DNA of 64,000 nucleotides from an uncultured virus (IMG/VR IMGVR_UViG_3300021960_000024). Lineage: Duplodnaviria; Heunggongvirae; Uroviricota; Caudoviricetes. Where the stretch lies: the IMG/VR virus record IMGVR_UViG_3300021960_000024, one strand, 5' to 3'. The notes beneath the pieces are model-generated. The model had not been told where the DNA came from, did not search any database, and saw nothing but the letters and a program-made list of their open reading frames with translations. Position numbers and translations under genes: made by a program. Numbering within the stretch: position 1 is the first letter of the stretch; every line of letters begins with the position of its first letter. Of this stretch, positions 1 through 64,000 are shown one piece after another.

Positions 1-2
1 GT

Positions 3-143
3 TTAGTAAATTATAAAAAGGGTTTGCAAGTAGACCACGTTGACCGCAATCTAAATAATCTTGCGCCTGAAAATCTGAAGACTTACTGCCCTAATGCACA
101 CAGCGGTAAGACTATGAAGTATGAGGATTATATGCCAAAATGA
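3..143 (+). CDS. 3' end of an HNH endonuclease-like gene (partial)
   Basis: Frame 3 reads LQVDHVDRNLNNLAPENLKTYCPNAHSGKT, an HNH pattern; its stop overlaps the next ATG (ATGA). Confidence 0.65.
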   Translation, partial: LVNYKKGLQVDHVDRNLNNLAPENLKTYCPNAHSGKTMKYEDYMPK

Positions 144-820
144 AAACTCTTGTATTCCAAGTTAATATAAAACCTAACGGAGTCAAAACTTCTGGTAAAA
201 AAAGGTTTGCATACTCCAATTCTCTTTATGGTTTTTCGAATCAAAGAGCTAAAGAGTATGCAGATAAATTTGGTGCAGATTATTTTTGCTTATATAACAC
301 AGATTGGTTAGGAAATGAATATGCACCATGTTATCATACATTGTATGTTTACAAAATGTATGAAAAATATGATAAAATATTATACCTAGATAGTGATGCT
401 GTAATAACAAAGAATTGTCCAAATATTTTTAATTATGATAAATTTTCAGCAGTTTTAGATAATTCAAAACAAACACCATCAGGAAAAGAAAAAAATAAAA
501 GAAAGTTACAAATACACAATCTTCCAGATACACATGATTATTTTTGTAGTGGAGTGATACTGTTTGATAAAAAGTTCTTACAATTAACTGAACAGTATTG
601 GAAAGATGAATTAGATTGTTGGAAAAATATTAAAAATGGTCAACACGACCAATCTGTGTTTAATGTGTTAGTTTCAAAATATTATGGAAAATATAATTTG
701 CTTGATGATGATTGGGGTTCTTGGAGAAAACGGGGCAAATTTATAACTCATTACAGTGGCCCAACACAAACATCAGAATGGACAGAAGAAAAGTTTTTGA
801 AATGGGAAAATAAACTATGA
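140..820 (+). CDS. GT-A fold glycosyltransferase (GT8-like)
   Basis: ILYLDSD DxD motif, YFCSGVILF, HDQSVFN, ITHYSG; AT-rich. Confidence 0.75.
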   Translation: MKTLVFQVNIKPNGVKTSGKKRFAYSNSLYGFSNQRAKEYADKFGADYFCLYNTDWLGNEYAPCYHTLYVYKMYEKYDKILYLDSDAVITKNCPNIFNYDKFSAVLDNSKQTPSGKEKNKRKLQIHNLPDTHDYFCSGVILFDKKFLQLTEQYWKDELDCWKNIKNGQHDQSVFNVLVSKYYGKYNLLDDDWGSWRKRGKFITHYSGPTQTSEWTEEKFLKWENKL

Positions 821-1986
821 AAGTAGCTATTGTTCTAGGACGAGGCCTCGAAGGGTGCGGCGTTACAAAATACACTGTAGAGTTGGAGAGGTGGTTACTC
901 AACAACTCCCATACTCCTATGGTATATGCATCTAAGGATAAAAGGTGGTCTAGGAACGACTCCCATGAGATACAGAATTTGGTTCATGTGCGCTTTGACA
1001 GAGATGATTTTGATGAGGTATATGAGGGCTGTAAATCTTCTGATATAATTATATTCAATTCATTGCCGTCTGTTAATCACAGTAAAAAATGTCAAGATAG
1101 GTTTTCTACACTGTTGGACTTAGGCGTATATAGGGTGTTTATTCAGCATGATCATAACAAGTCTTCACTAAGAAGAAATACATTGCTACAAGATTCTTAT
1201 GAAAAATCAGATATAATATTTGCACACTCCGACACTGGTGATTTTGCAGACATGGTAAATACTCCAAATCTTTTTGATATGAGGAAAATAGATATTCACC
1301 TGATGCAGCCGGGAATATCATTTTCTCACTATGAGGAATATCATAAATCTGTTGAAGATCAAGATATGAAGCATCACAAATGGATAGGTCGGACTGCGAG
1401 ATGGAAAAACTATGACATGATGTTTGACTTCCATAATAAGTATTTAAAAGAATTGGGCCACTTAACCACATTTGAAGGAATAGATAAGAGTCCTATTTTT
1501 ATAGAGTTAAAAAACAGGAATAAGTTTTTTGATGAAGTTGTCTCAGAAATAGACACTGTAGACTTGAAAGATAGATATGGAAAGGATGCGACAGTCTTTG
1601 GTGATTATAACAATAAAGCAATGCTGAATAGGATGTCTAAATGTGGATTTGGCTATCAGCTGTCTTTACTTGAGGACAGATTTATTAAAAAATCCCTAGA
1701 GTTTACTCACTTAGAAATTGTTGCAGTTGGAGCAATACCTGTGTTCAGAAAAGAATACGGGGATATTTGTATTCATCGTTACTATGATAAACCTTTAACA
1801 GAATTAGATAGTGGAACAATATGGCTTTCTAATGACAACATGGAAGAGTGCAGAGATTTGGTGCAAGAGCTGTCTGCTAATGAAGAGCTAAGGAATGAGT
1901 ATAGAGATAAATCATATGATACATATTCTTACTATGACAGCAAATATACTACCCAAGATATGTTTGATAAAATGGAGATGTCATGA
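817..1986 (+). CDS. agt: DNA alpha-glucosyltransferase (T4 AGT-like)
   Basis: RGLEGCGVTK, QHDHNKSSLRRN, WIGRT, RMSKCGFGYQLS, SLEFTHLE and DSGTIW match T4 alpha-glucosyltransferase along the whole length. Confidence 0.9.
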   Translation: MKVAIVLGRGLEGCGVTKYTVELERWLLNNSHTPMVYASKDKRWSRNDSHEIQNLVHVRFDRDDFDEVYEGCKSSDIIIFNSLPSVNHSKKCQDRFSTLLDLGVYRVFIQHDHNKSSLRRNTLLQDSYEKSDIIFAHSDTGDFADMVNTPNLFDMRKIDIHLMQPGISFSHYEEYHKSVEDQDMKHHKWIGRTARWKNYDMMFDFHNKYLKELGHLTTFEGIDKSPIFIELKNRNKFFDEVVSEIDTVDLKDRYGKDATVFGDYNNKAMLNRMSKCGFGYQLSLLEDRFIKKSLEFTHLEIVAVGAIPVFRKEYGDICIHRYYDKPLTELDSGTIWLSNDNMEECRDLVQELSANEELRNEYRDKSYDTYSYYDSKYTTQDMFDKMEMS

Positions 1987-2930
1987 AGCATATAATCGCA
2001 CAGAATGATTATGGTGAGAAAGAGACTTTCGAAAAGTGGAACGGTAAGTTCTATGATGAGTCTGATCTTGATGAGATTATTCATGTAACAGAGGACACTG
2101 TTATCATGCGTCCAGATGCTACACTTGACGGGCCCGGTGTTCCTATTGCTTATGTGGTAACAAACGCATTTCCGAATGATGATATGCGTGATGTTCTCTA
2201 CGGCATCGAAGAATCATCTACCATGCGAGCAAACTGCGCTGGTCCTATTGACCCTGTTGAGATGGCTGCTAAGGGATTGATTGAGGGTGAACACTACAAA
2301 CTTCGATCTCCCAATTCGTACCATGTGAGAGCAAAAAATGGAAAGTGGGGTATGATCGCATATGCCAACGAAATTAATAGTGTAATGATTGGTGCAAAGC
2401 GTGGACGTTTCACAGGAAAAATTAACATATCCAATGAGGAGAGTTGGAAAGCACTGAAACCATTGTGTGTTGATGTTGAACGTGCATTTGAGAAAGCTGC
2501 ACCAGAGATTTACAATAGACAGAAAAGGTTCGCAGAAGAAGCAATCGCACCAGAGCATCGTCATGGTATGATCACCACCCTGAGTGCTAATCGGTACAGT
2601 GCAATGCAGAGTAAAGCCATGGGTGTTCATAGCGATGGGAAGGATGTTGAGTATACAACTATGAGTTGTCATCGACAGGGCGAATACACGGGAGCGTATC
2701 TCTCATTCCCTCGTTGGGGTGTAGGTCTTGATCTCCCAGATAACTGCGTGTGTATTGCAGATTCTAAGAGTTTACACTGTGTTACACCTATTAGTGGTGC
2801 GGGACAGAGGTTCACAACGGTCTGTTATACGGACCTATCTGCAGCCACAATAGGGAATATGGGTAAGTCAGAACGCCTGATTGGCCGGTTTGCGAAAAAA
2901 GAAGTTGGAAGTTTAGAAGACTTTATTTAA
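1983..2930 (+). CDS. TET/JBP-family 2OG-Fe(II) 5-methylpyrimidine dioxygenase
   Basis: HSD (HxD), GAYLSFP, LHCVTPI and RFTTVCY; adjacent to AGT. Confidence 0.8.
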   Translation: MKHIIAQNDYGEKETFEKWNGKFYDESDLDEIIHVTEDTVIMRPDATLDGPGVPIAYVVTNAFPNDDMRDVLYGIEESSTMRANCAGPIDPVEMAAKGLIEGEHYKLRSPNSYHVRAKNGKWGMIAYANEINSVMIGAKRGRFTGKINISNEESWKALKPLCVDVERAFEKAAPEIYNRQKRFAEEAIAPEHRHGMITTLSANRYSAMQSKAMGVHSDGKDVEYTTMSCHRQGEYTGAYLSFPRWGVGLDLPDNCVCIADSKSLHCVTPISGAGQRFTTVCYTDLSAATIGNMGKSERLIGRFAKKEVGSLEDFI

Positions 2931-2963
2931 TTGACACCCATCAAGTTCCATGTTATATAAATA
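2931..2963 (+). promoter_or_regulatory. Overlapping sigma70-like promoter and T4 late promoter
   Basis: TTGACA at 2931; TATAAATA at 2956-2963. Confidence 0.65.
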
Positions 2964-2991
2964 GAATATAACACACACATGGAGCAGTTGA

Positions 2992-4128
2992 ATGTCTAAT
3001 CTCAATCACTATGTACGGCAATTACGCCCCCGTACAGAATCATATACTCCCCATGTTGATAGGATTCAAGACTTATTCATCAATGAAGCATCCTTTAGTC
3101 CTAAAAACTTTCCATCTGATGTGGGAAATAATAAATCTTTTTCTGGGGCTGGTGAAAGAACAACATATGCTCCAACAAATAAATCAACATACAAATATAA
3201 ATCTGGATTTGAAATAGCGAAAAAAACTTCTTTGTATTCTAAAACAGGAAAAGTTATAAAGTCATTAGTTCCTAATGACAGGGTTTATTTTACAATTCCA
3301 GCAACTCTACACAAATCTGATGAATTTGGTGTTCGTGGTAGAAAGACAACCCTTGCTCCAATATCTCTCAAAGGATTTGATAAAAGTGTAGATGGATACG
3401 TTTCAATAAGTGCTGTTATTAAACCTAGTGGTTCTTCTCAAGGAAGAGTTGGGGCTGGATCAAAAACACAAGATATGGTTGCACAGCATGTTATGGAGAT
3501 ATGTCGAAAAAAAGATTTACAATTTTCAAATGATTATAAGATTGCAAAAGCGGGTTCTACAATCCCTGACTTGGTAATGTCAATTGAAAATAAAAGTGTG
3601 CAATTTGAAATAAAAGGTACAAGTAATAGAAAGTCACAAGTTGCTTTTTTTGATAAGTCTGTTAAAAGGTCTGGTCGTAAACCAGAATTGCTTGAAGAAA
3701 TTGCAAATGTATATATTGATACATTAAAGACAAAAGACGGCAGCGTAAAAAAACTTATGTTAAAAGGTGGTTTTCCTAGTACTTTTGTAGGACTTATTGA
3801 TTTTTATAACTCAATAGATTCAAAAATTGGTTTAGCTGGCGATGAAGGTGTAATAAAATCTGGAAAATTACCATCTGATTTTATTACCGATGACACAACA
3901 ATAATGACTAAGATGTATAAAATAATATTGGATCACTTTGAGGAAGGTGGTGATGACTATTTTGTTATTCATAGTAGGTCTGATGATTCTTTTGAAGTAT
4001 ATTTTTTAGATAGAGGAGATAATATATTAAAAATGCCATCATTACCAAAGTTCAAGAGATTTGAGTTGTCAACATATGGGGGTGCTTCGAGTGGTTCTAC
4101 CCGTGTTGGACTTAAAATTAGACTTTAG
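2992..4128 (+). CDS. Hypothetical protein with a possible PD-(D/E)xK nuclease domain
   Basis: PDLVMSIENKSVQFEIKG resembles PD...ExK; late promoter upstream. Confidence 0.45.
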   Translation: MSNLNHYVRQLRPRTESYTPHVDRIQDLFINEASFSPKNFPSDVGNNKSFSGAGERTTYAPTNKSTYKYKSGFEIAKKTSLYSKTGKVIKSLVPNDRVYFTIPATLHKSDEFGVRGRKTTLAPISLKGFDKSVDGYVSISAVIKPSGSSQGRVGAGSKTQDMVAQHVMEICRKKDLQFSNDYKIAKAGSTIPDLVMSIENKSVQFEIKGTSNRKSQVAFFDKSVKRSGRKPELLEEIANVYIDTLKTKDGSVKKLMLKGGFPSTFVGLIDFYNSIDSKIGLAGDEGVIKSGKLPSDFITDDTTIMTKMYKIILDHFEEGGDDYFVIHSRSDDSFEVYFLDRGDNILKMPSLPKFKRFELSTYGGASSGSTRVGLKIRL

Positions 4129-4136
4129 GCTATGAA

Positions 4137-5087
4137 ATGAAAACCTTCAAATCTTTATACGAGGAATTAGATTTCGCACCCACCCACTCATTAAGTTTAT
4201 CAGAACTTATTTTTACTAGGGCAGAAGGTGGATCAGATATGTCAGCCACTTCAGCAAGAAGAGGTGGGCCCGGTTCGCCAGCAAATCATATGTGGCTGCC
4301 TCTATCTGGTTCTATGTTTAAAAGAATATTCCCGAAGGAAGTTAGAGCAACAGTTTTTCATGTAACAAGAATGACTAGTTTTGATCAGTTGTATGAAATT
4401 CAAAACTCAAATCGTTCCATATCTGCATTTACAAATATGGATAGAACACCTATTGTTACAGGTGTACAGGGAGGTAGTGGTCTTGTTATTGAACTGGAAG
4501 GAAACATTCTTGCATCAGCAAAAGAAGACCTTATGTCTATTCCCGAAACATCTGGTAGAAGGATGCTTGGTTTTAATTGGTTCAGAGGTCCGTGGGGTTC
4601 CGATGATGTTGCGAAAATGCAAAAGGGTCTTGAAATACTATTGAAAGTATTAATCAAAAAATATGGAAAGGCCTTTGGTGGAGATGCACCAAAAGGTAAA
4701 GATGATTTTGACAAATGGATGCACATGCATGTGACATATAAAAATTCTAAAGTAAAGAATGCTGGTAGGATAATGCAATCTCTTATAAAGGATTATTTGG
4801 ATGGTGTTGAGAAAGTATTCAAAAAAAATTCCACACAGGTTCAGAATACATTGACTCGTTATATGCAACGCCGCAAAACTGATGATAACTGGGATGAGAT
4901 TGTAATTGATGATTTTGAAATCAAAAAGATATGGATAATAGAGGATGCAGATGAAATGGTGTCTGGTGCTGCTGAAGAGTTTAAATCTAACATAACATCT
5001 ACAAAATTACCAGTTGAGATTATTAATGCCCAGAACATGGAAGCACATGTAAGGGGTGTTGCAATGAAAGCTACAGGTAGGTCATAA
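4137..5087 (+). CDS. Hypothetical protein, possibly capsid-internal
   Basis: N-terminus MKTFKSLYEE resembles the T4 capsid targeting sequence. Confidence 0.55.
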   Translation: MKTFKSLYEELDFAPTHSLSLSELIFTRAEGGSDMSATSARRGGPGSPANHMWLPLSGSMFKRIFPKEVRATVFHVTRMTSFDQLYEIQNSNRSISAFTNMDRTPIVTGVQGGSGLVIELEGNILASAKEDLMSIPETSGRRMLGFNWFRGPWGSDDVAKMQKGLEILLKVLIKKYGKAFGGDAPKGKDDFDKWMHMHVTYKNSKVKNAGRIMQSLIKDYLDGVEKVFKKNSTQVQNTLTRYMQRRKTDDNWDEIVIDDFEIKKIWIIEDADEMVSGAAEEFKSNITSTKLPVEIINAQNMEAHVRGVAMKATGRS

Positions 5088-6691
5088 TGATAACACAATC
5101 AGATTTAAATCAGGTAGAGAAGTTTGCTGATCGGCTGTTCGCAAAGGTTGGTATTGATGTTGAGTTCACTCGACACTTTATGGACAGGGTGAATGATGCT
5201 CGTAATAAGAAAGCTATCACACCTTCTGAACTGACTCGTCTATTCAAGCAGTCTTATTCCAAGTATGGTAAAAAGATAGCACAGCTTGGTCCTGATGCTG
5301 AAGCTGTTATCAATGACATGAAGACGAATATCAATATGCCATTTGTCCTCAACCTCAAAGGAAATGAGTTGGAGTTGGTGGCAAAAACTGTTATGCGTAA
5401 GAAAGATTTCAAGACCTCTGGTCCTAAGTTGTCTTTTGAACAGTTTAGTAATTGTTCACCTTTTGTTCTTTTAGAAGATAAGGGCGGTAAGAACCTTCAC
5501 CTAGAACATCTAGAGGATGAAATCCTTAACTATGGTGTTGATGGTGGTAGAGCTGCACTTGACTTCCTGCGTTCTCTACGAGATATGTTAGCGGGTTCTG
5601 CACGTTCTAGTGTAAACATGACGGTTAAGTGGGACGGTGCGCCAGCAATCTTCGCTGGTGTTGAACCAGAGACAGGTGACTTTTTTGTGGCCAAGAAATC
5701 TGTGTTCAACGTCTCACCCAAATTATACAAGACCACAAAAGAAATTGATGATGATTTATCTGGAGCATTAAATGAAAAGTTTAAAGTTGCACTTAAAGAG
5801 TTTTCTAAGTTGGGTATCAAGGGGGTACTACAGGGTGACCTCATGTTCACTGACGATGTGGAAACAGAGACTATCGATGGCGTCAAGTATTATACTTTTC
5901 AGCCTAACACTATTGTCTATGCTATACCTGTTGATAGCGTATTAGGTAAGACTATCAACAAAGCAAAAGTTGGTATTGTCTGGCACACCACATATACAGG
6001 CGACACCCTACAGGGTATGAAAGCATCATTTGGTGCAGATATTAAGGGGTTAAAAACCCCATCAAGCGTTTGGATGGATGATGCAACCTATAAGGACGCA
6101 TCTGGTAAGGCAACATTTACTGCTAAAGAGACAGAACAAATCACTGCTATACTATCACAAGTTGGTAAAACTTTCAATAAGATCAATGCGAATGGGTTGC
6201 GTAAGTTCCTTACTGTGCAGAACGGTATGACGGGTGCGATTGCTGGTGCATCTCTCAAGACTTACAATAACTCAAAGGTTCGTGCGGGTGAGAAGATTAG
6301 TAATCCTGCCGCACATGCAAAGGGTTATGAGAAGTGGGTGTTTGACTCTATCCAGAAACAGATTGACAAGGTTAAGAGTGACAAGGGTAAGAAGAAATAC
6401 ACTGACATGCAGAAAGAGTATGGCCGTGAAATAAAAAAACACACTCAAAATCTAACACAGATCATCACCTTCCAGAACCTATTGGTTGATGCGAAGATGC
6501 AAATCGTTAATAAACTAAATAGTGTAAAGGGTTTGACCGATACTTTTATTAAGACCTCAAATGGATTTAAGGTGACAAATCCCGAAGGATATGTTGCTAT
6601 TGACAGAATAAGTGGTGGTGCAGTTAAACTGGTGGACCGTATGGAGTTCTCGTTTAACAACTTCACAGCTGTCAAAAATTGGATGAAATAG
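5087..6691 (+). CDS. Conserved phage protein (DUF6267-like) with ligase-type nucleotidyltransferase motifs and an extra N-terminal domain
   Basis: KNLHLEHLED, VKWDGAP (KxDG), QGDLMF, PEGYV, VKLVDR. Confidence 0.6.
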   Translation: MITQSDLNQVEKFADRLFAKVGIDVEFTRHFMDRVNDARNKKAITPSELTRLFKQSYSKYGKKIAQLGPDAEAVINDMKTNINMPFVLNLKGNELELVAKTVMRKKDFKTSGPKLSFEQFSNCSPFVLLEDKGGKNLHLEHLEDEILNYGVDGGRAALDFLRSLRDMLAGSARSSVNMTVKWDGAPAIFAGVEPETGDFFVAKKSVFNVSPKLYKTTKEIDDDLSGALNEKFKVALKEFSKLGIKGVLQGDLMFTDDVETETIDGVKYYTFQPNTIVYAIPVDSVLGKTINKAKVGIVWHTTYTGDTLQGMKASFGADIKGLKTPSSVWMDDATYKDASGKATFTAKETEQITAILSQVGKTFNKINANGLRKFLTVQNGMTGAIAGASLKTYNNSKVRAGEKISNPAAHAKGYEKWVFDSIQKQIDKVKSDKGKKKYTDMQKEYGREIKKHTQNLTQIITFQNLLVDAKMQIVNKLNSVKGLTDTFIKTSNGFKVTNPEGYVAIDRISGGAVKLVDRMEFSFNNFTAVKNWMK

Positions 6692-9600
6692 ATGCGTAGT
6701 TTTAGAGATATCACAGAGGCTAAAGAAACTGTTGTATTTGGATTCGGGCGATTCAATCCAAGCACGATTGGGCATGAGGCCGTTATTGAAAAGATTGCTT
6801 CTGTAGCAAAGGGCAATCCATTCTTCATATATCCTTCACATACTACTGGACCTAAAGACCCCCTAAAGCACTCTTTGAAAATTGCGTGGATGAGGAAGAT
6901 GTTCCCCAAGTACAAGAAGAACATTATTGTAGATAATAAGGCTAAGACTGTCATCAACATTGCTGAGAAACTATACAAGGATGGTTATAAAAATTTAATT
7001 CTTGTGGTGGGAAGCGATAGAGTAAAAGATTTCGATGCCCTATTACAGAGATATAATGATGCACCAGACAAAAAAGGTAATCAGTTATTCAAATTTGATT
7101 CAGTCAAAGTGGTATCTGCTGGAGAGCGTGATCCAGACGCAGATGGCGTTGCCGGGATGTCTGCCAGCAAACTCAGAAAGGCAGCATCAGATGGTAAGTT
7201 TGATGATTTCAAAAAGGGTATCCCCAATACATTGAACGACGCCGATAAGAAGAAATACTATTTTGACGTTCGTAAGGGAATGGGTATTCGTGAAGATCGT
7301 GAAATGGGTGATGACTATGATTCATTGCGTGACGCATACCTCACAGGTAAAATCTGGAACGTGGGTGAAGTTGTAGAGGCAAACGGTGTCAGTGGTGAGG
7401 TTGTTCGTAAGGGTACAAACTATCTCTCATTCGTAGCAGAGGATGGCAAGGTTCATAAGGCATGGTTACATGAGATTGAACTTGATGAAAATGCAGTTTA
7501 TGATAAAGCAAAGTCTGATGGTGCTAAAAAATATAAAGATAGTCTTGGTGGTGAAGAACCTCTGACAGCAGCAAAATCTCCCTTACAGAAATTGAAGGAC
7601 TTTGACAAGTCCAGAGTTGCCGCAGGGAAACCACCCATATTTACAGACAAGAAACCACCTAAGTTTATTCGCATGAAGAAGTCTGGCCAGATGACAATCA
7701 TGAATGTCCCTACTGATGAGATTGATAAATTTGAGAAGAAGGGTTATGAGATCATTGAAGACCTTGTTGGTGTAAAACCAATGAGTGGACCTACAGGACA
7801 AATCTTTGCATTGAAGTCTGAAGAAGTTGAACTTGATGAAGACGCTTCTGTATATAAAAAGACTGCAAGAAAAAATAAAAATGACGTTACATATGCTTTT
7901 GGTAGAACTAAAAAACTAGATGGCCAACCAAAAGAAAAGGGTGGATATTGGGTTTGGAAATTGTCGAAGAATTATGATGGAAAAGTTCGGGGTGGTATTA
8001 GAGACTCATGGGTATATGTTGACAAAGATTTATCTTATTCTGATGCTGTCAAATTAATGAATAAAAAACTTGGACGCAAAGAATTTAAAGAATCAGTTAA
8101 GGGTAAGGATGTTGGATATCCAGATGAATCCGTGAAGATTGGTAAGAAACACTATATCATCTACAAAGGTGGTAGAGAATGGTATGGATATGAAGTAGAC
8201 AAAGAGGGAAACCAGCTTGGAGACTCAGTGTTTGATCCTAAAAAGAGTGAACTGATAAAGATTCTCGCACAAGAAGGTCTTGATGAGCGCAACTACGCTA
8301 AAGAATATGCGAACTACCAAGGAACACCAGAACAGATTGCTCGCCGTTCTTCAAGGAACAAGGCTCGTAGGGCAATGGGTGACAAGGCAGTTAAGGGTAT
8401 GGACGTTGGACATAAAGACAACAACCCAATGAATAATGACCCGAAGAACCTACGCATGGAGAAACCATCTGACAATCGTAGAGAACCACGGTTGCGTGAA
8501 GAAGATGAACTTGATGAGATGGCATGGTATAAAGTAGCACTAGCAAAAATTAGTCAATTGAACCACCCTAAAGATTATGAAAAAATGGTCAAACAATATG
8601 CGACTGATATGAAAAAACCAGAACTAAAAAACAAGACTGCTTCTTATATCGCAGCAAGGATTGCCCAAGAGTATAAGGGTCAGGACGGTAGAAAACTTGT
8701 TCAGTATATCAACAAACTGGTTGATGATGGTAAACTCCCCAAAGAACTCAAGGCAGAATATCAAGAAGAAGAAACAATGCAGACCTTTAGTGATTTCGTT
8801 AAACAGATCAATGAAGTCAAACAGGACAAAGATGTAGATGATAAGGATGGAACACAACCAGCAAAGTACTATGCTGGTGATATGGCCAAGTCTACCAAAT
8901 CCAAGAGGGATGCACACTTCAAAGCAAAGAAGGCTGGTCCTGCTCCCGGCGATGCTTCTGCAAAAACTAAACCATCCACACACACTAAGAAGTTCAAACA
9001 GATGTATGGCGAAGCGTTACCTAAAGATGCAGATCAAGGTGATTACATCGATGATTTCGAGAAGTCAGATGCACCACAGTTTAGGGGTAAGTCTAAAGAG
9101 AAACGCAAGGACATGGCTATCGCTGCATACCTCTCAAAGAATGAGTCTTTCCTAGATAACGTCAGTAGGATGTTGGGTGAGGATGGTCACACTGATGTTG
9201 CGTCTATGAAAAATAAGGTTCAGATTGCTCAAAAAGCATTGATGAAGATGCAAGGTGAACTGACTAAACTTGGTGATGAAGATGATCTACCTACATGGTG
9301 GACAAACAAGGTTGCAACAGCAGTATCTCGTTTGGATGACATGTCTGATTATATTGACACTCAGGTTGAAGATGTGCAACTAGACGAAAAGATTGAAGGT
9401 CTGGTGAAGAAGGCAGATAAGTCTGGTATGCCATACTCTATTCTCAAGAAGGTATATGATCGTGGTATGGCAGCATGGAAAACGGGTCATCGTCCCGGCA
9501 CCACACCACAACAGTGGGCGATGGCGAGGGTCAACTCGTTCGTGACAAAGAGTAGTGGCACTTGGGGTAAAGCAGATAAAGACCTAGCAAAACAGGTTGA

Positions 9601-9964
9601 ACAGATAGAAGAAGCTTGTTGGGTTGGATACAAACAGGTTGGTATGAAAAAGAAGGGTAATAAAGAAGTGCCCAATTGTGTACCAGAAGAGAAAGAATTA
9701 AATGAGTGGGGTGAGATTGAGGAAGAATCAGAATATCAAGGTCGTAAAGTCACTCTAAACAAACCCACAAAGGGTGATGTTAAAAAGTCCAAGGTGTATG
9801 TCAAGAATGAAAAAGGCAATGTAGTCAAGGTCGAGTTCGGTGATCCTAACATGCAAATCCAAAAAGACATTCCATCACGAAGGAAAAGCTTCCGTGCTCG
9901 ACACAATTGTGATAATCCCGGCCCAAAATGGAAAGCAAGATACTGGTCATGCAAAGCATGGTAA
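6692..9964 (+). CDS. Multi-module polyprotein: HxGH-type nucleotidyltransferase domain, then HNH-like and other small modules separated by acidic linkers
   Basis: FGRFNPSTIGH, VVGSDRV, SAGERDPD, MSASKLR; DVGHKDNNPMNN; YDRGMAAWKTGHRPG; ACWVGYKQVG..PNCVP; RKSFRARHNCD..YWSC; linkers EIELDE, EEVELDE, EGLDE, EEDELDE. Confidence 0.75.
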   Translation: MRSFRDITEAKETVVFGFGRFNPSTIGHEAVIEKIASVAKGNPFFIYPSHTTGPKDPLKHSLKIAWMRKMFPKYKKNIIVDNKAKTVINIAEKLYKDGYKNLILVVGSDRVKDFDALLQRYNDAPDKKGNQLFKFDSVKVVSAGERDPDADGVAGMSASKLRKAASDGKFDDFKKGIPNTLNDADKKKYYFDVRKGMGIREDREMGDDYDSLRDAYLTGKIWNVGEVVEANGVSGEVVRKGTNYLSFVAEDGKVHKAWLHEIELDENAVYDKAKSDGAKKYKDSLGGEEPLTAAKSPLQKLKDFDKSRVAAGKPPIFTDKKPPKFIRMKKSGQMTIMNVPTDEIDKFEKKGYEIIEDLVGVKPMSGPTGQIFALKSEEVELDEDASVYKKTARKNKNDVTYAFGRTKKLDGQPKEKGGYWVWKLSKNYDGKVRGGIRDSWVYVDKDLSYSDAVKLMNKKLGRKEFKESVKGKDVGYPDESVKIGKKHYIIYKGGREWYGYEVDKEGNQLGDSVFDPKKSELIKILAQEGLDERNYAKEYANYQGTPEQIARRSSRNKARRAMGDKAVKGMDVGHKDNNPMNNDPKNLRMEKPSDNRREPRLREEDELDEMAWYKVALAKISQLNHPKDYEKMVKQYATDMKKPELKNKTASYIAARIAQEYKGQDGRKLVQYINKLVDDGKLPKELKAEYQEEETMQTFSDFVKQINEVKQDKDVDDKDGTQPAKYYAGDMAKSTKSKRDAHFKAKKAGPAPGDASAKTKPSTHTKKFKQMYGEALPKDADQGDYIDDFEKSDAPQFRGKSKEKRKDMAIAAYLSKNESFLDNVSRMLGEDGHTDVASMKNKVQIAQKALMKMQGELTKLGDEDDLPTWWTNKVATAVSRLDDMSDYIDTQVEDVQLDEKIEGLVKKADKSGMPYSILKKVYDRGMAAWKTGHRPGTTPQQWAMARVNSFVTKSSGTWGKADKDLAKQVEQIEEACWVGYKQVGMKKKGNKEVPNCVPEEKELNEWGEIEEESEYQGRKVTLNKPTKGDVKKSKVYVKNEKGNVVKVEFGDPNMQIQKDIPSRRKSFRARHNCDNPGPKWKARYWSCKAW

Positions 9965-9966
9965 CT

Positions 9967-9982
9967 TATAAATATATAAATA
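9967..9982 (+). promoter_or_regulatory. Two tandem T4 late promoters
   Basis: TATAAATA TATAAATA. Confidence 0.8.
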
Positions 9983-10004
9983 GAATATAATAAAGGAAAA
10001 TCCT

Positions 10005-12074
10005 ATGTCAAATTACAGAAAAACAATGGCCGATGCGCTGCGAGAGATGTATCCTCTTACAGAAGAAACACAGATTGATGAAGCTACAATGAGTTCTTCT
10101 CAGATTGCGAGGTTGAAGAAGGCATATGAACCTATGCGTGATAAGAAAATCAGTACATCAAATGCTGATAAACTTAGCGCAATGATGGACAAGGTGGGTA
10201 AAGACAAAGAAGCACTTATCCAGTTGTTCAAGGCAGATATTCCTTTCGTGAGTCAAAGCGCAGTAACAAAACTTATTACCAAGCACAATATGAAGGGTGC
10301 TGAGATTAATAAGTTGCGGGAAGAAGTTGACCTTGATGAGGTAGGTGGTTCTGCGTTTGGTGGAACGATTGATAAAATTCAAAAGGTTGTTGATGACAAA
10401 CAAGCAACGAAGATTGATGGTGTAATGGTTGATACATTTACCGCATCATTAATTATGAAAATCTGGAACGGGGTGAGCAAACAAAATCAAGACAAGATGA
10501 GGAAAATGAAAGTCACTCAACTTGCTAAGACAGCATATAAATTGGCAGGAATGAAAGAAGAAGTTGACCTTGATGAAGGAACAAAACAGGTTCTTGCTCA
10601 CGGTGGTAAAGGTAAGTATAAAGTAACCAAGGATGGCGACAAAATTGAAATTAAGTTCGGTGGTAAGGTAGTTGGAACTGCTGACTTTGACCGTGGTGCT
10701 GACAGTTTCTTCGTAAGTATCAAAGGTGAGAGGGGTCAGAAGTCTTTTGACGATGCACAGGCAATTGCTGATTATTTCGCAAAGAACAAGATTACAGAAG
10801 AAGTTGACCTTGATGAAGGTAAGATGAACAATGCGACGATGCAAGCAAACAAACCAAGGATTGAAAAAGCAAAAAAACTTATGGGACCATCTACAAGTAG
10901 AAAAGAAGGCATACAGATGGTTGCAAAGGGTATGCCCACTTCAGAAAAAGAGGCTACTAAACTGGTTGATACAGTTATAAAGATGATGCAGAAAAATGAT
11001 TATGTCCCAGAAGAAGTTGACCTTGATGAAAATCTCAATGAAATAAAAAAACATATTGATGATCTTGAGTTTGAGCGCAAGCGTATGACAACCAGCGGTC
11101 AGGAATCTTTAGATAAACTCATTAAGGCAAAAAGTATAAAAGATGCCAGAAAAGCATTTGATGACATGTATGGATACGAATATGACAGAGTTACATCAAG
11201 TGGTCAAGAGAGTATGGTTAAGATTGGTAAAATGTTGGGTATGAAGATGGAAGAAGTTGACCTTGATGAAGATAGTCTTGATGATTTTCAAGACTTTGCC
11301 CGTCTTTATGGTGGGGGTGATGAAATTTATGTTGTAACTCAAGGAAAAGATTCTAATTCACTAAAAGTTATTGGTATAGAAAAAGACCCAAATAAAGCAA
11401 AGAAAATCCGTGATCGTGCTAAAGGTGCGAGAGCAAGTCTTTGGGGTCAGATGAAAAGTTCTCAAAAAGTTCTCAAACTAAAAATTGGTGATCCTGTTAG
11501 TTTTGAAGACTCCAAAAATAAATTATCTTTTATTGAAGAAGTTGACCTTGATGAAGGTAAGATGTCTCAGTTGCACCAGTATATCAAAGACAAGAAGAGC
11601 GCAGAAGAGATTGCGAAACTGATGAAGTTGGATGTCAAAACAGTTAAGTCACTGATGAGCAGTCATCATCCAGAGGATGTTGAAGAGGGTGCTGCAGCTG
11701 ATGCTCGCCGTGCAATGCGTGCTGATCCAGATATGCGACAGAAGTTCTCAAAGGATGTTTCTGCAACTGATGATGACGTAAAGGGCGCATCAAAGAATAT
11801 TATGATGCAGATGCGAAAAGCACAATCACTGAATGGTCGTTTCGATGTTGAGTTTGCTGACGGTAAGAAAGTTAAAATTCCTGCGAAGATGGCTATTGCA
11901 GTTCAGCAGAAATACAATTCTATGAAAAGACCCGCAGAGAAAGAAAAGTTTCAGGCAAAAATTGGAAAGTCTTACAAGGATATGTTGTCTGCACTTAAAG
12001 AAGAACTACAACCCAAGAAAGAATCAATCCTAGAACGGATGAATAGAAAACTCAAGGAGAATAAAGATGGGTAA
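10005..12074 (+). CDS. Modular polyprotein with six EEVDLDE linkers (putative protease-processed internal head protein)
   Basis: EEVDLDE occurs six times, separating mostly unrelated 60-90 aa modules; late promoters and RBS upstream. Confidence 0.7.
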   Translation: MSNYRKTMADALREMYPLTEETQIDEATMSSSQIARLKKAYEPMRDKKISTSNADKLSAMMDKVGKDKEALIQLFKADIPFVSQSAVTKLITKHNMKGAEINKLREEVDLDEVGGSAFGGTIDKIQKVVDDKQATKIDGVMVDTFTASLIMKIWNGVSKQNQDKMRKMKVTQLAKTAYKLAGMKEEVDLDEGTKQVLAHGGKGKYKVTKDGDKIEIKFGGKVVGTADFDRGADSFFVSIKGERGQKSFDDAQAIADYFAKNKITEEVDLDEGKMNNATMQANKPRIEKAKKLMGPSTSRKEGIQMVAKGMPTSEKEATKLVDTVIKMMQKNDYVPEEVDLDENLNEIKKHIDDLEFERKRMTTSGQESLDKLIKAKSIKDARKAFDDMYGYEYDRVTSSGQESMVKIGKMLGMKMEEVDLDEDSLDDFQDFARLYGGGDEIYVVTQGKDSNSLKVIGIEKDPNKAKKIRDRAKGARASLWGQMKSSQKVLKLKIGDPVSFEDSKNKLSFIEEVDLDEGKMSQLHQYIKDKKSAEEIAKLMKLDVKTVKSLMSSHHPEDVEEGAAADARRAMRADPDMRQKFSKDVSATDDDVKGASKNIMMQMRKAQSLNGRFDVEFADGKKVKIPAKMAIAVQQKYNSMKRPAEKEKFQAKIGKSYKDMLSALKEELQPKKESILERMNRKLKENKDG
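10320..11555 (+). repeat. Six identical interspersed 20-nt direct repeats GAAGAAGTTGACCTTGATGA
   Basis: Copies start at 10320, 10557, 10797, 11010, 11250 and 11535; a one-mismatch copy starts at 7820. Confidence 0.95.
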
Positions 12075-12738
12075 GAAATATTTTGACACAAAGGCCGAAA
12101 CCCTTGAATCTTCGATTCTAGGTATTTGGACAGAAGCAGCTAAGAAGGTTGCTGAAACCAATAAGAACAACAAGTCTGATGATGGTGAGGGGTTGGATGC
12201 AGTTCAACCAAAAGCAGTCAAGAAGAAGTTCAAGGATCGTAAGGACAAGGACATCGACAACGATGGCGACACTGATGATTCTGATGAGTATCTTCACAAT
12301 CGTCGTAAGACAGTATCTAAGGCAGTAAAAGGTAAAGTAAAGGATGAAGGTAACGCATTTGGAATGGCACTAAAGGCTGCCAAAGACAAGGGCGAAAAAA
12401 CTTTCGTTGTTGCTGGTAAGACATATGAAGTCAAAGAAGGTTTCGCAGTACCAGAAGATGTTCCTGCAATGGAAGTCGGTACAGACCGTTATCGTGAATA
12501 TGCTGTTGGTCTTACGCCCGGTGAAAATGCTGAGTTTGCAGCTGCACAGGACTTCAAGGTTGCTTCAATGAAGGAAGCACTTGCAAAAGTTTGGGGTTTG
12601 GACGAGAAAGCACTTGACAAATCCTCTAAAGAAGAGTATGATGAAGAAGATGAGGAGCTCAAACCCGTTAAAGGTTCAAAGACCATGACAGGTGGAAAAG
12701 TTGCTAAAGTGGATACTAAACCCAAAATTGATGGTTGA
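12067..12738 (+). CDS. Highly charged hypothetical protein with a DxDxDG loop
   Basis: DIDNDGDTDDSDEYL; RBS AAGGAG. Confidence 0.55.
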   Translation: MGKKYFDTKAETLESSILGIWTEAAKKVAETNKNNKSDDGEGLDAVQPKAVKKKFKDRKDKDIDNDGDTDDSDEYLHNRRKTVSKAVKGKVKDEGNAFGMALKAAKDKGEKTFVVAGKTYEVKEGFAVPEDVPAMEVGTDRYREYAVGLTPGENAEFAAAQDFKVASMKEALAKVWGLDEKALDKSSKEEYDEEDEELKPVKGSKTMTGGKVAKVDTKPKIDG

Positions 12739-12739
12739 A

Positions 12740-13255
12740 ATGAAAAGTTTGTTGGATATGATGGAGGCATCTGGTGATGATCTCCCAGAAATTTATTGTG
12801 ATATGGATCAGGTTCTATGTAACTTTATCGGCCGTGCTGAGGAAGTTATTGGAATGCCCTTTGCTAAGTTCGGTAAGGATGACCGCTGGAACAAGATTAG
12901 GGACACAAAGGATTTCTGGGCAAATCTAGATTGGATGCCGGGTGCAAAACGGTTATATTCTTTTATTCAGAAGTATGACACGCACATCCTTTCTGCTTAT
13001 TCTGATCGTGATGATAACTCTAGGGCGGGTAAGAAAAAGTGGTTGAAGAAGAATACTAAGATTAAACCTCGTAACATCAATCTTGTGAAGAGGGCAGACA
13101 AACAGAAATATGCAACTACTGATGGGAAACCAAACATATTAATTGATGATTATAAGAAGAACATTGTAGAGTGGGAATCTAAGGGTGGTATAGGCGTTTA
13201 CCACACAGAAGTGGGTAAAACCATTGCTGAGTTGAAGCGTCTAGGTTTCAAATAA
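12740..13255 (+). CDS. HAD-family 5'(3')-deoxyribonucleotidase-like protein
   Basis: IYCDMDQVL, ILSA, ILIDD motifs. Confidence 0.8.
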   Translation: MKSLLDMMEASGDDLPEIYCDMDQVLCNFIGRAEEVIGMPFAKFGKDDRWNKIRDTKDFWANLDWMPGAKRLYSFIQKYDTHILSAYSDRDDNSRAGKKKWLKKNTKIKPRNINLVKRADKQKYATTDGKPNILIDDYKKNIVEWESKGGIGVYHTEVGKTIAELKRLGFK

Positions 13256-13302
13256 CCTAAATAAAAGTAAAATCTATTCTTGCAAGAATAAGGAGAAAAA
13301 CA

Positions 13303-13983
13303 ATGCCTTTATGGGGAAATTCGGACGCTGTTGAAGCTAAACCAAAACACTTCACAGACGCTGAGAAATTAAACGTATATGCCACAGAACAAGGTTGGGT
13401 TAAGAAAACAACTGGAACTGGTGGTCGTGCTGGTCGCACACAGGAAGAAGTTATTGTTGCGATTGGTGGTCTAAGTGCCTCTCTGAACCTCGCAGATATT
13501 ACTGCTATTGATTGGAATATCAGTGCATTTGATAAGTCTGATGGCGGCACTTTGAGTGCTACAGTTACCTTCAACGAAGAAGTTGAAGTTGCTACCGATG
13601 GCGGCACACCACACCTTGCTGTTACAAACGGCAACCAAGGAACTGGTTCTGGTCGTGGTCCACACAACCTTCTGTATGTCAGTGGTTCAAGCACGAACAG
13701 ACTCACGTTTGAACTTGCAATTGCTGCCGCTAATGCTGCGACAAACGCAGATGACGTTCTTTCAATCGCAGCAAACGCTCTTGCCTTGAACAGTGGTACA
13801 ATTAACGAAATGTCTCTTGATCACTTTGTTCTAGAGAGTGGAACAAACAATGGTGATCAGGGTGAATTTATCCGACTAGAGGATCAACGTGGTTACTTGA
13901 ACCAAGAAGGAAACACCGTTTCTACAATTACTAACGCAGCTGCAATCGGCAGTGCCGCAGGAACAATTACTGTTGCTGCATAA
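13303..13983 (+). CDS. Virion structural protein
   Basis: MPLWG N-terminus typical of marine T4-like structural proteins; Ala/Thr/Gly-rich; CCTAAATA upstream. Confidence 0.55.
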   Translation: MPLWGNSDAVEAKPKHFTDAEKLNVYATEQGWVKKTTGTGGRAGRTQEEVIVAIGGLSASLNLADITAIDWNISAFDKSDGGTLSATVTFNEEVEVATDGGTPHLAVTNGNQGTGSGRGPHNLLYVSGSSTNRLTFELAIAAANAATNADDVLSIAANALALNSGTINEMSLDHFVLESGTNNGDQGEFIRLEDQRGYLNQEGNTVSTITNAAAIGSAAGTITVAA

Positions 13984-13987
13984 GTTG

Positions 13988-13995
13988 TATAAATA
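13988..13995 (+). promoter_or_regulatory. T4 late promoter
   Basis: TATAAATA. Confidence 0.75.
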
Positions 13996-14031
13996 ACTAT
14001 ATACTATGTCATAATATGAAAAGGAGAAATT

Positions 14032-14280
14032 ATGATCGATCTTGATAAGATTAATGAACGCAAACAAGTTATTGCGAAAGACATTGAAGCGGTTCGGACC
14101 CGTATGGCAGAAGCGCAGAAGAAATTCGCAGAGGACCAATCATTGTTGCAGGCACTTATGGGTGCATATCAGCAGTGTGACGCCTTTGCAAAAGATTTTA
14201 ATGATGATACTCCCAATGAGGAGAGTGATGTAGAGAATAGTGAAGACCTAGAGGATGTAAAACCTGGCGGTACTGACTAA
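14032..14280 (+). CDS. Small coiled-coil hypothetical protein
   Basis: RBS AAAGGAG; late promoter upstream. Confidence 0.6.
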   Translation: MIDLDKINERKQVIAKDIEAVRTRMAEAQKKFAEDQSLLQALMGAYQQCDAFAKDFNDDTPNEESDVENSEDLEDVKPGGTD

Positions 14281-14334
14281 TATCTACAATAGCATTCCCA
14301 CAATTTCGTGGGTTTTTATAAGGAGAAGCCAAAA

Positions 14335-14811
14335 ATGGCAGATAAGAAGATTACAGCCCTAACAGACCTATCGACAGGTATCGCTACAGAAGACCTTTTG
14401 CATGTGATTGATAACCCAACGGGTACACCAATCAACAAGAAGATTTCTGTTGCAAACTTTTTGAACCTTAATCCCGTTCCTCTGGCAACCAACACAGTAG
14501 AAAACATCGTTGAAAACGGTGCAGCCAACCTCGCCAAAGGTATTCACCTTCTTGGTGGTGCAGATGCTGCTTGTGCAGTTACCTTGGCTGACGGTACTGT
14601 AACTGGTCAGCTTCATACGTTTATTGCTAAAGAAGCAGTAACGAATCCACCTACAGTTACTTTGACCACTCCCGGTGGTGCAGGTAATATTGCTACTTTC
14701 AACGCTATTGGTGAAAGTGCAACTTGTCTCTGGACAGGTGCTGCTTGGTACTGGATTGCTCATGCTACAAATGTTACGGGTGATCTTGGAACAGGTCCAG
14801 CGCTTACATAA
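14335..14811 (+). CDS. Virion structural or decoration-like protein
   Basis: [13 protein letters not shown]-terminus; RBS AAGGAG. Confidence 0.55.
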
Positions 14812-14825
14812 TAGTATACTACTTT

Positions 14826-14856
14826 GGTGTGGGGGGCTTGTCCCCCCCGCCATTTT
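14826..14856 (+). terminator. Intrinsic terminator
   Basis: GTGGGGGG-cttgt-CCCCCCCGC hairpin followed by CATTTT. Confidence 0.6.
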
Positions 14857-14873
14857 ACGAATGGGAGAATTAA

Positions 14874-15026
14874 ATGGTTGAAGTTTTATCAGAGGTAAAT
14901 TGGGGCAAGGCAATCGAACCTGTCACCAAAGTTTTTACTAAGAAAAAAGAAGAACCTAAATTCCTTGAAGAACAAATTAGAGATTACTATCCCTGTGACG
15001 TAGAACCGAAGGACGAAGAAAAATGA
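14874..15026 (+). CDS. Small hypothetical protein (50 aa)
   Basis: RBS GGGAG; stop overlaps next ATG. Confidence 0.45.
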   Translation: MVEVLSEVNWGKAIEPVTKVFTKKKEEPKFLEEQIRDYYPCDVEPKDEEK

Positions 15027-15472
15027 AAACATTTAAGAAATTCGTATCCGAAGAAACTTTAGACGAAGCCACATTTCAGACAACTATTGCTTCTCTAAAC
15101 CAAGACATTCCAACAGGTGATTATTCTGATCCCAGAGTTGTGAAGGCGCTTAATTCTTTCGTGGGTACAGTGGCAAGAGCTACAATGGACGGAACAATGA
15201 TCCCTGAGATGGTTGTTGGTAAGATGAGAAATTCTCTAAGTAAGATTGGACTAACCTTTGGTGAAGTCCCAATGATGGAAGGTGAAAGTGGTTCCTTTGA
15301 TTTACCCCTAACCAGTTTTGGTGGTCGTTTCGGTAAAGGTTTGGATACGCCATTTGATGAGTTTGAAGCAGATGACGGTATCTCGCATCAAGTAGAGGGT
15401 GGTCTAAAACTAGTACTAAATTATGAAATGCAAGAGGATAATTCGTGTAGGTTGACTGCTTCTATTCAATAA
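15023..15472 (+). CDS. Hypothetical protein, possibly capsid-internal
   Basis: Starts MKTFKKFVSEETLDE. Confidence 0.6.
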   Translation: MKTFKKFVSEETLDEATFQTTIASLNQDIPTGDYSDPRVVKALNSFVGTVARATMDGTMIPEMVVGKMRNSLSKIGLTFGEVPMMEGESGSFDLPLTSFGGRFGKGLDTPFDEFEADDGISHQVEGGLKLVLNYEMQEDNSCRLTASIQ

Positions 15473-15473
15473 A

Positions 15474-15836
15474 ATGTATGAGAAGATAACTACTAACAAT
15501 TTCATGATGTATGCTATTAAACATTATGAGAATCCACATTGTGAAGGTGAAAAAGAGTTTCATGATGATATGAAGAGGTTTAAGTATATTAAACGTCTAC
15601 TAAAGAAGTATAGAGTGAGTGGAGTATTAAAAGAACGGTTGCTTCTGAACCATATTATTATTCTTAGGAACTTGTTTGGAAATGAGGCATGTGTTACCCT
15701 TTTACTTTTTAAGACACAACCAGAATATCTTGAAGTCTTGAAGTCTTTCCTACTTTTCCTAAATATGATTAATCCAGATGAACTGAACGAAATTGATTTG
15801 GATGAAGGTGTTATAGATATATTAAGGAAAATCTAA
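15474..15836 (+). CDS. Conserved T4-like hypothetical protein
   Basis: YAIKHYENP..EFHDDMKRFKYIKRLL..LKERLLLNH pattern. Confidence 0.7.
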   Translation: MYEKITTNNFMMYAIKHYENPHCEGEKEFHDDMKRFKYIKRLLKKYRVSGVLKERLLLNHIIILRNLFGNEACVTLLLFKTQPEYLEVLKSFLLFLNMINPDELNEIDLDEGVIDILRKI

Positions 15837-16450
15837 TGGGAAGAGCTATAGACTTATTTGTTACATACAGGTTCATAAAACTGCTTGTAACACCATTTGA
15901 CCAGATGCCTGCTTTTAAACTGGGTATTATCGATAAAGACGGTCAAAGAGTGATGGAAAAGACTGTTTCCCGTGGTATGCAACCCACTGACCTCAATACT
16001 GCTGAGAAGAAGAACGCATACACTGTTCTTCACAAACTCGTATTCAACATCAAAAAGATTTTTGGTAAGGTGCCCGGACTTAGGACTAAGTTGGGAACCT
16101 ATGCTGCAGCCCTGTTCCTACTGAAAGATACATTCAAAGAACACGTTGAAGACCCTGATATTTTCGAGAAGGAGTTCATGAAGTATCTCAAAGAAGAGGG
16201 ATACGAGATAGACAACACAATTTCAGAGGAAGTCATTGGATTTGGAGAGGTACTCCCCAAGGGAGAGTACACTCTAGTCAATGATATCCTAAATAGTGAA
16301 GAGGAAGAATTAACTGCTAAGAAGGGTGACAAGGTAGTTGCGTTTGACGATGAAGCACCGTTAGATACAATTCTTGGTATTGACATATTTCCTATTATTC
16401 ATGTTAAGACACAAGAAAAAATATACGTCAGTTTGGAAGACATAAAATGA
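15836..16450 (+). CDS. Conserved T4-like hypothetical protein
   Basis: DLFVTYRFIKLLVTPF..AFKLGIID..HKLVFNIKK. Confidence 0.7.
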   Translation: MGRAIDLFVTYRFIKLLVTPFDQMPAFKLGIIDKDGQRVMEKTVSRGMQPTDLNTAEKKNAYTVLHKLVFNIKKIFGKVPGLRTKLGTYAAALFLLKDTFKEHVEDPDIFEKEFMKYLKEEGYEIDNTISEEVIGFGEVLPKGEYTLVNDILNSEEEELTAKKGDKVVAFDDEAPLDTILGIDIFPIIHVKTQEKIYVSLEDIK

Positions 16451-16795
16451 AAAGCTATCAAAAATTTATGCAAGAAGTCTATAAGTTGCAGCTCATTCGA
16501 GATAAATCTATGGACGTTTTAAAAATTACTGATACTAAGAACCCAAAGACTAAGATAGAAGTTCGTGGCAAAAAGGGTTACGAAATTGATGGATATGACA
16601 AAAAAGATAGACTACATAGTCTTTTAGATAAAATTGGAAAGTCTGCAAACATGAGCGATCTTGTGAATGGAGAGGTTGTGAGTATCAATCCTAAACACCC
16701 AGACGCAAGAATGGCGAACAAGACCCTTGATAAGATTGCAAAATAATGAAAACAAAGGAAAAGATATACGTCAGTTTGGAGGACATAAAATGAAA
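16421..16795 (+). repeat. 32-nt direct repeat flanking ORF 16447-16746
   Basis: ATATACGTCAGTTTGGA(A/G)GACATAAAATGAAA at 16421-16452 and 16764-16795. Confidence 0.9.
16447..16746 (+). CDS. Small inserted hypothetical gene with a capsid-targeting-like N-terminus
   Basis: Starts MKSYQKFMQE; flanked by direct repeats. Confidence 0.6.
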   Translation: MKSYQKFMQEVYKLQLIRDKSMDVLKITDTKNPKTKIEVRGKKGYEIDGYDKKDRLHSLLDKIGKSANMSDLVNGEVVSINPKHPDARMANKTLDKIAK

Positions 16796-17374
16796 CGATG
16801 GACAGAAGTATCGCCTTACAATGGATTAGAAGAAGATGCTCCCGCAAATAATGCCGGTAGTGGCGATGTTGCAATGCCACCTGATGCAGTCAAGAAAAAG
16901 AAGAAGACCCTACTTGACCGTTCCATGATGGACGCTCGCACTAAGGCATATCGTGAACACCGAGCTCGTCTTGAAACTCGCCGTGCAAAACGAGAAGAGA
17001 GAAAGAACAAGAGTAAGTTCATTGAAAAGGTCAAAGAGGAAGTTGCAACTGAGATGGCATATGGTTCTGGACACGATACAGTCAAACCTATGGCTGATAT
17101 TCAACCAGTGAATGCTGCAAAGTCTTCATCTGGATACGAACTGTATCACAAGGACTTCTCTGGTGCTATGCAACACGCATACAAGTTCGCAAAGAGCAAA
17201 GGCGTGATAGTAGACCCTGATGAGATTGATAGTAAGGTTGCGAGTGGTCCAAGAAAACCAAGCAGTGGTAAGACGAACAGTTACATCCTAGATACTAACA
17301 AAAAACAGAAGGTACATATTCAAGTTGCTAATCTCGACAACAAGAGATATGAACTTAACATGTATATTCAGTAA
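16790..17374 (+). CDS. Hypothetical protein
   Basis: RBS GGAGG; EEDAPANNAGSG motif common in T4-like head-region proteins. Confidence 0.6.
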   Translation: MKRWTEVSPYNGLEEDAPANNAGSGDVAMPPDAVKKKKKTLLDRSMMDARTKAYREHRARLETRRAKREERKNKSKFIEKVKEEVATEMAYGSGHDTVKPMADIQPVNAAKSSSGYELYHKDFSGAMQHAYKFAKSKGVIVDPDEIDSKVASGPRKPSSGKTNSYILDTNKKQKVHIQVANLDNKRYELNMYIQ

Positions 17375-17853
17375 TGATTAAAGTTTATCTGTTCCTGATT
17401 ATCATGGGTGTAATAGGTGGCGTAGGTTACGGTGGGTACATATATTACAAGGACACTCAAGAGCGTATTGCTATCCTGACCGAAAACAATGCGAAACTAG
17501 AAGTAGCTGCACAACTGCAAGAAGAAACTATCAATACGATGATTGAGGATGTTCAAAGAAATTCAGAACTAAATAGAGAACTACAAAAAGAATTACAAGT
17601 AGCAGAACAGTATGGTGACCAGTTGCGTAACACTCTGCGAAAACATAACCTAACTCACTTGGCGAATAAGAAACCGGGTTTGATAGAGAAGAGGATGCAA
17701 AATGCGACCAATCGTTTATGGGACGATCTTGCTATTATCACTGACCCTAATGGGGTGCGGCCGGATAATGCCACCGAAGGTGGTGACGGTGACAAAGGTA
17801 GTAAAAACGGAAATTCCGGTAGTAGCAAGACCAAAACAAGTCCAACTAAATGA
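17374..17853 (+). CDS. Putative i-spanin (Rz-like)
   Basis: N-terminal TM helix plus coiled coil; overlaps a lipoprotein gene. Confidence 0.55.
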   Translation: MIKVYLFLIIMGVIGGVGYGGYIYYKDTQERIAILTENNAKLEVAAQLQEETINTMIEDVQRNSELNRELQKELQVAEQYGDQLRNTLRKHNLTHLANKKPGLIEKRMQNATNRLWDDLAIITDPNGVRPDNATEGGDGDKGSKNGNSGSSKTKTSPTK

Positions 17854-18082
17854 CGTTAAGATTTATGTAGTTTCAAAGGTAAACTACGATGAATTTATTA
17901 AGTCATATGAAAAGAAAAATGGAGCGGATTCGTACATTGCGCTATCAGTGAAGGACTACGAAAACCTTAGTCTAAACTTTGCTGAACTGAGACGATATAT
18001 AGAACAACAGAAGCAGATCATTGTCTACTACGAAAATGCAGTAGTACCGAATAAGGAAGAGGAAGATGGGAAAGTTCAATAA
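17702..18082 (+). CDS. Putative o-spanin lipoprotein (Rz1-like)
   Basis: Lipobox-like LTLMGC; overlaps the 3' end of the preceding gene in another frame. Confidence 0.55.
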   Translation: MRPIVYGTILLLSLTLMGCGRIMPPKVVTVTKVVKTEIPVVARPKQVQLNDVKIYVVSKVNYDEFIKSYEKKNGADSYIALSVKDYENLSLNFAELRRYIEQQKQIIVYYENAVVPNKEEEDGKVQ

Positions 18083-18545
18083 TAAAATTTCAGCTGAATT
18101 CCATCCACCTAAGAAGTGGATTCTGGAACGCTCTCTCTCATATCAGAATGAAGAGATTGATGAGGGCGCACTAGAGACAGTTGGTGTGAAATGTCCTGCA
18201 AGTAAGATCACTTGTACTAAGGGATTTGTGACAGACCTTGCTAGTGTACCCCGTGCAATCTGGTGGTTGATTTCTCCGTGGGACATTGCCCGTGCTGCTA
18301 TCATTCATGACCTTCTCTACAAACGTATTCGCCAGTATCGTGAAAAAGAAGGTGTTCTTGATGAACACCCCAATGTATATGAAATTATCAGTAACTACAA
18401 GGCTGCAAAGAAAGCATCAGACAATGTATTTCTGATGGCAATGAAAGACGCTGACCCCGCCATTCCTAAATGGAAGATGTATGCCGCATACTATGCAGTT
18501 GTTCTCTGTGGTCGTTGGTCAATCATTCCAAGGGAAGAAGACTAA
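18066..18545 (+). CDS. DUF1353-like protein
   Basis: GFVTDLASVPR and AAIIHDLLY motifs. Confidence 0.75.
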   Translation: MGKFNNKISAEFHPPKKWILERSLSYQNEEIDEGALETVGVKCPASKITCTKGFVTDLASVPRAIWWLISPWDIARAAIIHDLLYKRIRQYREKEGVLDEHPNVYEIISNYKAAKKASDNVFLMAMKDADPAIPKWKMYAAYYAVVLCGRWSIIPREED

Positions 18546-18721
18546 TGATGTCAGAAGAATGGGGCGTGATCTATTGTAAAAATTGTGGTCATGAGTCGCA
18601 TTGTGGAACAAACAAAATGGTTGATCATCGTGGTTACAGTAGCGATGGTGGAATCATGGGTCAGACAGAAGTCTGCAAATCTTGTCGTTGTACAAAATGT
18701 TCAATACCCGATTGGGGTTGA
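18545..18721 (+). CDS. Small Cys-rich protein
   Basis: CKNCGHESHCG...CKSCRCTKC. Confidence 0.55.
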   Translation: MMSEEWGVIYCKNCGHESHCGTNKMVDHRGYSSDGGIMGQTEVCKSCRCTKCSIPDWG

Positions 18722-18722
18722 T

Positions 18723-19004
18723 ATGTGGGAAATGGTTGAGAGACTTGCCAGTGATCGCCTCTGGTTATACACAAGTATTATTGGTTCATTAGCAGGCGCA
18801 GCAGCTCTTGCATATCTAAGTACCACAAGGATTGGTCTTTGGGGTTATTCTAAGTTTGATGCATTAGTAGATTATTTGGTTGCAAAGTGGGGTTTGAAGT
18901 GGCTTGAGCAACCAGAGGATGCTTGGAGAAAAAGGTATCCAAAGATTACTGAAAAAATCGATGATTTGCAAATGAGAATAGAAAAGATAGAAAAGGAGAA
19001 ATAA
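18723..19004 (+). CDS. Small membrane protein
   Basis: Hydrophobic segment LWLYTSIIGSLAGAAALAYL. Confidence 0.55.
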   Translation: MWEMVERLASDRLWLYTSIIGSLAGAAALAYLSTTRIGLWGYSKFDALVDYLVAKWGLKWLEQPEDAWRKRYPKITEKIDDLQMRIEKIEKEK

Positions 19005-19005
19005 T

Positions 19006-19170
19006 ATGTTTGATTGGATTAAAAACAGAATTATGGAACGTACTTCTTGGGATGGCGGCGCACTTATCGGTGTTGGACTAGTTGTACTATTCCTTGGACC
19101 ATTTGCAAAATATGCTGCAATGGCAGCTATCGCATGGGGTGTTCTAACCATGTTGAAATCTGAGAAGTAA
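19006..19170 (+). CDS. Small two-TM membrane protein (holin-like candidate)
   Basis: MFDWIKNRIMERTSWDGGALIGVGLVVLFLGPFAKYAAMAAIAWGVLTMLKSEK; RBS AAGGAG. Confidence 0.55.
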   Translation: MFDWIKNRIMERTSWDGGALIGVGLVVLFLGPFAKYAAMAAIAWGVLTMLKSEK

Positions 19171-19175
19171 ATATT

Positions 19176-19607
19176 ATGGTAGAGTTGGAGACAGAGGTTA
19201 AACTTCTCAAAAAAGAGTTGCAGGACCAAGCAAAAATACATGACCGTTTGGATGTTGCGATTGAAAAACTAACTGATGTCTCCAACTCTATTCATCGTAT
19301 GCTTGCCGTACATGAAGAGAAGATTGCTCGACAAGAAGAGGCCACCGTAGCAGCAGCTGCTAAACTAGAAATCCGTCGCACAGAATTGACTGCTAAGATA
19401 GACGAATTGCACTCTCGTATCACCACAAACACAAAAGAGATTATGACTGCTGCAGCTCAACAGCACACTGAACAGAACAAAGAGATACAGAAGATTAAGG
19501 ACGAACTTGCTGCAAGGGTGGGCGTCCTAGAGAAATGGCGGCATGTCCTTATCGGATCATCAATCGTCGCAGGATTTATTTTACACAAAATGGTGAATCT
19601 TACTTGA
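19176..19607 (+). CDS. Coiled-coil protein with a C-terminal TM segment
   Basis: AIEKLTDVSNSIHRMLAVHEEKI; C-terminal LEKWR followed by a hydrophobic helix. Confidence 0.65.
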   Translation: MVELETEVKLLKKELQDQAKIHDRLDVAIEKLTDVSNSIHRMLAVHEEKIARQEEATVAAAAKLEIRRTELTAKIDELHSRITTNTKEIMTAAAQQHTEQNKEIQKIKDELAARVGVLEKWRHVLIGSSIVAGFILHKMVNLT

Positions 19608-19632
19608 CATTTTACCATAGACCTGTTATTGT
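19604..19632 (+). promoter_or_regulatory. Sigma70-like promoter, probably giving a leaderless primase mRNA
   Basis: TTGACA-17-TATTGT; ATG 7 nt downstream. Confidence 0.55.
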
Positions 19633-19638
19633 CTATGA

Positions 19639-20634
19639 ATGTCTTATATTGATACAAAATACCTAAACATTATCAGCCCCTATCTTCAGCAGTTCAAGAA
19701 GAAGGGCGATAATCTATGGAACTTCCGTTGTCCCTATTGTGGGGATTCCCAGAAATCACGAATTAAGGCAAGGGGATTTGTCTTCCGTAAGAAGAATGAC
19801 CTGTTCTTCAAGTGTCATAATTGTGGCACTGGTGCGTCTTTAGGTAATCTGATCAAGACAATCGACTCAAAAACCTACAAAGACTATATAATGGAACGAT
19901 ACAAAAAGGGGGTCGAAACTCGCAGTAGTCCCCAGCCGGAGTTCAAATTCAATGCACCAGTGTTTCGCAAAAAGGGTATCCTTGAGGGGCTTAAATCTAT
20001 TAAGAACCTACCTGATGACCACCCAGCGAAACAGATTGTTGAAAGACGAAAACTCCCTGTGGAATCGCTCTCCGATTTGTATCTATGCGAGTCATTTTTT
20101 AAATTCACGAATTCGATAATCAAAGGTAAGTTTCCTTCTTTGGATGGTGATCATCCAAGGTTGCTTATTCCGTTCCGTGGTGAAGATGGTGAGGTGTTTG
20201 CGTATCAGGGTAGAGCCTTTGGTAATGAACAACCTAAGTATATCACCATCAAAATTGATGAAGATCGTGATAAGATTTTTGGTCTGGATAAGGTAGATAA
20301 GAGTAAACCTATTCTTGTTGTTGAAGGACCGTTAGATAGTCTGTTTCTAGATAACTGCATTGCAGTCGCCGGAGCAGACTTTAGTAATATGGAAGGTGAC
20401 CTCACAGTCATCTATGACAATGAACCTAGAAATAAGGAGATCAACAAACAGATAGAGAAGACGATTGATCAGGGGAAAAGCGTATGCCTGTGGCCTGATA
20501 ATATAGAATATAAGGATATCAACGATATGATAATTGCGGGATATTCTAAGAAAGAAATACAAGACATCATAACAAATAACACCTTCTCCGGTGTCGCAGC
20601 AAAGTTGAGGTTCGCAGATTGGAGAAGGATATAG
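19639..20634 (+). CDS. gp61: DNA primase (T4 gp61)
   Basis: NFRCPYCGDS zinc finger, CHNC, YQGR, VVEGPLDSLFL, KDIND. Confidence 0.95.
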   Translation: MSYIDTKYLNIISPYLQQFKKKGDNLWNFRCPYCGDSQKSRIKARGFVFRKKNDLFFKCHNCGTGASLGNLIKTIDSKTYKDYIMERYKKGVETRSSPQPEFKFNAPVFRKKGILEGLKSIKNLPDDHPAKQIVERRKLPVESLSDLYLCESFFKFTNSIIKGKFPSLDGDHPRLLIPFRGEDGEVFAYQGRAFGNEQPKYITIKIDEDRDKIFGLDKVDKSKPILVVEGPLDSLFLDNCIAVAGADFSNMEGDLTVIYDNEPRNKEINKQIEKTIDQGKSVCLWPDNIEYKDINDMIIAGYSKKEIQDIITNNTFSGVAAKLRFADWRRI

Positions 20635-20643
20635 GAGCAAGAA

Positions 20644-22449
20644 ATGGAAGTCGCAACCGCTGAAGTTGTATACCTCGAAACCACAGAAGACTACGTTGGA
20701 ATCAAAATAGACAGAACAAAAGATCAATCTCTATCAGAACAAGCTAAGAAGTTACTTACAGATTACTACCAGACAAAGGATGAGGTATCACCACAACAGG
20801 CATATGCACGAGCAGCGGTTGCGTATTCATATGGTGACATGGACCTTGCCCAACGCATTTACGATTATGTAAGTGACGGGTGGTTCATGTTTGCGTCACC
20901 TGTGTTATCCAATGCTCCTATGCCGGGTGAGAAGGTAAGAGCTCTTCCTATCTCTTGCTTTCTTACATATGTCCCCGATACACTGGAAGGACTGATTGAC
21001 CATTCTGCTGAGTTGCGGTGGTTGTCAGTCAAGGGTGGTGGAGTCGGGGGACATTGGAGTGATGTTCGTGCAGTGTCAGATAAGGCACCCGGACCTATGC
21101 CATTCATTCATACAGTGGACGCTGATATGACCGCATATCGACAGGGGAAGACCCGTAAGGGGTCATACGCTGCATACATGGATGTATCCCACCCTGATAT
21201 TATTGAGTTCCTTAATATGCGTATTCCTACAGGAGATGTCAATCGTAAGAACCTAAATCTGCACCATGCGGTGAATATCACGGATGCATTCATGCGAGCT
21301 GTAGAACGAGATGAGATGTGGGACTTGGTTGACCCTAACGAACAAGATGCCCGTGACAGTATGAAGGCAAGGAAGTTATGGGAGACAATCCTAGAGATTC
21401 GTTATCGCACAGGTGAACCCTATCTAAACTTCATTGATACTGCTAATCGTGCATTACCACAGACCATGAAAGACAAAGGATTAAAGATTAACGGGTCTAA
21501 CCTGTGTAATGAGATTCATCTACCTACCAATGATGACCGCACTGCTGTGTGTTGCTTATCATCTGTCAATCTGGAGAAGTATGACGAATGGAAGGACACA
21601 CCAATGATTCGTGACCTTATTCGATTCCTAGACAACGTACTTCAGTTCTTCATTGACAATTCTGGTGATGAGATTAGTCGTGCTCGTTTCTCTGCTTCAC
21701 AAGAACGATCCCTTGGTTTGGGTGCAATGGGTTGGCATTCCTATCTACACAAGAATCATATTCCTTTTGAGTCCGATACTGCTGCGGTTAAGAACATTCA
21801 AATCTTTGAACATATCAAATCAGAGGCAGTTGCAGAGACATTAAAACTAGCAACAGAAAGTGGTGAGTGTCCAGACATGGAACGCACAGGTCGTCGCAAT
21901 TCCCATCTATTGGCCATTGCACCTAATGCTAACAGTTCTATTATCTGTGGTACATCACCATCTATTGAACCTAGTAAGGCAAATGCATACACGCATAGAA
22001 CCCGTGCTGGTTCACATCTGGTCAAGGACAAGTATCTTGAAGCGGAATTGATGAAGGTAAATAAGAATGATGCGACAACTTGGAGTTCAATCATCACCAA
22101 TGGTGGTTCTGTTCAACATCTAAGTTTTCTGTCACCAGAGGTAAAGAGTATATTTAGGACTGCTATTGAAATTAACCAGAACGCAATCGTAACTCAAGCC
22201 GCAGATCGTCAAAAGTATCTATGTCAGGGTCAGTCTCTAAATATATTCTTTCCATCAGGAGCATCGAAGGTAGACCTACATAAAGTACACTATAATGCTT
22301 GGAAGTTGGGATGTAAGGGGTTGTATTACTTACGAACAGAAACTTCAAACAAAGCAGAGAACGTATCAACCAAGGTAGTGCGTGAAGCACTGAAAGATTA
22401 TGAGACTCAGGCTATGAGTCAAGAGGAGTGTGTTGCGTGTCAGGGATAA
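20644..22449 (+). CDS. nrdA: Ribonucleotide reductase class I alpha subunit
   Basis: PISCF, GSNLCNEI, VCCLSS, AIAPNANSS, LYYLR, C-terminal CVAC. Confidence 0.95.
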   Translation: MEVATAEVVYLETTEDYVGIKIDRTKDQSLSEQAKKLLTDYYQTKDEVSPQQAYARAAVAYSYGDMDLAQRIYDYVSDGWFMFASPVLSNAPMPGEKVRALPISCFLTYVPDTLEGLIDHSAELRWLSVKGGGVGGHWSDVRAVSDKAPGPMPFIHTVDADMTAYRQGKTRKGSYAAYMDVSHPDIIEFLNMRIPTGDVNRKNLNLHHAVNITDAFMRAVERDEMWDLVDPNEQDARDSMKARKLWETILEIRYRTGEPYLNFIDTANRALPQTMKDKGLKINGSNLCNEIHLPTNDDRTAVCCLSSVNLEKYDEWKDTPMIRDLIRFLDNVLQFFIDNSGDEISRARFSASQERSLGLGAMGWHSYLHKNHIPFESDTAAVKNIQIFEHIKSEAVAETLKLATESGECPDMERTGRRNSHLLAIAPNANSSIICGTSPSIEPSKANAYTHRTRAGSHLVKDKYLEAELMKVNKNDATTWSSIITNGGSVQHLSFLSPEVKSIFRTAIEINQNAIVTQAADRQKYLCQGQSLNIFFPSGASKVDLHKVHYNAWKLGCKGLYYLRTETSNKAENVSTKVVREALKDYETQAMSQEECVACQG

Positions 22450-23687
22450 GAGTAGTAACAAAAACAGATTGTCCATTTTGTTCGATGGCAAAGAATTGGT
22501 TGAAGGAACATGCGTTTGAGTATGAAGAAGAGTTGATTGATAATGAAGAGGAACGTCTTGCGTTCTATCAGACAATCAATGGTGCTACCGAAGTGGTAGG
22601 TGAGATGAATACTCGTAGAGTTAATTCTGTTCCTCAAATCTTCATTGATGACAAACGTATCGGTGGGTATGATGAACTAATGAAGGTAGGCGATGATCTA
22701 TTAAAGAAACGTAGTGGTGGTGGACTATTGCAGTTCAGTGAAACCTATAAACCTTTTCACTACCCGTGGGCAGTAGAGATTACCACACGACATGAGAAGG
22801 CACACTGGATTGAGGACGAACTTGATTTGTCAGAAGATGTATCAGATTGGAAGTCCGGTAAGGTCACTCAGGTTGAGAAAGATTACGTCACCAATATTCT
22901 ACGTCTGTTCACACAGTCAGATGTTGCAGTGGGTCAGAACTACTATGACCAGTTCATTCCCAAGTTCAAGAATAATGAAATCCGTAACATGCTTGGTTCC
23001 TTTGCAGCTCGTGAGGGTATTCATCAACGGGCATATGCTCTACTGAATGAGACACTTGGATTACCAGACAGTGAGTACCATGCATTTCTTGAATACAAGG
23101 AGATGGTCAATAAGATTGAGTTCATGCAGGAGTCCGACAATACTACCATGAAGGGGCTAGGACTTGCACTTGCAAAGTCTGTGTTCAACGAGGGTGTTGC
23201 ACTGTTTGCATCATTTGTTATGCTTCTCAACTTCCAACGGTTCGGTAAGATGAAGGGTATGGGCAAGGTTGTCGAGTGGTCAATCCGTGATGAGTCTATG
23301 CATGTCGAAGGAAACGCAAAGGTGTTTCGTCAGTTCTGTGTTGAACACCCCAAGGTGGTTGACGATGATTTCAAGGGAGACATTTATACAATGGCTCGAC
23401 TTGCAGTCAAGTTGGAAGACAAGTTCGTTGACCTTGCTTATAAGATGGGTGAGATTGAAGGTCTAGATGCGTCTGAAGTAAAATCATATATAAGGTATAT
23501 AACAGACAGACGTTTGTTGCAGTTGGGTTTGAAAACCAATTTCAAGGTGAAGGAAAATCCTTTACCTTGGTTAGAGTGGGTACTGAATGGTGCAGATCAT
23601 ACTAACTTTTTTGAGAACCGTGTTACGGAGTATGAGGTGGCAGGATTATCAGGTAACTGGGATGACGCATATGAGGCAGTAGATTGA
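22437..23687 (+). CDS. nrdB: Glutaredoxin fused to ribonucleotide reductase beta subunit
   Basis: N-terminal CPFC, SVPQIF, IGGYDEL; then EGIHQRAY, DESMH, NFFENRVTEY. Confidence 0.93.
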   Translation: MSGIRVVTKTDCPFCSMAKNWLKEHAFEYEEELIDNEEERLAFYQTINGATEVVGEMNTRRVNSVPQIFIDDKRIGGYDELMKVGDDLLKKRSGGGLLQFSETYKPFHYPWAVEITTRHEKAHWIEDELDLSEDVSDWKSGKVTQVEKDYVTNILRLFTQSDVAVGQNYYDQFIPKFKNNEIRNMLGSFAAREGIHQRAYALLNETLGLPDSEYHAFLEYKEMVNKIEFMQESDNTTMKGLGLALAKSVFNEGVALFASFVMLLNFQRFGKMKGMGKVVEWSIRDESMHVEGNAKVFRQFCVEHPKVVDDDFKGDIYTMARLAVKLEDKFVDLAYKMGEIEGLDASEVKSYIRYITDRRLLQLGLKTNFKVKENPLPWLEWVLNGADHTNFFENRVTEYEVAGLSGNWDDAYEAVD

Positions 23688-23836
23688 AACTTATAGTATG
23701 TGAAGAATGTGAAGCTGAGTTTCGTATTAAACATGGGATGGATGATCATTATTATTTTATAAAGTTTTGTGTATTCTGTGGGGGTGAGCTCGCAGAAGAA
23801 CTTGAAGATGAAGTAGAAGAGTACGGTGATGAGTAA
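23684..23836 (+). CDS. Small zinc-ribbon protein
   Basis: CEEC...FCVFCG and an acidic tail. Confidence 0.55.
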   Translation: MKLIVCEECEAEFRIKHGMDDHYYFIKFCVFCGGELAEELEDEVEEYGDE

Positions 23837-24260
23837 TTTTTATATTACTGGAACAAGGAGAGGTCTTGGTCAAGCACTTAGTATATTCTATGACACAGTA
23901 GATACTCTAGAAGAATGTGATGTGTTCATTAATTGTAAGCACGATGGGTTTCAACAAGTTGATCTATTATATAAGGCTGCTGAACTCAACAAACGTATAA
24001 TCAACATAGGGTCAAACTCACCGGATCAACGTGGAAATAGGATTAGAACTTATCCAACTGAAAAAGCAGCACTAGACTTTGCTAACGATCAATTATATTA
24101 TCTAGGAATAGATACGACGATTGTAAGGTTTGGTCGTTTTGATACTGATAGGGTTGCTCATATTGACGCACCAAAAATGACTGTATCATATTGTGTGGGC
24201 GTGATTGATTGGATTCTTAATCAACCATATAGAGTTAAAGACATTACGGTTACACCATGA
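23826..24260 (+). CDS. Minimal short-chain dehydrogenase-like protein
   Basis: ITGTRRGLG, INIGS, YPTEK (YxxxK). Confidence 0.6.
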   Translation: MMSNFYITGTRRGLGQALSIFYDTVDTLEECDVFINCKHDGFQQVDLLYKAAELNKRIINIGSNSPDQRGNRIRTYPTEKAALDFANDQLYYLGIDTTIVRFGRFDTDRVAHIDAPKMTVSYCVGVIDWILNQPYRVKDITVTP

Positions 24261-24412
24261 ACATGTGGAAATATTGGTGTAAGGCAATTGGGTCTAAATC
24301 ATTTGATGAAGATAAAAAAGCAGACAGGGTTGCAATAATCAGGACTGTCTGGGTTATCCTACATATAGTAACGTGTTTTGCTATCATTGCAAACGCTTGG
24401 AGACAATGGTGA
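24257..24412 (+). CDS. Small membrane protein
   Basis: MNMWKYWCKAIG..ADRVAIIRTVWVILHIVTCFAIIANA. Confidence 0.55.
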   Translation: MNMWKYWCKAIGSKSFDEDKKADRVAIIRTVWVILHIVTCFAIIANAWRQW

Positions 24413-24747
24413 AAACGAGTTCAGCAAAGGCAAAAGGTCGTAGATTCCAACAGTGGGTTCGTGATCAGCTGATTGAACAACTTGACGTACATCCAGAGGA
24501 TGTAGAGTCTCGCAGTATGGGTGCAGGGGGTGAAGACCTTATCATGGCCCGTGCTGCGAGAGAGAAGTTTCCGTATTCTATTGAGTGTAAGAACCAAGAA
24601 TCCCTTAATGTGTGGAAATCATACGAACAAGCAGAGTCAAACTCTGGTGATTATGAACCCGTAGTGTTCATTAAACGCAACAACCAAAAACCTCTTGTAG
24701 TGGTTGATGCTGAATATTTCGTTAAATTACACGAAAAATCGTCCTAA
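24406..24747 (+). CDS. PD-(D/E)xK nuclease, Holliday junction resolvase-like
   Basis: KAKGRRFQQWV, GEDL, SIECKNQE. Confidence 0.7.
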   Translation: MVKTSSAKAKGRRFQQWVRDQLIEQLDVHPEDVESRSMGAGGEDLIMARAAREKFPYSIECKNQESLNVWKSYEQAESNSGDYEPVVFIKRNNQKPLVVVDAEYFVKLHEKSS

Positions 24748-24786
24748 ACGAATCGAATAACCTAAATATCCATAGGAGAATACCGT

Positions 24787-25065
24787 ATGGAAATCTTTGG
24801 TGTTATTGCTGAGTTAGGTTTTACCATCACTGCTGTACTAGGTGGTGGTGTTTTTATTGTTATTCTCCTAAAATATATTCTCGCTTCTGTTGTGGATGCG
24901 GCGTCAAATTTGAATATGTTGATTTCGGCGTTGGATAACCGTGTCAAAACTCTTAATAATGAAATTGTACGATTAGATTCTTTGGTATGCCATGTATTGG
25001 GTGTGAAGCCAGATGTCAGAAGGATGTCTGCGGCCGATGGCAAGGAGGATGCCAGAAAGGATTAG
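24787..25065 (+). CDS. Membrane protein preceding the curli-like locus
   Basis: TM helix plus coiled coil; RBS AGGAG; CCTAAATA upstream. Confidence 0.6.
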   Translation: MEIFGVIAELGFTITAVLGGGVFIVILLKYILASVVDAASNLNMLISALDNRVKTLNNEIVRLDSLVCHVLGVKPDVRRMSAADGKEDARKD

Positions 25066-25069
25066 TTGT

Positions 25070-25324
25070 GTGGAAGATATTATTAAAGCGGTTCAAGACG
25101 AAGGTATAACTGTTGTCATGGCTGTTGGTATGGGTTATTTTATATTTTTTATATGGAAGTATGTGACTCAACAAATTTTACCCGCACTCGACAAAGCTAC
25201 GATGACAACTATATCTCTCATTGACAGAGTAAGGATGCTTGATAATGACATGATAAGAATGGACCAGAAAATCAATACGATTCTGGAACTTCGTGACATA
25301 GAAAAGGAGAAGAAGGATGAGTAG
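25070..25324 (+). CDS. Membrane protein resembling the preceding gene
   Basis: TM helix; LIDRVRMLDNDMIRMD resembles ALDNRVKTLNNEIVRLD. Confidence 0.55.
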   Translation: MEDIIKAVQDEGITVVMAVGMGYFIFFIWKYVTQQILPALDKATMTTISLIDRVRMLDNDMIRMDQKINTILELRDIEKEKKDE

Positions 25325-25871
25325 GAACTTTTTCAGTCTAAAAACAGGTCATCATGCTTCTGATGTATTCTTTAAAAATCAGGCAATCTGGCACGATAGT
25401 GATATGCTCAAATCATTCTTGATAGGGGCATTTGTCGGTGCGCTCTTTGCTTTCGGATGTGCATTCCTCTCACCTTCACATGCTGGGGAACTTACTCACA
25501 CATGGAAGTCACCCGCATTTAGTGGTCAGGGATACAGCGCACATGTTTTGACCATTGAGAACCAAGAGTTTTCAAGGTCGCAAGCAATTAGAGAAAAGAA
25601 AGAAGCTGCTGAACGTCAAGCAATACGAGATGCTGCAAATACAAACCTTTCTAAATTTATGAAGAATGTGGAATCAAGAATATATGCACAACTTTCAAAA
25701 CAACTAGTAGATAGTATGTTTGGAGAAGAGGCTTCAACTTCCGGTACAGTTACTTTTGAGGGTACAACAATTAGTTATGTCAAAAGTAGCGAAACCGTAG
25801 ATTTAACGATTGTGGATGCAAATGGTAGTACGACTGTTATCACTGTTCCTGTTGGCGACTTTACTTTCTAG
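25317..25871 (+). CDS. csgF: Curli assembly protein CsgF-like
   Basis: Signal peptide, then ELTHTWKSPAFSG and ESRIYAQLSKQLVDSMFG. Confidence 0.8.
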   Translation: MSRNFFSLKTGHHASDVFFKNQAIWHDSDMLKSFLIGAFVGALFAFGCAFLSPSHAGELTHTWKSPAFSGQGYSAHVLTIENQEFSRSQAIREKKEAAERQAIRDAANTNLSKFMKNVESRIYAQLSKQLVDSMFGEEASTSGTVTFEGTTISYVKSSETVDLTIVDANGSTTVITVPVGDFTF

Positions 25872-26610
25872 TTGTGCGAGCATCCAACCACAGGATGCTC
25901 CTGTACCTAGTACTGTGCCGTTAGTAGATGAACTATACAACATAACACCACCTGAACGTAAGGTGCCGGTTGCGGTGTATAAGTTCAATGACGTAACAGG
26001 ACAAAGAAAATCCAGCTCATCACTTGCATTACTAAGTAGTGCAGTGACACAAGGTGGAGATATATGGTTAATCCAAGCCCTAAAGAAAGCAGGTAAGGGC
26101 GAGTGGTTTCAAGTCATAGAAAGAATGGAACTGGAAAATCTGTTAAAAGAAAGACAGATTATACGAAACACAAGAAAGAACTATGACGGAGATACGGCAG
26201 AAAAGATTAAACCCCTATTGTTTGCGGGAGTATTGCTGACAGGGGGCATAGTTGGGTATGACACCAATACAAGTACAGGTGGTATGGGGGTAAGATATCT
26301 GGGTATTGGTGTATCTGATGAATATCGTAAGGACATGGTAACAGTGGCTTTACGATTAATATCTGTACAGACAGGTGAAGTACTTTTGGCAGTCAGTTCT
26401 CAGAAAACTATTCTGAGTACAAAGTTATCTGCCACAGTGTTTAAATTTTTAGATATGGGAACTAAATTGCTGGAGACTGAAGCAGGGATAACGGACAATG
26501 AGTCCACTACCTACGCTGTGAGAAAAGCAATTGAACAAGCAGTTATTGAAATAATCAAGGAAGGTGAGCAAAAAGAATTATGGAAATTTAAAGAGGAGAA
26601 AATCAAATGA
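25822..26610 (+). CDS. csgG: Curli secretion channel CsgG-like lipoprotein
   Basis: Lipobox LLSSC; VAVYKFNDVTGQRK, SSAVTQG, LENLLKERQIIR, GGIVGYDTN, LRLISVQTGEVL. Confidence 0.92.
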   Translation: MVVRLLSLFLLATLLSSCASIQPQDAPVPSTVPLVDELYNITPPERKVPVAVYKFNDVTGQRKSSSSLALLSSAVTQGGDIWLIQALKKAGKGEWFQVIERMELENLLKERQIIRNTRKNYDGDTAEKIKPLLFAGVLLTGGIVGYDTNTSTGGMGVRYLGIGVSDEYRKDMVTVALRLISVQTGEVLLAVSSQKTILSTKLSATVFKFLDMGTKLLETEAGITDNESTTYAVRKAIEQAVIEIIKEGEQKELWKFKEEKIK

Positions 26611-27290
26611 GAACGAGCATACTTACAATACTCGCTTACTTTGTTATGTGTAGTGTGAGTTATGCGAGCGACGTATACATAACACAGTCTGGTGCGAGCC
26701 TGACTGCAAACATCAATCAAGATGGACAGACCAATAAGTTCGGTGATGATACAACTGATGTTACTCTAACAGGTGACAGCCAGACGTTAGACATTGATCA
26801 GGTTGGTAACACTAACACCATTGCTGCATCTGTTGTCGGTGCAACACAGACATTGACAATAAATCAGACAGGTAATAGTAATACGTCTAACGTATCTGTT
26901 GGTGCTAACTCTGCATCTGATGACAATAGTATTATCCAAACAATCACTGGCAGTTCAAATACAACAACAGTGAACGTGGGTAATAATGCTGCAACCGATG
27001 ATGCTGATATTGATATCACTGCGACAGGCGATAGCAATACTATTACAGTAAATGAAAACAGCACTGCTACAATGGGTGTTGGTGACAAGAAGGTGACGAA
27101 CATCACAGCTATCGGCGGGAGTAATACGATTACATCAACACACACTGGTGCTGCTGATCAAGACACAACTCTTCATCACACTGGTTCATCTAGCACATTT
27201 TCAATTACACAGGGTGGTGCCTATGATGGAGCTGTAGATGTGACAACAGTGGGGTCAAATCACAGTGTTACGATTACTATGGACGATTAG
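26607..27290 (+). CDS. Curlin-like secreted repeat protein
   Basis: Signal peptide; about 23-aa repeats of the form I-x-Q-x-G-x-x-N. Confidence 0.75.
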   Translation: MRTSILTILAYFVMCSVSYASDVYITQSGASLTANINQDGQTNKFGDDTTDVTLTGDSQTLDIDQVGNTNTIAASVVGATQTLTINQTGNSNTSNVSVGANSASDDNSIIQTITGSSNTTTVNVGNNAATDDADIDITATGDSNTITVNENSTATMGVGDKKVTNITAIGGSNTITSTHTGAADQDTTLHHTGSSSTFSITQGGAYDGAVDVTTVGSNHSVTITMDD

Positions 27291-28326
27291 TATCATTCTC
27301 TTTAGTACCAGTGCTTATGGTGCTATTGGAAATGTGGTGAAACACAAAGGGAATGCTTCTGTAGAACGGTCAGGTGAAAACTCTGTTTTGCAAAAGGGTT
27401 CTGATATCGAGTTCAAGGACACGGTGAAAACTGGTAAAGGCGATGTTGGTATCAAGTTTGTTGATGACACCAACGTAGCAGTGAGTGCCCACAGTGCCTT
27501 GGTTATCGATGAGTTTATCTATGACCCTAACTCTAGAAAGGGGTCGAAGTTGGTTATGAATATTGCACTTGGCACGGTGCGTTATGCGAGTGGTAATATT
27601 GCGAAGTTGAATAATCAGAACGTGGACATTCGGACACCAACAGCAAGAATTGGTGTGTTGGGAACGGCGTTCAGTATGACGGTGGATGAGGTTGGTAAGT
27701 CTTTAATTATTCTGTTACCTAATAAAGACGGGACAGTGGGTAAGATATCGGTGGAGACTGATGTAGGACAGGTTATAATGAATCAAGCATTTCAGTCAAC
27801 TGTGGTTGGTACAGGAGAAGCAAAACCATCCAAACCAGTGATACTAGATTTGACACTAGACCAGATTAACAACTTATTGATTATCAAACCACCAAAGAAG
27901 AAACTTATCAAATTGCTTAGTGACTCAAAGGCAAACAAGAATTTACTTGATATTGATTTTCTTGAGTTTGCCGCTTTAGATAAGAATGAGCTAGAGGAAG
28001 ACTTGTTTGAGTTTAACGAGTTGGACATTAACGATTTGGATGTGGAGTTACTAGGTAACATTCTTGACCAGATTGCTCTTGCTTTGGCTCAGTCAGAGTT
28101 GATAGATGGTAGGACAAGTGGATTTAATAAGTCAACACAAGTTAATACACTGGTAGACGGAAACAGCACACGAATCATACGAAGGGTAGGAAACAATACA
28201 ATAGAACTAGACTTGATAAACGACTATGGATATACAATCAACATTACACAGGGTACACCCGTGCCGGAGATAACAACAAGAGATGAAGACGCTTCTAATA
28301 TCATTACTATTACTCAGTCTGACTAA
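27265..28326 (+). CDS. Secreted FecR-domain protein
   Basis: Signal peptide; DTVKTG, IKFVDDT, IRTPTARIGVLGTAF. Confidence 0.8.
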   Translation: MLRLLWTISIILFSTSAYGAIGNVVKHKGNASVERSGENSVLQKGSDIEFKDTVKTGKGDVGIKFVDDTNVAVSAHSALVIDEFIYDPNSRKGSKLVMNIALGTVRYASGNIAKLNNQNVDIRTPTARIGVLGTAFSMTVDEVGKSLIILLPNKDGTVGKISVETDVGQVIMNQAFQSTVVGTGEAKPSKPVILDLTLDQINNLLIIKPPKKKLIKLLSDSKANKNLLDIDFLEFAALDKNELEEDLFEFNELDINDLDVELLGNILDQIALALAQSELIDGRTSGFNKSTQVNTLVDGNSTRIIRRVGNNTIELDLINDYGYTINITQGTPVPEITTRDEDASNIITITQSD

Positions 28327-29068
28327 CATTGCTTTTGCAGGCAATTCAGTTATAATCAATCAAGTTACCACTGGTAATTCGAATAGTATCACTGTGGATG
28401 TAGATGGAAATGATAATGAAATTAATATGAGTCATGGCGGTGGAAACAATACCATCAACATAACACAAGAGGGTAAAGACGGTTACGTTGGATATACTTC
28501 TGCTTGGGGCTCTGGTGCATCATGGGGTGGTGACCTCGACGGCGACAGTAATTCTCTATTGGTAAAACAATTGTGCAATCAATCAACCTGTGGTGGAGAC
28601 AGGTTTGAATTTCACATAAAGGGCGATAGTAATGATGTTGAGTTTTATCAGGGATATACCGTGACAGCTGGCGGTGTTGCTTCGTCTGATACAGTAGAAC
28701 ATGGTGGTCATTCTATAATACTTGATATTCACGGGTCAAGCAATACATTTTTAGGAAGTCAAAGGTCAAATAACTCTGGACATGAACATAGCATGGTGAC
28801 CTATATATACGGAGATAGCAACGATATTTACATGCGACAAGATAGTAACGTGAGTAAAACAATGAACTTGACTGTGAATAACGATACTAATAATATTGAT
28901 ATGGTACAAACTGGTAATGCTGCACACAGTGCTACAGTAACAGTTTCGGGGTCTTACTCAACAACTCTAGACCTAAAACAACAGGGCGGCACAGCACAAT
29001 CGTATAGTCTATCGCAAAGTTGTGCGACAGTGGGGGGATGCAGTGTAAGCGTTACACAAGGGAATTGA
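28283..29068 (+). CDS. Second curlin-like secreted repeat protein
   Basis: Signal peptide; N/G/Q-rich repeats; C-terminal CATVGGCSVSVTQ. Confidence 0.7.
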   Translation: MKTLLISLLLLSLTNIAFAGNSVIINQVTTGNSNSITVDVDGNDNEINMSHGGGNNTINITQEGKDGYVGYTSAWGSGASWGGDLDGDSNSLLVKQLCNQSTCGGDRFEFHIKGDSNDVEFYQGYTVTAGGVASSDTVEHGGHSIILDIHGSSNTFLGSQRSNNSGHEHSMVTYIYGDSNDIYMRQDSNVSKTMNLTVNNDTNNIDMVQTGNAAHSATVTVSGSYSTTLDLKQQGGTAQSYSLSQSCATVGGCSVSVTQGN

Positions 29069-29069
29069 A

Positions 29070-29543
29070 ATGAAAACATTTATTGAGTTTGGCGCCCCAT
29101 GTAATATGAGAGGGTTAGAAACTATCCCATATAGTATTACAAAAGCGAAAAAAGAAGGTTATAGAACAATTGCAATAGACTGTAAGAGCCGAGATTTTCA
29201 TTTCACACCAGAATATATTAAAGTTGTAGACAAAACATATTATAATTATTGGAGTGATGACATAGATATTCCTTTAGCAGATAAATGGATTTCATATGCT
29301 TCACTTGAACATTGTCCTAAAGAAAGAGTTTTAAAAGAGGTTGAAGGTATTGCAAAAAAAGTTAAAGGCAGTGGGGAATTGTCAATTGACTTATCACAAC
29401 ATGTCCACGGGCCGTGGACATACCTAAATAATATACAAACATCTGAATGGATAGATATTATGGATAATTTTTTTATATACATATTTGAAGAAGATTTAGA
29501 CGATGAGATGATATATTTTAGAAATTGTGTGGCGGCGCTATGA
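29070..29543 (+). CDS. Possible SAM-dependent methyltransferase-like protein (AT-rich insert)
   Basis: IEFGA, IAID, SLEH; AT-richer than its neighbours. Confidence 0.4.
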   Translation: MKTFIEFGAPCNMRGLETIPYSITKAKKEGYRTIAIDCKSRDFHFTPEYIKVVDKTYYNYWSDDIDIPLADKWISYASLEHCPKERVLKEVEGIAKKVKGSGELSIDLSQHVHGPWTYLNNIQTSEWIDIMDNFFIYIFEEDLDDEMIYFRNCVAAL

Positions 29544-31591
29544 AAAAGTGGATTATATCATTATCAGTGATTTTAGTATTATGTGGATTGCGTTTTGCAG
29601 ACCCGTGGTTTTTGGACATGGTGCGACTCAAAGCACTAGACCAACACCAACGTAATCAGGAGTCTCTGACTCTCTCTAACCTTGCTACGGTAGAGATCAA
29701 TAATCAAACAATCAGAAAACTAGGTCAGTGGCCGTGGGATCGAAACAGGGTTGCAAACAAAATTATAGAACTCTATCAGGCTGGTGCCTCTATCGTGGTT
29801 GTCCCTATTCTATTTGCAGACCCAGACAGATTTGGTAAAGATGATGCACTTGCCAGAATACTCAAAAAGACTCCTACGGTTATAGGACAGATACCCAGCA
29901 ACGACAAGAGTAACACTGGTGTGGTTCGTGGTGTTGCAACTGTTGGAGAAGACTGGCAACCGTGGGTATACAGTTACCCCGGCGTGGTTGGTCCTATTCC
30001 AGAACTGGCAAAGAGTGCCAATGCGGTTGGTATGATGGTAATCGCACCAGAGAAAGATGGTGTGGTTCGTCGTATGCCTTTGGTTGTTGCAGTGGGCGGG
30101 AAGTTGTATCCATCTATCAGTATGGAAATCCTACGCATGGCTGCGGGGGATATATCGTTTCAGATGAAGACAGGTATTGCTGGTGTGGAGAAACTACGCA
30201 TACCCAAATACAAAATGATTGACACAGATGCTAATGGTAATATCTGGTTGGACTTCAAATGGAAGACACCAGTGTATGCATTACATGAGAAATTACCAGA
30301 CCTCACAGGTAAGATCGTTATACTGAGTATGACTGCTTCTGGTCTAGAAAGTCCCGTAGCAACCCCTGTGGGGGTCATACAGTCGCATAATCTTATAGGT
30401 GCATCACTTGCTACCATGATGACAGGACGCAATATAACCAGACCATTTTGGACTGACCTTGCTGAACTTGCAGTCAGTGGAGTGGGTGCATTGATCTTAG
30501 CATCAGTGGTTCTCACACTCGCATGGTATTTTGGGGCAGTATTACTACCCATTTTTCTTGTTGGATCGTTCTACGGGTCGTCCTACCTCTTTACAGAGTA
30601 CAGTTATCTAGTGGATTGGTCATATCCCGTCCTTACTATGTTTGTGGTCTGGGCCATTGCTGCGTTCTTACGGTTCATGGAAGAATATAAGGAGAAGATG
30701 GAGATCAAGAAACAGTTCGCAGGGTATGCATCACCTACAGTTGTGCGTATGCTACAGGAGAACCCTTCTCTTATTAAAGATGGTATGAAGAAGGAGATCA
30801 GCATTTGCTTCTCTGACCTTCGTGGGTTCACACCGTTGGGTGAGAGTTTTGGTGATGATGTCAAGGGTCTTACTGAAATCATGAATGGGTATATGGATGC
30901 AATCACACAACCTATTTTAGATTCAAATGGCATGGTGATCAAATATATCGGTGATGCGAGTATGCATATTCATAATGCACCTATAGATGACCCAGACCAT
31001 CCAAGGAGCGCAGTCAAAACTGGACTACAGATGTTAGATGCAGTAGTAAAGTTTAACGACAAGATCGTTGCAGAAGGTAAACCACCTATAGGAATGGGTG
31101 CGGGTATCAACACCGGCCTTGGTTATCTTGGAGAGATGGGTTCTACTATGCGACACAGCTACGATGTTCTAGGAGATGCAGTATCGACTGCTGCTAGGAT
31201 TGAGAGCAAGTGTAAGGAATATGGTTGTCTGCTGTTAGTAGGCGAATCCACATATGACTTGACTAAGAATGACTTCTTCTATCTCAAGGTTGATGAACTG
31301 GCAGTGAAGGGTAAGACCATCGGTATTCGTATCTACACCGTCCTGAGTGAAATGGATTGGATGATGAAGAATACCAATTGGGGTATGGCAGAAAACCAGC
31401 ATGAAAGAATGCACGAGTATTATAGCAATCAACAATTTGACCATGCCATTCGTCTATGCAATGATCTGATGAATGAATTTGATGGTAAAATGAGAAACTA
31501 CTATACTATGTGGATAGAAAGGTGTGAGTTCATGAAGACCCAGCCACTAGACAAAGATTGGAACGGTGTGTTCATAGCCACAACTAAATAA
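29540..31591 (+). CDS. CHASE2-domain membrane class III adenylate cyclase
   Basis: GQWPWDR, ILFADPDR, DGVVRRMP (CHASE2); three TM helices; FSDLRGFT, KYIGDA, GINTG, YDVLGDAV, VKGK. Confidence 0.92.
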   Translation: MKKWIISLSVILVLCGLRFADPWFLDMVRLKALDQHQRNQESLTLSNLATVEINNQTIRKLGQWPWDRNRVANKIIELYQAGASIVVVPILFADPDRFGKDDALARILKKTPTVIGQIPSNDKSNTGVVRGVATVGEDWQPWVYSYPGVVGPIPELAKSANAVGMMVIAPEKDGVVRRMPLVVAVGGKLYPSISMEILRMAAGDISFQMKTGIAGVEKLRIPKYKMIDTDANGNIWLDFKWKTPVYALHEKLPDLTGKIVILSMTASGLESPVATPVGVIQSHNLIGASLATMMTGRNITRPFWTDLAELAVSGVGALILASVVLTLAWYFGAVLLPIFLVGSFYGSSYLFTEYSYLVDWSYPVLTMFVVWAIAAFLRFMEEYKEKMEIKKQFAGYASPTVVRMLQENPSLIKDGMKKEISICFSDLRGFTPLGESFGDDVKGLTEIMNGYMDAITQPILDSNGMVIKYIGDASMHIHNAPIDDPDHPRSAVKTGLQMLDAVVKFNDKIVAEGKPPIGMGAGINTGLGYLGEMGSTMRHSYDVLGDAVSTAARIESKCKEYGCLLLVGESTYDLTKNDFFYLKVDELAVKGKTIGIRIYTVLSEMDWMMKNTNWGMAENQHERMHEYYSNQQFDHAIRLCNDLMNEFDGKMRNYYTMWIERCEFMKTQPLDKDWNGVFIATTK

Positions 31592-31610
31592 AAAAAATCA
31601 AAGAAATGTC

Positions 31611-31639
31611 TTGACAGGGGTCAATTTTTAGTGTATAGT
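31611..31639 (+). promoter_or_regulatory. Sigma70-like early promoter
   Basis: TTGACA-17-TATAGT. Confidence 0.7.
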
Positions 31640-31674
31640 ATGCTTGTAGATTGGTTCTAAGGAAAGATATAAAT

Positions 31675-31896
31675 ATGATTATGGATGTATACCTTCACAC
31701 AGCCCTTGCAATGGGTGTTATCGGTGCTGCATATTTTGCAGGAAATTATTTTAGGAATCCAAAGATTGAGGATGTTGTAGAATCGATGCTTGAAACTCTC
31801 GAATCAGAGGGTTATATTAAGACCAAAATGGATAAGGATGGCGACAAGGAGCTTGTTCTTATTGAAGATGTGATAAAAGACCTTGACAAATCCTAA
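31675..31896 (+). CDS. Small membrane-anchored hypothetical protein
   Basis: N-terminal hydrophobic helix; promoter upstream. Confidence 0.55.
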   Translation: MIMDVYLHTALAMGVIGAAYFAGNYFRNPKIEDVVESMLETLESEGYIKTKMDKDGDKELVLIEDVIKDLDKS

Positions 31897-31911
31897 AAAT
31901 TAGTTTATAGT
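31883..31911 (+). promoter_or_regulatory. Sigma70-like promoter (leaderless mRNA)
   Basis: TTGACA-17-TATAGT; ATG at 31918. Confidence 0.65.
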
Positions 31912-31917
31912 TATATA

Positions 31918-32295
31918 ATGAGCGGTATGCATTTATTGCCTGTGTATTATTCGACTACGAATACTCGCAAGCGCAAACAGAAAAAGAAGTCGGCCTCTGT
32001 CCTAGAGGCAGAGCGTCAACACGCAAAGTTTCTCAAGAAGATGGGTATAGGCACTCGTAGCTCAGCTGGAACAGAGCAACGGCCTTCTAAGCCGTGGGTC
32101 ACAGGTTCGAGTCCTGTCGAGTGCGCCAAATTAGAGTCCTGCAAACCTACTTACAATTCTTCTATGTCAAAGAAAGAAGAGAATGTTTATACTGGCACTG
32201 AGATTATAGGTATCGCACAGATGCACAAGTCCAATGCTGTGCCGGTACGAAACAAGAAGTCTGCTGAAGAAGTTGCAAAGATGAGGCGAGGATGA
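31918..32295 (+). CDS. Conserved basic phage protein carrying an in-frame tRNA
   Basis: C-terminal YTGTEIIGIAQMHKSNAVPV motif seen in T4-like phage proteins; frame stays open through the tRNA. Confidence 0.65.
   Translation: MSGMHLLPVYYSTTNTRKRKQKKKSASVLEAERQHAKFLKKMGIGTRSSAGTEQRPSKPWVTGSSPVECAKLESCKPTYNSSMSKKEENVYTGTEIIGIAQMHKSNAVPVRNKKSAEEVAKMRRG
32051..32128 (+). tRNA. trnR: tRNA-Arg(TCT)
   Basis: Acceptor GCACTCG/CGAGTGC, D stem GCTC/GAGC, anticodon arm ACGGC-CTTCTAA-GCCGT, T arm ACAGG-TTCGAGT-CCTGT, encoded CCA. Confidence 0.95.
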
Positions 32296-32684
32296 TCACT
32301 GAAATCTTCGATGATACTTTCAAGCTTGCACAGTCAGTAGAACCTGTTCGTGGTGCAAGGATTGCTGCGGCAGTGGTACGCAAGGGCAAGGTGGTTTCCT
32401 ATGGATACAATCATAAAAAGACACACCCCTTTCAGGCTCAATTTTGCAAGAACAATCATGCAGTGTTTTTTCATGCAGAGGTCCATGCAATCAAGAATGC
32501 ACTCAAGTCAATTGATGTAGAAGACTTGTCTAAGTGCGAACTATATATTGTAAGGGCAAAGAGAGATAAGGCGAACAGAAAATGGATTACTGGTATGTCA
32601 AAACCATGTAGTGGATGCAAAAAGTGCATTGACTTATTTGACCTAAAGAGTGTATACTATTCAAAAGAAGGAGAATTGGTGTGA
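32292..32684 (+). CDS. Zinc-dependent deaminase (CDA superfamily)
   Basis: HAEVHAI and KPCSGC. Confidence 0.8.
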   Translation: MITEIFDDTFKLAQSVEPVRGARIAAAVVRKGKVVSYGYNHKKTHPFQAQFCKNNHAVFFHAEVHAIKNALKSIDVEDLSKCELYIVRAKRDKANRKWITGMSKPCSGCKKCIDLFDLKSVYYSKEGELV

Positions 32685-32884
32685 AAGTTGAAGTGCGTAA
32701 TAATAATGTTGAAAAGGCGATGAGGATTCTAAAGAAGAAGCTCACCGAAGATGGGTTCTTTAATGAACTGCGAGAACGAGAGTTTTACACATCGAAGGGT
32801 GAGAAGAAGCGACACGAACGTGCTGCCTCTAAACGACGGCAGAAACGTAATCTTGAAAAGCGAATGGAAGAACAGGGATATTAA
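32681..32884 (+). CDS. rpsU: Ribosomal protein bS21
   Basis: VEVRNNNVEKAMRILKKK..ELREREFY. Confidence 0.9.
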   Translation: MKVEVRNNNVEKAMRILKKKLTEDGFFNELREREFYTSKGEKKRHERAASKRRQKRNLEKRMEEQGY

Positions 32885-32888
32885 TCCA

Positions 32889-33521
32889 ATGGCACGCAAG
32901 AAGAAGATCACTGCTACTACAGATAATAGTGAGTGGAAAGCACCTAAGAAACGCAAACCCCGCAAACCCATGTCTGATGAACAGAAAGCAGCTGCATCAG
33001 AACGTCTTGTAAAAGCAAGAGAAGCAAAACTTGCTAAGAACCCTGATTATGGTAAGACCAACATACATGAGAGTTTGCGTGGTCTTCCTGATGAACATCA
33101 GCTAAGTCCTGCTAGAGTTAAGAAGTGGATCAAGGTTCAGCAAGATTATGCAAAGTCTGAACGTGCTGCTGTAAGACAAAAGGTAAAGGGCGCAGACGCA
33201 AAACTTGCAGATCATGAGGGGTACATTCGCAATATGCAAAAATACCTTCGTGATGGTGTTTGGGTGGATATGTTCTACGGAGAACAGCAACAAGGTAAGA
33301 TTCGCAACAAATGTGTTGCAATGGCTTACTACTGGTATGGACCACGCAAGGGTCAACCAAAACGAGACGTAGGAACATTCTATCCTGATTTGGGATTGGT
33401 GTGGACACAAGAAATGCTTGAAGAGGAATATGGAAATGAGCGACCAAGAGACGACACCGCCGGAGAACGTGATAAAGGGACCGTGGCTCGCAAAAAGCGG
33501 AAGAAAAGTAAAGCTTCCTGA
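32889..33521 (+). CDS. Conserved basic hypothetical protein
   Basis: KPMSDEQKAAASERLVKARE; GYIRNMQKYLRDG. Confidence 0.65.
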   Translation: MARKKKITATTDNSEWKAPKKRKPRKPMSDEQKAAASERLVKAREAKLAKNPDYGKTNIHESLRGLPDEHQLSPARVKKWIKVQQDYAKSERAAVRQKVKGADAKLADHEGYIRNMQKYLRDGVWVDMFYGEQQQGKIRNKCVAMAYYWYGPRKGQPKRDVGTFYPDLGLVWTQEMLEEEYGNERPRDDTAGERDKGTVARKKRKKSKAS

Positions 33522-33852
33522 TGAGGATGTTATTGCTATGCAACAGGACAGGCAATTCGCTGAGGAACTTACTCAGAGTTTGATGGTCCAGATGATTCAC
33601 ACCATGAGTGAGAATGGTATTGATGTTGGTGCGAAATCTTTTATTCGTGACATGGCAATGGTTATTTCGATGGTGAACGGTTCAATATATAGAGATATGG
33701 AAATGGAACATATAACACAAAAGTTCATGGAAGAATATGTTGATATCAATATTAATGAAGATAATGTCTTTGAGACAGAAGTTGACTTTGAAACAATTAC
33801 TGAACTAGCAAATTTAGTAGAGGAAGATGATGATGACCCAGAAATTTCATGA
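33430..33852 (+). CDS. Acidic hypothetical protein
   Basis: NVIKGPW; RBS GAGG. Confidence 0.55.
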   Translation: MEMSDQETTPPENVIKGPWLAKSGRKVKLPDEDVIAMQQDRQFAEELTQSLMVQMIHTMSENGIDVGAKSFIRDMAMVISMVNGSIYRDMEMEHITQKFMEEYVDININEDNVFETEVDFETITELANLVEEDDDDPEIS

Positions 33853-34504
33853 ACCATTTAGTCCAGCAATTCTAGAGACTGAAGTGACAAAGCGATTTAT
33901 AAAAATCGTTAATGATGTATCTGATGATGTTCTTTCCAGTGAAGAAAAAAGTAAGAAGTGGGATTGGTCAAACCACCTTGTTGGTAAGGTGAGTAAAGAA
34001 GTTCTAATTCCTCTTACTAGTGAAGAAGACAAACAATATCTTCTCAAAACTGTAAAACAGGGATGTCTAGACTATCTGCTTCACATGATTCAGAAGGGGA
34101 GAAATAATCCTTGGACTCGAATGGACTCTGCAAACTGGAATAAAAAACCTACATTAGCTAATATTCATCTAGATCACAGTTGGGTAGTTAGTCAGTATGC
34201 TGGTGAATTCAATCCTTTTCATCACCATAACGGAGATTTCTCTGGTGGTATCTATCTCAAGGTGCCAGAAGGTATGAACGATGAATGGGCAGAAGATTTG
34301 CAAGATCACTATCCTGCAAAGGGTTTGATTGAATTTGCATATGGTGAAACACAATCTTTTAGGTGTGACAATTTGAAATTCAAACCAGAGGTTGGTAAGT
34401 TTCTAGTATTTCCATCTTGGTTGAAACATCTTGTGTATCCCTTCTCTGTAGAAGGTGAACGACGCATGATGGCCTTCAATGCAACCGTTATAAATAATAA
34501 ATAG
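33827..34504 (+). CDS. 2OG-Fe(II) oxygenase
   Basis: FNPFHHH, SGGIYLKVP, VFPSWLKHLVYPF, ERRMMAFN. Confidence 0.8.
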   Translation: MMMTQKFHEPFSPAILETEVTKRFIKIVNDVSDDVLSSEEKSKKWDWSNHLVGKVSKEVLIPLTSEEDKQYLLKTVKQGCLDYLLHMIQKGRNNPWTRMDSANWNKKPTLANIHLDHSWVVSQYAGEFNPFHHHNGDFSGGIYLKVPEGMNDEWAEDLQDHYPAKGLIEFAYGETQSFRCDNLKFKPEVGKFLVFPSWLKHLVYPFSVEGERRMMAFNATVINNK

Positions 34505-34519
34505 AACGAAAGAATAATT

Positions 34520-35365
34520 ATGGCTATTTTAGTTGATATGAACCAGATTTCAGTTGCATCCGTAATGATGCATCTGCACATGACAAAGCAGACCAAACCC
34601 GATGAGGATATGGTCCGTCATATGATCCTCAATTCTCTACGCATGTATCGCATGAGGTTTTGCGATGAGTATGGCGAATTGGTTCTATGTTATGACTCCA
34701 AGCACTACTGGCGTCGGGACTATTACCCTGAGTACAAGCACAGTCGTAAGAAGGGTAGAGAAAAATCCACAAATGATTGGGATGCCATCTTCGAAGTGCT
34801 GAACGCAGTCAAGGCAGAACTGAAAGAGTTCTTTCCCTACAAACATCTTGAGGTGTATGGTGCAGAGGCTGATGATATCATTGCTGCCCTATGTGGTGAG
34901 TTGGAGTTCGACAACGGTAAGACGTTGATCCTGTCAGGCGACAAGGATTTCATTCAGTTGCAGAAGTTCCGTAACGTGACACAATACAGCCCCATCACCA
35001 AGAAGTTTGTTAATGGTGTTGACCCAGATATCTATCTGAGTGAGCATGTTCTAAAGGGTGACAGCAGTGACGGCATTCCAAACGTGTTATCACCAGACAA
35101 TACTTTCGTGGATGGGCTGCGACAGAAACCTCTGAGCAGGAAGAAAATTCAGGCTATGGTTGAGGGAGAGTTTCCTAACGATGAGGTCAAACGAAACTTT
35201 CAAAGAAACAAGAGACTGATTGACCTCAAAGAATCACCACCTGAGTTATTTTTTGATATACTGAAAGAGTATCAAGATGCACCAGATGGTGACCGTAGCA
35301 AACTACTAAATTATTTTACACAGAAGAGGTTGAGAAACCTCGTTGAATCGATAGGAGAATTCTAA
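34520..35365 (+). CDS. rnh: RNase H / 5'-3' exonuclease (T4 rnh)
   Basis: YWRRDYYPEYK, EADDII, SGDKDFIQL, KGDSSDGIPN. Confidence 0.93.
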   Translation: MAILVDMNQISVASVMMHLHMTKQTKPDEDMVRHMILNSLRMYRMRFCDEYGELVLCYDSKHYWRRDYYPEYKHSRKKGREKSTNDWDAIFEVLNAVKAELKEFFPYKHLEVYGAEADDIIAALCGELEFDNGKTLILSGDKDFIQLQKFRNVTQYSPITKKFVNGVDPDIYLSEHVLKGDSSDGIPNVLSPDNTFVDGLRQKPLSRKKIQAMVEGEFPNDEVKRNFQRNKRLIDLKESPPELFFDILKEYQDAPDGDRSKLLNYFTQKRLRNLVESIGEF

Positions 35366-35859
35366 TGGCGATAGACACATATACACGCAGCTTTGCTGAA
35401 ATCTTGACACAGGTTTCCAAGATAAAGACAAAGAAAGAGAAAGTTCAATTTTTGAGGCAGTACCAGACTGATGCACTTCGCATGATCTGCAAGTCGTCTT
35501 TTGACCCAAAAATCGTATGGGAACTACCCGAAGGTGATGTACCATACACACCAAATGATGCACCAGAAGGAACAGAGCATACTTCATTGCAGCAAGAGGT
35601 ACGCCGACTGTATCACTTCATTAAGGGTGGTAATCCTGCTCTAAATCAGAACAAACGTGAAATGATGTTTGTCCAGATGCTTGAGGGTCTTCACAAGGAT
35701 GAGGCAGAACTATTGATTGCTGCAAAGGATAAGACCCTGCATCGTAAGTACAAGGGATTGTCTGATAATGTGGTCAAGGAAGCGTTTGATTGGGATGATG
35801 ATTATGTCCGAATCGAACAAACTCAGTATCCACAGGCAAAAGGACTTGCCGCAGGCTAA
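35365..35859 (+). CDS. Conserved T4-like hypothetical protein
   Basis: LPEGDVPY, KREMMFVQMLEGLH. Confidence 0.7.
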   Translation: MAIDTYTRSFAEILTQVSKIKTKKEKVQFLRQYQTDALRMICKSSFDPKIVWELPEGDVPYTPNDAPEGTEHTSLQQEVRRLYHFIKGGNPALNQNKREMMFVQMLEGLHKDEAELLIAAKDKTLHRKYKGLSDNVVKEAFDWDDDYVRIEQTQYPQAKGLAAG

Positions 35860-35880
35860 CTTTTTTTGAGAATCGTTTAG

Positions 35881-35938
35881 AATCAATGACTTAGCATGTA
35901 CGATTTTTGTTGACAAAGCCTGATTTTTGGTCTATACT
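35881..35938 (+). promoter_or_regulatory. Early promoter with an upstream IHF-consensus site
   Basis: AATCAATGACTTA (WATCAANNNNTTR) at 35881; TTGACA(35910)-17-TATACT. Confidence 0.65.
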
Positions 35939-35970
35939 TAGGTATAAACTGAGAAAACAAAGGAAGAGAC

Positions 35971-36321
35971 ATGAACAACGAAATGAACACCCTGATTGAG
36001 AACATCAAAGAAGATTACCTTAACTGGACCACAATCTGTGCAAACAGTGGTGGTCGAGGTGGACTCAGTGACATCAATAACACGATGATCGCTGAGTTCA
36101 ACGAGAAAATTACCTACAAGATTGGTAATAAGTACATCAAGGTATTTACCGAAGGTGGTAGCGTTTGGGGTTTTGTTGTCAATACCGACAACGACAAGAA
36201 GTTCAAGAAGGGCGACATTCTGAAAGCCGCTGGTTGGGCTGCTCCTGCTCGGAACAAAGCACGGGGAAATATCCTCGACGGTGGTTACACCATCAACTGG
36301 ACTGGCCCTCTTTATCTCTAG
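35971..36321 (+). CDS. Early hypothetical protein
   Basis: KYIKV..SVWGFV..GDILKAAGWAAPARNKARGNI. Confidence 0.7.
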   Translation: MNNEMNTLIENIKEDYLNWTTICANSGGRGGLSDINNTMIAEFNEKITYKIGNKYIKVFTEGGSVWGFVVNTDNDKKFKKGDILKAAGWAAPARNKARGNILDGGYTINWTGPLYL

Positions 36322-36331
36322 GAGATTGATT

Positions 36332-36418
36332 ATGAAGAAGATTGCAACAATCGCTATTGAAACTATGTTCATGTTAACCCTATTTGCGGCAGGGTGGTTT
36401 GCCCTCGTCGCATTTTAG
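36332..36418 (+). CDS. Small hydrophobic peptide (28 aa)
   Basis: RBS AGGAG; MKKIATIAIETMFMLTLFAAGWFALVAF. Confidence 0.5.
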   Translation: MKKIATIAIETMFMLTLFAAGWFALVAF

Positions 36419-36421
36419 GGG

Positions 36422-36450
36422 TTGACAGATTCTATTTCGTGTGTTATAGT
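36422..36450 (+). promoter_or_regulatory. Early promoter
   Basis: TTGACA-17-TATAGT. Confidence 0.7.
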
Positions 36451-36476
36451 AAGATATAATCAAGAGAGATTGAGAT

Positions 36477-36902
36477 ATGAACTACGTCAATGTCATAGGT
36501 GCTACGAAGAAGAAACGTGCTCTCGCTGAGAGTGCCGTTACCTTCTGCATCAGTGAGTTGATGCCTCGTATGCGAACCCTTGAGATTGAACTCAACATCA
36601 AGAATCTCAAGAATGAAGGTGTTGCTGGTTGGTGTTATGAAGGTGACGGTAATCGTGACTTCTACATTGACGTTGATAAAGCACTTGACGATGAGGAGTT
36701 GGTTGAGACTGTGTGTCATGAAATGGTGCATGTGTGGCAGGGTGCCACTCGCAAGATGAAAGACCTTGATGGATTTCGTAAGATGTACATGGGTAAGGTC
36801 TATGATGATACTACTGCATATGATGATGAGCCTTGGGAGATTGAGGCATACGCAATGCAGGGTGGACTATTGGAAAAATTTAAAGAGGAATATGTGATAT
36901 GA
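36477..36902 (+). CDS. HExxH zinc metallopeptidase-like protein
   Basis: TVCHEMVHVWQ...PWEIEAY. Confidence 0.75.
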   Translation: MNYVNVIGATKKKRALAESAVTFCISELMPRMRTLEIELNIKNLKNEGVAGWCYEGDGNRDFYIDVDKALDDEELVETVCHEMVHVWQGATRKMKDLDGFRKMYMGKVYDDTTAYDDEPWEIEAYAMQGGLLEKFKEEYVI

Positions 36903-37084
36903 GTAAGATGAATAACTGGATGATGGACATCGAAGATTTCTGTAATGGATATTTCTTTGATGCACCTGTTCCGAATGACTTCAGTGTTGATGAGATTGTT
37001 GAGGATGTTGGAATGTACTTCAAGAGCAACGAAGCATCTAAGTACGCCAAACAGTATCTCACTGAACAAATGGGTGAAATGTGA
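36899..37084 (+). CDS. Small hypothetical protein
   Basis: RBS GAGG; translationally coupled ORF. Confidence 0.5.
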   Translation: MSKMNNWMMDIEDFCNGYFFDAPVPNDFSVDEIVEDVGMYFKSNEASKYAKQYLTEQMGEM

Positions 37085-37590
37085 ACGGCCTTGAAGCAGC
37101 AATCATTGGATTGATGATTGCAGTCCCTCAACCAAGCACCCCGACAATTGAACCTGATAGGTCTGCCGAGTGTCTTGCACTTAACATGTATCATGAGGCA
37201 AGAGGTCAGGGTATTGCAGGAGAGCTTGCAGTTACCGCTGTCGTATTGAACCGTGTTAATGATAAGAGATACCCTAACACCATCTGTGAGGTGGTAGAAC
37301 AGGGGCCTACACGAGCATCATGGCAGAACCCCCAAGTGAGATACCCTATAAAAAATAGGTGTCAGTTCAGCTGGTTCTGTGACGGCAAGAGTGATACGCC
37401 TCGTAATAAAAAGATATATAATAGGATGTATGGTCTTGCAGGAGCAATTCTAAGTAATGAGATTTCCTTCTTAGATATCACTGGTGGTGCAACGCATTAC
37501 CATGCAGACTATGTATCGCCTGCTTGGGCAAAGACTAAAACGAAGACTGTAGAGATACAGGATCATATTTTTTATCGTTGGGAAAAATGA
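37081..37590 (+). CDS. Cell wall hydrolase (SleB/Hydrolase_2 family)
   Basis: CLALNMYHEARG, VVLNRV, CQFSWFCDG, GATHYHADYVSPAW, HIFY. Confidence 0.9.
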   Translation: MNGLEAAIIGLMIAVPQPSTPTIEPDRSAECLALNMYHEARGQGIAGELAVTAVVLNRVNDKRYPNTICEVVEQGPTRASWQNPQVRYPIKNRCQFSWFCDGKSDTPRNKKIYNRMYGLAGAILSNEISFLDITGGATHYHADYVSPAWAKTKTKTVEIQDHIFYRWEK

Positions 37591-38114
37591 GTCACTTTAG
37601 GTTTATCGAAAGAAACATTGACGTAAGTGATATCCTCGCTGATATAAAGGATGAGGATTGGGCTGTAGCAGGATCACTACAAGGTGCTTCTGGAGATACG
37701 AAACCGTATGGATTTCTACCCCTCACTATGGCTGCGGTTAAACACCCTGACGACGACCCTAAAAAGACTGAACTTCAACAGAACACTCCTATGTACTATC
37801 GTTATCCCGGTATCAGGAAATGGTTGAAGTCTTATAAACTGCACCGACATTCAAGAGCAGCGTTCTTTAGATTGAGGCCAGGCGATACACTAGGTCTGCA
37901 TGTTGATGAAGGTGACTACTATCTGACACGGGACAGGTATCATCTATCGTTGCAGGGTACATATCTGTACACGGTTGAAGATGAGTCACATCAGATTGAT
38001 CCCGGCACATTTTTCTGGTTTGACAACAAACGTCCACATATGTCATATAACAATGGTGATGTTGATAGGCTGACATTTGTGTGGGACGTTCCCAAGGGTA
38101 GGAGAAATCCATGA
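37587..38114 (+). CDS. Asp/Asn beta-hydroxylase-like 2OG-Fe(II) oxygenase
   Basis: LHVDEG, RYHLSL, WFDNKRPH. Confidence 0.75.
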   Translation: MSHFRFIERNIDVSDILADIKDEDWAVAGSLQGASGDTKPYGFLPLTMAAVKHPDDDPKKTELQQNTPMYYRYPGIRKWLKSYKLHRHSRAAFFRLRPGDTLGLHVDEGDYYLTRDRYHLSLQGTYLYTVEDESHQIDPGTFFWFDNKRPHMSYNNGDVDRLTFVWDVPKGRRNP

Positions 38115-38605
38115 TTGAAATATTTGATAATGTTCTGGGTACTAACAAATATGATCAAGAGATATCCCATTTAAAATGGTCATACGAGTATCAACCAATA
38201 ACTCCACCACTACTCAACAAGCACTGGTATTCTGACGGAAAACCTTTCATTGATGACCTGTTCAAAGATTTGGTAGGATCAATCCAATTAGAGGGTTTAG
38301 ATTCCGTTAACTCCTCTTATATTCTTGGCCACACTCATGGGTTGGAACAACAAGCTCATTATGACGCTTGTGACTTCACCATGATATATTATCCAAAACT
38401 GGATTGGCAATCTGATTGGGGTGGTGGAACATTGATTGGTGACACTCTGGTTTCATATGTTGGTGATCGGTTAGTGATTTTCAGTTGTGACCAGATACAC
38501 CAAGGACAACCAATTTCAAAGTATTGTCAGGAATTGCGGCCAATCGTCGTATTTCAATGTAATGCTAAAAGCGCAATGATAGAAAGATTATCATGGCAGA
38601 GGTAA
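38111..38605 (+). CDS. 2OG-Fe(II) oxygenase (prolyl hydroxylase-like)
   Basis: HYD, WQSDWGGGT, RLVIF, IHQG. Confidence 0.75.
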   Translation: MIEIFDNVLGTNKYDQEISHLKWSYEYQPITPPLLNKHWYSDGKPFIDDLFKDLVGSIQLEGLDSVNSSYILGHTHGLEQQAHYDACDFTMIYYPKLDWQSDWGGGTLIGDTLVSYVGDRLVIFSCDQIHQGQPISKYCQELRPIVVFQCNAKSAMIERLSWQR

Positions 38606-38826
38606 TATCACTGACAGACCTGATTGAGTCTAGACTCAAGAAACAACAGGAGATTGAGTATTATCAGGAAACGCTGATAAAACTACAAAGAAAGATTGCT
38701 GAGTTGGATAAGGAAGTTGGTATCACAACTATAATTATTGACATGATTGAGACTGAAAGGGTCTTGACATTAGATGAAAAACAAGGTAAGATGTTATTGT
38801 TGAATTCGAAAAGGAAAGAAGAATGA
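38593..38826 (+). CDS. Small coiled-coil hypothetical protein
   Basis: Part of a continuous run of ORFs. Confidence 0.55.
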   Translation: MAEVISLTDLIESRLKKQQEIEYYQETLIKLQRKIAELDKEVGITTIIIDMIETERVLTLDEKQGKMLLLNSKRKEE

Positions 38827-38857
38827 GCGCTGTTATGGATACGATTGAGGAAATGCA

Positions 38858-39085
38858 ATGAACAAACGACTTGAGAATAAAATTAATCGGTGGTATGGTG
38901 ATGGTATTCGTACCAGAGTATGGCTTGCAAAACACTGGTATAGATGGATTACATTTGGTTGCACTCAACATTATATTGAGAACTGTGGATGTGGTCCTAA
39001 TAATGGTAAGATCGATGACCCTAAAGGGTTTGCTGAAATTGCAGAATATGCATACGATAATTATGGAGATATGTACAAGAAATGA
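38858..39085 (+). CDS. Hypothetical protein
   Basis: RBS GAGG; stop overlaps next ATG. Confidence 0.45.
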   Translation: MNKRLENKINRWYGDGIRTRVWLAKHWYRWITFGCTQHYIENCGCGPNNGKIDDPKGFAEIAEYAYDNYGDMYKK

Positions 39086-39606
39086 ACATATTCTACCTAG
39101 ACCGTGACCCCGTTGTTGCTGCACAGATGATGTGTGATAAGCATGTGGTCAAGATGATACTGGAGAGCGCACAGATGCTCTCCACTGCCCATCGTGTCCT
39201 TGACGGGGATGAGTATGCTGATCGTAAGGGTCTGTATAAACTGGCTCATAAGAATCATCCAAGCACTATCTGGGTTCGTTCCAGTTTGGAAAATTACACA
39301 TGGTTGTACGACCACATGGTTGCTCTTATGGTAGAGTACACTTATCGGTATGGCAAAAACCATGCTACAGAACGGTTGCTTGCACCATTGTTTAAGTCTC
39401 CCAAGAATATGGATTTTGAAACATTCTTTAGTGATCCACCCCAGTGTATGCCCGAAGAGTGCAAAGGTGATGACACGGTGCTTGCTTATCAGAAGTACTA
39501 TATAGTTGAGAAATCAGGCTTTGCCACTTGGAAGAGTAGAGCAGTACCGGAGTGGTTTAATGCAGAGAGAGAGTCATTGGGATTACATGGGGCGACGAAT
39601 GCGTGA
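39082..39606 (+). CDS. Pyrimidine-dimer DNA glycosylase-like protein
   Basis: MNIFYLD, DKHVVKMILESAQMLSTAH, HKNHPSTIW, YRYGKNH. Confidence 0.7.
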   Translation: MNIFYLDRDPVVAAQMMCDKHVVKMILESAQMLSTAHRVLDGDEYADRKGLYKLAHKNHPSTIWVRSSLENYTWLYDHMVALMVEYTYRYGKNHATERLLAPLFKSPKNMDFETFFSDPPQCMPEECKGDDTVLAYQKYYIVEKSGFATWKSRAVPEWFNAERESLGLHGATNA

Positions 39607-39739
39607 GGAGAGAAATTATATGTATGGTAAGGTTGGTCTAACCAGCATGGAGAGAGAATTACTCAGTAGAGTAGAAGAATTAGAACGTAAGGTTTCCTTG
39701 CTTGGTGGTGACCCTAAACAACTGGAGTTAGACGTATAA
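39560..39739 (+). CDS. Small hypothetical protein
   Basis: RBS GGAG; stop overlaps next ATG. Confidence 0.45.
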   Translation: MQRESHWDYMGRRMREERNYMYGKVGLTSMERELLSRVEELERKVSLLGGDPKQLELDV

Positions 39740-40038
39740 TGCCAACATATACATTTTATGATAAAAAGACAGGTAAGGAATGGGATGATATGATGCCTAA
39801 TTCTGAACGTGAAGAGTATCTAAAGGATAATCCACATATCAGTCAAATCCCCGGTGGGTTTGCTTTTGTCGGTGATCATATCATGGGTATGGGACCAAAA
39901 CAAGATGGTGGTATGACAGAGAACCTTCAGCGGATTGCTGAGGCACATCCCGGTTCTGCCCTTGCTGACCGCTATGGGGGTGAGACTACCAAACAACAAA
40001 AAACTCGTGCAGTTCTTAAAAAGCACGGTGTTGTTTAG
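39739..40038 (+). CDS. Conserved T4-like protein (FmdB-like N-terminus)
   Basis: MPTYTF..YLKDNPH..HPGS. Confidence 0.6.
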   Translation: MPTYTFYDKKTGKEWDDMMPNSEREEYLKDNPHISQIPGGFAFVGDHIMGMGPKQDGGMTENLQRIAEAHPGSALADRYGGETTKQQKTRAVLKKHGVV

Positions 40039-40050
40039 TATAAATAGTAT

Positions 40051-40153
40051 TGATGCGGGCGAGAAATCAAACTTCAGCACTGCTGCACAGCGGCAACGGA
40101 AGCTGGGAAGTCACTCCGCCTATGCATCAGAGGGGGGTCCGAACCCCCCTCTC
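40051..40153 (+). ncRNA. Candidate structured small RNA behind a late promoter
   Basis: TATAAATA at 40039; nested helices TGATGC/GCATCA, GGCG/CGCC, ACTTC/GAAGT, AGC/GCT; then hairpin AGAGGGGGG-tccgaa-CCCCCTCT. Confidence 0.5.
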
Positions 40154-40178
40154 ACTACTTTCATAATAAGGATATATA

Positions 40179-40892
40179 ATGGTCAGTGTTAAGAAGAACA
40201 AAGAGATCAATCACAATAATCTAGTATCAGTCAAACCCATCACTGATAATCAGAAAGTGGTTTTTAAATCATTTAAGGATGGTAAGAACCAGTTCCTATT
40301 TGGTGCTGCGGGTACAGGTAAGACTTTTAGTGCATTGTTTCTTGCACTGCAAGCAGTGATGGACTTGAAGACCAAATATGAGAAGGTCATATTGGTTCGA
40401 TCACTTATCCCTACGAGGGAGATTGGTTTCCTGCCGGGTGATGAAGAAGATAAGGCCGCACTGTATCAGGTGCCATATCAGAACATGGTACAGTTCATGT
40501 TTGAACAACCAAATGAACAGGCGTTCAGCAATCTGTATGATCGTCTCAAGGGACAGGGTACACTCTACTTCCTATCAACTTCTTTCCTAAGAGGGTTGAC
40601 ATTTGATAACGCAATCATTATAGTAGATGAATGCCAGAATATGAATTTCCACGAACTTGATACTATTGTCACCCGTGTTGGTCAAGACTCAAAGATTATG
40701 TTCTGTGGTGACTTTGATCAGACTGATTTACAGAGGACAAATGAAAAAAATGGATTACATGACTTCCTCAGAATTCTTGAGGAGATGGAAGAGTTTAACT
40801 GTACTGAGTTTACTATCGGTGATATTGTCCGTAGTGGCTTCGTTCGTAGTTATCTCATTAATAAGATTAAGCTTGGGATAGGAATGGAATAA
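40179..40892 (+). CDS. phoH: PhoH-like ATPase
   Basis: GAAGTGKT, IGFLPG, FLRGLTF, IVDECQN, GDFDQTD, DIVRSG. Confidence 0.93.
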   Translation: MVSVKKNKEINHNNLVSVKPITDNQKVVFKSFKDGKNQFLFGAAGTGKTFSALFLALQAVMDLKTKYEKVILVRSLIPTREIGFLPGDEEDKAALYQVPYQNMVQFMFEQPNEQAFSNLYDRLKGQGTLYFLSTSFLRGLTFDNAIIIVDECQNMNFHELDTIVTRVGQDSKIMFCGDFDQTDLQRTNEKNGLHDFLRILEEMEEFNCTEFTIGDIVRSGFVRSYLINKIKLGIGME

Positions 40893-41335
40893 TGAATTTA
40901 GAACAATTTAGAGAACAACTCGAAATCGACGAGGGAGTTAAATATGAGGTATATAATGACCATCTTGGTTATGCTACTTTTGGCGTCGGCCATTTGGTCC
41001 TTGAGTCTGACCCCGAATACGGTGATCCCATCGGCGCTCCCGTCAGTGAGTCCAGAGTCATTGAGGCCTTCGAACAGGATTGCGAAAACGTCTTGCGAGA
41101 CTGCCACATCCTTTACGAAGACTTTGACGATCTGCCAGAAGAAGCTCAGCAAGTGATTGCTAACATGATGTTCAATATGGGCCGACCTCGCCTGAGTAGA
41201 TTCAAGGGTATGAAACGTGGTGTGGATTCCCGTGATTGGAATGCCGCCGCAGATGAGATGGTTGACTCGGCGTGGTATCGTCAGGTCACCAATCGAGCAA
41301 ATAGACTAGTTGACAGGATTCGTGCTTTGGCATGA
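40892..41335 (+). CDS. Lysozyme (GH24) endolysin
   Basis: DEG..VYNDHLGYATFGVGH, MMFNMG, SAWYRQ..RA. Confidence 0.85.
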   Translation: MNLEQFREQLEIDEGVKYEVYNDHLGYATFGVGHLVLESDPEYGDPIGAPVSESRVIEAFEQDCENVLRDCHILYEDFDDLPEEAQQVIANMMFNMGRPRLSRFKGMKRGVDSRDWNAAADEMVDSAWYRQVTNRANRLVDRIRALA

Positions 41336-41922
41336 CGATATTATCGACTAAAAAATATCTCTTTATTAAAGTGCAGAAAACTGGTGGAACGACTATATTT
41401 AAACAAATGTTGCATCATGATTCTGGTGCTAAAGTTATACAAAGAATTCGAGATGGACAAGCAACTTTTCATGTTGAATCTTCTTGGATAAAAGAAGGTG
41501 TATTTCCAAAATTAGGTTTGGAATGGGATGAGTATTTCAAATTTGGTTTTGTAAGAAATCCTTGGGATAGAGAATTATCAAATTATTTTTACAATGGGGG
41601 AAAATTTAAACCCCCAGAAGATATTTCTTTTAAAGAATGGTTAAATATGAATTTAAGAAAAGACGGACTAATTCATGATCATAACACACCTCAATGTGAT
41701 TATCTAACTGATGTAGATTACATAGCACGGTTTGAGAATTATGATGAAGAAGTTAAATATTTGTTTCCAAAAATATGTGTCGATTGGGCCCAAAATTATA
41801 AGCATTATAACAAGACAGACCATAAACCTTATTGGGAATACTATGATGATGCAGATATAATGAAAGTTCATCAGTGGTATGAGAAAGACATCGAAATGTA
41901 TAATTATGAGTTTGGAGAATAA
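41332..41922 (+). CDS. Sulfotransferase
   Basis: KVQKTGGTTI PAPS loop, FVRNPWDRELSNY, RFEN, YEKDIEMYNY. Confidence 0.8.
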   Translation: MTILSTKKYLFIKVQKTGGTTIFKQMLHHDSGAKVIQRIRDGQATFHVESSWIKEGVFPKLGLEWDEYFKFGFVRNPWDRELSNYFYNGGKFKPPEDISFKEWLNMNLRKDGLIHDHNTPQCDYLTDVDYIARFENYDEEVKYLFPKICVDWAQNYKHYNKTDHKPYWEYYDDADIMKVHQWYEKDIEMYNYEFGE

Positions 41923-42389
41923 TGAAGATTTTAGTGATGGGTCTGCCGGGATCAGGTAAGAGTACATTTGCTGAACCTCTGGCCAAAAGTTTATTTGGTA
42001 TATGGATAAATGCAGATCAAGTAAGAGAGAAATACGATGATTGGGACTTCTCTGATAAGGGACGTATTCGACAATCACAGAGAATGAAACACCTTTCAGA
42101 TGGGGTGGTCATGGCTGGTGGAGTTGCAATTGCAGACTTCATTTGTCCTACAGAAGAAACACGCCGAGAGTTTGACGCAGATTTCATAATATGGATGGCA
42201 ACAATAGGTGTCGGTAAATATGAGGATACCAATAAGATTTTCATAGAACCCGAAGATTATGATATAAGGATAGAAAAATGGATAGATACAAACCAACTGT
42301 TCAAATGCTTGGACGGTTTCAACCATGGCATAAAGGACACAGAGAACTTTTCAAGAGAGCTCACGCAAAGACTGGCCAAGTTGCAATAA
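41922..42389 (+). CDS. cysC: Adenylylsulfate kinase-like P-loop kinase
   Basis: GLPGSGKST, NADQVR, DWDFSDKGRIRQ, DFICP. Confidence 0.7.
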   Translation: MKILVMGLPGSGKSTFAEPLAKSLFGIWINADQVREKYDDWDFSDKGRIRQSQRMKHLSDGVVMAGGVAIADFICPTEETRREFDADFIIWMATIGVGKYEDTNKIFIEPEDYDIRIEKWIDTNQLFKCLDGFNHGIKDTENFSRELTQRLAKLQ

Positions 42390-42607
42390 TGGTTCGACTC
42401 ACTGGTGAGGGATGGTTTGATCAACCAGACGTTATTGCTGATCTTAAAAATCACGGATATGAGTATGATAAGGATTATATTATTATGCACGTTCCGAATA
42501 TAGTGAATATCACATATGGTAGAGATGTTGGGTATGATATTGAGCAAGAACATCTTGGTGAAGAAATAGAAAAGATTTCTGCGACAAGGATTCGTGCGTT
42601 ATCATAG
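42278..42607 (+). CDS. HxGH nucleotidyltransferase
   Basis: LGRFQPWHKGH, YGRDVGY, ISATRIR. Confidence 0.75.
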   Translation: MDRYKPTVQMLGRFQPWHKGHRELFKRAHAKTGQVAIMVRLTGEGWFDQPDVIADLKNHGYEYDKDYIIMHVPNIVNITYGRDVGYDIEQEHLGEEIEKISATRIRALS

Positions 42608-42638
42608 GTTATAAATATATGATAAATGGAGATTAAAT

Positions 42639-42986
42639 ATGACAACTTACACAGTCACAAGAGTTATAACAAGACCTAACACTTCAACTCAATGGCCGAG
42701 GGAAGATTTGGGGTTAAGTGGTGAGGGTCGCATTCTCGAAAATGTTACCATCTCCACTAGTTTTGATAGCGATAATCTAGTGCAAACAAGTAGTTATGTT
42801 TGGGCATCCAAAGCAGATTATATAAACAATCTTCCTAGTGAAGATAACCCCGCCCCTAACTGGATCAAACGGCGGGATCAATATAATACACATATGTCCT
42901 CAAACAACATAACTGGCAGAATTACAGGAGAAGATGGTACAGTTAAGGTTTTTAATAGCTCTAATAATACTTGGGAAGAGGAATAG
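42639..42986 (+). CDS. Late hypothetical protein
   Basis: TATAAATA at 42610; RBS GGAG. Confidence 0.55.
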   Translation: MTTYTVTRVITRPNTSTQWPREDLGLSGEGRILENVTISTSFDSDNLVQTSSYVWASKADYINNLPSEDNPAPNWIKRRDQYNTHMSSNNITGRITGEDGTVKVFNSSNNTWEEE

Positions 42987-42997
42987 AAAATTAAATA

Positions 42998-43714
42998 ATG
43001 TTTAATCATGTAGGGGTGGAGTTGCAACCCATAACAGCAACTAATAAGGACGGTGTTCGTCTATATGAGACACCAGAGGGTAATAAGTATCCATCAATCA
43101 CAACAGTTCTATCAGTCCGTAATAAGAAGGGACTGATGGAGTGGCGTAAGAGGGTAGGTAATGAAGTTGCCAACCATGTAGCACGAACTGCTGCGAATCG
43201 TGGCACTAAGGTTCACCACATGTGTGAAGATTACCTCAACAACATGCCGACCAATTTCCCCAAGGAATGGGCGAAACACAAGAAGAATTTCCTGCCATAT
43301 TGTCTTTTTGGTCAACTTGCAGACAAAGCATTATGCAATATTGATAACATATATGCACAAGAAGCAGGACTCTATAGTGATAAATATAAGGTAGCGGGAA
43401 GGGTTGATTGTATTGCAGAGTACAATGGTGTACCGTCGATTATCGACTTCAAGACATCAACCAAAGAGCGTAAAGACGAATGGAACGAAAGTTATTACAT
43501 TCAGGGTTCTGCGTATGCAGAGATGTTCGGAGAAAGAACTGGCATAGAAATCTCTCAGGTAGTGATTTTAGTAGTAACAGAGGATGGAACTGTCCAAGAG
43601 TTTGTAAGAGACAAACACGAATACCTTGATGCTCTAGTGGAAACCGTTGCAGAATGGAGCAAACAGAATGAAACCTCTAGTAGCAGTACTGGCAGTGTTT
43701 CTGTTAATGGGTAG
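42998..43714 (+). CDS. PD-(D/E)xK exonuclease
   Basis: YPSITTVL, RGTKVH, AGRVDCIAE, IIDFKTS, YYIQ..AYA. Confidence 0.85.
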   Translation: MFNHVGVELQPITATNKDGVRLYETPEGNKYPSITTVLSVRNKKGLMEWRKRVGNEVANHVARTAANRGTKVHHMCEDYLNNMPTNFPKEWAKHKKNFLPYCLFGQLADKALCNIDNIYAQEAGLYSDKYKVAGRVDCIAEYNGVPSIIDFKTSTKERKDEWNESYYIQGSAYAEMFGERTGIEISQVVILVVTEDGTVQEFVRDKHEYLDALVETVAEWSKQNETSSSSTGSVSVNG

Positions 43715-44042
43715 CCAAACCTTAGCGCAAGAAACAATTCCAGAACCACAAGATTTAAAAGAATTTCCAAATTGGATTGTAACACAGAAACCTGTGTTAT
43801 GCGGTCCTGTAAAGGAAGTTATGGATAAGGTCAAAGAGTTTGGTGAAGAATCAATTTCCGCTTGGGTAGATGCAGAACAGAAAAGTGTTGTCATGTCCTA
43901 TATAAATGAAACCACGGGTACAGCCACAGTATTAGAAATACAGGGTAAGTGGGCGTGTATTTTAAGTCAGGGAGTGGGTGGAACTTTACTTTCATTACCA
44001 AAAAAAATTAAAGGAATGCCAATAAAGCACTTGACTTATTAA
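43668..44042 (+). CDS. Secreted hypothetical protein
   Basis: Signal peptide; KPVLC...ACIL. Confidence 0.55.
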   Translation: MKPLVAVLAVFLLMGSQTLAQETIPEPQDLKEFPNWIVTQKPVLCGPVKEVMDKVKEFGEESISAWVDAEQKSVVMSYINETTGTATVLEIQGKWACILSQGVGGTLLSLPKKIKGMPIKHLTY

Positions 44043-44065
44043 TCCCCGTGTGTTATATATAAGAT

Positions 44066-44475
44066 ACAATTTGATGATACGAATTGAATACAGAACTGGA
44101 CGGGGGTGCGATACCCCCCGCCTCCACCAAAAGGAGATTGTCATGAAAGAGATGATATCAGGAGATTCAGATGAAGAATCCTCTAGTAAAAAAAATATCG
44201 GTATTTATGTTTAAGTTATATATTCTTTGGAGTGTATGCGCTGATATTATTCTCATTTCTGGTATCATAGCCTTGTTACTTGGTTATGGTAAAATCTCTT
44301 TTTGATGGGGGCGAAATAGGATCGACAGGCTGGAATAGATGAGTGGAGAATTGTCGGATGACTGCGTTATTGGTCAAATTTCTAAATGCAAACGATAATG
44401 CAAACTATGGAGATTACGCTCTAGCAGCATAATCTTTCGGGGTTCGGTGGGTTCCTTGCAACAGAATACCCACCA
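44066..44475 (+). ncRNA. ssrA: Circularly permuted two-piece tmRNA (alphaproteobacterial type); outer ends approximate
   Basis: Acceptor piece ends GGGGGTGCGATACCCCC-CGCCTCCACCA at 44129; coding piece starts GGGGGCGAAATAGGATCGAC at 44307; G3.U wobble; tag ANDNANYGDYALAA* at 44388-44432; TTGACT promoter at 44031. Confidence 0.92.
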
Positions 44476-44493
44476 CTTTATTCAAAAAGAGTA

Positions 44494-44522
44494 TTGACAA
44501 ATATATAATAACCTGTTATACT
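44494..44522 (+). promoter_or_regulatory. Sigma70-like promoter
   Basis: TTGACA-17-TATACT. Confidence 0.75.
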
Positions 44523-44532
44523 CTGTATATAA

Positions 44533-44581
44533 TGTCACTGATGAGTTTGTGAAATTCAAACGAAACACTTTGTGTCTGACA
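44533..44581 (+). ncRNA. Hammerhead ribozyme (type I)
   Basis: TGTCA-CTGATGA-GTTTG(tgaaatt)CAAAC-GAAA-CAC(ttt)GTG-TC-TGACA: complete core and three helices. Confidence 0.88.
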
Positions 44582-44622
44582 AATATTGTCTAACTTATCA
44601 TCTTGAAAGGATGAATTATACT

Positions 44623-44892
44623 ATGACTAAAACTACGACTAAGACTTCTAAGGTTATTGCCGCTCTCGAAAACGGTACTGAACTTACTGCGAAACAGATT
44701 AGCGCTCGATATGGCGTTAAGAATGTTCGAGCGCTCATGAGCTCACTTCGTATGCAGGGATATCCTGTATATCTCAACAAACGCACTAGTGTGTTTGAAG
44801 GTGAGACTAAGGTTTACAATAAGTATCGTATTGGTAAGCCAACCCGTGCTGTGATTGCTGCTGGTTATCGTGCTCTTGCACAGGGTGTCTGA
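44623..44892 (+). CDS. Small HTH-like DNA-binding protein
   Basis: LTAKQISARYGVKNVRALMSSLRMQGYPVYLN; YRIGKPTRAVIAAGY. Confidence 0.65.
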   Translation: MTKTTTKTSKVIAALENGTELTAKQISARYGVKNVRALMSSLRMQGYPVYLNKRTSVFEGETKVYNKYRIGKPTRAVIAAGYRALAQGV

Positions 44893-44988
44893 TTAACAGA
44901 CTAAATACCACTACTAACGGGTGATGCCGTAATACATCCGTGAGGGGCCAACGGTTAGCCCCTCAACTTTTAAAGGGAGACTAAACAA

Positions 44989-45360
44989 ATGAAGAAACTA
45001 ATGATCGGAGTTGCACTAGCAACTTGTATTTCAAGTGTTGCTATGGCAGAAGAGAAGAAAGTTTCATCTGTTCTACCTAAAATTGACATGTCCTTTGTGA
45101 CTGATACTGAGCGTAATGTAACTCAGGAAACAACCTCTACAAAATTTGGTGTGGTTGCTGGAATTAAGGGATTTGATCTGTCAGTTAAACCATCGTTTAG
45201 CTGGGACGACAGTGAAATTTCTAATGTTGAGTTTTGGGGTGGATATACATTTGATGTGAATGAATCCTTTGGTATTACACCTTATGGTGAAGTCAATTTC
45301 AATAATGATTTTGAAACCGCCGATAAAATTGTCGGTGTTAAGACTGAATATAAGTTCTAA
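44989..45360 (+). CDS. Small outer-membrane beta-barrel-like protein
   Basis: Signal peptide; amphipathic beta strands; C-terminal VGVKTEYKF. Confidence 0.6.
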   Translation: MKKLMIGVALATCISSVAMAEEKKVSSVLPKIDMSFVTDTERNVTQETTSTKFGVVAGIKGFDLSVKPSFSWDDSEISNVEFWGGYTFDVNESFGITPYGEVNFNNDFETADKIVGVKTEYKF

Positions 45361-45372
45361 GACTAAAGGTTA

Positions 45373-45403
45373 CGGGGTTCCTTTCAAAAACCCCCATTTT
45401 TTA
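45373..45403 (+). terminator. Intrinsic terminator
   Basis: GGGGTT...AACCCC followed by a T-run. Confidence 0.6.
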
Positions 45404-45419
45404 TTTTAATGGAGTACAC

Positions 45420-45638
45420 ATGGCACTGAATACTGCAAAGACATTTTCGATGGAAATCGAACGTATTGCAAACGAAAAGAATATCACTCATTTGGAAGCA
45501 GTCCTTGACTATTGCCATCGTCAAGAGATTGAACCCGATACAGTGGGCCGTCTTATTTCCAAGAGTCTCAAAGAGAAGATTGAAGCAAACGCACGGGAAC
45601 TAAACTTTCTTCCAAGACAGGCACAGCTTCCAGTATGA
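45420..45638 (+). CDS. gp33: Late transcription coactivator (T4 gp33)
   Basis: FSMEIE, HLEAVLDYC, SLKEKIEANARELNFL; lies before gp59. Confidence 0.85.
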   Translation: MALNTAKTFSMEIERIANEKNITHLEAVLDYCHRQEIEPDTVGRLISKSLKEKIEANARELNFLPRQAQLPV

Positions 45639-45757
45639 CATATGAACTGAAAGTTCCAAACGGAACATACAGGGCAAATAATTTATTTGTTCTATTCTTC
45701 ACTGTAGTCAAACATAGACTGCATCATTTAATTAAAGACAGGAAGTTTATGGACTGA
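45635..45757 (+). CDS. Small hypothetical protein
   Basis: Coupled by ATGA and TGATG overlaps on both sides. Confidence 0.45.
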   Translation: MTYELKVPNGTYRANNLFVLFFTVVKHRLHHLIKDRKFMD

Positions 45758-45903
45758 TGAAACATCTCAAGGAAAACAACACTAACTATTTTATGCACCT
45801 TGCTCATGCGTGGGTGATGGCTATTGTTCTAATTATTCACGGGGTAATCCCCTGCATTTTAACTGATTGGGTATCGAAGCGTATCTGTAATGGAACCGAT
45901 TGA
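45757..45903 (+). CDS. Small membrane protein
   Basis: MKHLKENNTNYFMHL..IHGVIP. Confidence 0.5.
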   Translation: MKHLKENNTNYFMHLAHAWVMAIVLIIHGVIPCILTDWVSKRICNGTD

Positions 45904-46471
45904 CGTTTATCTAATGTACTGTGCTATGAAAGCACACTTTGGTAAGGGTGACTATGACTTTGTAACATACAAGGGCAAGACTCGTATCAAGAGAGACACC
46001 TTCTATAAACGTAAGGACAGATCGTTCTTCGTAAAACTTTCACGCAAGTACAACACAGAACAAGAAATTCAAAACTACTTTGTATCAAATTTCATCAAGG
46101 ACAAGAAGGGGTATATTGCCAACTTCAATGATGAGAACTACGAGTCATGGAAACTAAAACGACAGGGTTTCTTTGATCTGTTTGAGGTAGAGATGAAACC
46201 TCTTGTAGAAGCGTTTGAGGATTTGTTCACAGTAACGAATGGGCAGCACCCAAAATTAATGAAAGAGTTTCTAGGTGGCCGAGTGTCATTAGAGACATTG
46301 ATCATACTAGATGAGCTGGTCAACTTTGGACCAGATTGGAATAAACAATTAGAGGATGATATCATATGGATTGATTTAGATAATCTGATGAATAATTACG
46401 AAAGGTTCTTGACAATTGATCAAGAACAGTATAAGATAAGACTATTAAAACTCATAGAGGAGTCCAGTTGA
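45890..46471 (+). CDS. gp59: Helicase loader (T4 gp59)
   Basis: YLMYCAMKAHF, YDFVTYKGK, KRKDRSFFVKLSRK. Confidence 0.85.
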   Translation: MEPIDVYLMYCAMKAHFGKGDYDFVTYKGKTRIKRDTFYKRKDRSFFVKLSRKYNTEQEIQNYFVSNFIKDKKGYIANFNDENYESWKLKRQGFFDLFEVEMKPLVEAFEDLFTVTNGQHPKLMKEFLGGRVSLETLIILDELVNFGPDWNKQLEDDIIWIDLDNLMNNYERFLTIDQEQYKIRLLKLIEESS

Positions 46472-46665
46472 TGGATAGAGTAGAGGGGTTCTTTGAGGCA
46501 CGGTGCCGGGAACTAGAAAAAGAAGTGAAGGCAATGCAATTTGTCAACGCTGAGATGTCGGTTAAAAACGACGAACTGTCGGAGCGAGTTAAGACACTTG
46601 CTAATCGCCAACCCACTTGGCCAAAGGGTTATAAACCTCAGCGTAGGTTTAACTCTAACAAGTAG
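46468..46665 (+). CDS. Small coiled-coil protein
   Basis: RBS GAGGAG. Confidence 0.5.
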   Translation: MMDRVEGFFEARCRELEKEVKAMQFVNAEMSVKNDELSERVKTLANRQPTWPKGYKPQRRFNSNK

Positions 46666-46673
46666 ATGGAATA

Positions 46674-46747
46674 GCTGGTATAGTTAAACGGTATAACGAG
46701 GGTTTTGTAAACCTTAATTGAGAGTTCGATTCTTTCTACCAGCACCA
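46674..46747 (+). tRNA. trnT: tRNA-Thr(TGT)
   Basis: Acceptor GCTGGTA/TACCAGC, anticodon arm AGGGT-TTTGTAA-ACCTT, T loop TTCGATT, encoded CCA. Confidence 0.92.
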
Positions 46748-46760
46748 TTTTGGAGATATT

Positions 46761-47426
46761 ATGAAAGTAAGAATGACATCACATTCTACACCAGATAACA
46801 TTATTGGTGTAGATGACGCACAGGAACTCATCGCATATTGTGCGAGGGTATCCAATCCCGGTAACCAGAACAACAAGATCACCAGCGAGAAGCTTATCAA
46901 GTATCTCATCAAGCATAAGCACTGGTCACCCCTAGAGATGGTTAGTGCATGTTTGGAGATTGAGACAACGAGGGACATTGCTCGTCAGATTCTACGACAC
47001 CGATCTTTTTCGTTTCAAGAGTTCAGCCAGCGGTATGCAGACCCTACCAAGGATTTGTCATTTGAGACTAGGGATGCACGTTTGCAAGACCCTAAGAACA
47101 GGCAGAACAGTATCGATCTGAGTGAGGACAACCGCCGACTGAATGAAGATTTTCGAATGAGACAGACGGAGATTATCCGACAAGCTAAAAAGGTCTATGA
47201 GTGGGCCATTTATAATGGTATTGCCAAGGAACAGGCTCGTGCAGTTCTTCCAGAGGGCAACACAGTGTCCCGACTATACATGAACGGTACACTACGCTCA
47301 TGGGTACACTACATTGACCTACGGAGTGCGAATGGTACACAGAAGGAACATCAGGATATTGCGATTGCATGTGCTCGTGAGATTGCAAAGATTTTCCCCC
47401 TCATGACGGATATCAGTAATGTCTAA
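46761..47426 (+). CDS. thyX: Flavin-dependent thymidylate synthase
   Basis: HWSPLE, RHRSFSFQEFSQRY, EQARAVLP. Confidence 0.95.
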   Translation: MKVRMTSHSTPDNIIGVDDAQELIAYCARVSNPGNQNNKITSEKLIKYLIKHKHWSPLEMVSACLEIETTRDIARQILRHRSFSFQEFSQRYADPTKDLSFETRDARLQDPKNRQNSIDLSEDNRRLNEDFRMRQTEIIRQAKKVYEWAIYNGIAKEQARAVLPEGNTVSRLYMNGTLRSWVHYIDLRSANGTQKEHQDIAIACAREIAKIFPLMTDISNV

Positions 47427-48204
47427 GGCAGTAGTAATTGGTAATGGTGAGTCACGCAAGTGGTTCGGTGATAAACAGTATGAGGTGGATGCTGTCACAT
47501 GGGGTTGCAATGCAATCTGGCGTGATGTGATGGTGGACAACCTTGTTGCAGTTGACTATGGTATGCAGCAGGAGATTTACGAATCCAACAATTGGAGAGA
47601 TATTCAGTGCTGGTTTGCAAACTGGACAGTCCTTCCTGCTGATGTAGCAGACATGATGCTTATGGGGTATGACATTCCAGAGACATTCATTCACAAGACA
47701 ACAGGCATTACAGACCGTTGTGTAATATCAGGTAAAGACCCTGTGGGACTCAGTGAAAGGATTGAATCTGCAATTCAACAGTTTCCCCACCTTGATATGA
47801 AAGACCTTCAGATGAAGCTGGAGAAGGATGTTGGACTTTGGATTACATATGTCTATGAGGATGACAACATAAATACGATTGACTTTCCTATTGGATGGTC
47901 AGCGGGTAACACCGCTATGCACCTTGCATGTCAGCAGGGTGCAACAGAGATTTATATATTGGGGTTTGACCTATCATCATATGATGAGCCGTTGAACAAC
48001 ATATATAAAGGGACAGATAATTATCTGCCCAGTGATGCAAGAGGTTTTAATCCAGTGAACTGGCAGAACCAAATGCAAACTGTTTTTAGAGAGTTCAAGG
48101 ATGTTCAGTTTTCTTGGGTAGATGCCAAAGAGGAATTTATTCAAGAAAATAATCTAAGTTACTTGACAAAAGCAGATTTTTGTGATAAAGTGGTAACACT
48201 ATAA
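47419..48204 (+). CDS. Conserved Rossmann-like hypothetical enzyme
   Basis: VVIGNGESR, GCNA, WSAG, IYILGFD. Confidence 0.55.
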   Translation: MSKAVVIGNGESRKWFGDKQYEVDAVTWGCNAIWRDVMVDNLVAVDYGMQQEIYESNNWRDIQCWFANWTVLPADVADMMLMGYDIPETFIHKTTGITDRCVISGKDPVGLSERIESAIQQFPHLDMKDLQMKLEKDVGLWITYVYEDDNINTIDFPIGWSAGNTAMHLACQQGATEIYILGFDLSSYDEPLNNIYKGTDNYLPSDARGFNPVNWQNQMQTVFREFKDVQFSWVDAKEEFIQENNLSYLTKADFCDKVVTL

Positions 48205-48243
48205 ACATACGAAATCGCATATATTTACATAAGGAGAATACAT

Positions 48244-49128
48244 ATGTCGTTAAGTGCGCTCAAGAAGTCCAATTCGTTGGACAAACTGCTTGGTGCAGTC
48301 CAAGCAGAAAACGCCCCCCAAGATAAGAAGTCCTATCAGGATGACCGCCTCTGGAAACCTACGATGGATAAGACCGGCAACGGTTATGCTGTTATTCGTT
48401 TCCTACCCGCAGTAGAGGGTGAGGATATGCCTTGGGCAAAGGTCTGGAACCATGCGTTTCAAGGCCCTACTGGACAGTGGTATATTGAGAACTCTCTCAC
48501 CACCATTGGACAGAATGATCCCGTATCAGAGATGAACTCTGCATATTGGAACTCTGGTGTTGAGTCTGACAAGGAGATTGCCCGTAAACAGAAGCGTAAG
48601 TTGCAGTACTTTGCCAACATCTATGTTGTGCAAGACCCTGCGAATCCTCAGAACGAGGGTAAGGTTATGCTTTATCGTTTCGGTAAGAAAATCTTTGACA
48701 AGTGCATGGAAGCAATGCAGCCTGCATTCCAAGATGAAAGTCCTGTCAATCCCTTCGATTTCTGGGAAGGTGCGAACTTCAAGTTGAAGCTTCGTATGGT
48801 TGATGGTTACTGGAACTATGACAAGTCTGAGTTTGAAGCACCAAGTCCGTTGTTTGATGATGATGACAAGCTGGAAGAGCTTTGGAAGACGCAGTATCCT
48901 CTATCAGAGTTTACTGGGGAATCTAACTTCAAGTCCTACGATGAACTGAAGAAGCGTTTGGATATGGTTCTTTCTGGGACTACCACAGTAGGTAAGGCAA
49001 CAGAGGTGATGGAAGATGCACCTTGGGCTGAACCTAAAGTAGATACAAAACCTACTCCAGCGCCTACTGTTGATACTGATGATGATGGGGACACAATGTC
49101 CTACTTTGAAAAGTTGGCAAACGAGTAA
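48244..49128 (+). CDS. gp32: Single-stranded DNA-binding protein (T4 gp32)
   Basis: GNGYAVIRFLP, WYIENSLTT, PFDFWEGANFKLK, NYDKSEF, acidic tail. Confidence 0.95.
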   Translation: MSLSALKKSNSLDKLLGAVQAENAPQDKKSYQDDRLWKPTMDKTGNGYAVIRFLPAVEGEDMPWAKVWNHAFQGPTGQWYIENSLTTIGQNDPVSEMNSAYWNSGVESDKEIARKQKRKLQYFANIYVVQDPANPQNEGKVMLYRFGKKIFDKCMEAMQPAFQDESPVNPFDFWEGANFKLKLRMVDGYWNYDKSEFEAPSPLFDDDDKLEELWKTQYPLSEFTGESNFKSYDELKKRLDMVLSGTTTVGKATEVMEDAPWAEPKVDTKPTPAPTVDTDDDGDTMSYFEKLANE

Positions 49129-49130
49129 GA

Positions 49131-49162
49131 GAAAGGGGGAACTTCGGTTCCCCCTTTTTTTA
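49131..49162. terminator. Bidirectional intrinsic terminator
   Basis: AAAGGGGGAAC-TTCG-GTTCCCCCTTTTTTT between convergent genes. Confidence 0.9.
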
Positions 49163-49167
49163 TATTT

Positions 49168-51090
49168 TTAGTAAACCTCTCCATAATGGTGGATTCCGCC
49201 ATTTGGAAAACGTGCATACATAGGAACTTGCGGCGGGATGGTTACGCTATTGTGGTTTCCTCCAACCGAGGTTGAATTCACAACAGTGGTGTCAGAACCT
49301 CTTGGAGTATCATTCAGTGTCTTCAATTGTTCAGTGTTGTTCCTCAATTCATCGTTAAGCTCTGGAAGTATGGAACTTGGGTCTTTGATTTGACTCTTAC
49401 GAAGGTTGATCAAGGATTTTCGGACATCTTGAAAGCCCAGCATAAGTTCACGCTCATCCTTTTTATCTATACCTGCTCTAAACGCCGTTGAACTTGACTG
49501 GCCGGAAAACTTTGATTTACCGCCACTACGAATTGATTGGAACGCACTCTGTTCCTCAAGTCGCAAGAGCTTCAAAAATGCACTCTTCTTCTCCGCATCT
49601 AAAGCTTGAAATTCCTTACCAAGCAATTTTGATGAAACACCACCAAATAATTCTTTCAATTGGCCAAGTCGATTTTCCGCACTTCCCTCGAAATGTGTTG
49701 CGGAGATTGCCTCTTTAAATGACTTAGCTATAATAGCCCGAATTTCTGCTGGGCTGCCACCATATACCGCTGCATCCACCGGGGGTTTCTGTTCTAATCT
49801 CTTTTTGACTGCATCGGCAATTATCCTCTGCGCTTCGTTCGCTTTTCTCAGCTGTTCTCTGGCCCGTGGATCATCTGCCCGCTGCTGGCTCCTTTTTCTC
49901 GCTATCTCATCGACGACCTCCTTCCGCCTCTGTTGCTCTGCAGGCGTTTGTTTATCTATATCCTTTATTGCGTCGTTTAATATTTTTGTTTCTGCTTTCG
50001 CCGACCGATCATGAAACCAGTCTATAGCTACGCTTAGTCCATACATCGCCAAGGCCGCCGCAGTAAGACCACCGCCCAACAATCCCAGTCTTCCGAGCAA
50101 ACCAAGTTTAGATGCCTTTGATCCCAATGATGTTGCGGCTTGTCCTGCTGATCCTGCTAAAGTGTCGGTTGCACCTTTGAAAAATAACTTTTTGGCCAGA
50201 GCTCTGATGCCCATTCCAGCAAGTGTAGTGGCCGCCCTTGGACCATAGTAAAGTGCCAGTGCAGTTGCAATTACTCCCCCCACCCCAAATTGTTCATCCA
50301 TAAATTCAAAGAGACTTCTAATTCTTTTGAAACCAGACTCTATTATTCCTGCTACCGTATTCCAATATGGACTCTCTATTAGTTTCGCAAGAGCATATAT
50401 TGCACCCGCACCAAGTAAAGCAAGAAATCCAGCTTTACCTGCTAATTTTGCCGTTTTAAGTATTCCCCCAAGGAAGCCGGTAATTTTACCAAACTGATTT
50501 TTAAAGAATCCATCCCTCCTCTTTTCTTTACTCTCTTTCTCTTTTTCTTCTGACTTTCTCTGTGCTGCGGTCAGCCCTTTGGTAGCAAGAGATTTCATTC
50601 CACTGCCGATCTTCTTGATACCACCACCAAGTTCTTTAAACATATCACCCAGACCTACTTTGAACCCCTGTGTTAATGCCTTTGGAGTAAGAGCTTGCAA
50701 CATTAACTTGAAATCTGATGGTAAAGATTTCTCAGCGCTGATATCACTTGCTTTTTCGGAAAATGCATTGAAACCTGATTTTGGTATGGCAAGGCCAAGA
50801 GTTTTTAAAGGTTCTTTTATATCACCTATGAGTTTTTGTGTTGTTTCTTCACGCTTGGCGGCTTTCTCATCTTCCTTCTTAATTAGAGTATCGGTAGCTT
50901 CATCACGCTTTTTTTCCTCTTCCCACTGTGCAATTTGCCGCTGTGTATTGAGAGTATCGGACAAGATTTCTGGTAGAGCGTTCTTGATTATGTCAGCCTT
51001 GGTGTCATCCTGCTCATTGTCTGAGTGAAGTTTATCCAGTTTTTTATTAGTATCTTTTAAAAGAGATGCTACAATTGAGAGATCAGCCAT
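49168..51090 (-). CDS. Tape-measure / baseplate hub-like protein
   Basis: Long helical Ala/Gly/Lys-rich protein with hydrophobic stretches; follows gp26/gp51-like genes. Confidence 0.55.
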   Translation of the reverse strand: MADLSIVASLLKDTNKKLDKLHSDNEQDDTKADIIKNALPEILSDTLNTQRQIAQWEEEKKRDEATDTLIKKEDEKAAKREETTQKLIGDIKEPLKTLGLAIPKSGFNAFSEKASDISAEKSLPSDFKLMLQALTPKALTQGFKVGLGDMFKELGGGIKKIGSGMKSLATKGLTAAQRKSEEKEKESKEKRRDGFFKNQFGKITGFLGGILKTAKLAGKAGFLALLGAGAIYALAKLIESPYWNTVAGIIESGFKRIRSLFEFMDEQFGVGGVIATALALYYGPRAATTLAGMGIRALAKKLFFKGATDTLAGSAGQAATSLGSKASKLGLLGRLGLLGGGLTAAALAMYGLSVAIDWFHDRSAKAETKILNDAIKDIDKQTPAEQQRRKEVVDEIARKRSQQRADDPRAREQLRKANEAQRIIADAVKKRLEQKPPVDAAVYGGSPAEIRAIIAKSFKEAISATHFEGSAENRLGQLKELFGGVSSKLLGKEFQALDAEKKSAFLKLLRLEEQSAFQSIRSGGKSKFSGQSSSTAFRAGIDKKDERELMLGFQDVRKSLINLRKSQIKDPSSILPELNDELRNNTEQLKTLNDTPRGSDTTVVNSTSVGGNHNSVTIPPQVPMYARFPNGGIHHYGEVY

Positions 51091-51100
51091 GACTTATTCC

Positions 51101-51433
51101 TTACTTCTTAGGTTTGCTGAGTGCTTGTGCGCCAAAGAAAGCTGCGACGATACCGGCAACTGCGATGAAATACACACCCGCCATATCACCAAGAATCTTT
51201 GCTGCTTGATCCATATTGAAGACTGTTGCAAGGACTACGATAATAGGATACAACAACATACCACCAAGAGAGTACCATGCCATTGTGCGCTGTGCATCAC
51301 GCATTGCATCTGCATCCTCAAGTTCCTTACGTTTGAACTCAAGCCACATATCATGTTCTTCTGGGTCAACCTTACCATCGCCATTCGTATCTGCTGGATG
51401 ATGACCTGATGCTTTAATTTCTTCTTCGCCCAT
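51101..51433 (-). CDS. Two-TM membrane protein with a DxNxDG loop
   Basis: DTNGDGKVD; RBS AGGAGG; two TM helices. Confidence 0.6.
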   Translation of the reverse strand: MGEEEIKASGHHPADTNGDGKVDPEEHDMWLEFKRKELEDADAMRDAQRTMAWYSLGGMLLYPIIVVLATVFNMDQAAKILGDMAGVYFIAVAGIVAAFFGAQALSKPKK

Positions 51434-51437
51434 TTGA

Positions 51438-51584
51438 TTACCTCCTTTGTCTTGCAAGTTCTTTTTCTTGGTGTGCTTTCTCATCCTCAAGGTGTTTTAT
51501 CAACAATCCAATATATACTTCTCTCTCCCACGGTAACATATCTTCTAACTCAGTTAAACTATATTTATGGTGTTGCATCATCAT
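51438..51584 (-). CDS. gp51-like small baseplate hub assembly protein (probably a frameshift extension of gp26)
   Basis: MMMQHHKYSLTELEDMLPWEREVYIGLL. Confidence 0.7.
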   Translation of the reverse strand: MMMQHHKYSLTELEDMLPWEREVYIGLLIKHLEDEKAHQEKELARQRR

Positions 51585-51628
51585 AAAATTTGTCTTGTAG
51601 TAATTTACTACGCTGTCGTGAGCCAGCG

Positions 51629-52336
51629 CTACCCTAAAAAACTTTCTAAGCCCTCCAACAATAATTCACTTTTCTTTTTTGTCTTTGGGTTAACTATATC
51701 AATAACGTGTCTCAGTTTTGGCATTGTCTGGAAAAAATTTACAACAGATTCTAGTTGAACTGTATTGAAAGAATCGATGAACTCAACAATCTCATCATAA
51801 GTCATATCAATTCTCTGAATAAGTTCTTCTCCACTCTGAACACTTTCAATACAACTATAAATCATCTGCATCGTCTGCTCAAATTCTCCTACATCATTGT
51901 TTAAGCTTTCAAAGTCTTTCATCATTGGATATCGAAAATTGAGAACAATATCGTCTGTAAGTTTAATACTTTTCGAATGTTCTAAATTCATCTGAATGTT
52001 AATTTCATTCAAATTAATCTCAACCTTAACTCTTGTTTCATCATCATCTGGACAGGTAACTTCAAGTTCTACCTGTTCACCAACAGACTTTGCTCTAATT
52101 TGTAGAAAAATATATTCTATATCAAACATTGGAGATGTTGTCGCATCCACTGATTGAAATGTGCAGTCGGATACCAATCTGGCTATTGATGAAGCAATCT
52201 GTTTTTCATCATTAGATTCTTCAGCAATCATCAGAATCTTTTGTTCTCTGACCAAGAATGGTCTAAATTTAACTTCCTCCTGTGTCGATGGTACTGTTAG
52301 TGTGTATTCATTAGTCTTTAGTTTAGGTAATGCCAT
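51629..52336 (-). CDS. gp26: Baseplate hub assembly protein (gp26-like)
   Basis: MALPK, FRPFLVREQKIL, FDIEYIFLQIRAKSVGE, FFQTMPKL. Confidence 0.85.
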   Translation of the reverse strand: MALPKLKTNEYTLTVPSTQEEVKFRPFLVREQKILMIAEESNDEKQIASSIARLVSDCTFQSVDATTSPMFDIEYIFLQIRAKSVGEQVELEVTCPDDDETRVKVEINLNEINIQMNLEHSKSIKLTDDIVLNFRYPMMKDFESLNNDVGEFEQTMQMIYSCIESVQSGEELIQRIDMTYDEIVEFIDSFNTVQLESVVNFFQTMPKLRHVIDIVNPKTKKKSELLLEGLESFLG

Positions 52337-52353
52337 AATATTTCATCCTTTAA

Positions 52354-53016
52354 TTATCCTAGTTTACTTAACACCCTCGGTATGTTTGCATTGATTGATC
52401 TTTCTGCACCCGATATCACTGTATCAAGAACCTTCTCTAGAAGATTTGGTGGTTGGTTATTAATGTCAAGGGTCTGCCAATATCTATAGTTCATAGTGAT
52501 AGGTATTCGTAAAACATCTGAGGCAGGGGTAGAACTCAGTGATGACGGCCCAATTGATTCTGGATACGCCTCAAATAATCGAATTCCAAAACGTCGAGTA
52601 TTCTGCTGATCCAGAACATAGATATCAACTTCCTTGATATAGTTCTTGTAGTAACCAACTTCCCATCTACCGACATCCCACATTTCTTCTTGCCACTTCT
52701 CAAAAAATACTCTTTCTGAAAGATCACTACTTGCATAAAAAGACATTGCGACTGCGCCTGCAAAGGACATTCCTTTAACCTGTTCTGACTGAATGCCATA
52801 TTGCGAGATATTAGTTTCTTTCGTTACAGCACGCCCCGGCAGTTCTATTGATTCGCAATTCATAGAAACCTTCCTAGCATCCCCTGCACCGGGAGATGTG
52901 ATAATAACCTCATACCGACTTGGGAGTGCATATCCATTTTCACCGTGAAACTCTGACAGGAAATTGTTTAATACGCCAAATGCGGTTGATTCTACAAAAC
53001 TTGCTAGTGTTGCCAT
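52354..53016 (-). CDS. Tail tube initiator / tube-like protein (gp54-like)
   Basis: RYEV, CESIELPG, FFEKW, LFEAYP; synteny. Confidence 0.6.
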   Translation of the reverse strand: MATLASFVESTAFGVLNNFLSEFHGENGYALPSRYEVIITSPGAGDARKVSMNCESIELPGRAVTKETNISQYGIQSEQVKGMSFAGAVAMSFYASSDLSERVFFEKWQEEMWDVGRWEVGYYKNYIKEVDIYVLDQQNTRRFGIRLFEAYPESIGPSSLSSTPASDVLRIPITMNYRYWQTLDINNQPPNLLEKVLDTVISGAERSINANIPRVLSKLG

Positions 53017-53573
53017 TAGATCATTGCCCTCGAATCTTTCCACACCTCTGATGCAGATGCCTTCTTAAACCTTTGCACGGGTAGTAGGGTTGCAATCGTA
53101 AATTCATCTGCATCAATCCTACGAAACTGTGACTTGGTTTGTCCAGCAAGGTATTTGTGTATGGTTGGTCTGATAAGTCGAACACCCTTTAACTTCTGGT
53201 AGTCAACAATTAGCCGAGTAGACTCATCAAATGCGGTGTTGTTAGAGAAATCCACCAAACGGTCAAGTAACTTGATCCTCAGTGGAATAGGTAGGTAGTG
53301 AAAATTGATACCCAGAAATCCATCTGAATATGTCTCTAGTGGCAACACCAGTGGAAATGTGTCATAGTATGGTAGGGTTTTCTTGAACTTTGGGTCATAC
53401 ATAAACATATTCAATTTACCATAGAACGGCTTGTTGTTCCTCTTACCATCCCGTAAGAGGTCAAGTGAACTTGGTGTGCCCAATTCTTTGATCTTTTCTC
53501 TATACCATGCAGTTGACTTTGGGCGACCTTTCGCCTCATCCTTAACTGCTTGCATGTATTTACTAATTGCCAT
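53016..53573 (-). CDS. gp2: DNA end protector protein (T4 gp2)
   Basis: MFMYDPKFK..LPYYDTFPLV, GINFHYLP. Confidence 0.88.
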   Translation of the reverse strand: MAISKYMQAVKDEAKGRPKSTAWYREKIKELGTPSSLDLLRDGKRNNKPFYGKLNMFMYDPKFKKTLPYYDTFPLVLPLETYSDGFLGINFHYLPIPLRIKLLDRLVDFSNNTAFDESTRLIVDYQKLKGVRLIRPTIHKYLAGQTKSQFRRIDADEFTIATLLPVQRFKKASASEVWKDSRAMI

Positions 53574-53577
53574 ATAT

Positions 53578-54021
53578 CTATTTATACGAAATACCTAGAT
53601 GATCTTCAGTTAAAATCTTGAACTCCATACCATTATCTGCACACCATTCTGTTGCATATCGCCATTTAGCATCATTCACACCATAGGTTATAACCTCGTT
53701 CATCCATCGTCTGGTGCGTCTCTTGGGTTCCTTGGGTGGTTTGCACTGCACCTTGGGTTTAACCTCTATGATCATCTTCTTGATTTGACCATCAGCCTGT
53801 TTGACCTTGATGTAGAAATCTGGAAAGTATCTGTGCATACGCCCATCCTTGGGTGATAAATAGGGTATAATGATCTCTTCACTACCCCATTCAATTATGG
53901 ATGTGCTGTTGTCACAGTATACCATAAACTTACGTTCCCAGAGAGAACGATAAATTATGTTCTGTGGATCACCCTTATATTTTTTCGGATTGATCGGCGT
54001 ATATCGACCTTTGTATGACAT
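53578..54021 (-). CDS. gp4: Head completion nuclease (T4 gp4)
   Basis: YRSLWE, WGSEE, HRYFPDF, IEVKP, FKILTE. Confidence 0.92.
   Translation of the reverse strand: MSYKGRYTPINPKKYKGDPQNIIYRSLWERKFMVYCDNSTSIIEWGSEEIIIPYLSPKDGRMHRYFPDFYIKVKQADGQIKKMIIEVKPKVQCKPPKEPKRRTRRWMNEVITYGVNDAKWRYATEWCADNGMEFKILTEDHLGISYK
53579..53586 (-). promoter_or_regulatory. T4 late promoter
   Basis: TATAAATA on the minus strand. Confidence 0.7.
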
Positions 54022-54025
54022 TCGT

Positions 54026-54033
54026 TATAAATA
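54026..54033 (+). promoter_or_regulatory. T4 late promoter
   Basis: TATAAATA. Confidence 0.75.
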
Positions 54034-54062
54034 GTTCCATCAGTGTATAAGGATATTTAGAC

Positions 54063-55190
54063 ATGGCATTAAGAGACGCTTTTGTAAACATAGCAAAGAA
54101 TGCAGCGGCTAGTGCTGCATCAGGTTTGGTCAGTGGAGCTGCTAGTAGTCTAAGATCAGGGTTGGGTGGTTCATCGTCCAGTTCTACATCTAGTCCTCTA
54201 CAAAGTTCATTTAATGCAAAGGCGAAACCAATTCTCATGTATCCAGCTGGACTAGGAACAGATGGTCGCAATTTGAATTACATAATGTTTACACCTATGT
54301 CAGTAGCTCACACTAAATTGAAAAAGAATCTTGGCAAAGGCCCTAACGTGACCGCCCTATTGAACCGAGACGCTGACCAAGGGGGCGGCGGCAACGAATC
54401 TCTTGAGGCTGTACAAGCCAAGGATGTAGCCCTTCGAGCTCAATCTGCTGGTGTTGGGAAGACAAGTTCAATTTATTTGAACAGTCGTGAATTCACCACT
54501 ACCAAAATTCAGAGAACCATAGCATTATATATGCCACCACAATTAAATGTATCATATGGAATGGAATATGCAGAATCAGAGATCAGTGGGTTTTCATCTG
54601 TACTCTATGGTCTTTTTAAGACTTATCAATCAACTGGTGAGCTAGATATCAAAGGACTTCAATCAGGCGAAGCCGCAGAAGTTTTAACACAACAAGCAGC
54701 AAAGATTGTTAACGGTATTCCCGGTCTTAGTGGTGCGAAAGACCTTATCGCAATGGAACGGGGTAAAATTGCAACACCTAAGATGGAACTCATGTTTAGA
54801 GGTGTTTCACGCCGAGAGTTCTCTTTTGCATTTACCTTTTTACCTGAAGATAAACAGGATGCTCAGACCGTACAGGAAATAATTAGAGAATTTAAAATAG
54901 GAATGCATCCAGAATTTGATGCTAACGCTGGTTCAAGATCACAAAAAATTCCTGATATATTCGAAATTGCATACCATCACACAATGGGTCCAAATTTAAA
55001 TTTGCACAGGATAGGAAAGTGTTTTCTGAAAAAAATGGATGTCACTTACGGCGGTGATCAATTCCAAACATTCAAGAGTGATGGCGATGACTACAACGGT
55101 GCCCCTGTTAAAACAACAATATCATTGACTTTTGGTGAAATTACACTTATTGACAAGAATATGGTTTCGCCACAGGTCGGGGGGTACTAA
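54063..55190 (+). CDS. gp48: Baseplate tail tube cap (gp48-like)
   Basis: IALYMP, ELMFRGVSRREFSFAF, CFLKKMDVTY; synteny. Confidence 0.75.
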   Translation: MALRDAFVNIAKNAAASAASGLVSGAASSLRSGLGGSSSSSTSSPLQSSFNAKAKPILMYPAGLGTDGRNLNYIMFTPMSVAHTKLKKNLGKGPNVTALLNRDADQGGGGNESLEAVQAKDVALRAQSAGVGKTSSIYLNSREFTTTKIQRTIALYMPPQLNVSYGMEYAESEISGFSSVLYGLFKTYQSTGELDIKGLQSGEAAEVLTQQAAKIVNGIPGLSGAKDLIAMERGKIATPKMELMFRGVSRREFSFAFTFLPEDKQDAQTVQEIIREFKIGMHPEFDANAGSRSQKIPDIFEIAYHHTMGPNLNLHRIGKCFLKKMDVTYGGDQFQTFKSDGDDYNGAPVKTTISLTFGEITLIDKNMVSPQVGGY

Positions 55191-55191
55191 G

Positions 55192-55734
55192 GTGTATTTT
55201 TCTCAATTCCCTGCGATTGTATATGACTCTGTTGGTAACGGTGACTATAAGGTAGTTACGCATCTACTCAAACGTGTTGCCTTACACAGTAAAGCAAAAT
55301 CTGTGAGTGGACTTTACGACACCTATGATGTTAGGAACGGTGAGACACCAGAGATGATTGCACACAAGTTTTATGGTGAAGCAGATTATCATTGGGTGAT
55401 CCTGTTAGTCAATAACATCACAGACAGGTATCACCAGTGGCCAATGAACACTCGACAGTTTCTTGCACACCTTGCTGAGAGGTATGACAATGTGGATGCA
55501 GTGCATCACTATGAGATTTATCAGGAGTCGGGTGATACCAATGTGAAAATCAATATTGGAACTAGCAATGTAGATACAGATGGTAATACGATTGCAGATG
55601 CAACACTGATCACAAACAGAGAATATGAAGAAGAAAAACAGGATGAAATTAGGAAAATACGACTCCTAGACCCAATCTATCTGGAACAATTTGTTAAGGA
55701 TTTTCAGAGGTTGATTTCTAATACAAAGGATTGA
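55192..55734 (+). CDS. gp53: Baseplate wedge protein (gp53)
   Basis: YFSQFP, GETPEMIAHKFYG, WVILLVNNI, VHHYE. Confidence 0.85.
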   Translation: MYFSQFPAIVYDSVGNGDYKVVTHLLKRVALHSKAKSVSGLYDTYDVRNGETPEMIAHKFYGEADYHWVILLVNNITDRYHQWPMNTRQFLAHLAERYDNVDAVHHYEIYQESGDTNVKINIGTSNVDTDGNTIADATLITNREYEEEKQDEIRKIRLLDPIYLEQFVKDFQRLISNTKD

Positions 55735-55738
55735 TTGA

Positions 55739-57163
55739 GTGTTAACTGGATTGAAAACTGGTGGTGAGTTTAATCTTCTTGAGGCTAAACTGACATTATC
55801 CACAGGAGTAGTTATAGACTTGGTTGATGGTAATAGTATCATGGGGCTTAGTTTGTTTGAAAATATTGAGAGCCATAATATAGATGGGGTTGTGACAATC
55901 CAAGATTCCGTAAATTTAGGGTCAGTCGGTCCTATTATTGGACAAGAATATTTTAGTCTTAAAATTGCAACGCCCGGACTAGATAATAATGAAGAATATA
56001 ATATTGATTTTACTGACAATGCTTTTATGATTACGTCTTTAAAAAGACGTGTTGATGTCGGCAACGGCGTTCAAGCAAACATATTGAGTTTTTCATCAAG
56101 AGAATTGATAACGAATGCTAGACAACGAGTCAGTCGAACTCTGGTAGGAACCTATTCAGATATTGTCAAAACCATGTTGCGAACTGATCTAGACAGTGGT
56201 AAACCATTTTATGTCGAGGATAGTGTAGATAATAAAAAAATTGTTGCTCCAAACATATACCCCTTTGATGTAATAAAAATTGCGACAAAACATGCTATAT
56301 CTAAAAAACACAATGATCCAACATATATTTTTTGGGAATCTATGCGAGGGTTTAATTTTAGAACTCTTGGAAACATGTATTCTAAGACTCCTATCATTAC
56401 ATATCAATACACAATACCGGGCACCAGATATACTGACGGCAAGTTGAATGTTGCATTAGAAACTTCTGCTATAGAAAACTTTACAATAACAGGTACACCA
56501 AATACATTGAGAAATTATAATAGTGGTGCGTATTCCTCAAGTTTGATTGTTCATGATATTATTTCTAAAAGTTATAAAAAACATACATATAACTATATTA
56601 ATAGTTTTGATAATCAAAGACATATAGACAAAGAACTAGCGAGGCCGGTCTTGAATAATATTCCTCTCACACAGGGTGGAGGCAATTTAACATCCTTTCC
56701 CTCAAAACAATATTTAAAACCCACAGTTGGTTTTGGTAATGATCAGTCATATTTGGATGACTCCTATCAATACAATTTTACCTCAGAGAGACTCCCTGAC
56801 ATAATTCAATCTAGAGCTTCACAGATGGTAATGATGGATGGATTGTCGTTGAACATTGATGTCACTGGTAGCACACTTGTGTGTGCAGGCGATATAATTG
56901 GTGTAATAATTCCAAACACCGCAGCAAACATAGAGGGTAATGATACTGAAGACAGTTTATTTAAGGGAAATTTTCTAGTCAAAACTTTACGTCACGATTT
57001 TGATATGGGAGAATCAAGAAGACATACTATGTCAATGCAAGTTGTCAAAGATAGCATGACAAAAAATATTCCATCCCCTGATAACAATTTTGAACCAAAA
57101 CAAAAATCACCGCCGAGAACAATCAAAGAATTTGATGATATCGGTCTATATGATACTCAATAA
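55739..57163 (+). CDS. Baseplate hub / tail protein
   Basis: LFENI, YIFWES..GFNFRTL, GNFLVKTLRH; follows gp53. Confidence 0.6.
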   Translation: MLTGLKTGGEFNLLEAKLTLSTGVVIDLVDGNSIMGLSLFENIESHNIDGVVTIQDSVNLGSVGPIIGQEYFSLKIATPGLDNNEEYNIDFTDNAFMITSLKRRVDVGNGVQANILSFSSRELITNARQRVSRTLVGTYSDIVKTMLRTDLDSGKPFYVEDSVDNKKIVAPNIYPFDVIKIATKHAISKKHNDPTYIFWESMRGFNFRTLGNMYSKTPIITYQYTIPGTRYTDGKLNVALETSAIENFTITGTPNTLRNYNSGAYSSSLIVHDIISKSYKKHTYNYINSFDNQRHIDKELARPVLNNIPLTQGGGNLTSFPSKQYLKPTVGFGNDQSYLDDSYQYNFTSERLPDIIQSRASQMVMMDGLSLNIDVTGSTLVCAGDIIGVIIPNTAANIEGNDTEDSLFKGNFLVKTLRHDFDMGESRRHTMSMQVVKDSMTKNIPSPDNNFEPKQKSPPRTIKEFDDIGLYDTQ

Positions 57164-57357
57164 GGAGAAGTCCATTTATAACACCTCTATATCCAAACAT
57201 CAACAGCGAAAGGAACTTAAAATGGCTAAGACCAAAAATCGTATCAAGAAGATGACATTCCAGACCCAAGAGCGCAAGTTAGATTGCACTCCACTTTCAG
57301 ACAATGATAAATATATTATAGAGATGGCCGGATATAGAAGAGAAGGACGAACACCAA

Positions 57358-58062
57358 ATGAAGACATACAACGAACTACAGGAAGGGTTGCAAGACCCCA
57401 ATATATTTAAAGCATTCTTTCTCGCCGGTGGACCAGGCAGTGGTAAGTCTTTCGTTGTCAGAAAGTCTACCGGCGGTACAGGACTCAAGATAGTCAACTC
57501 TGATGATGTCTTTGAGAAGTATCTCAAAGATGCTGGTCTAGAAATGGACATGACAACGGCAAAGGCTGAGCGTCAGAAGGAACCTAGAGACAAACTGCGT
57601 GATCGAGCAAAAGTGGTGACGCAAAAAAAGCAGGATAACTATGTTGATGGTCGCCTTGGACTCATCATAGATGGCACGGGGCGTGACTATGATAAGATTG
57701 CAAAACAATCAAACGAGCTTAAAAGACTTGGTTACGACACTCACATGATATATGTCAATACCTCGTTGGACGTTGCACTTGCTCGTAATGCAGAGCGTGA
57801 ACGTAAGGTACACGCCTCAATTGCAACAAAATCGTGGAAAGACGTTCAGTCCAACCTTGGTAAATTCAGTCAGCACTTTAGGGGCAACCTGATTATTGTT
57901 GATAATAACGATGTAAAAGTGGATGACGGCACATTGTTCAATAGTGTGTTGAGACAAGTCAGAGGTTTGCTCAGGAAAAAGGTGCGAAATCCTACAGCAC
58001 ATCAGTGGATTGAGATGGAGATGAAGCGCAGAGGCATCACAAAAAAACCCAAGGGATTCTAA
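57358..58062 (+). CDS. Zeta-toxin-like P-loop kinase with a capsid-targeting-like N-terminus
   Basis: MKTYNELQE; FLAGGPGSGKS, VNSDD, IIDGTG, ALARNAERER. Confidence 0.75.
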   Translation: MKTYNELQEGLQDPNIFKAFFLAGGPGSGKSFVVRKSTGGTGLKIVNSDDVFEKYLKDAGLEMDMTTAKAERQKEPRDKLRDRAKVVTQKKQDNYVDGRLGLIIDGTGRDYDKIAKQSNELKRLGYDTHMIYVNTSLDVALARNAERERKVHASIATKSWKDVQSNLGKFSQHFRGNLIIVDNNDVKVDDGTLFNSVLRQVRGLLRKKVRNPTAHQWIEMEMKRRGITKKPKGF

Positions 58063-58099
58063 ATTAGCTATTGACAAAACCTTTTCCGTATGGTAATAT
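58061..58099 (+). promoter_or_regulatory. Early promoter (repeated module)
   Basis: AAATTAGCTA-TTGACA-17-TAATAT. Confidence 0.7.
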
Positions 58100-58128
58100 G
58101 AGTTATACACTGAGAAAAGGAAGACGTT

Positions 58129-58314
58129 ATGATGAATTGCAACTGGATATTTCGTGACCTGATGATCAAGAAGCGGATCATGAGAGAAGCAGGGATTGAC
58201 ATTTCCGAGCTGGAAGTCTGGAAGGATGGTAAAGACCCTGAGAAGCGTATCTCTGAAGCCTTCAAGAAGGCTGGTCTGACGATGCCGAATATGAACAATA
58301 GAGGGATTGCATAA
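58129..58314 (+). CDS. Small early hypothetical protein
   Basis: Promoter and RBS upstream. Confidence 0.55.
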   Translation: MMNCNWIFRDLMIKKRIMREAGIDISELEVWKDGKDPEKRISEAFKKAGLTMPNMNNRGIA

Positions 58315-58517
58315 TGATCCTCACCCTCAAGGGCATCACCAACAAGGGTAAGAACCGAATCAGAGAACACGGAGACAAGTGGGAAGTCCTAAAGCTTCCC
58401 CCCGGCGTTCTGGATATGACCCCAAAACCCTCATTACCCCCCATAAAATCACTGAAAACAGGTGAGTGGCGATGGCTAGATGATGTGAATTTTTCTTGGA
58501 TTCCGAGTCGATTTTAG
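58314..58517 (+). CDS. Small early hypothetical protein
   Basis: KGKNRIREHG; TAATG coupling. Confidence 0.55.
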   Translation: MILTLKGITNKGKNRIREHGDKWEVLKLPPGVLDMTPKPSLPPIKSLKTGEWRWLDDVNFSWIPSRF

Positions 58518-58546
58518 TTGACAGAATCCTTTTCGCATGGTATACT
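58518..58546 (+). promoter_or_regulatory. Early promoter
   Basis: TTGACA-17-TATACT. Confidence 0.75.
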
Positions 58547-58576
58547 TAGGTATAATCGGAAATCAAGAGGTTACAA

Positions 58577-59113
58577 ATGGTTGACAGAATTACGATGAAC
58601 AAGGGTGTTGCTCTTGGATACGGTAATCTAGACAATCTAGAGCTCGTTGGTCGTGCCTTTGGGTACGATATCTACGTTGATAAGGTTGAAAGTACATATA
58701 ACGATATTTGGGTATATGACCGCAATGTGACCAAACGAGTTCGTACTCTCTATGGTGACATGGAAACTCGCTACCGCATTGCTGCAAAGGTGGAGTTGTC
58801 GAGAGAACGTGGTGCATGGCACGTTGACCTACTCAGCGTCGATAGCCGGTACAAGGGTAATAACCTTGCCATCAAGATTTACAAGTTCCTCATGAAGAAA
58901 CTGGATATCACGCTCAAGGCAGGAACCAGCCAGTCTGCTGGTGGACGGTATGTCTGGAACAAACTGTCCAAGACACCCGGCGTTGTAGTCTATGCCAAGA
59001 AGTCGCCCTATTCCAAGGTATTTGACTTCCCCAAGGCAGGGAATCGTGAGTTGATCGGCAAGGTGTTTGACCTGTATGACAGCGATGCAGAAATATTCGC
59101 TGTTGCGGGCTAA
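58577..59113 (+). CDS. GNAT-like acetyltransferase
   Basis: LSVDSRYKGNNLAIKIY (acetyl-CoA motif A), QSAGGRYVW. Confidence 0.6.
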   Translation: MVDRITMNKGVALGYGNLDNLELVGRAFGYDIYVDKVESTYNDIWVYDRNVTKRVRTLYGDMETRYRIAAKVELSRERGAWHVDLLSVDSRYKGNNLAIKIYKFLMKKLDITLKAGTSQSAGGRYVWNKLSKTPGVVVYAKKSPYSKVFDFPKAGNRELIGKVFDLYDSDAEIFAVAG

Positions 59114-59150
59114 ATTAGCTATTGACAAATCATATTCCAGATGGTAATAT
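59112..59150 (+). promoter_or_regulatory. Early promoter (repeated module)
   Basis: AAATTAGCTA-TTGACA-17-TAATAT. Confidence 0.7.
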
Positions 59151-59181
59151 GGGATATAAGATGAGAAACAAAGAGGTTGTT

Positions 59182-59397
59182 ATGGAATTAGGTACGAAAA
59201 TTATTGGTGACTTTGGTGGTTACACTGAACTCTGGAATGGTGAGGTTGTTACAATCAGCCCGATATCGTCATGCCCGGCATTGACTCCAGAAGTCAAGAT
59301 CAAATGGGACGATGGTTCTTATTCTTGGTGTGAGTTGAGTTTTATCAACGCCAATAAAGGAATTGGTTACTTTACAGAGGATGGATATTATGAGTAA
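59182..59397 (+). CDS. Small early hypothetical protein
   Basis: RBS GAGG after the promoter. Confidence 0.55.
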   Translation: MELGTKIIGDFGGYTELWNGEVVTISPISSCPALTPEVKIKWDDGSYSWCELSFINANKGIGYFTEDGYYE

Positions 59398-59599
59398 AAA
59401 CTCGTTTGATGTTTTCAACTCTTCGAAAAGGAAATCGAAAAATAGTTATACTGCGAAGAGGAAAAACAAGATTAGGGACAGGGACATGAGCAAAAAGGAT
59501 GACATGTCTTTCCGTTCGAAAATTAGAATGTGTTCTGATGTCTCGTTTGGTGAGGGAAAATTTGCTAAGAAAAAACTAAGGGAAATACGTTATGGATAA
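59390..59599 (+). CDS. Small basic hypothetical protein
   Basis: Lys/Arg-rich; overlaps both neighbours. Confidence 0.45.
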   Translation: MSKNSFDVFNSSKRKSKNSYTAKRKNKIRDRDMSKKDDMSFRSKIRMCSDVSFGEGKFAKKKLREIRYG

Positions 59600-59894
59600 G
59601 ATTGACGCACTAACGAAGACTCTGCTCTATGAAAAAGTTGCGGTGATACACGCAGCCTTTGAGGACGCACCTACCACGGTTGCGTTTGTAGAGGTTAAGA
59701 AGGACGCAACCATCAACGAGAAGTTAGAGGCGGCGTTTGTGAAGACCAACAGCATCAATGATGGCTGGTGGAACAACGAAGGTGTGACCAAGATGTTTGA
59801 TGGTGGTGCATGTCGCAGCACAAGCATGGGTGACATGGTTTTAATTGGAAACACTAAATACAAGTGTGAAATGACAGGATGGAGTGAAGTGTGA
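59592..59894 (+). CDS. Hypothetical protein
   Basis: TNSINDGWW, RSTSMGD. Confidence 0.55.
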   Translation: MDKIDALTKTLLYEKVAVIHAAFEDAPTTVAFVEVKKDATINEKLEAAFVKTNSINDGWWNNEGVTKMFDGGACRSTSMGDMVLIGNTKYKCEMTGWSEV

Positions 59895-60169
59895 TGATAA
59901 AAGCACTATTGGTCGTAATGACTATGACGGGATCAGAGTATAACGTAAATATGCCTGATATGCAAACATGCATGGAACAAGCAAAAATTGTTTCATCGCA
60001 AGGAATGGCAGCAGCTGAAACTCTTTGTATTCCTCGGGCAGATGAAAGTGCAAGAGTCAGAGAGATTTTTAGTTTATTCGGAAACATGATACAGGAGATG
60101 CAAACTAATGAATTGGGATCGTCTTATAGCAAATGCAAGAACGGCACTAGACAATTGTACACAAACTAA
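59891..60169 (+). CDS. Small secreted hypothetical protein
   Basis: Hydrophobic N-terminus and a Cys pair. Confidence 0.45.
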   Translation: MMIKALLVVMTMTGSEYNVNMPDMQTCMEQAKIVSSQGMAAAETLCIPRADESARVREIFSLFGNMIQEMQTNELGSSYSKCKNGTRQLYTN

Positions 60170-60238
60170 ATCAGAGTGGGGCGTACAGTACTGGTCTAAT
60201 GTCCTAGCGTATCTACTGCGACAGGGACAACGCCTGTC

Positions 60239-60544
60239 ATGATTACCCTCACTGACTCTGCAAGAGACTATCTAAAATCTGTGAGTGACGGAGACTTTGT
60301 GTCCCTCGGCGTAAAGGGCGGGGGATGCTCTGGTATGCAGTATGTATGGGACTTCTCCAAGAACTGGCCAGACGTTGATTGGTCTGACCCCATTGACGAT
60401 GTGCTGGTGATTGACCCTATGGCGGAGATGTTCGTATTGGGGTCAACGATTGACTATGTATCAGAACTTGGTGGTAGTTTCCTCAAGATTATCAATCCAA
60501 CTGCGAGTAGCAGCTGCGGGTGTGGAGAGTCCTTTAACGTATAA
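60239..60544 (+). CDS. iscA: Fe-S cluster assembly A-type carrier (IscA/HesB)
   Basis: GGGCSG and NP...CGCGESF. Confidence 0.9.
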   Translation: MITLTDSARDYLKSVSDGDFVSLGVKGGGCSGMQYVWDFSKNWPDVDWSDPIDDVLVIDPMAEMFVLGSTIDYVSELGGSFLKIINPTASSSCGCGESFNV

Positions 60545-60554
60545 GCGAGAGATT

Positions 60555-60959
60555 ATGAAAATACTGACAAGTGATGAATACATCAAAGATGACCCTGTAA
60601 GACCCACATTATCCTACGCATGGCGTAAGAGTGTGGGTGAAATGTATTATATCGGTGAAGAGGATGACCCTGCCGCTATAGTGTGTGTTGCAATGACAAC
60701 ATATATTCCCAAAGATACAAGAGACATTGCCCTATCTAAAAGAGGGTTGTATGCCATACCTTACACAGTATGGAGCTATAAACCTAAAGCGGGTAGACAG
60801 ATAATTATGGACCTGAGAGATTGGGCCATATACAATGGTTGGGAACGTCTTGTAACCATGTCACCCAATACCGATATGGCACATAATTTTCATACCAAGA
60901 ATGGTGCATTTTTGATCAAACAGAATGAGACAACTAGAAATTATGAATACGCACTATGA
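60555..60959 (+). CDS. Conserved hypothetical protein (GNAT-like C-terminus)
   Basis: IKDDPVRP, YTVWSY, VTMSP..MAHNFHTKNGA. Confidence 0.55.
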   Translation: MKILTSDEYIKDDPVRPTLSYAWRKSVGEMYYIGEEDDPAAIVCVAMTTYIPKDTRDIALSKRGLYAIPYTVWSYKPKAGRQIIMDLRDWAIYNGWERLVTMSPNTDMAHNFHTKNGAFLIKQNETTRNYEYAL

Positions 60960-61369
60960 AGAATAAACATATTGCAGCACATATGAAGTCTGCATTTAAC
61001 TATGCAGAGTGCAGCACAGCAGAACGACTCAAGGTGGGCTGTGTGATCGTCAAGGATGATCGCATCATATCCATAGGATACAACGGTATGCCCTCTGGGT
61101 GGACCAACGTATGTGAGGATGAGGACTTCGTTACCAAACCAGAAGTCCTACACGCAGAAGAGAATGCAATCACCAAGCTCGCAAGGAGCAATGAGTCAGG
61201 TGAGGGTGCAACAGCATTTATTACACATGTCCCTTGCCTTTCCTGTGCAAAACTGTTATACTCATCTGGTATAATAGAGGTGTGGTATACACATCCCTAT
61301 AAGAACACTGAGGGATTGGATTTCCTCAATGAATGTATGATAAAGGTGAATGCGTATGCAAACGATTGA
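60956..61369 (+). CDS. dCMP deaminase
   Basis: IISIGYNG, HAEENAI, PCLSC. Confidence 0.88.
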   Translation: MKNKHIAAHMKSAFNYAECSTAERLKVGCVIVKDDRIISIGYNGMPSGWTNVCEDEDFVTKPEVLHAEENAITKLARSNESGEGATAFITHVPCLSCAKLLYSSGIIEVWYTHPYKNTEGLDFLNECMIKVNAYAND

Positions 61370-62744
61370 ACGAACAACCCTATCAGAGCTGGTAGGTAAT
61401 GAGCAGTATGCACGAAAGGTGCTTCCCTTTATACGAGGGGAGTATTTTTCTGACCGTACTGAGCGCATCGTATTTGAAGAGATACAGAAGTTCGTAGAGC
61501 GATACAATGCACTACCCACTAAGTCAACTCTGGAGATTGAGATTGACTCACGCCGTGATCTGAACGAGGATGACATTCGGCGTGTATTAACGGTGGTGAA
61601 GGAACTAGAAAACGACAAAGATGTGAACTTTGATTGGTTGGTTGAAACCACAGAGAAGTTCTGCAAGGATAAGGCGGTATATAATGCGATTGTTGAAGGA
61701 ATTCAAATCATTGATGGAAAGGATAAGGAACGAGGCCCAGACGCTATCCCAAGCATTCTCACAGATGCCCTTGCTGTGGGTTTCGATAATTCTGTTGGCC
61801 ATGATTACCTGTTGGATGCAGACGCCCGATTTGAGTATTACCATACGATAGAGGAGAAGATACCATTTGATCTGGAATTCTTCAATCGTATCACTAAGGG
61901 GGGATTACCACCCAAGACACTGAACATCGCCCTTGCGGGTACTGGTGTGGGTAAATCCCTGTTCATGTGTCATATGGCAGCGAACTGTATGAATCAGGGT
62001 AAGAACGTATTGTACATCACCCTAGAGATGGCAGAGGAACGCATTGCAGAACGTATTGATGCAAACCTCATGAATGTGTCTATGGAAGACTTGCATAGTT
62101 TACCCAAGACAATGTATGATACCAAGATCAATAAAATCATCAAGGAGACGAATGGACAGTTGGTCATCAAGGAATATCCTACTGCATCCGCACATTCCGC
62201 ACACTTTAGGGGACTAATCAAGGAACTCGCTATCAAGAAGAGTTTCAAGCCAGATATCATCTTCATAGATTATCTGAATATCTGTGCATCATCACGATTC
62301 AAGGGACAAGCAAATGTCAATTCGTACATGTATATCAAGTCGATTGCAGAAGAATTACGAGGACTTGCAGTTGAAACAAACGTCCCTATTATGTCTGCAA
62401 CACAAACGACACGCTCTGGGTTCTCCAATTCCGATGTGGGCCTTGAAGATACCAGTGAGAGTTTTGGACTACCGGCTACTGCTGACCTCATGTTTGCACT
62501 CATTAGTAACGAAGAACTAGAGGCCGCAAATCAGATTGCGGTGAAACAGTTAAAGAACCGATACAATGATCCGACTATGAACAAACGCTTTGTCATTGGT
62601 ATTGATCGTGGAAAGATGCGACTTATGGACCTAGATGAGAGCCAACAGGATGGACTTGCGGATAGTAACCAGACAGAGGAGAAGGATGACTTCGAGTCGC
62701 CCACATTTGACAAGACAGAGTTTGGAGAGGGTTGGAAGGTATGA
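61350..62744 (+). CDS. gp41: Replicative DNA helicase (T4 gp41)
   Basis: AGTGVGKS, ITLEMAEE, IDYLNI, ATQTTR, SESFGLP, KNRY. Confidence 0.95.
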   Translation: MRMQTIERTTLSELVGNEQYARKVLPFIRGEYFSDRTERIVFEEIQKFVERYNALPTKSTLEIEIDSRRDLNEDDIRRVLTVVKELENDKDVNFDWLVETTEKFCKDKAVYNAIVEGIQIIDGKDKERGPDAIPSILTDALAVGFDNSVGHDYLLDADARFEYYHTIEEKIPFDLEFFNRITKGGLPPKTLNIALAGTGVGKSLFMCHMAANCMNQGKNVLYITLEMAEERIAERIDANLMNVSMEDLHSLPKTMYDTKINKIIKETNGQLVIKEYPTASAHSAHFRGLIKELAIKKSFKPDIIFIDYLNICASSRFKGQANVNSYMYIKSIAEELRGLAVETNVPIMSATQTTRSGFSNSDVGLEDTSESFGLPATADLMFALISNEELEAANQIAVKQLKNRYNDPTMNKRFVIGIDRGKMRLMDLDESQQDGLADSNQTEEKDDFESPTFDKTEFGEGWKV

Positions 62745-62904
62745 CCGCATTATGGTATAAATGGTATATTCACCTAAGAGAAGAGGGTTATAGTATAGGC
62801 ACTGCACTTGTAGCTGGATGGTGGAATGCAAGTATAAACGCACAATACTGGACAGAAGGTCCAAAGAAATGGGTTGACAATAGGCCAGATAGGTATTATA
62901 GAGG

Positions 62905-63441
62905 ATGAAAATCATTGACGACTATTTGGATCAGGATGATGTCGATGCACTGAATAACCTGCACATAGAGTATGCGAAGGTACACTGGGTGGGTGCTGCA
63001 TCGAACCCCGACACCAATGCACTGACAAAGATGGTGCATTCAACGTATAACTATATAAAAGACCCTGCATTGGGTGCTACAGCGTGGTATAACGTGCGCC
63101 CAGTGGACCCCGTGTGGCACAGTGACATTCTATCCTATTGTGACGAATATCCCATAAATTCACTGCCTGAGAGTACATTCATCTATTATATGAGGTCACC
63201 AGACAGTGGTGGCCACCTTGAGATAGGTGGTCCAGGCCCTGTATCAGATTGGAAATGCACCACAACATTCGAACCAATACCCAATCGACTGATATACTTC
63301 GATGCAACATTGACGCATAGAGTGCAACCATATGAGGGTAATAGAGTATCAATAGGCATAGTATGGTGGAAGATCACACCAGATAGATATGAAGAGCAGA
63401 AAATAGACGAATACAACGTACTAGAGAGGGTATGGAAATGA
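62905..63441 (+). CDS. 2OG-Fe(II) oxygenase
   Basis: WHSD, GGHL, NRLIYF, HRV, RVSI. Confidence 0.7.
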   Translation: MKIIDDYLDQDDVDALNNLHIEYAKVHWVGAASNPDTNALTKMVHSTYNYIKDPALGATAWYNVRPVDPVWHSDILSYCDEYPINSLPESTFIYYMRSPDSGGHLEIGGPGPVSDWKCTTTFEPIPNRLIYFDATLTHRVQPYEGNRVSIGIVWWKITPDRYEEQKIDEYNVLERVWK

Positions 63442-63731
63442 GCAGAATTGAACCAAACACATATTCATATGTGACAAAAGACGGATATGAACATATGGCT
63501 GTCATGATGGAAGAAGGTAAGTACAAGGGTGTAGCATGGGGTTATACCAAGATAAATCTACCAAAAACAGAAGATGGCCGTGCAGTTCTATCCTTTGAGT
63601 TCGAAATACTGGATAATGCGAAGCTTGAATTTGAGGACATAGATGAGGAAGAGTTCATGAACCTCATGGGTGATATACTCGCTGATCAGATAGATGAACA
63701 GTTAGAGACAGGCAGGGTGAAGTTTGCGTGA
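63432..63731 (+). CDS. Acidic hypothetical protein
   Basis: GKYKGV..Y; MGDIL. Confidence 0.5.
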   Translation: MEMSRIEPNTYSYVTKDGYEHMAVMMEEGKYKGVAWGYTKINLPKTEDGRAVLSFEFEILDNAKLEFEDIDEEEFMNLMGDILADQIDEQLETGRVKFA

Positions 63732-64000
63732 TGAACCTATTCGATATGAACAGTGATAACATTACCATTAACATAGATGGTAAAGACATAGAGATGAAAC
63801 CAACTATATGCTTCGGTAAGGTATATGACAAGTGGGGGGTGAGCAAGTGTGGTAAGTTATGGAGTATAAGATTTAATAGACACATAAAGGGCGTGGCGTG
63901 TTTTATCAGGAGAAAAGATGGTTCGAAAAATATTACATGTATAAAAACTTTCATGTCGGTGCCAAAGGGATTTTGGGAAGATGGTTCTGGTTTACCTCAG

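Follow-up and report, generated by a model that had tools for sequence, protein, structure and literature searches.

The stretch of DNA analysed here, referred to as the window, is 64,000 nucleotides long and represents a piece of a T4-like phage genome. Near the site under study lie genes for a late-transcription coactivator, a helicase loader, a single-strand binding protein, a thymidylate synthase and PhoH, with genes for a primase, a helicase, and baseplate and tail proteins farther away, and the RNA runs that contain this stretch are marine. The features from the tmRNA to the two-hairpin element after the winged-helix gene are all on the plus strand. The first is a two-piece (permuted) tmRNA of the alphaproteobacterial type (44027..44477; Rfam RF01849, 115.1 bits; RF04321, 116.9 bits; placed at 44037-44523 by ARAGORN), a type that suggests an alphaproteobacterial host; its 3' hairpin is predicted by folding at 44446-44474. 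The intervening segment of this tmRNA (44131-44305) is long and carries a Shine-Dalgarno sequence and a short open frame, and similar inserts are found in relatives.

Downstream, positions 44623..44892 encode an 89-aa winged helix-turn-helix protein (PHROG 4973). An earlier note on this DNA had called the gene small and HTH-like, a description borne out by a match to Pfam HTH_39 (25.6 bits, above the cut-off of 21.3 bits). The structure model (pLDDT 83.7) consists of three helices, a wing and a C-terminal helix; the nearest entries in a fold search were winged helices, none with E < 0.001, and a sequence search against solved structures returned nothing significant. Among 1054 candidates, 913 proved to be relatives of this protein, and distant ones occur in Pelagibacter phage HTVC008M, Methylophilales phage Melnitz and Stenotrophomonas phage DLP6, all annotated as hypothetical. 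The stop codon is followed by a conserved two-hairpin element (44917..44964), recognized by folding and conservation and without a match in Rfam, which is probably the 3' boundary of the message or the leader of the next gene. This element comes in 36 distinct versions with near-invariant loops (in the window and in its relatives L001-L078 and L246-L405), and one variant disrupts a loop-loop pairing to which the window had pointed. Positions 44989-45360 encode a beta-rich protein that looks secreted and matches nothing in Pfam or PHROG; it is possibly an outer-membrane protein.

Between the tmRNA and the winged-helix gene lies a sigma-70-type (early) promoter (44494..44522), with its -35 element at 44494-44499 and an extended -10 element at 44517-44522. 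The arrangement TTGACA-17-TATACT scores 11/12, has a TG extension and is the best of the 10 promoter-like sites in 43000-46000, a count which by itself is at chance level (8.9 expected). From the usual 7-nt spacing, the message is predicted to start at 44529, in agreement with the earlier note. Four nucleotides after this predicted +1 begins a type I hammerhead ribozyme (44533..44581), recognized by motif and conservation. Its parts can be read directly from the sequence: stem I (44533-37/44577-81), the core CUGAUGA (44538-44), stem II (44545-49/44557-61), GAA (44562-64; GAAA, 44562-65), stem III (44565-68/44572-75) and the GUC cut triplet (44574-76), in which C17 is C44576. Stem I is open and stems II and III are closed by loops around the core, as in the type I topology, and CUGANGA, GAAA and the NUH cut triplet appear in order. 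The complete hammerhead ahead of a small gene, with a predicted cut after C44576, stands as the earlier note had it, and all core bases are present.

The core pattern has a single match in the window and none in 100 shuffled sequences. Both Rfam models score below their gathering thresholds: RF00008 (Hammerhead_3), a type III model set against a type I topology, gives 27.5 bits (threshold, 48.5; E 0.0013), and RF03152 (RAGATH-1-hammerhead) gives 20.1 bits (threshold, 56.3; E 1), with its matched 5' hairpin located upstream of +1 and not conserved in relatives. Since the plain folding energy of the region is no more favourable than that of shuffled sequences (z about 0), the case for a ribozyme rests on its motif and on how well this is conserved, and not on the energy of folding. 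All 14 stem pairs are intact in each of 19 distinct variants (266 cells, 100% paired), which were gathered by a pattern requiring the core and in which the core bases are invariant; a compensatory pair change in stem II is present in 7 of the 19 and a wobble in stem I in 2, whereas a 20th variant has a different stem I wobble. These pair-keeping changes represent few events among close relatives. The contrast between columns is stronger: across 24 unique ribozyme leaders, 3 of the 36 ribozyme columns are variable, compared with 13 of 17 in the adjacent promoter spacer. In addition, 238 loci found through the protein were classified without requiring the core. Leaders of this kind fell into 20 types that are intact, 6 that are short and a single duplicate that has decayed, and in no case had a core base been substituted; this classification needed the 5' strand of stem I, and a general scan recovered the single variant that it had missed. 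With an invariant core, preserved pairs and variable flanks, the ribozyme is, on this comparison, under purifying selection.

The 3' strand of stem I is shared with a second structure, hairpin H (GACAA-ATA-TTGTC, 44578..44590), which rivals stem I before the cut and would cap the 5' end after it. The overlap and competition described in the earlier note are reproduced by folding, in which H is predicted to displace stem I once 44590 has been transcribed. In predicted folds of the growing transcript, the probability of stem I is about 0.9 from 44582 to 44588, H dominates from 44591, and the full leader leaves stem I a probability of about 0 at equilibrium. With stems II and III held, H has the advantage across 25 variants, its margin over stem I being 0 to 1.5 kcal/mol at 37 C and 1.5 to 2.6 kcal/mol at 15 C; the two folds are so close in energy because they use the same five letters. 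According to these models the cut could be slow. Nevertheless, because the energy model omits the tertiary energy of the active fold and because five-base helices exchange fast, H should delay the cut without preventing it, and then expel the 5' piece and block re-ligation. Longer read-through precursors are predicted to fold alike, with stem I still forming. H is kept in relatives despite loop changes, a wobble and a form longer by 5 nt, and one of its arms overlaps a motif that is conserved family-wide for another reason. Two further pairings were rejected: an extended (distal) stem I (44529-32 with 44586-89) has a less favourable energy in the window, is interrupted in L112 and L347, comes under strain in L330 and does not occur in the wider family, and pairing of the core strand with the anti-Shine-Dalgarno strand is confined to short prefixes and gone in the full leader.

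The sequence underlying H is, in many relatives, a perfect 14-bp DNA palindrome located ahead of a winged-helix gene, and could therefore be an operator through which the protein regulates its own gene, with the clash with the ribozyme being incidental. We regard this as very improbable: there is no second copy of the palindrome in the window or in the collected loci (seeming additional matches were the known sites read from the opposite strand), the changes it has undergone (a G-U wobble, loop insertions) fit an RNA helix, it lies about 50 nt past +1, and it is lost in deletion variants.

The wider family offers natural comparisons. From 324 loci, after those with < 150 nt upstream were dropped, we obtained 98 unique leaders of the winged-helix gene. 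The ribozyme is present in 24 of them, which are close relatives rather than independent trials, and absent from the other 74. On a tree of 97 genes (in which L002 and L065 were counted as 'anc' although their leaders are short and of the deletion type), the ribozyme state is mosaic, with 9 changes, at least 7 of them forced. This mosaic state indicates that the leader moves by recombination and has been lost repeatedly. Clean deletions of the ribozyme recur, showing it to be dispensable, and repeated loss together with presence in 24 of 98 leaders implies that the gain it brings is small or conditional. One short leader type retains the first core bases, which suggests that it arose by deletion from the ribozyme form; it folds as a 9-bp hairpin that begins exactly at the base matching the predicted +1.

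Such a history might also be that of a mere passenger that is tolerated: the hammerhead could have come into the leader, been spread by recombination and be for the most part inactive because H out-competes it. The mosaic distribution and the recurrent deletions are in line with this possibility, as is the near-zero equilibrium probability of stem I, and the low diversity of the ribozyme could reflect recent spread. We nevertheless judge it quite improbable, given that no core base has changed while flanks 10-20 nt off on both sides vary freely, that every change in the stems keeps the pairing, and that, if there were no cut, these messages alone would miss the 5' hairpin of their relatives.

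This last point emerged from a score of the local pairing of each message's first bases. A 5'-terminal hairpin is predicted for all 24 cut products and for none of the 24 uncut ribozyme leaders. It is likewise found in 11 of 14 ribozyme-less leaders with a promoter and, in the distant Melnitz-like clade, in 22 of 25; among other promoters, taken from the window and from the same loci, the count is 7 of 19. The Melnitz-like hairpins comprise several unrelated sequences, and under a cruder rule the counts are 28 of 32 compared with 4 of 10 window promoters. Taken together, these counts suggest that the winged-helix message has been selected to start with a hairpin, so that phages bearing the ribozyme would achieve such a start only if the RNA is cut. 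The pattern provides the best indirect evidence for the activity and the purpose of the ribozyme, and it supports the proposal of the earlier note that self-cleavage would yield an mRNA with a 5'-OH and a hairpin cap. Moreover, the plain hairpin usual in ribozyme-less relatives suggests that the cut protects the message rather than destroying it.

Several observations on relatives concern the same region. In L029 and L030, two contigs reflecting one event, the leader is duplicated around an inserted gene (L029:2040-3000), which encodes a 2OG-Fe(II) oxygenase in an arrangement resembling the PeSL cassettes of T4-type phages; the copy preceding the inserted gene lacks stem III and the cut site, and that preceding the winged-helix gene is complete. 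In L227 (578-700), and also in L296, L298 and L346, the same promoter is followed at this place by another structured RNA (z -2.8), the 5' end of which resembles RAGATH-30, at a non-significant E of 3.3. A recurring two-hairpin leader without an Rfam match is found 60 nt before the gene in L336, L337, L345, L350, L363 and others, and a related contig contains a glutamine riboswitch (L343:96-153; 40.7 bits, Rfam threshold 35). Two loose hammerhead-like matches in the Melnitz-like clade lack stems and were rejected.

We consider it probable that the leader is a constitutive device for 5'-end maturation, a natural counterpart of the synthetic insulator RiboJ that would furnish a longer-lived mRNA with a 5'-OH and a hairpin cap. 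Host RNA polymerase would start at about 44529. Stem I is predicted to form upon synthesis of 44581 and, nine bases later, H could displace it, with the two folds exchanging. To judge from its complete and conserved core, the hammerhead fold would then cut itself after C44576 and shed a 5' piece of 48 nt, and the freed strand is predicted to fold into H, ejecting this piece and barring re-ligation. The resulting mRNA would begin with a 5'-OH on a hairpin, 46 nt ahead of the start codon. The winged-helix message would presumably live longer, because such an end gives RppH no triphosphate and RNase E no monophosphate, and the protection would extend to messages from its own promoter and from upstream read-through alike. 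The ribozyme would be an upgrade on the plain 5' hairpin of most relatives, with which it appears interchangeable.

The longer life of the message is argued by analogy with the behaviour of RNase E and RppH. RNase E is stimulated by the 5'-monophosphates that RppH generates, and 5' stem-loops stabilise messages (PMC7509114); in the same review, an effect on stability of the 5'-OH ends made by primed initiation is described as not yet reported. RNase E and G act on 5'-monophosphate ends in preference to 5'-OH ends, and in T4, 5'-OH ends require Pnk before the two enzymes act (PMC3014915). Against a longer life, a kinase of the phage could phosphorylate the 5'-OH away, as happens through Pnk in T4. 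A P-loop kinase with AAA_33 and Zeta_toxin domains and a weak match to polynucleotide kinase is encoded at 57358-58059 of the window and is a candidate 5'-OH phosphorylator. RNA evidence comes from four runs, as assembled contigs devoid of molecule ends, the breaks of which coincide with strain variation; one of these contigs (X7 record 27) crosses the cut site uncut, which counts against the proposed cut, though it may be DNA or precursor.

Given the proximity of the tmRNA, the main task of the cut might instead be to sever the gene's message from transcripts reading through from the strong tmRNA promoter, with a 5'-OH replacing the processed monophosphate end. The tmRNA 3' hairpin lies within 200 nt in 26 of the 32 ribozyme contexts and directly precedes 32 of 60 promoterless ribozyme-less leaders, an adjacency from which it follows that read-through into the gene is likely normal in the family and that the ribozyme would cut it; stem I, as noted, is predicted to form in longer precursors as well, and processing of long phage transcripts is a published proposal (PMC3088659). 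On the other hand, every ribozyme leader with sufficient upstream sequence has its own promoter ahead of the ribozyme, 6 of the 32 contexts have no adjacent tmRNA, and ribozyme-less relatives retain theirs; the ribozyme travels with the promoter and the gene, not with the tmRNA. We therefore find it rather improbable that severing is the main job. As for the suggestion of the earlier note that read-through tmRNA transcripts could be trimmed, trimming is possible where the hairpin is near but would be at most secondary, and the cut cannot create the mature tmRNA end, being about 100 nt beyond the tmRNA. A possible hammerhead core behind a tmRNA acceptor piece among the RNA contigs was rejected, as no complete hammerhead was present among 121 matches.

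Farther along the leader, a hairpin of 7 bp (44598..44614; -5.1 kcal/mol) closes over the Shine-Dalgarno sequence AGGA (44608-44611). The unpaired probability of the latter is 0.10-0.28 and is the same before and after the cut. In the uncut RNA of the window, the 5' strand freed from stem I is predicted to pair with the start codon (P 0.72-0.98). Family-wide, the start region is closed by other means: a GUCA(U/C) motif is conserved before the Shine-Dalgarno sequence in 64 of 74 ribozyme-less leaders and pairs with the start codon region, with a probability > 0.5, in 51 of the 65 leaders bearing it, and in a distant clade (L527-L529, upstream of 401) the motif and the start/second codon change together. 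From this pairing and covariation, the leader motif is identified as a family-wide element of translational control that would keep the gene translationally closed throughout the family. In ribozyme-less leaders, e.g., L007:2950-3000, pairing of this motif with the start region, to which it is complementary, forms a helix that encloses the Shine-Dalgarno sequence.

Some translational control therefore exists, and the leader might be a regulated switch or timer in which the share of H and hammerhead folds depends on temperature, on Mg, on the speed of transcription or on a protein, which might be the winged-helix protein. The H fold would correspond to an uncut, short-lived RNA with a single-stranded 5' triphosphate end and the hammerhead fold to a cut, capped and long-lived one, with cutting turning the gene on. 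The near-equal energies of the two folds in all 25 variants, the shift towards H in the cold and the blocking of the start codon in the uncut window RNA would suit such a device. However, the near equality follows from the five shared letters, the opening of the Shine-Dalgarno sequence is unchanged by the cut, there is no sign of an aptamer-like region or ligand site, and the deletion variants manage without a ribozyme. Cleavage is predicted to free the start codon in 17 of 24 variants at 25 C, but the effect goes beyond that of shuffled 5' pieces (at or below the 10th percentile) in 3 of 24, the window itself standing at 0.12. The translational form of the switch proposed in the earlier note thus found no support, and we view a regulated switch in general as unlikely. 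The same holds for its more elaborate version, a natural self-capping ON switch built like RiboJ, in which a cap derived from the ribozyme's own stem delays and then locks the cut and the fold balance, set by temperature or the encoded protein, times the mRNA life of an early regulator; we doubt it, although, if true, it would be a natural hammerhead whose cut conditionally raises expression of its host gene.

Such a switch would be the reverse of the glmS ribozyme, where self-cleavage likewise takes place in a bacterial 5' leader. The glmS ribozyme is ligand-gated and its cutting leads to decay, whereas in the window no ligand site is seen and the cut is predicted to stabilise the message. 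RNase J-type exonucleases can attack 5'-OH ends, as they do in the case of glmS, a point that speaks against protection by the cut.

Type I hammerheads of phages and prophages have been described, and their activity published, by Perreault et al. (2011, PMC3088659), who proposed that they cut long transcripts into single-gene messages; in haloviruses HF1 and HF2, 13 nt separate the hammerhead from the start codon that follows, and the transcript has its mapped 5' end at most 3 nt from the cut. The window ribozyme shares the core, the topology and the intergenic location in a phage with these examples. It differs from them in its position 4 nt behind its own promoter, with almost nothing upstream to remove, in a 3' strand that would re-pair as a cap hairpin, and in the existence of natural deletion alleles. 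In a full-text literature search, with most subscription journals outside its scope, we found no natural promoter-proximal hammerhead with a cap hairpin. Four exact ribozyme strings had no match in 11 of the 12 supplementary files of PMC3088659, whose aligned sequences carry gaps; the window ribozyme may be part of that dataset or stand unremarked in published alignments.

The closest parallel is artificial. RiboJ has the same order of promoter, hammerhead, hairpin and ribosome site, leaves a hairpin-first message after the cut, and gave about twice as much mRNA and two to ten times as much protein (PMC6206723). Unlike this hand-made part, the window leader is natural, its cap hairpin is drawn from its own stem I strand and hence competes with the ribozyme, and a second hairpin closes the ribosome site. 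With the PeSL cassettes (Arbiol et al. 2010, PMC2839356), the leader shares a sigma-70-like promoter, a stem-loop and a Shine-Dalgarno sequence in a module mobile by recombination, a likeness that extends to the duplicated leader of L029 and to the mosaic on the gene tree. PeSL stem-loops, however, are described there as G/C-rich terminators located mostly in or over the promoter and present in many copies, whereas the hairpins of the window leader are A/U-rich and lie after +1, and the leader is predicted to be catalytic; one copy of it is present in the window and one each in G001, G002 and G003 (partial records, 33-40% complete). In T4, RegB likewise cuts within early leaders and produces a 5'-OH there, the fate of which is set by phosphorylation through Pnk (PMC3014915). 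RegB, however, is a protein and destroys the Shine-Dalgarno sequence, whereas the cut in the window is predicted to be catalysed by RNA, 31 nt upstream of AGGA, which stays intact.

Most genomic hammerheads of bacteria and phages are described as functional orphans, and the processing of long transcripts is regarded as a suggestion in need of more work (PMC6765202). The present locus removes the usual ambiguity about the role of a hammerhead because there is nothing upstream to process. It also comes with natural controls, i.e., near-identical phages of which some have the ribozyme, some a clean deletion leaving a plain 5' hairpin and some unrelated hairpins, and thereby turns the notion that phage hammerheads change mRNA stability into a question for a three-allele reporter. 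In addition, the locus offers a natural insulator part of 62 nt. Hammerhead chemistry is unchanged by the finding, and the ribozyme is dispensable.

Finally, a search of viral contigs with the core and the UGAAAU loop II yielded at least 122 stretches, from which 55 distinct sequences outside the window's clade were parsed (5 loci were unparsable); the shared loop II of this group, being part of the search pattern, is circular. Among the matches listed, stem I is mostly 5 bp long, the base adjoining stem I is A in 52 of the 55, as it is in the window, and the first four pairs of stem II, which lie outside the search pattern, are complete in 37 of 38 distinct sequences. With its short stem I, neighbouring A, paired stem II and three bases between +1 and stem I, the window ribozyme fits this group, which is drawn here and is not a named family. 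In the PLMVd hammerhead, stem I has 5 bp and loop 1 is UAA, and a contact joining loop II to stem I is conserved in most natural hammerheads (PMC3064770). We infer from the sequence that the window ribozyme shares this tertiary contact, the likely partner of loop II being the unpaired UAA just 5' of stem I (44530..44532). Phage hammerheads do not in general carry a hairpin on the 3' product, which was found in 13 of the 55 matches listed (mean 0.32, compared with 0.35 for shuffles). None of these 55 fits the strict promoter pattern; by eye, the hammerhead of L098 appears promoter-proximal. In the unrelated phage hammerheads L094, L095, L096, L103 and L115, the 3' strand of stem I could re-pair after the cut with a downstream copy, suggesting that the latch design recurs.
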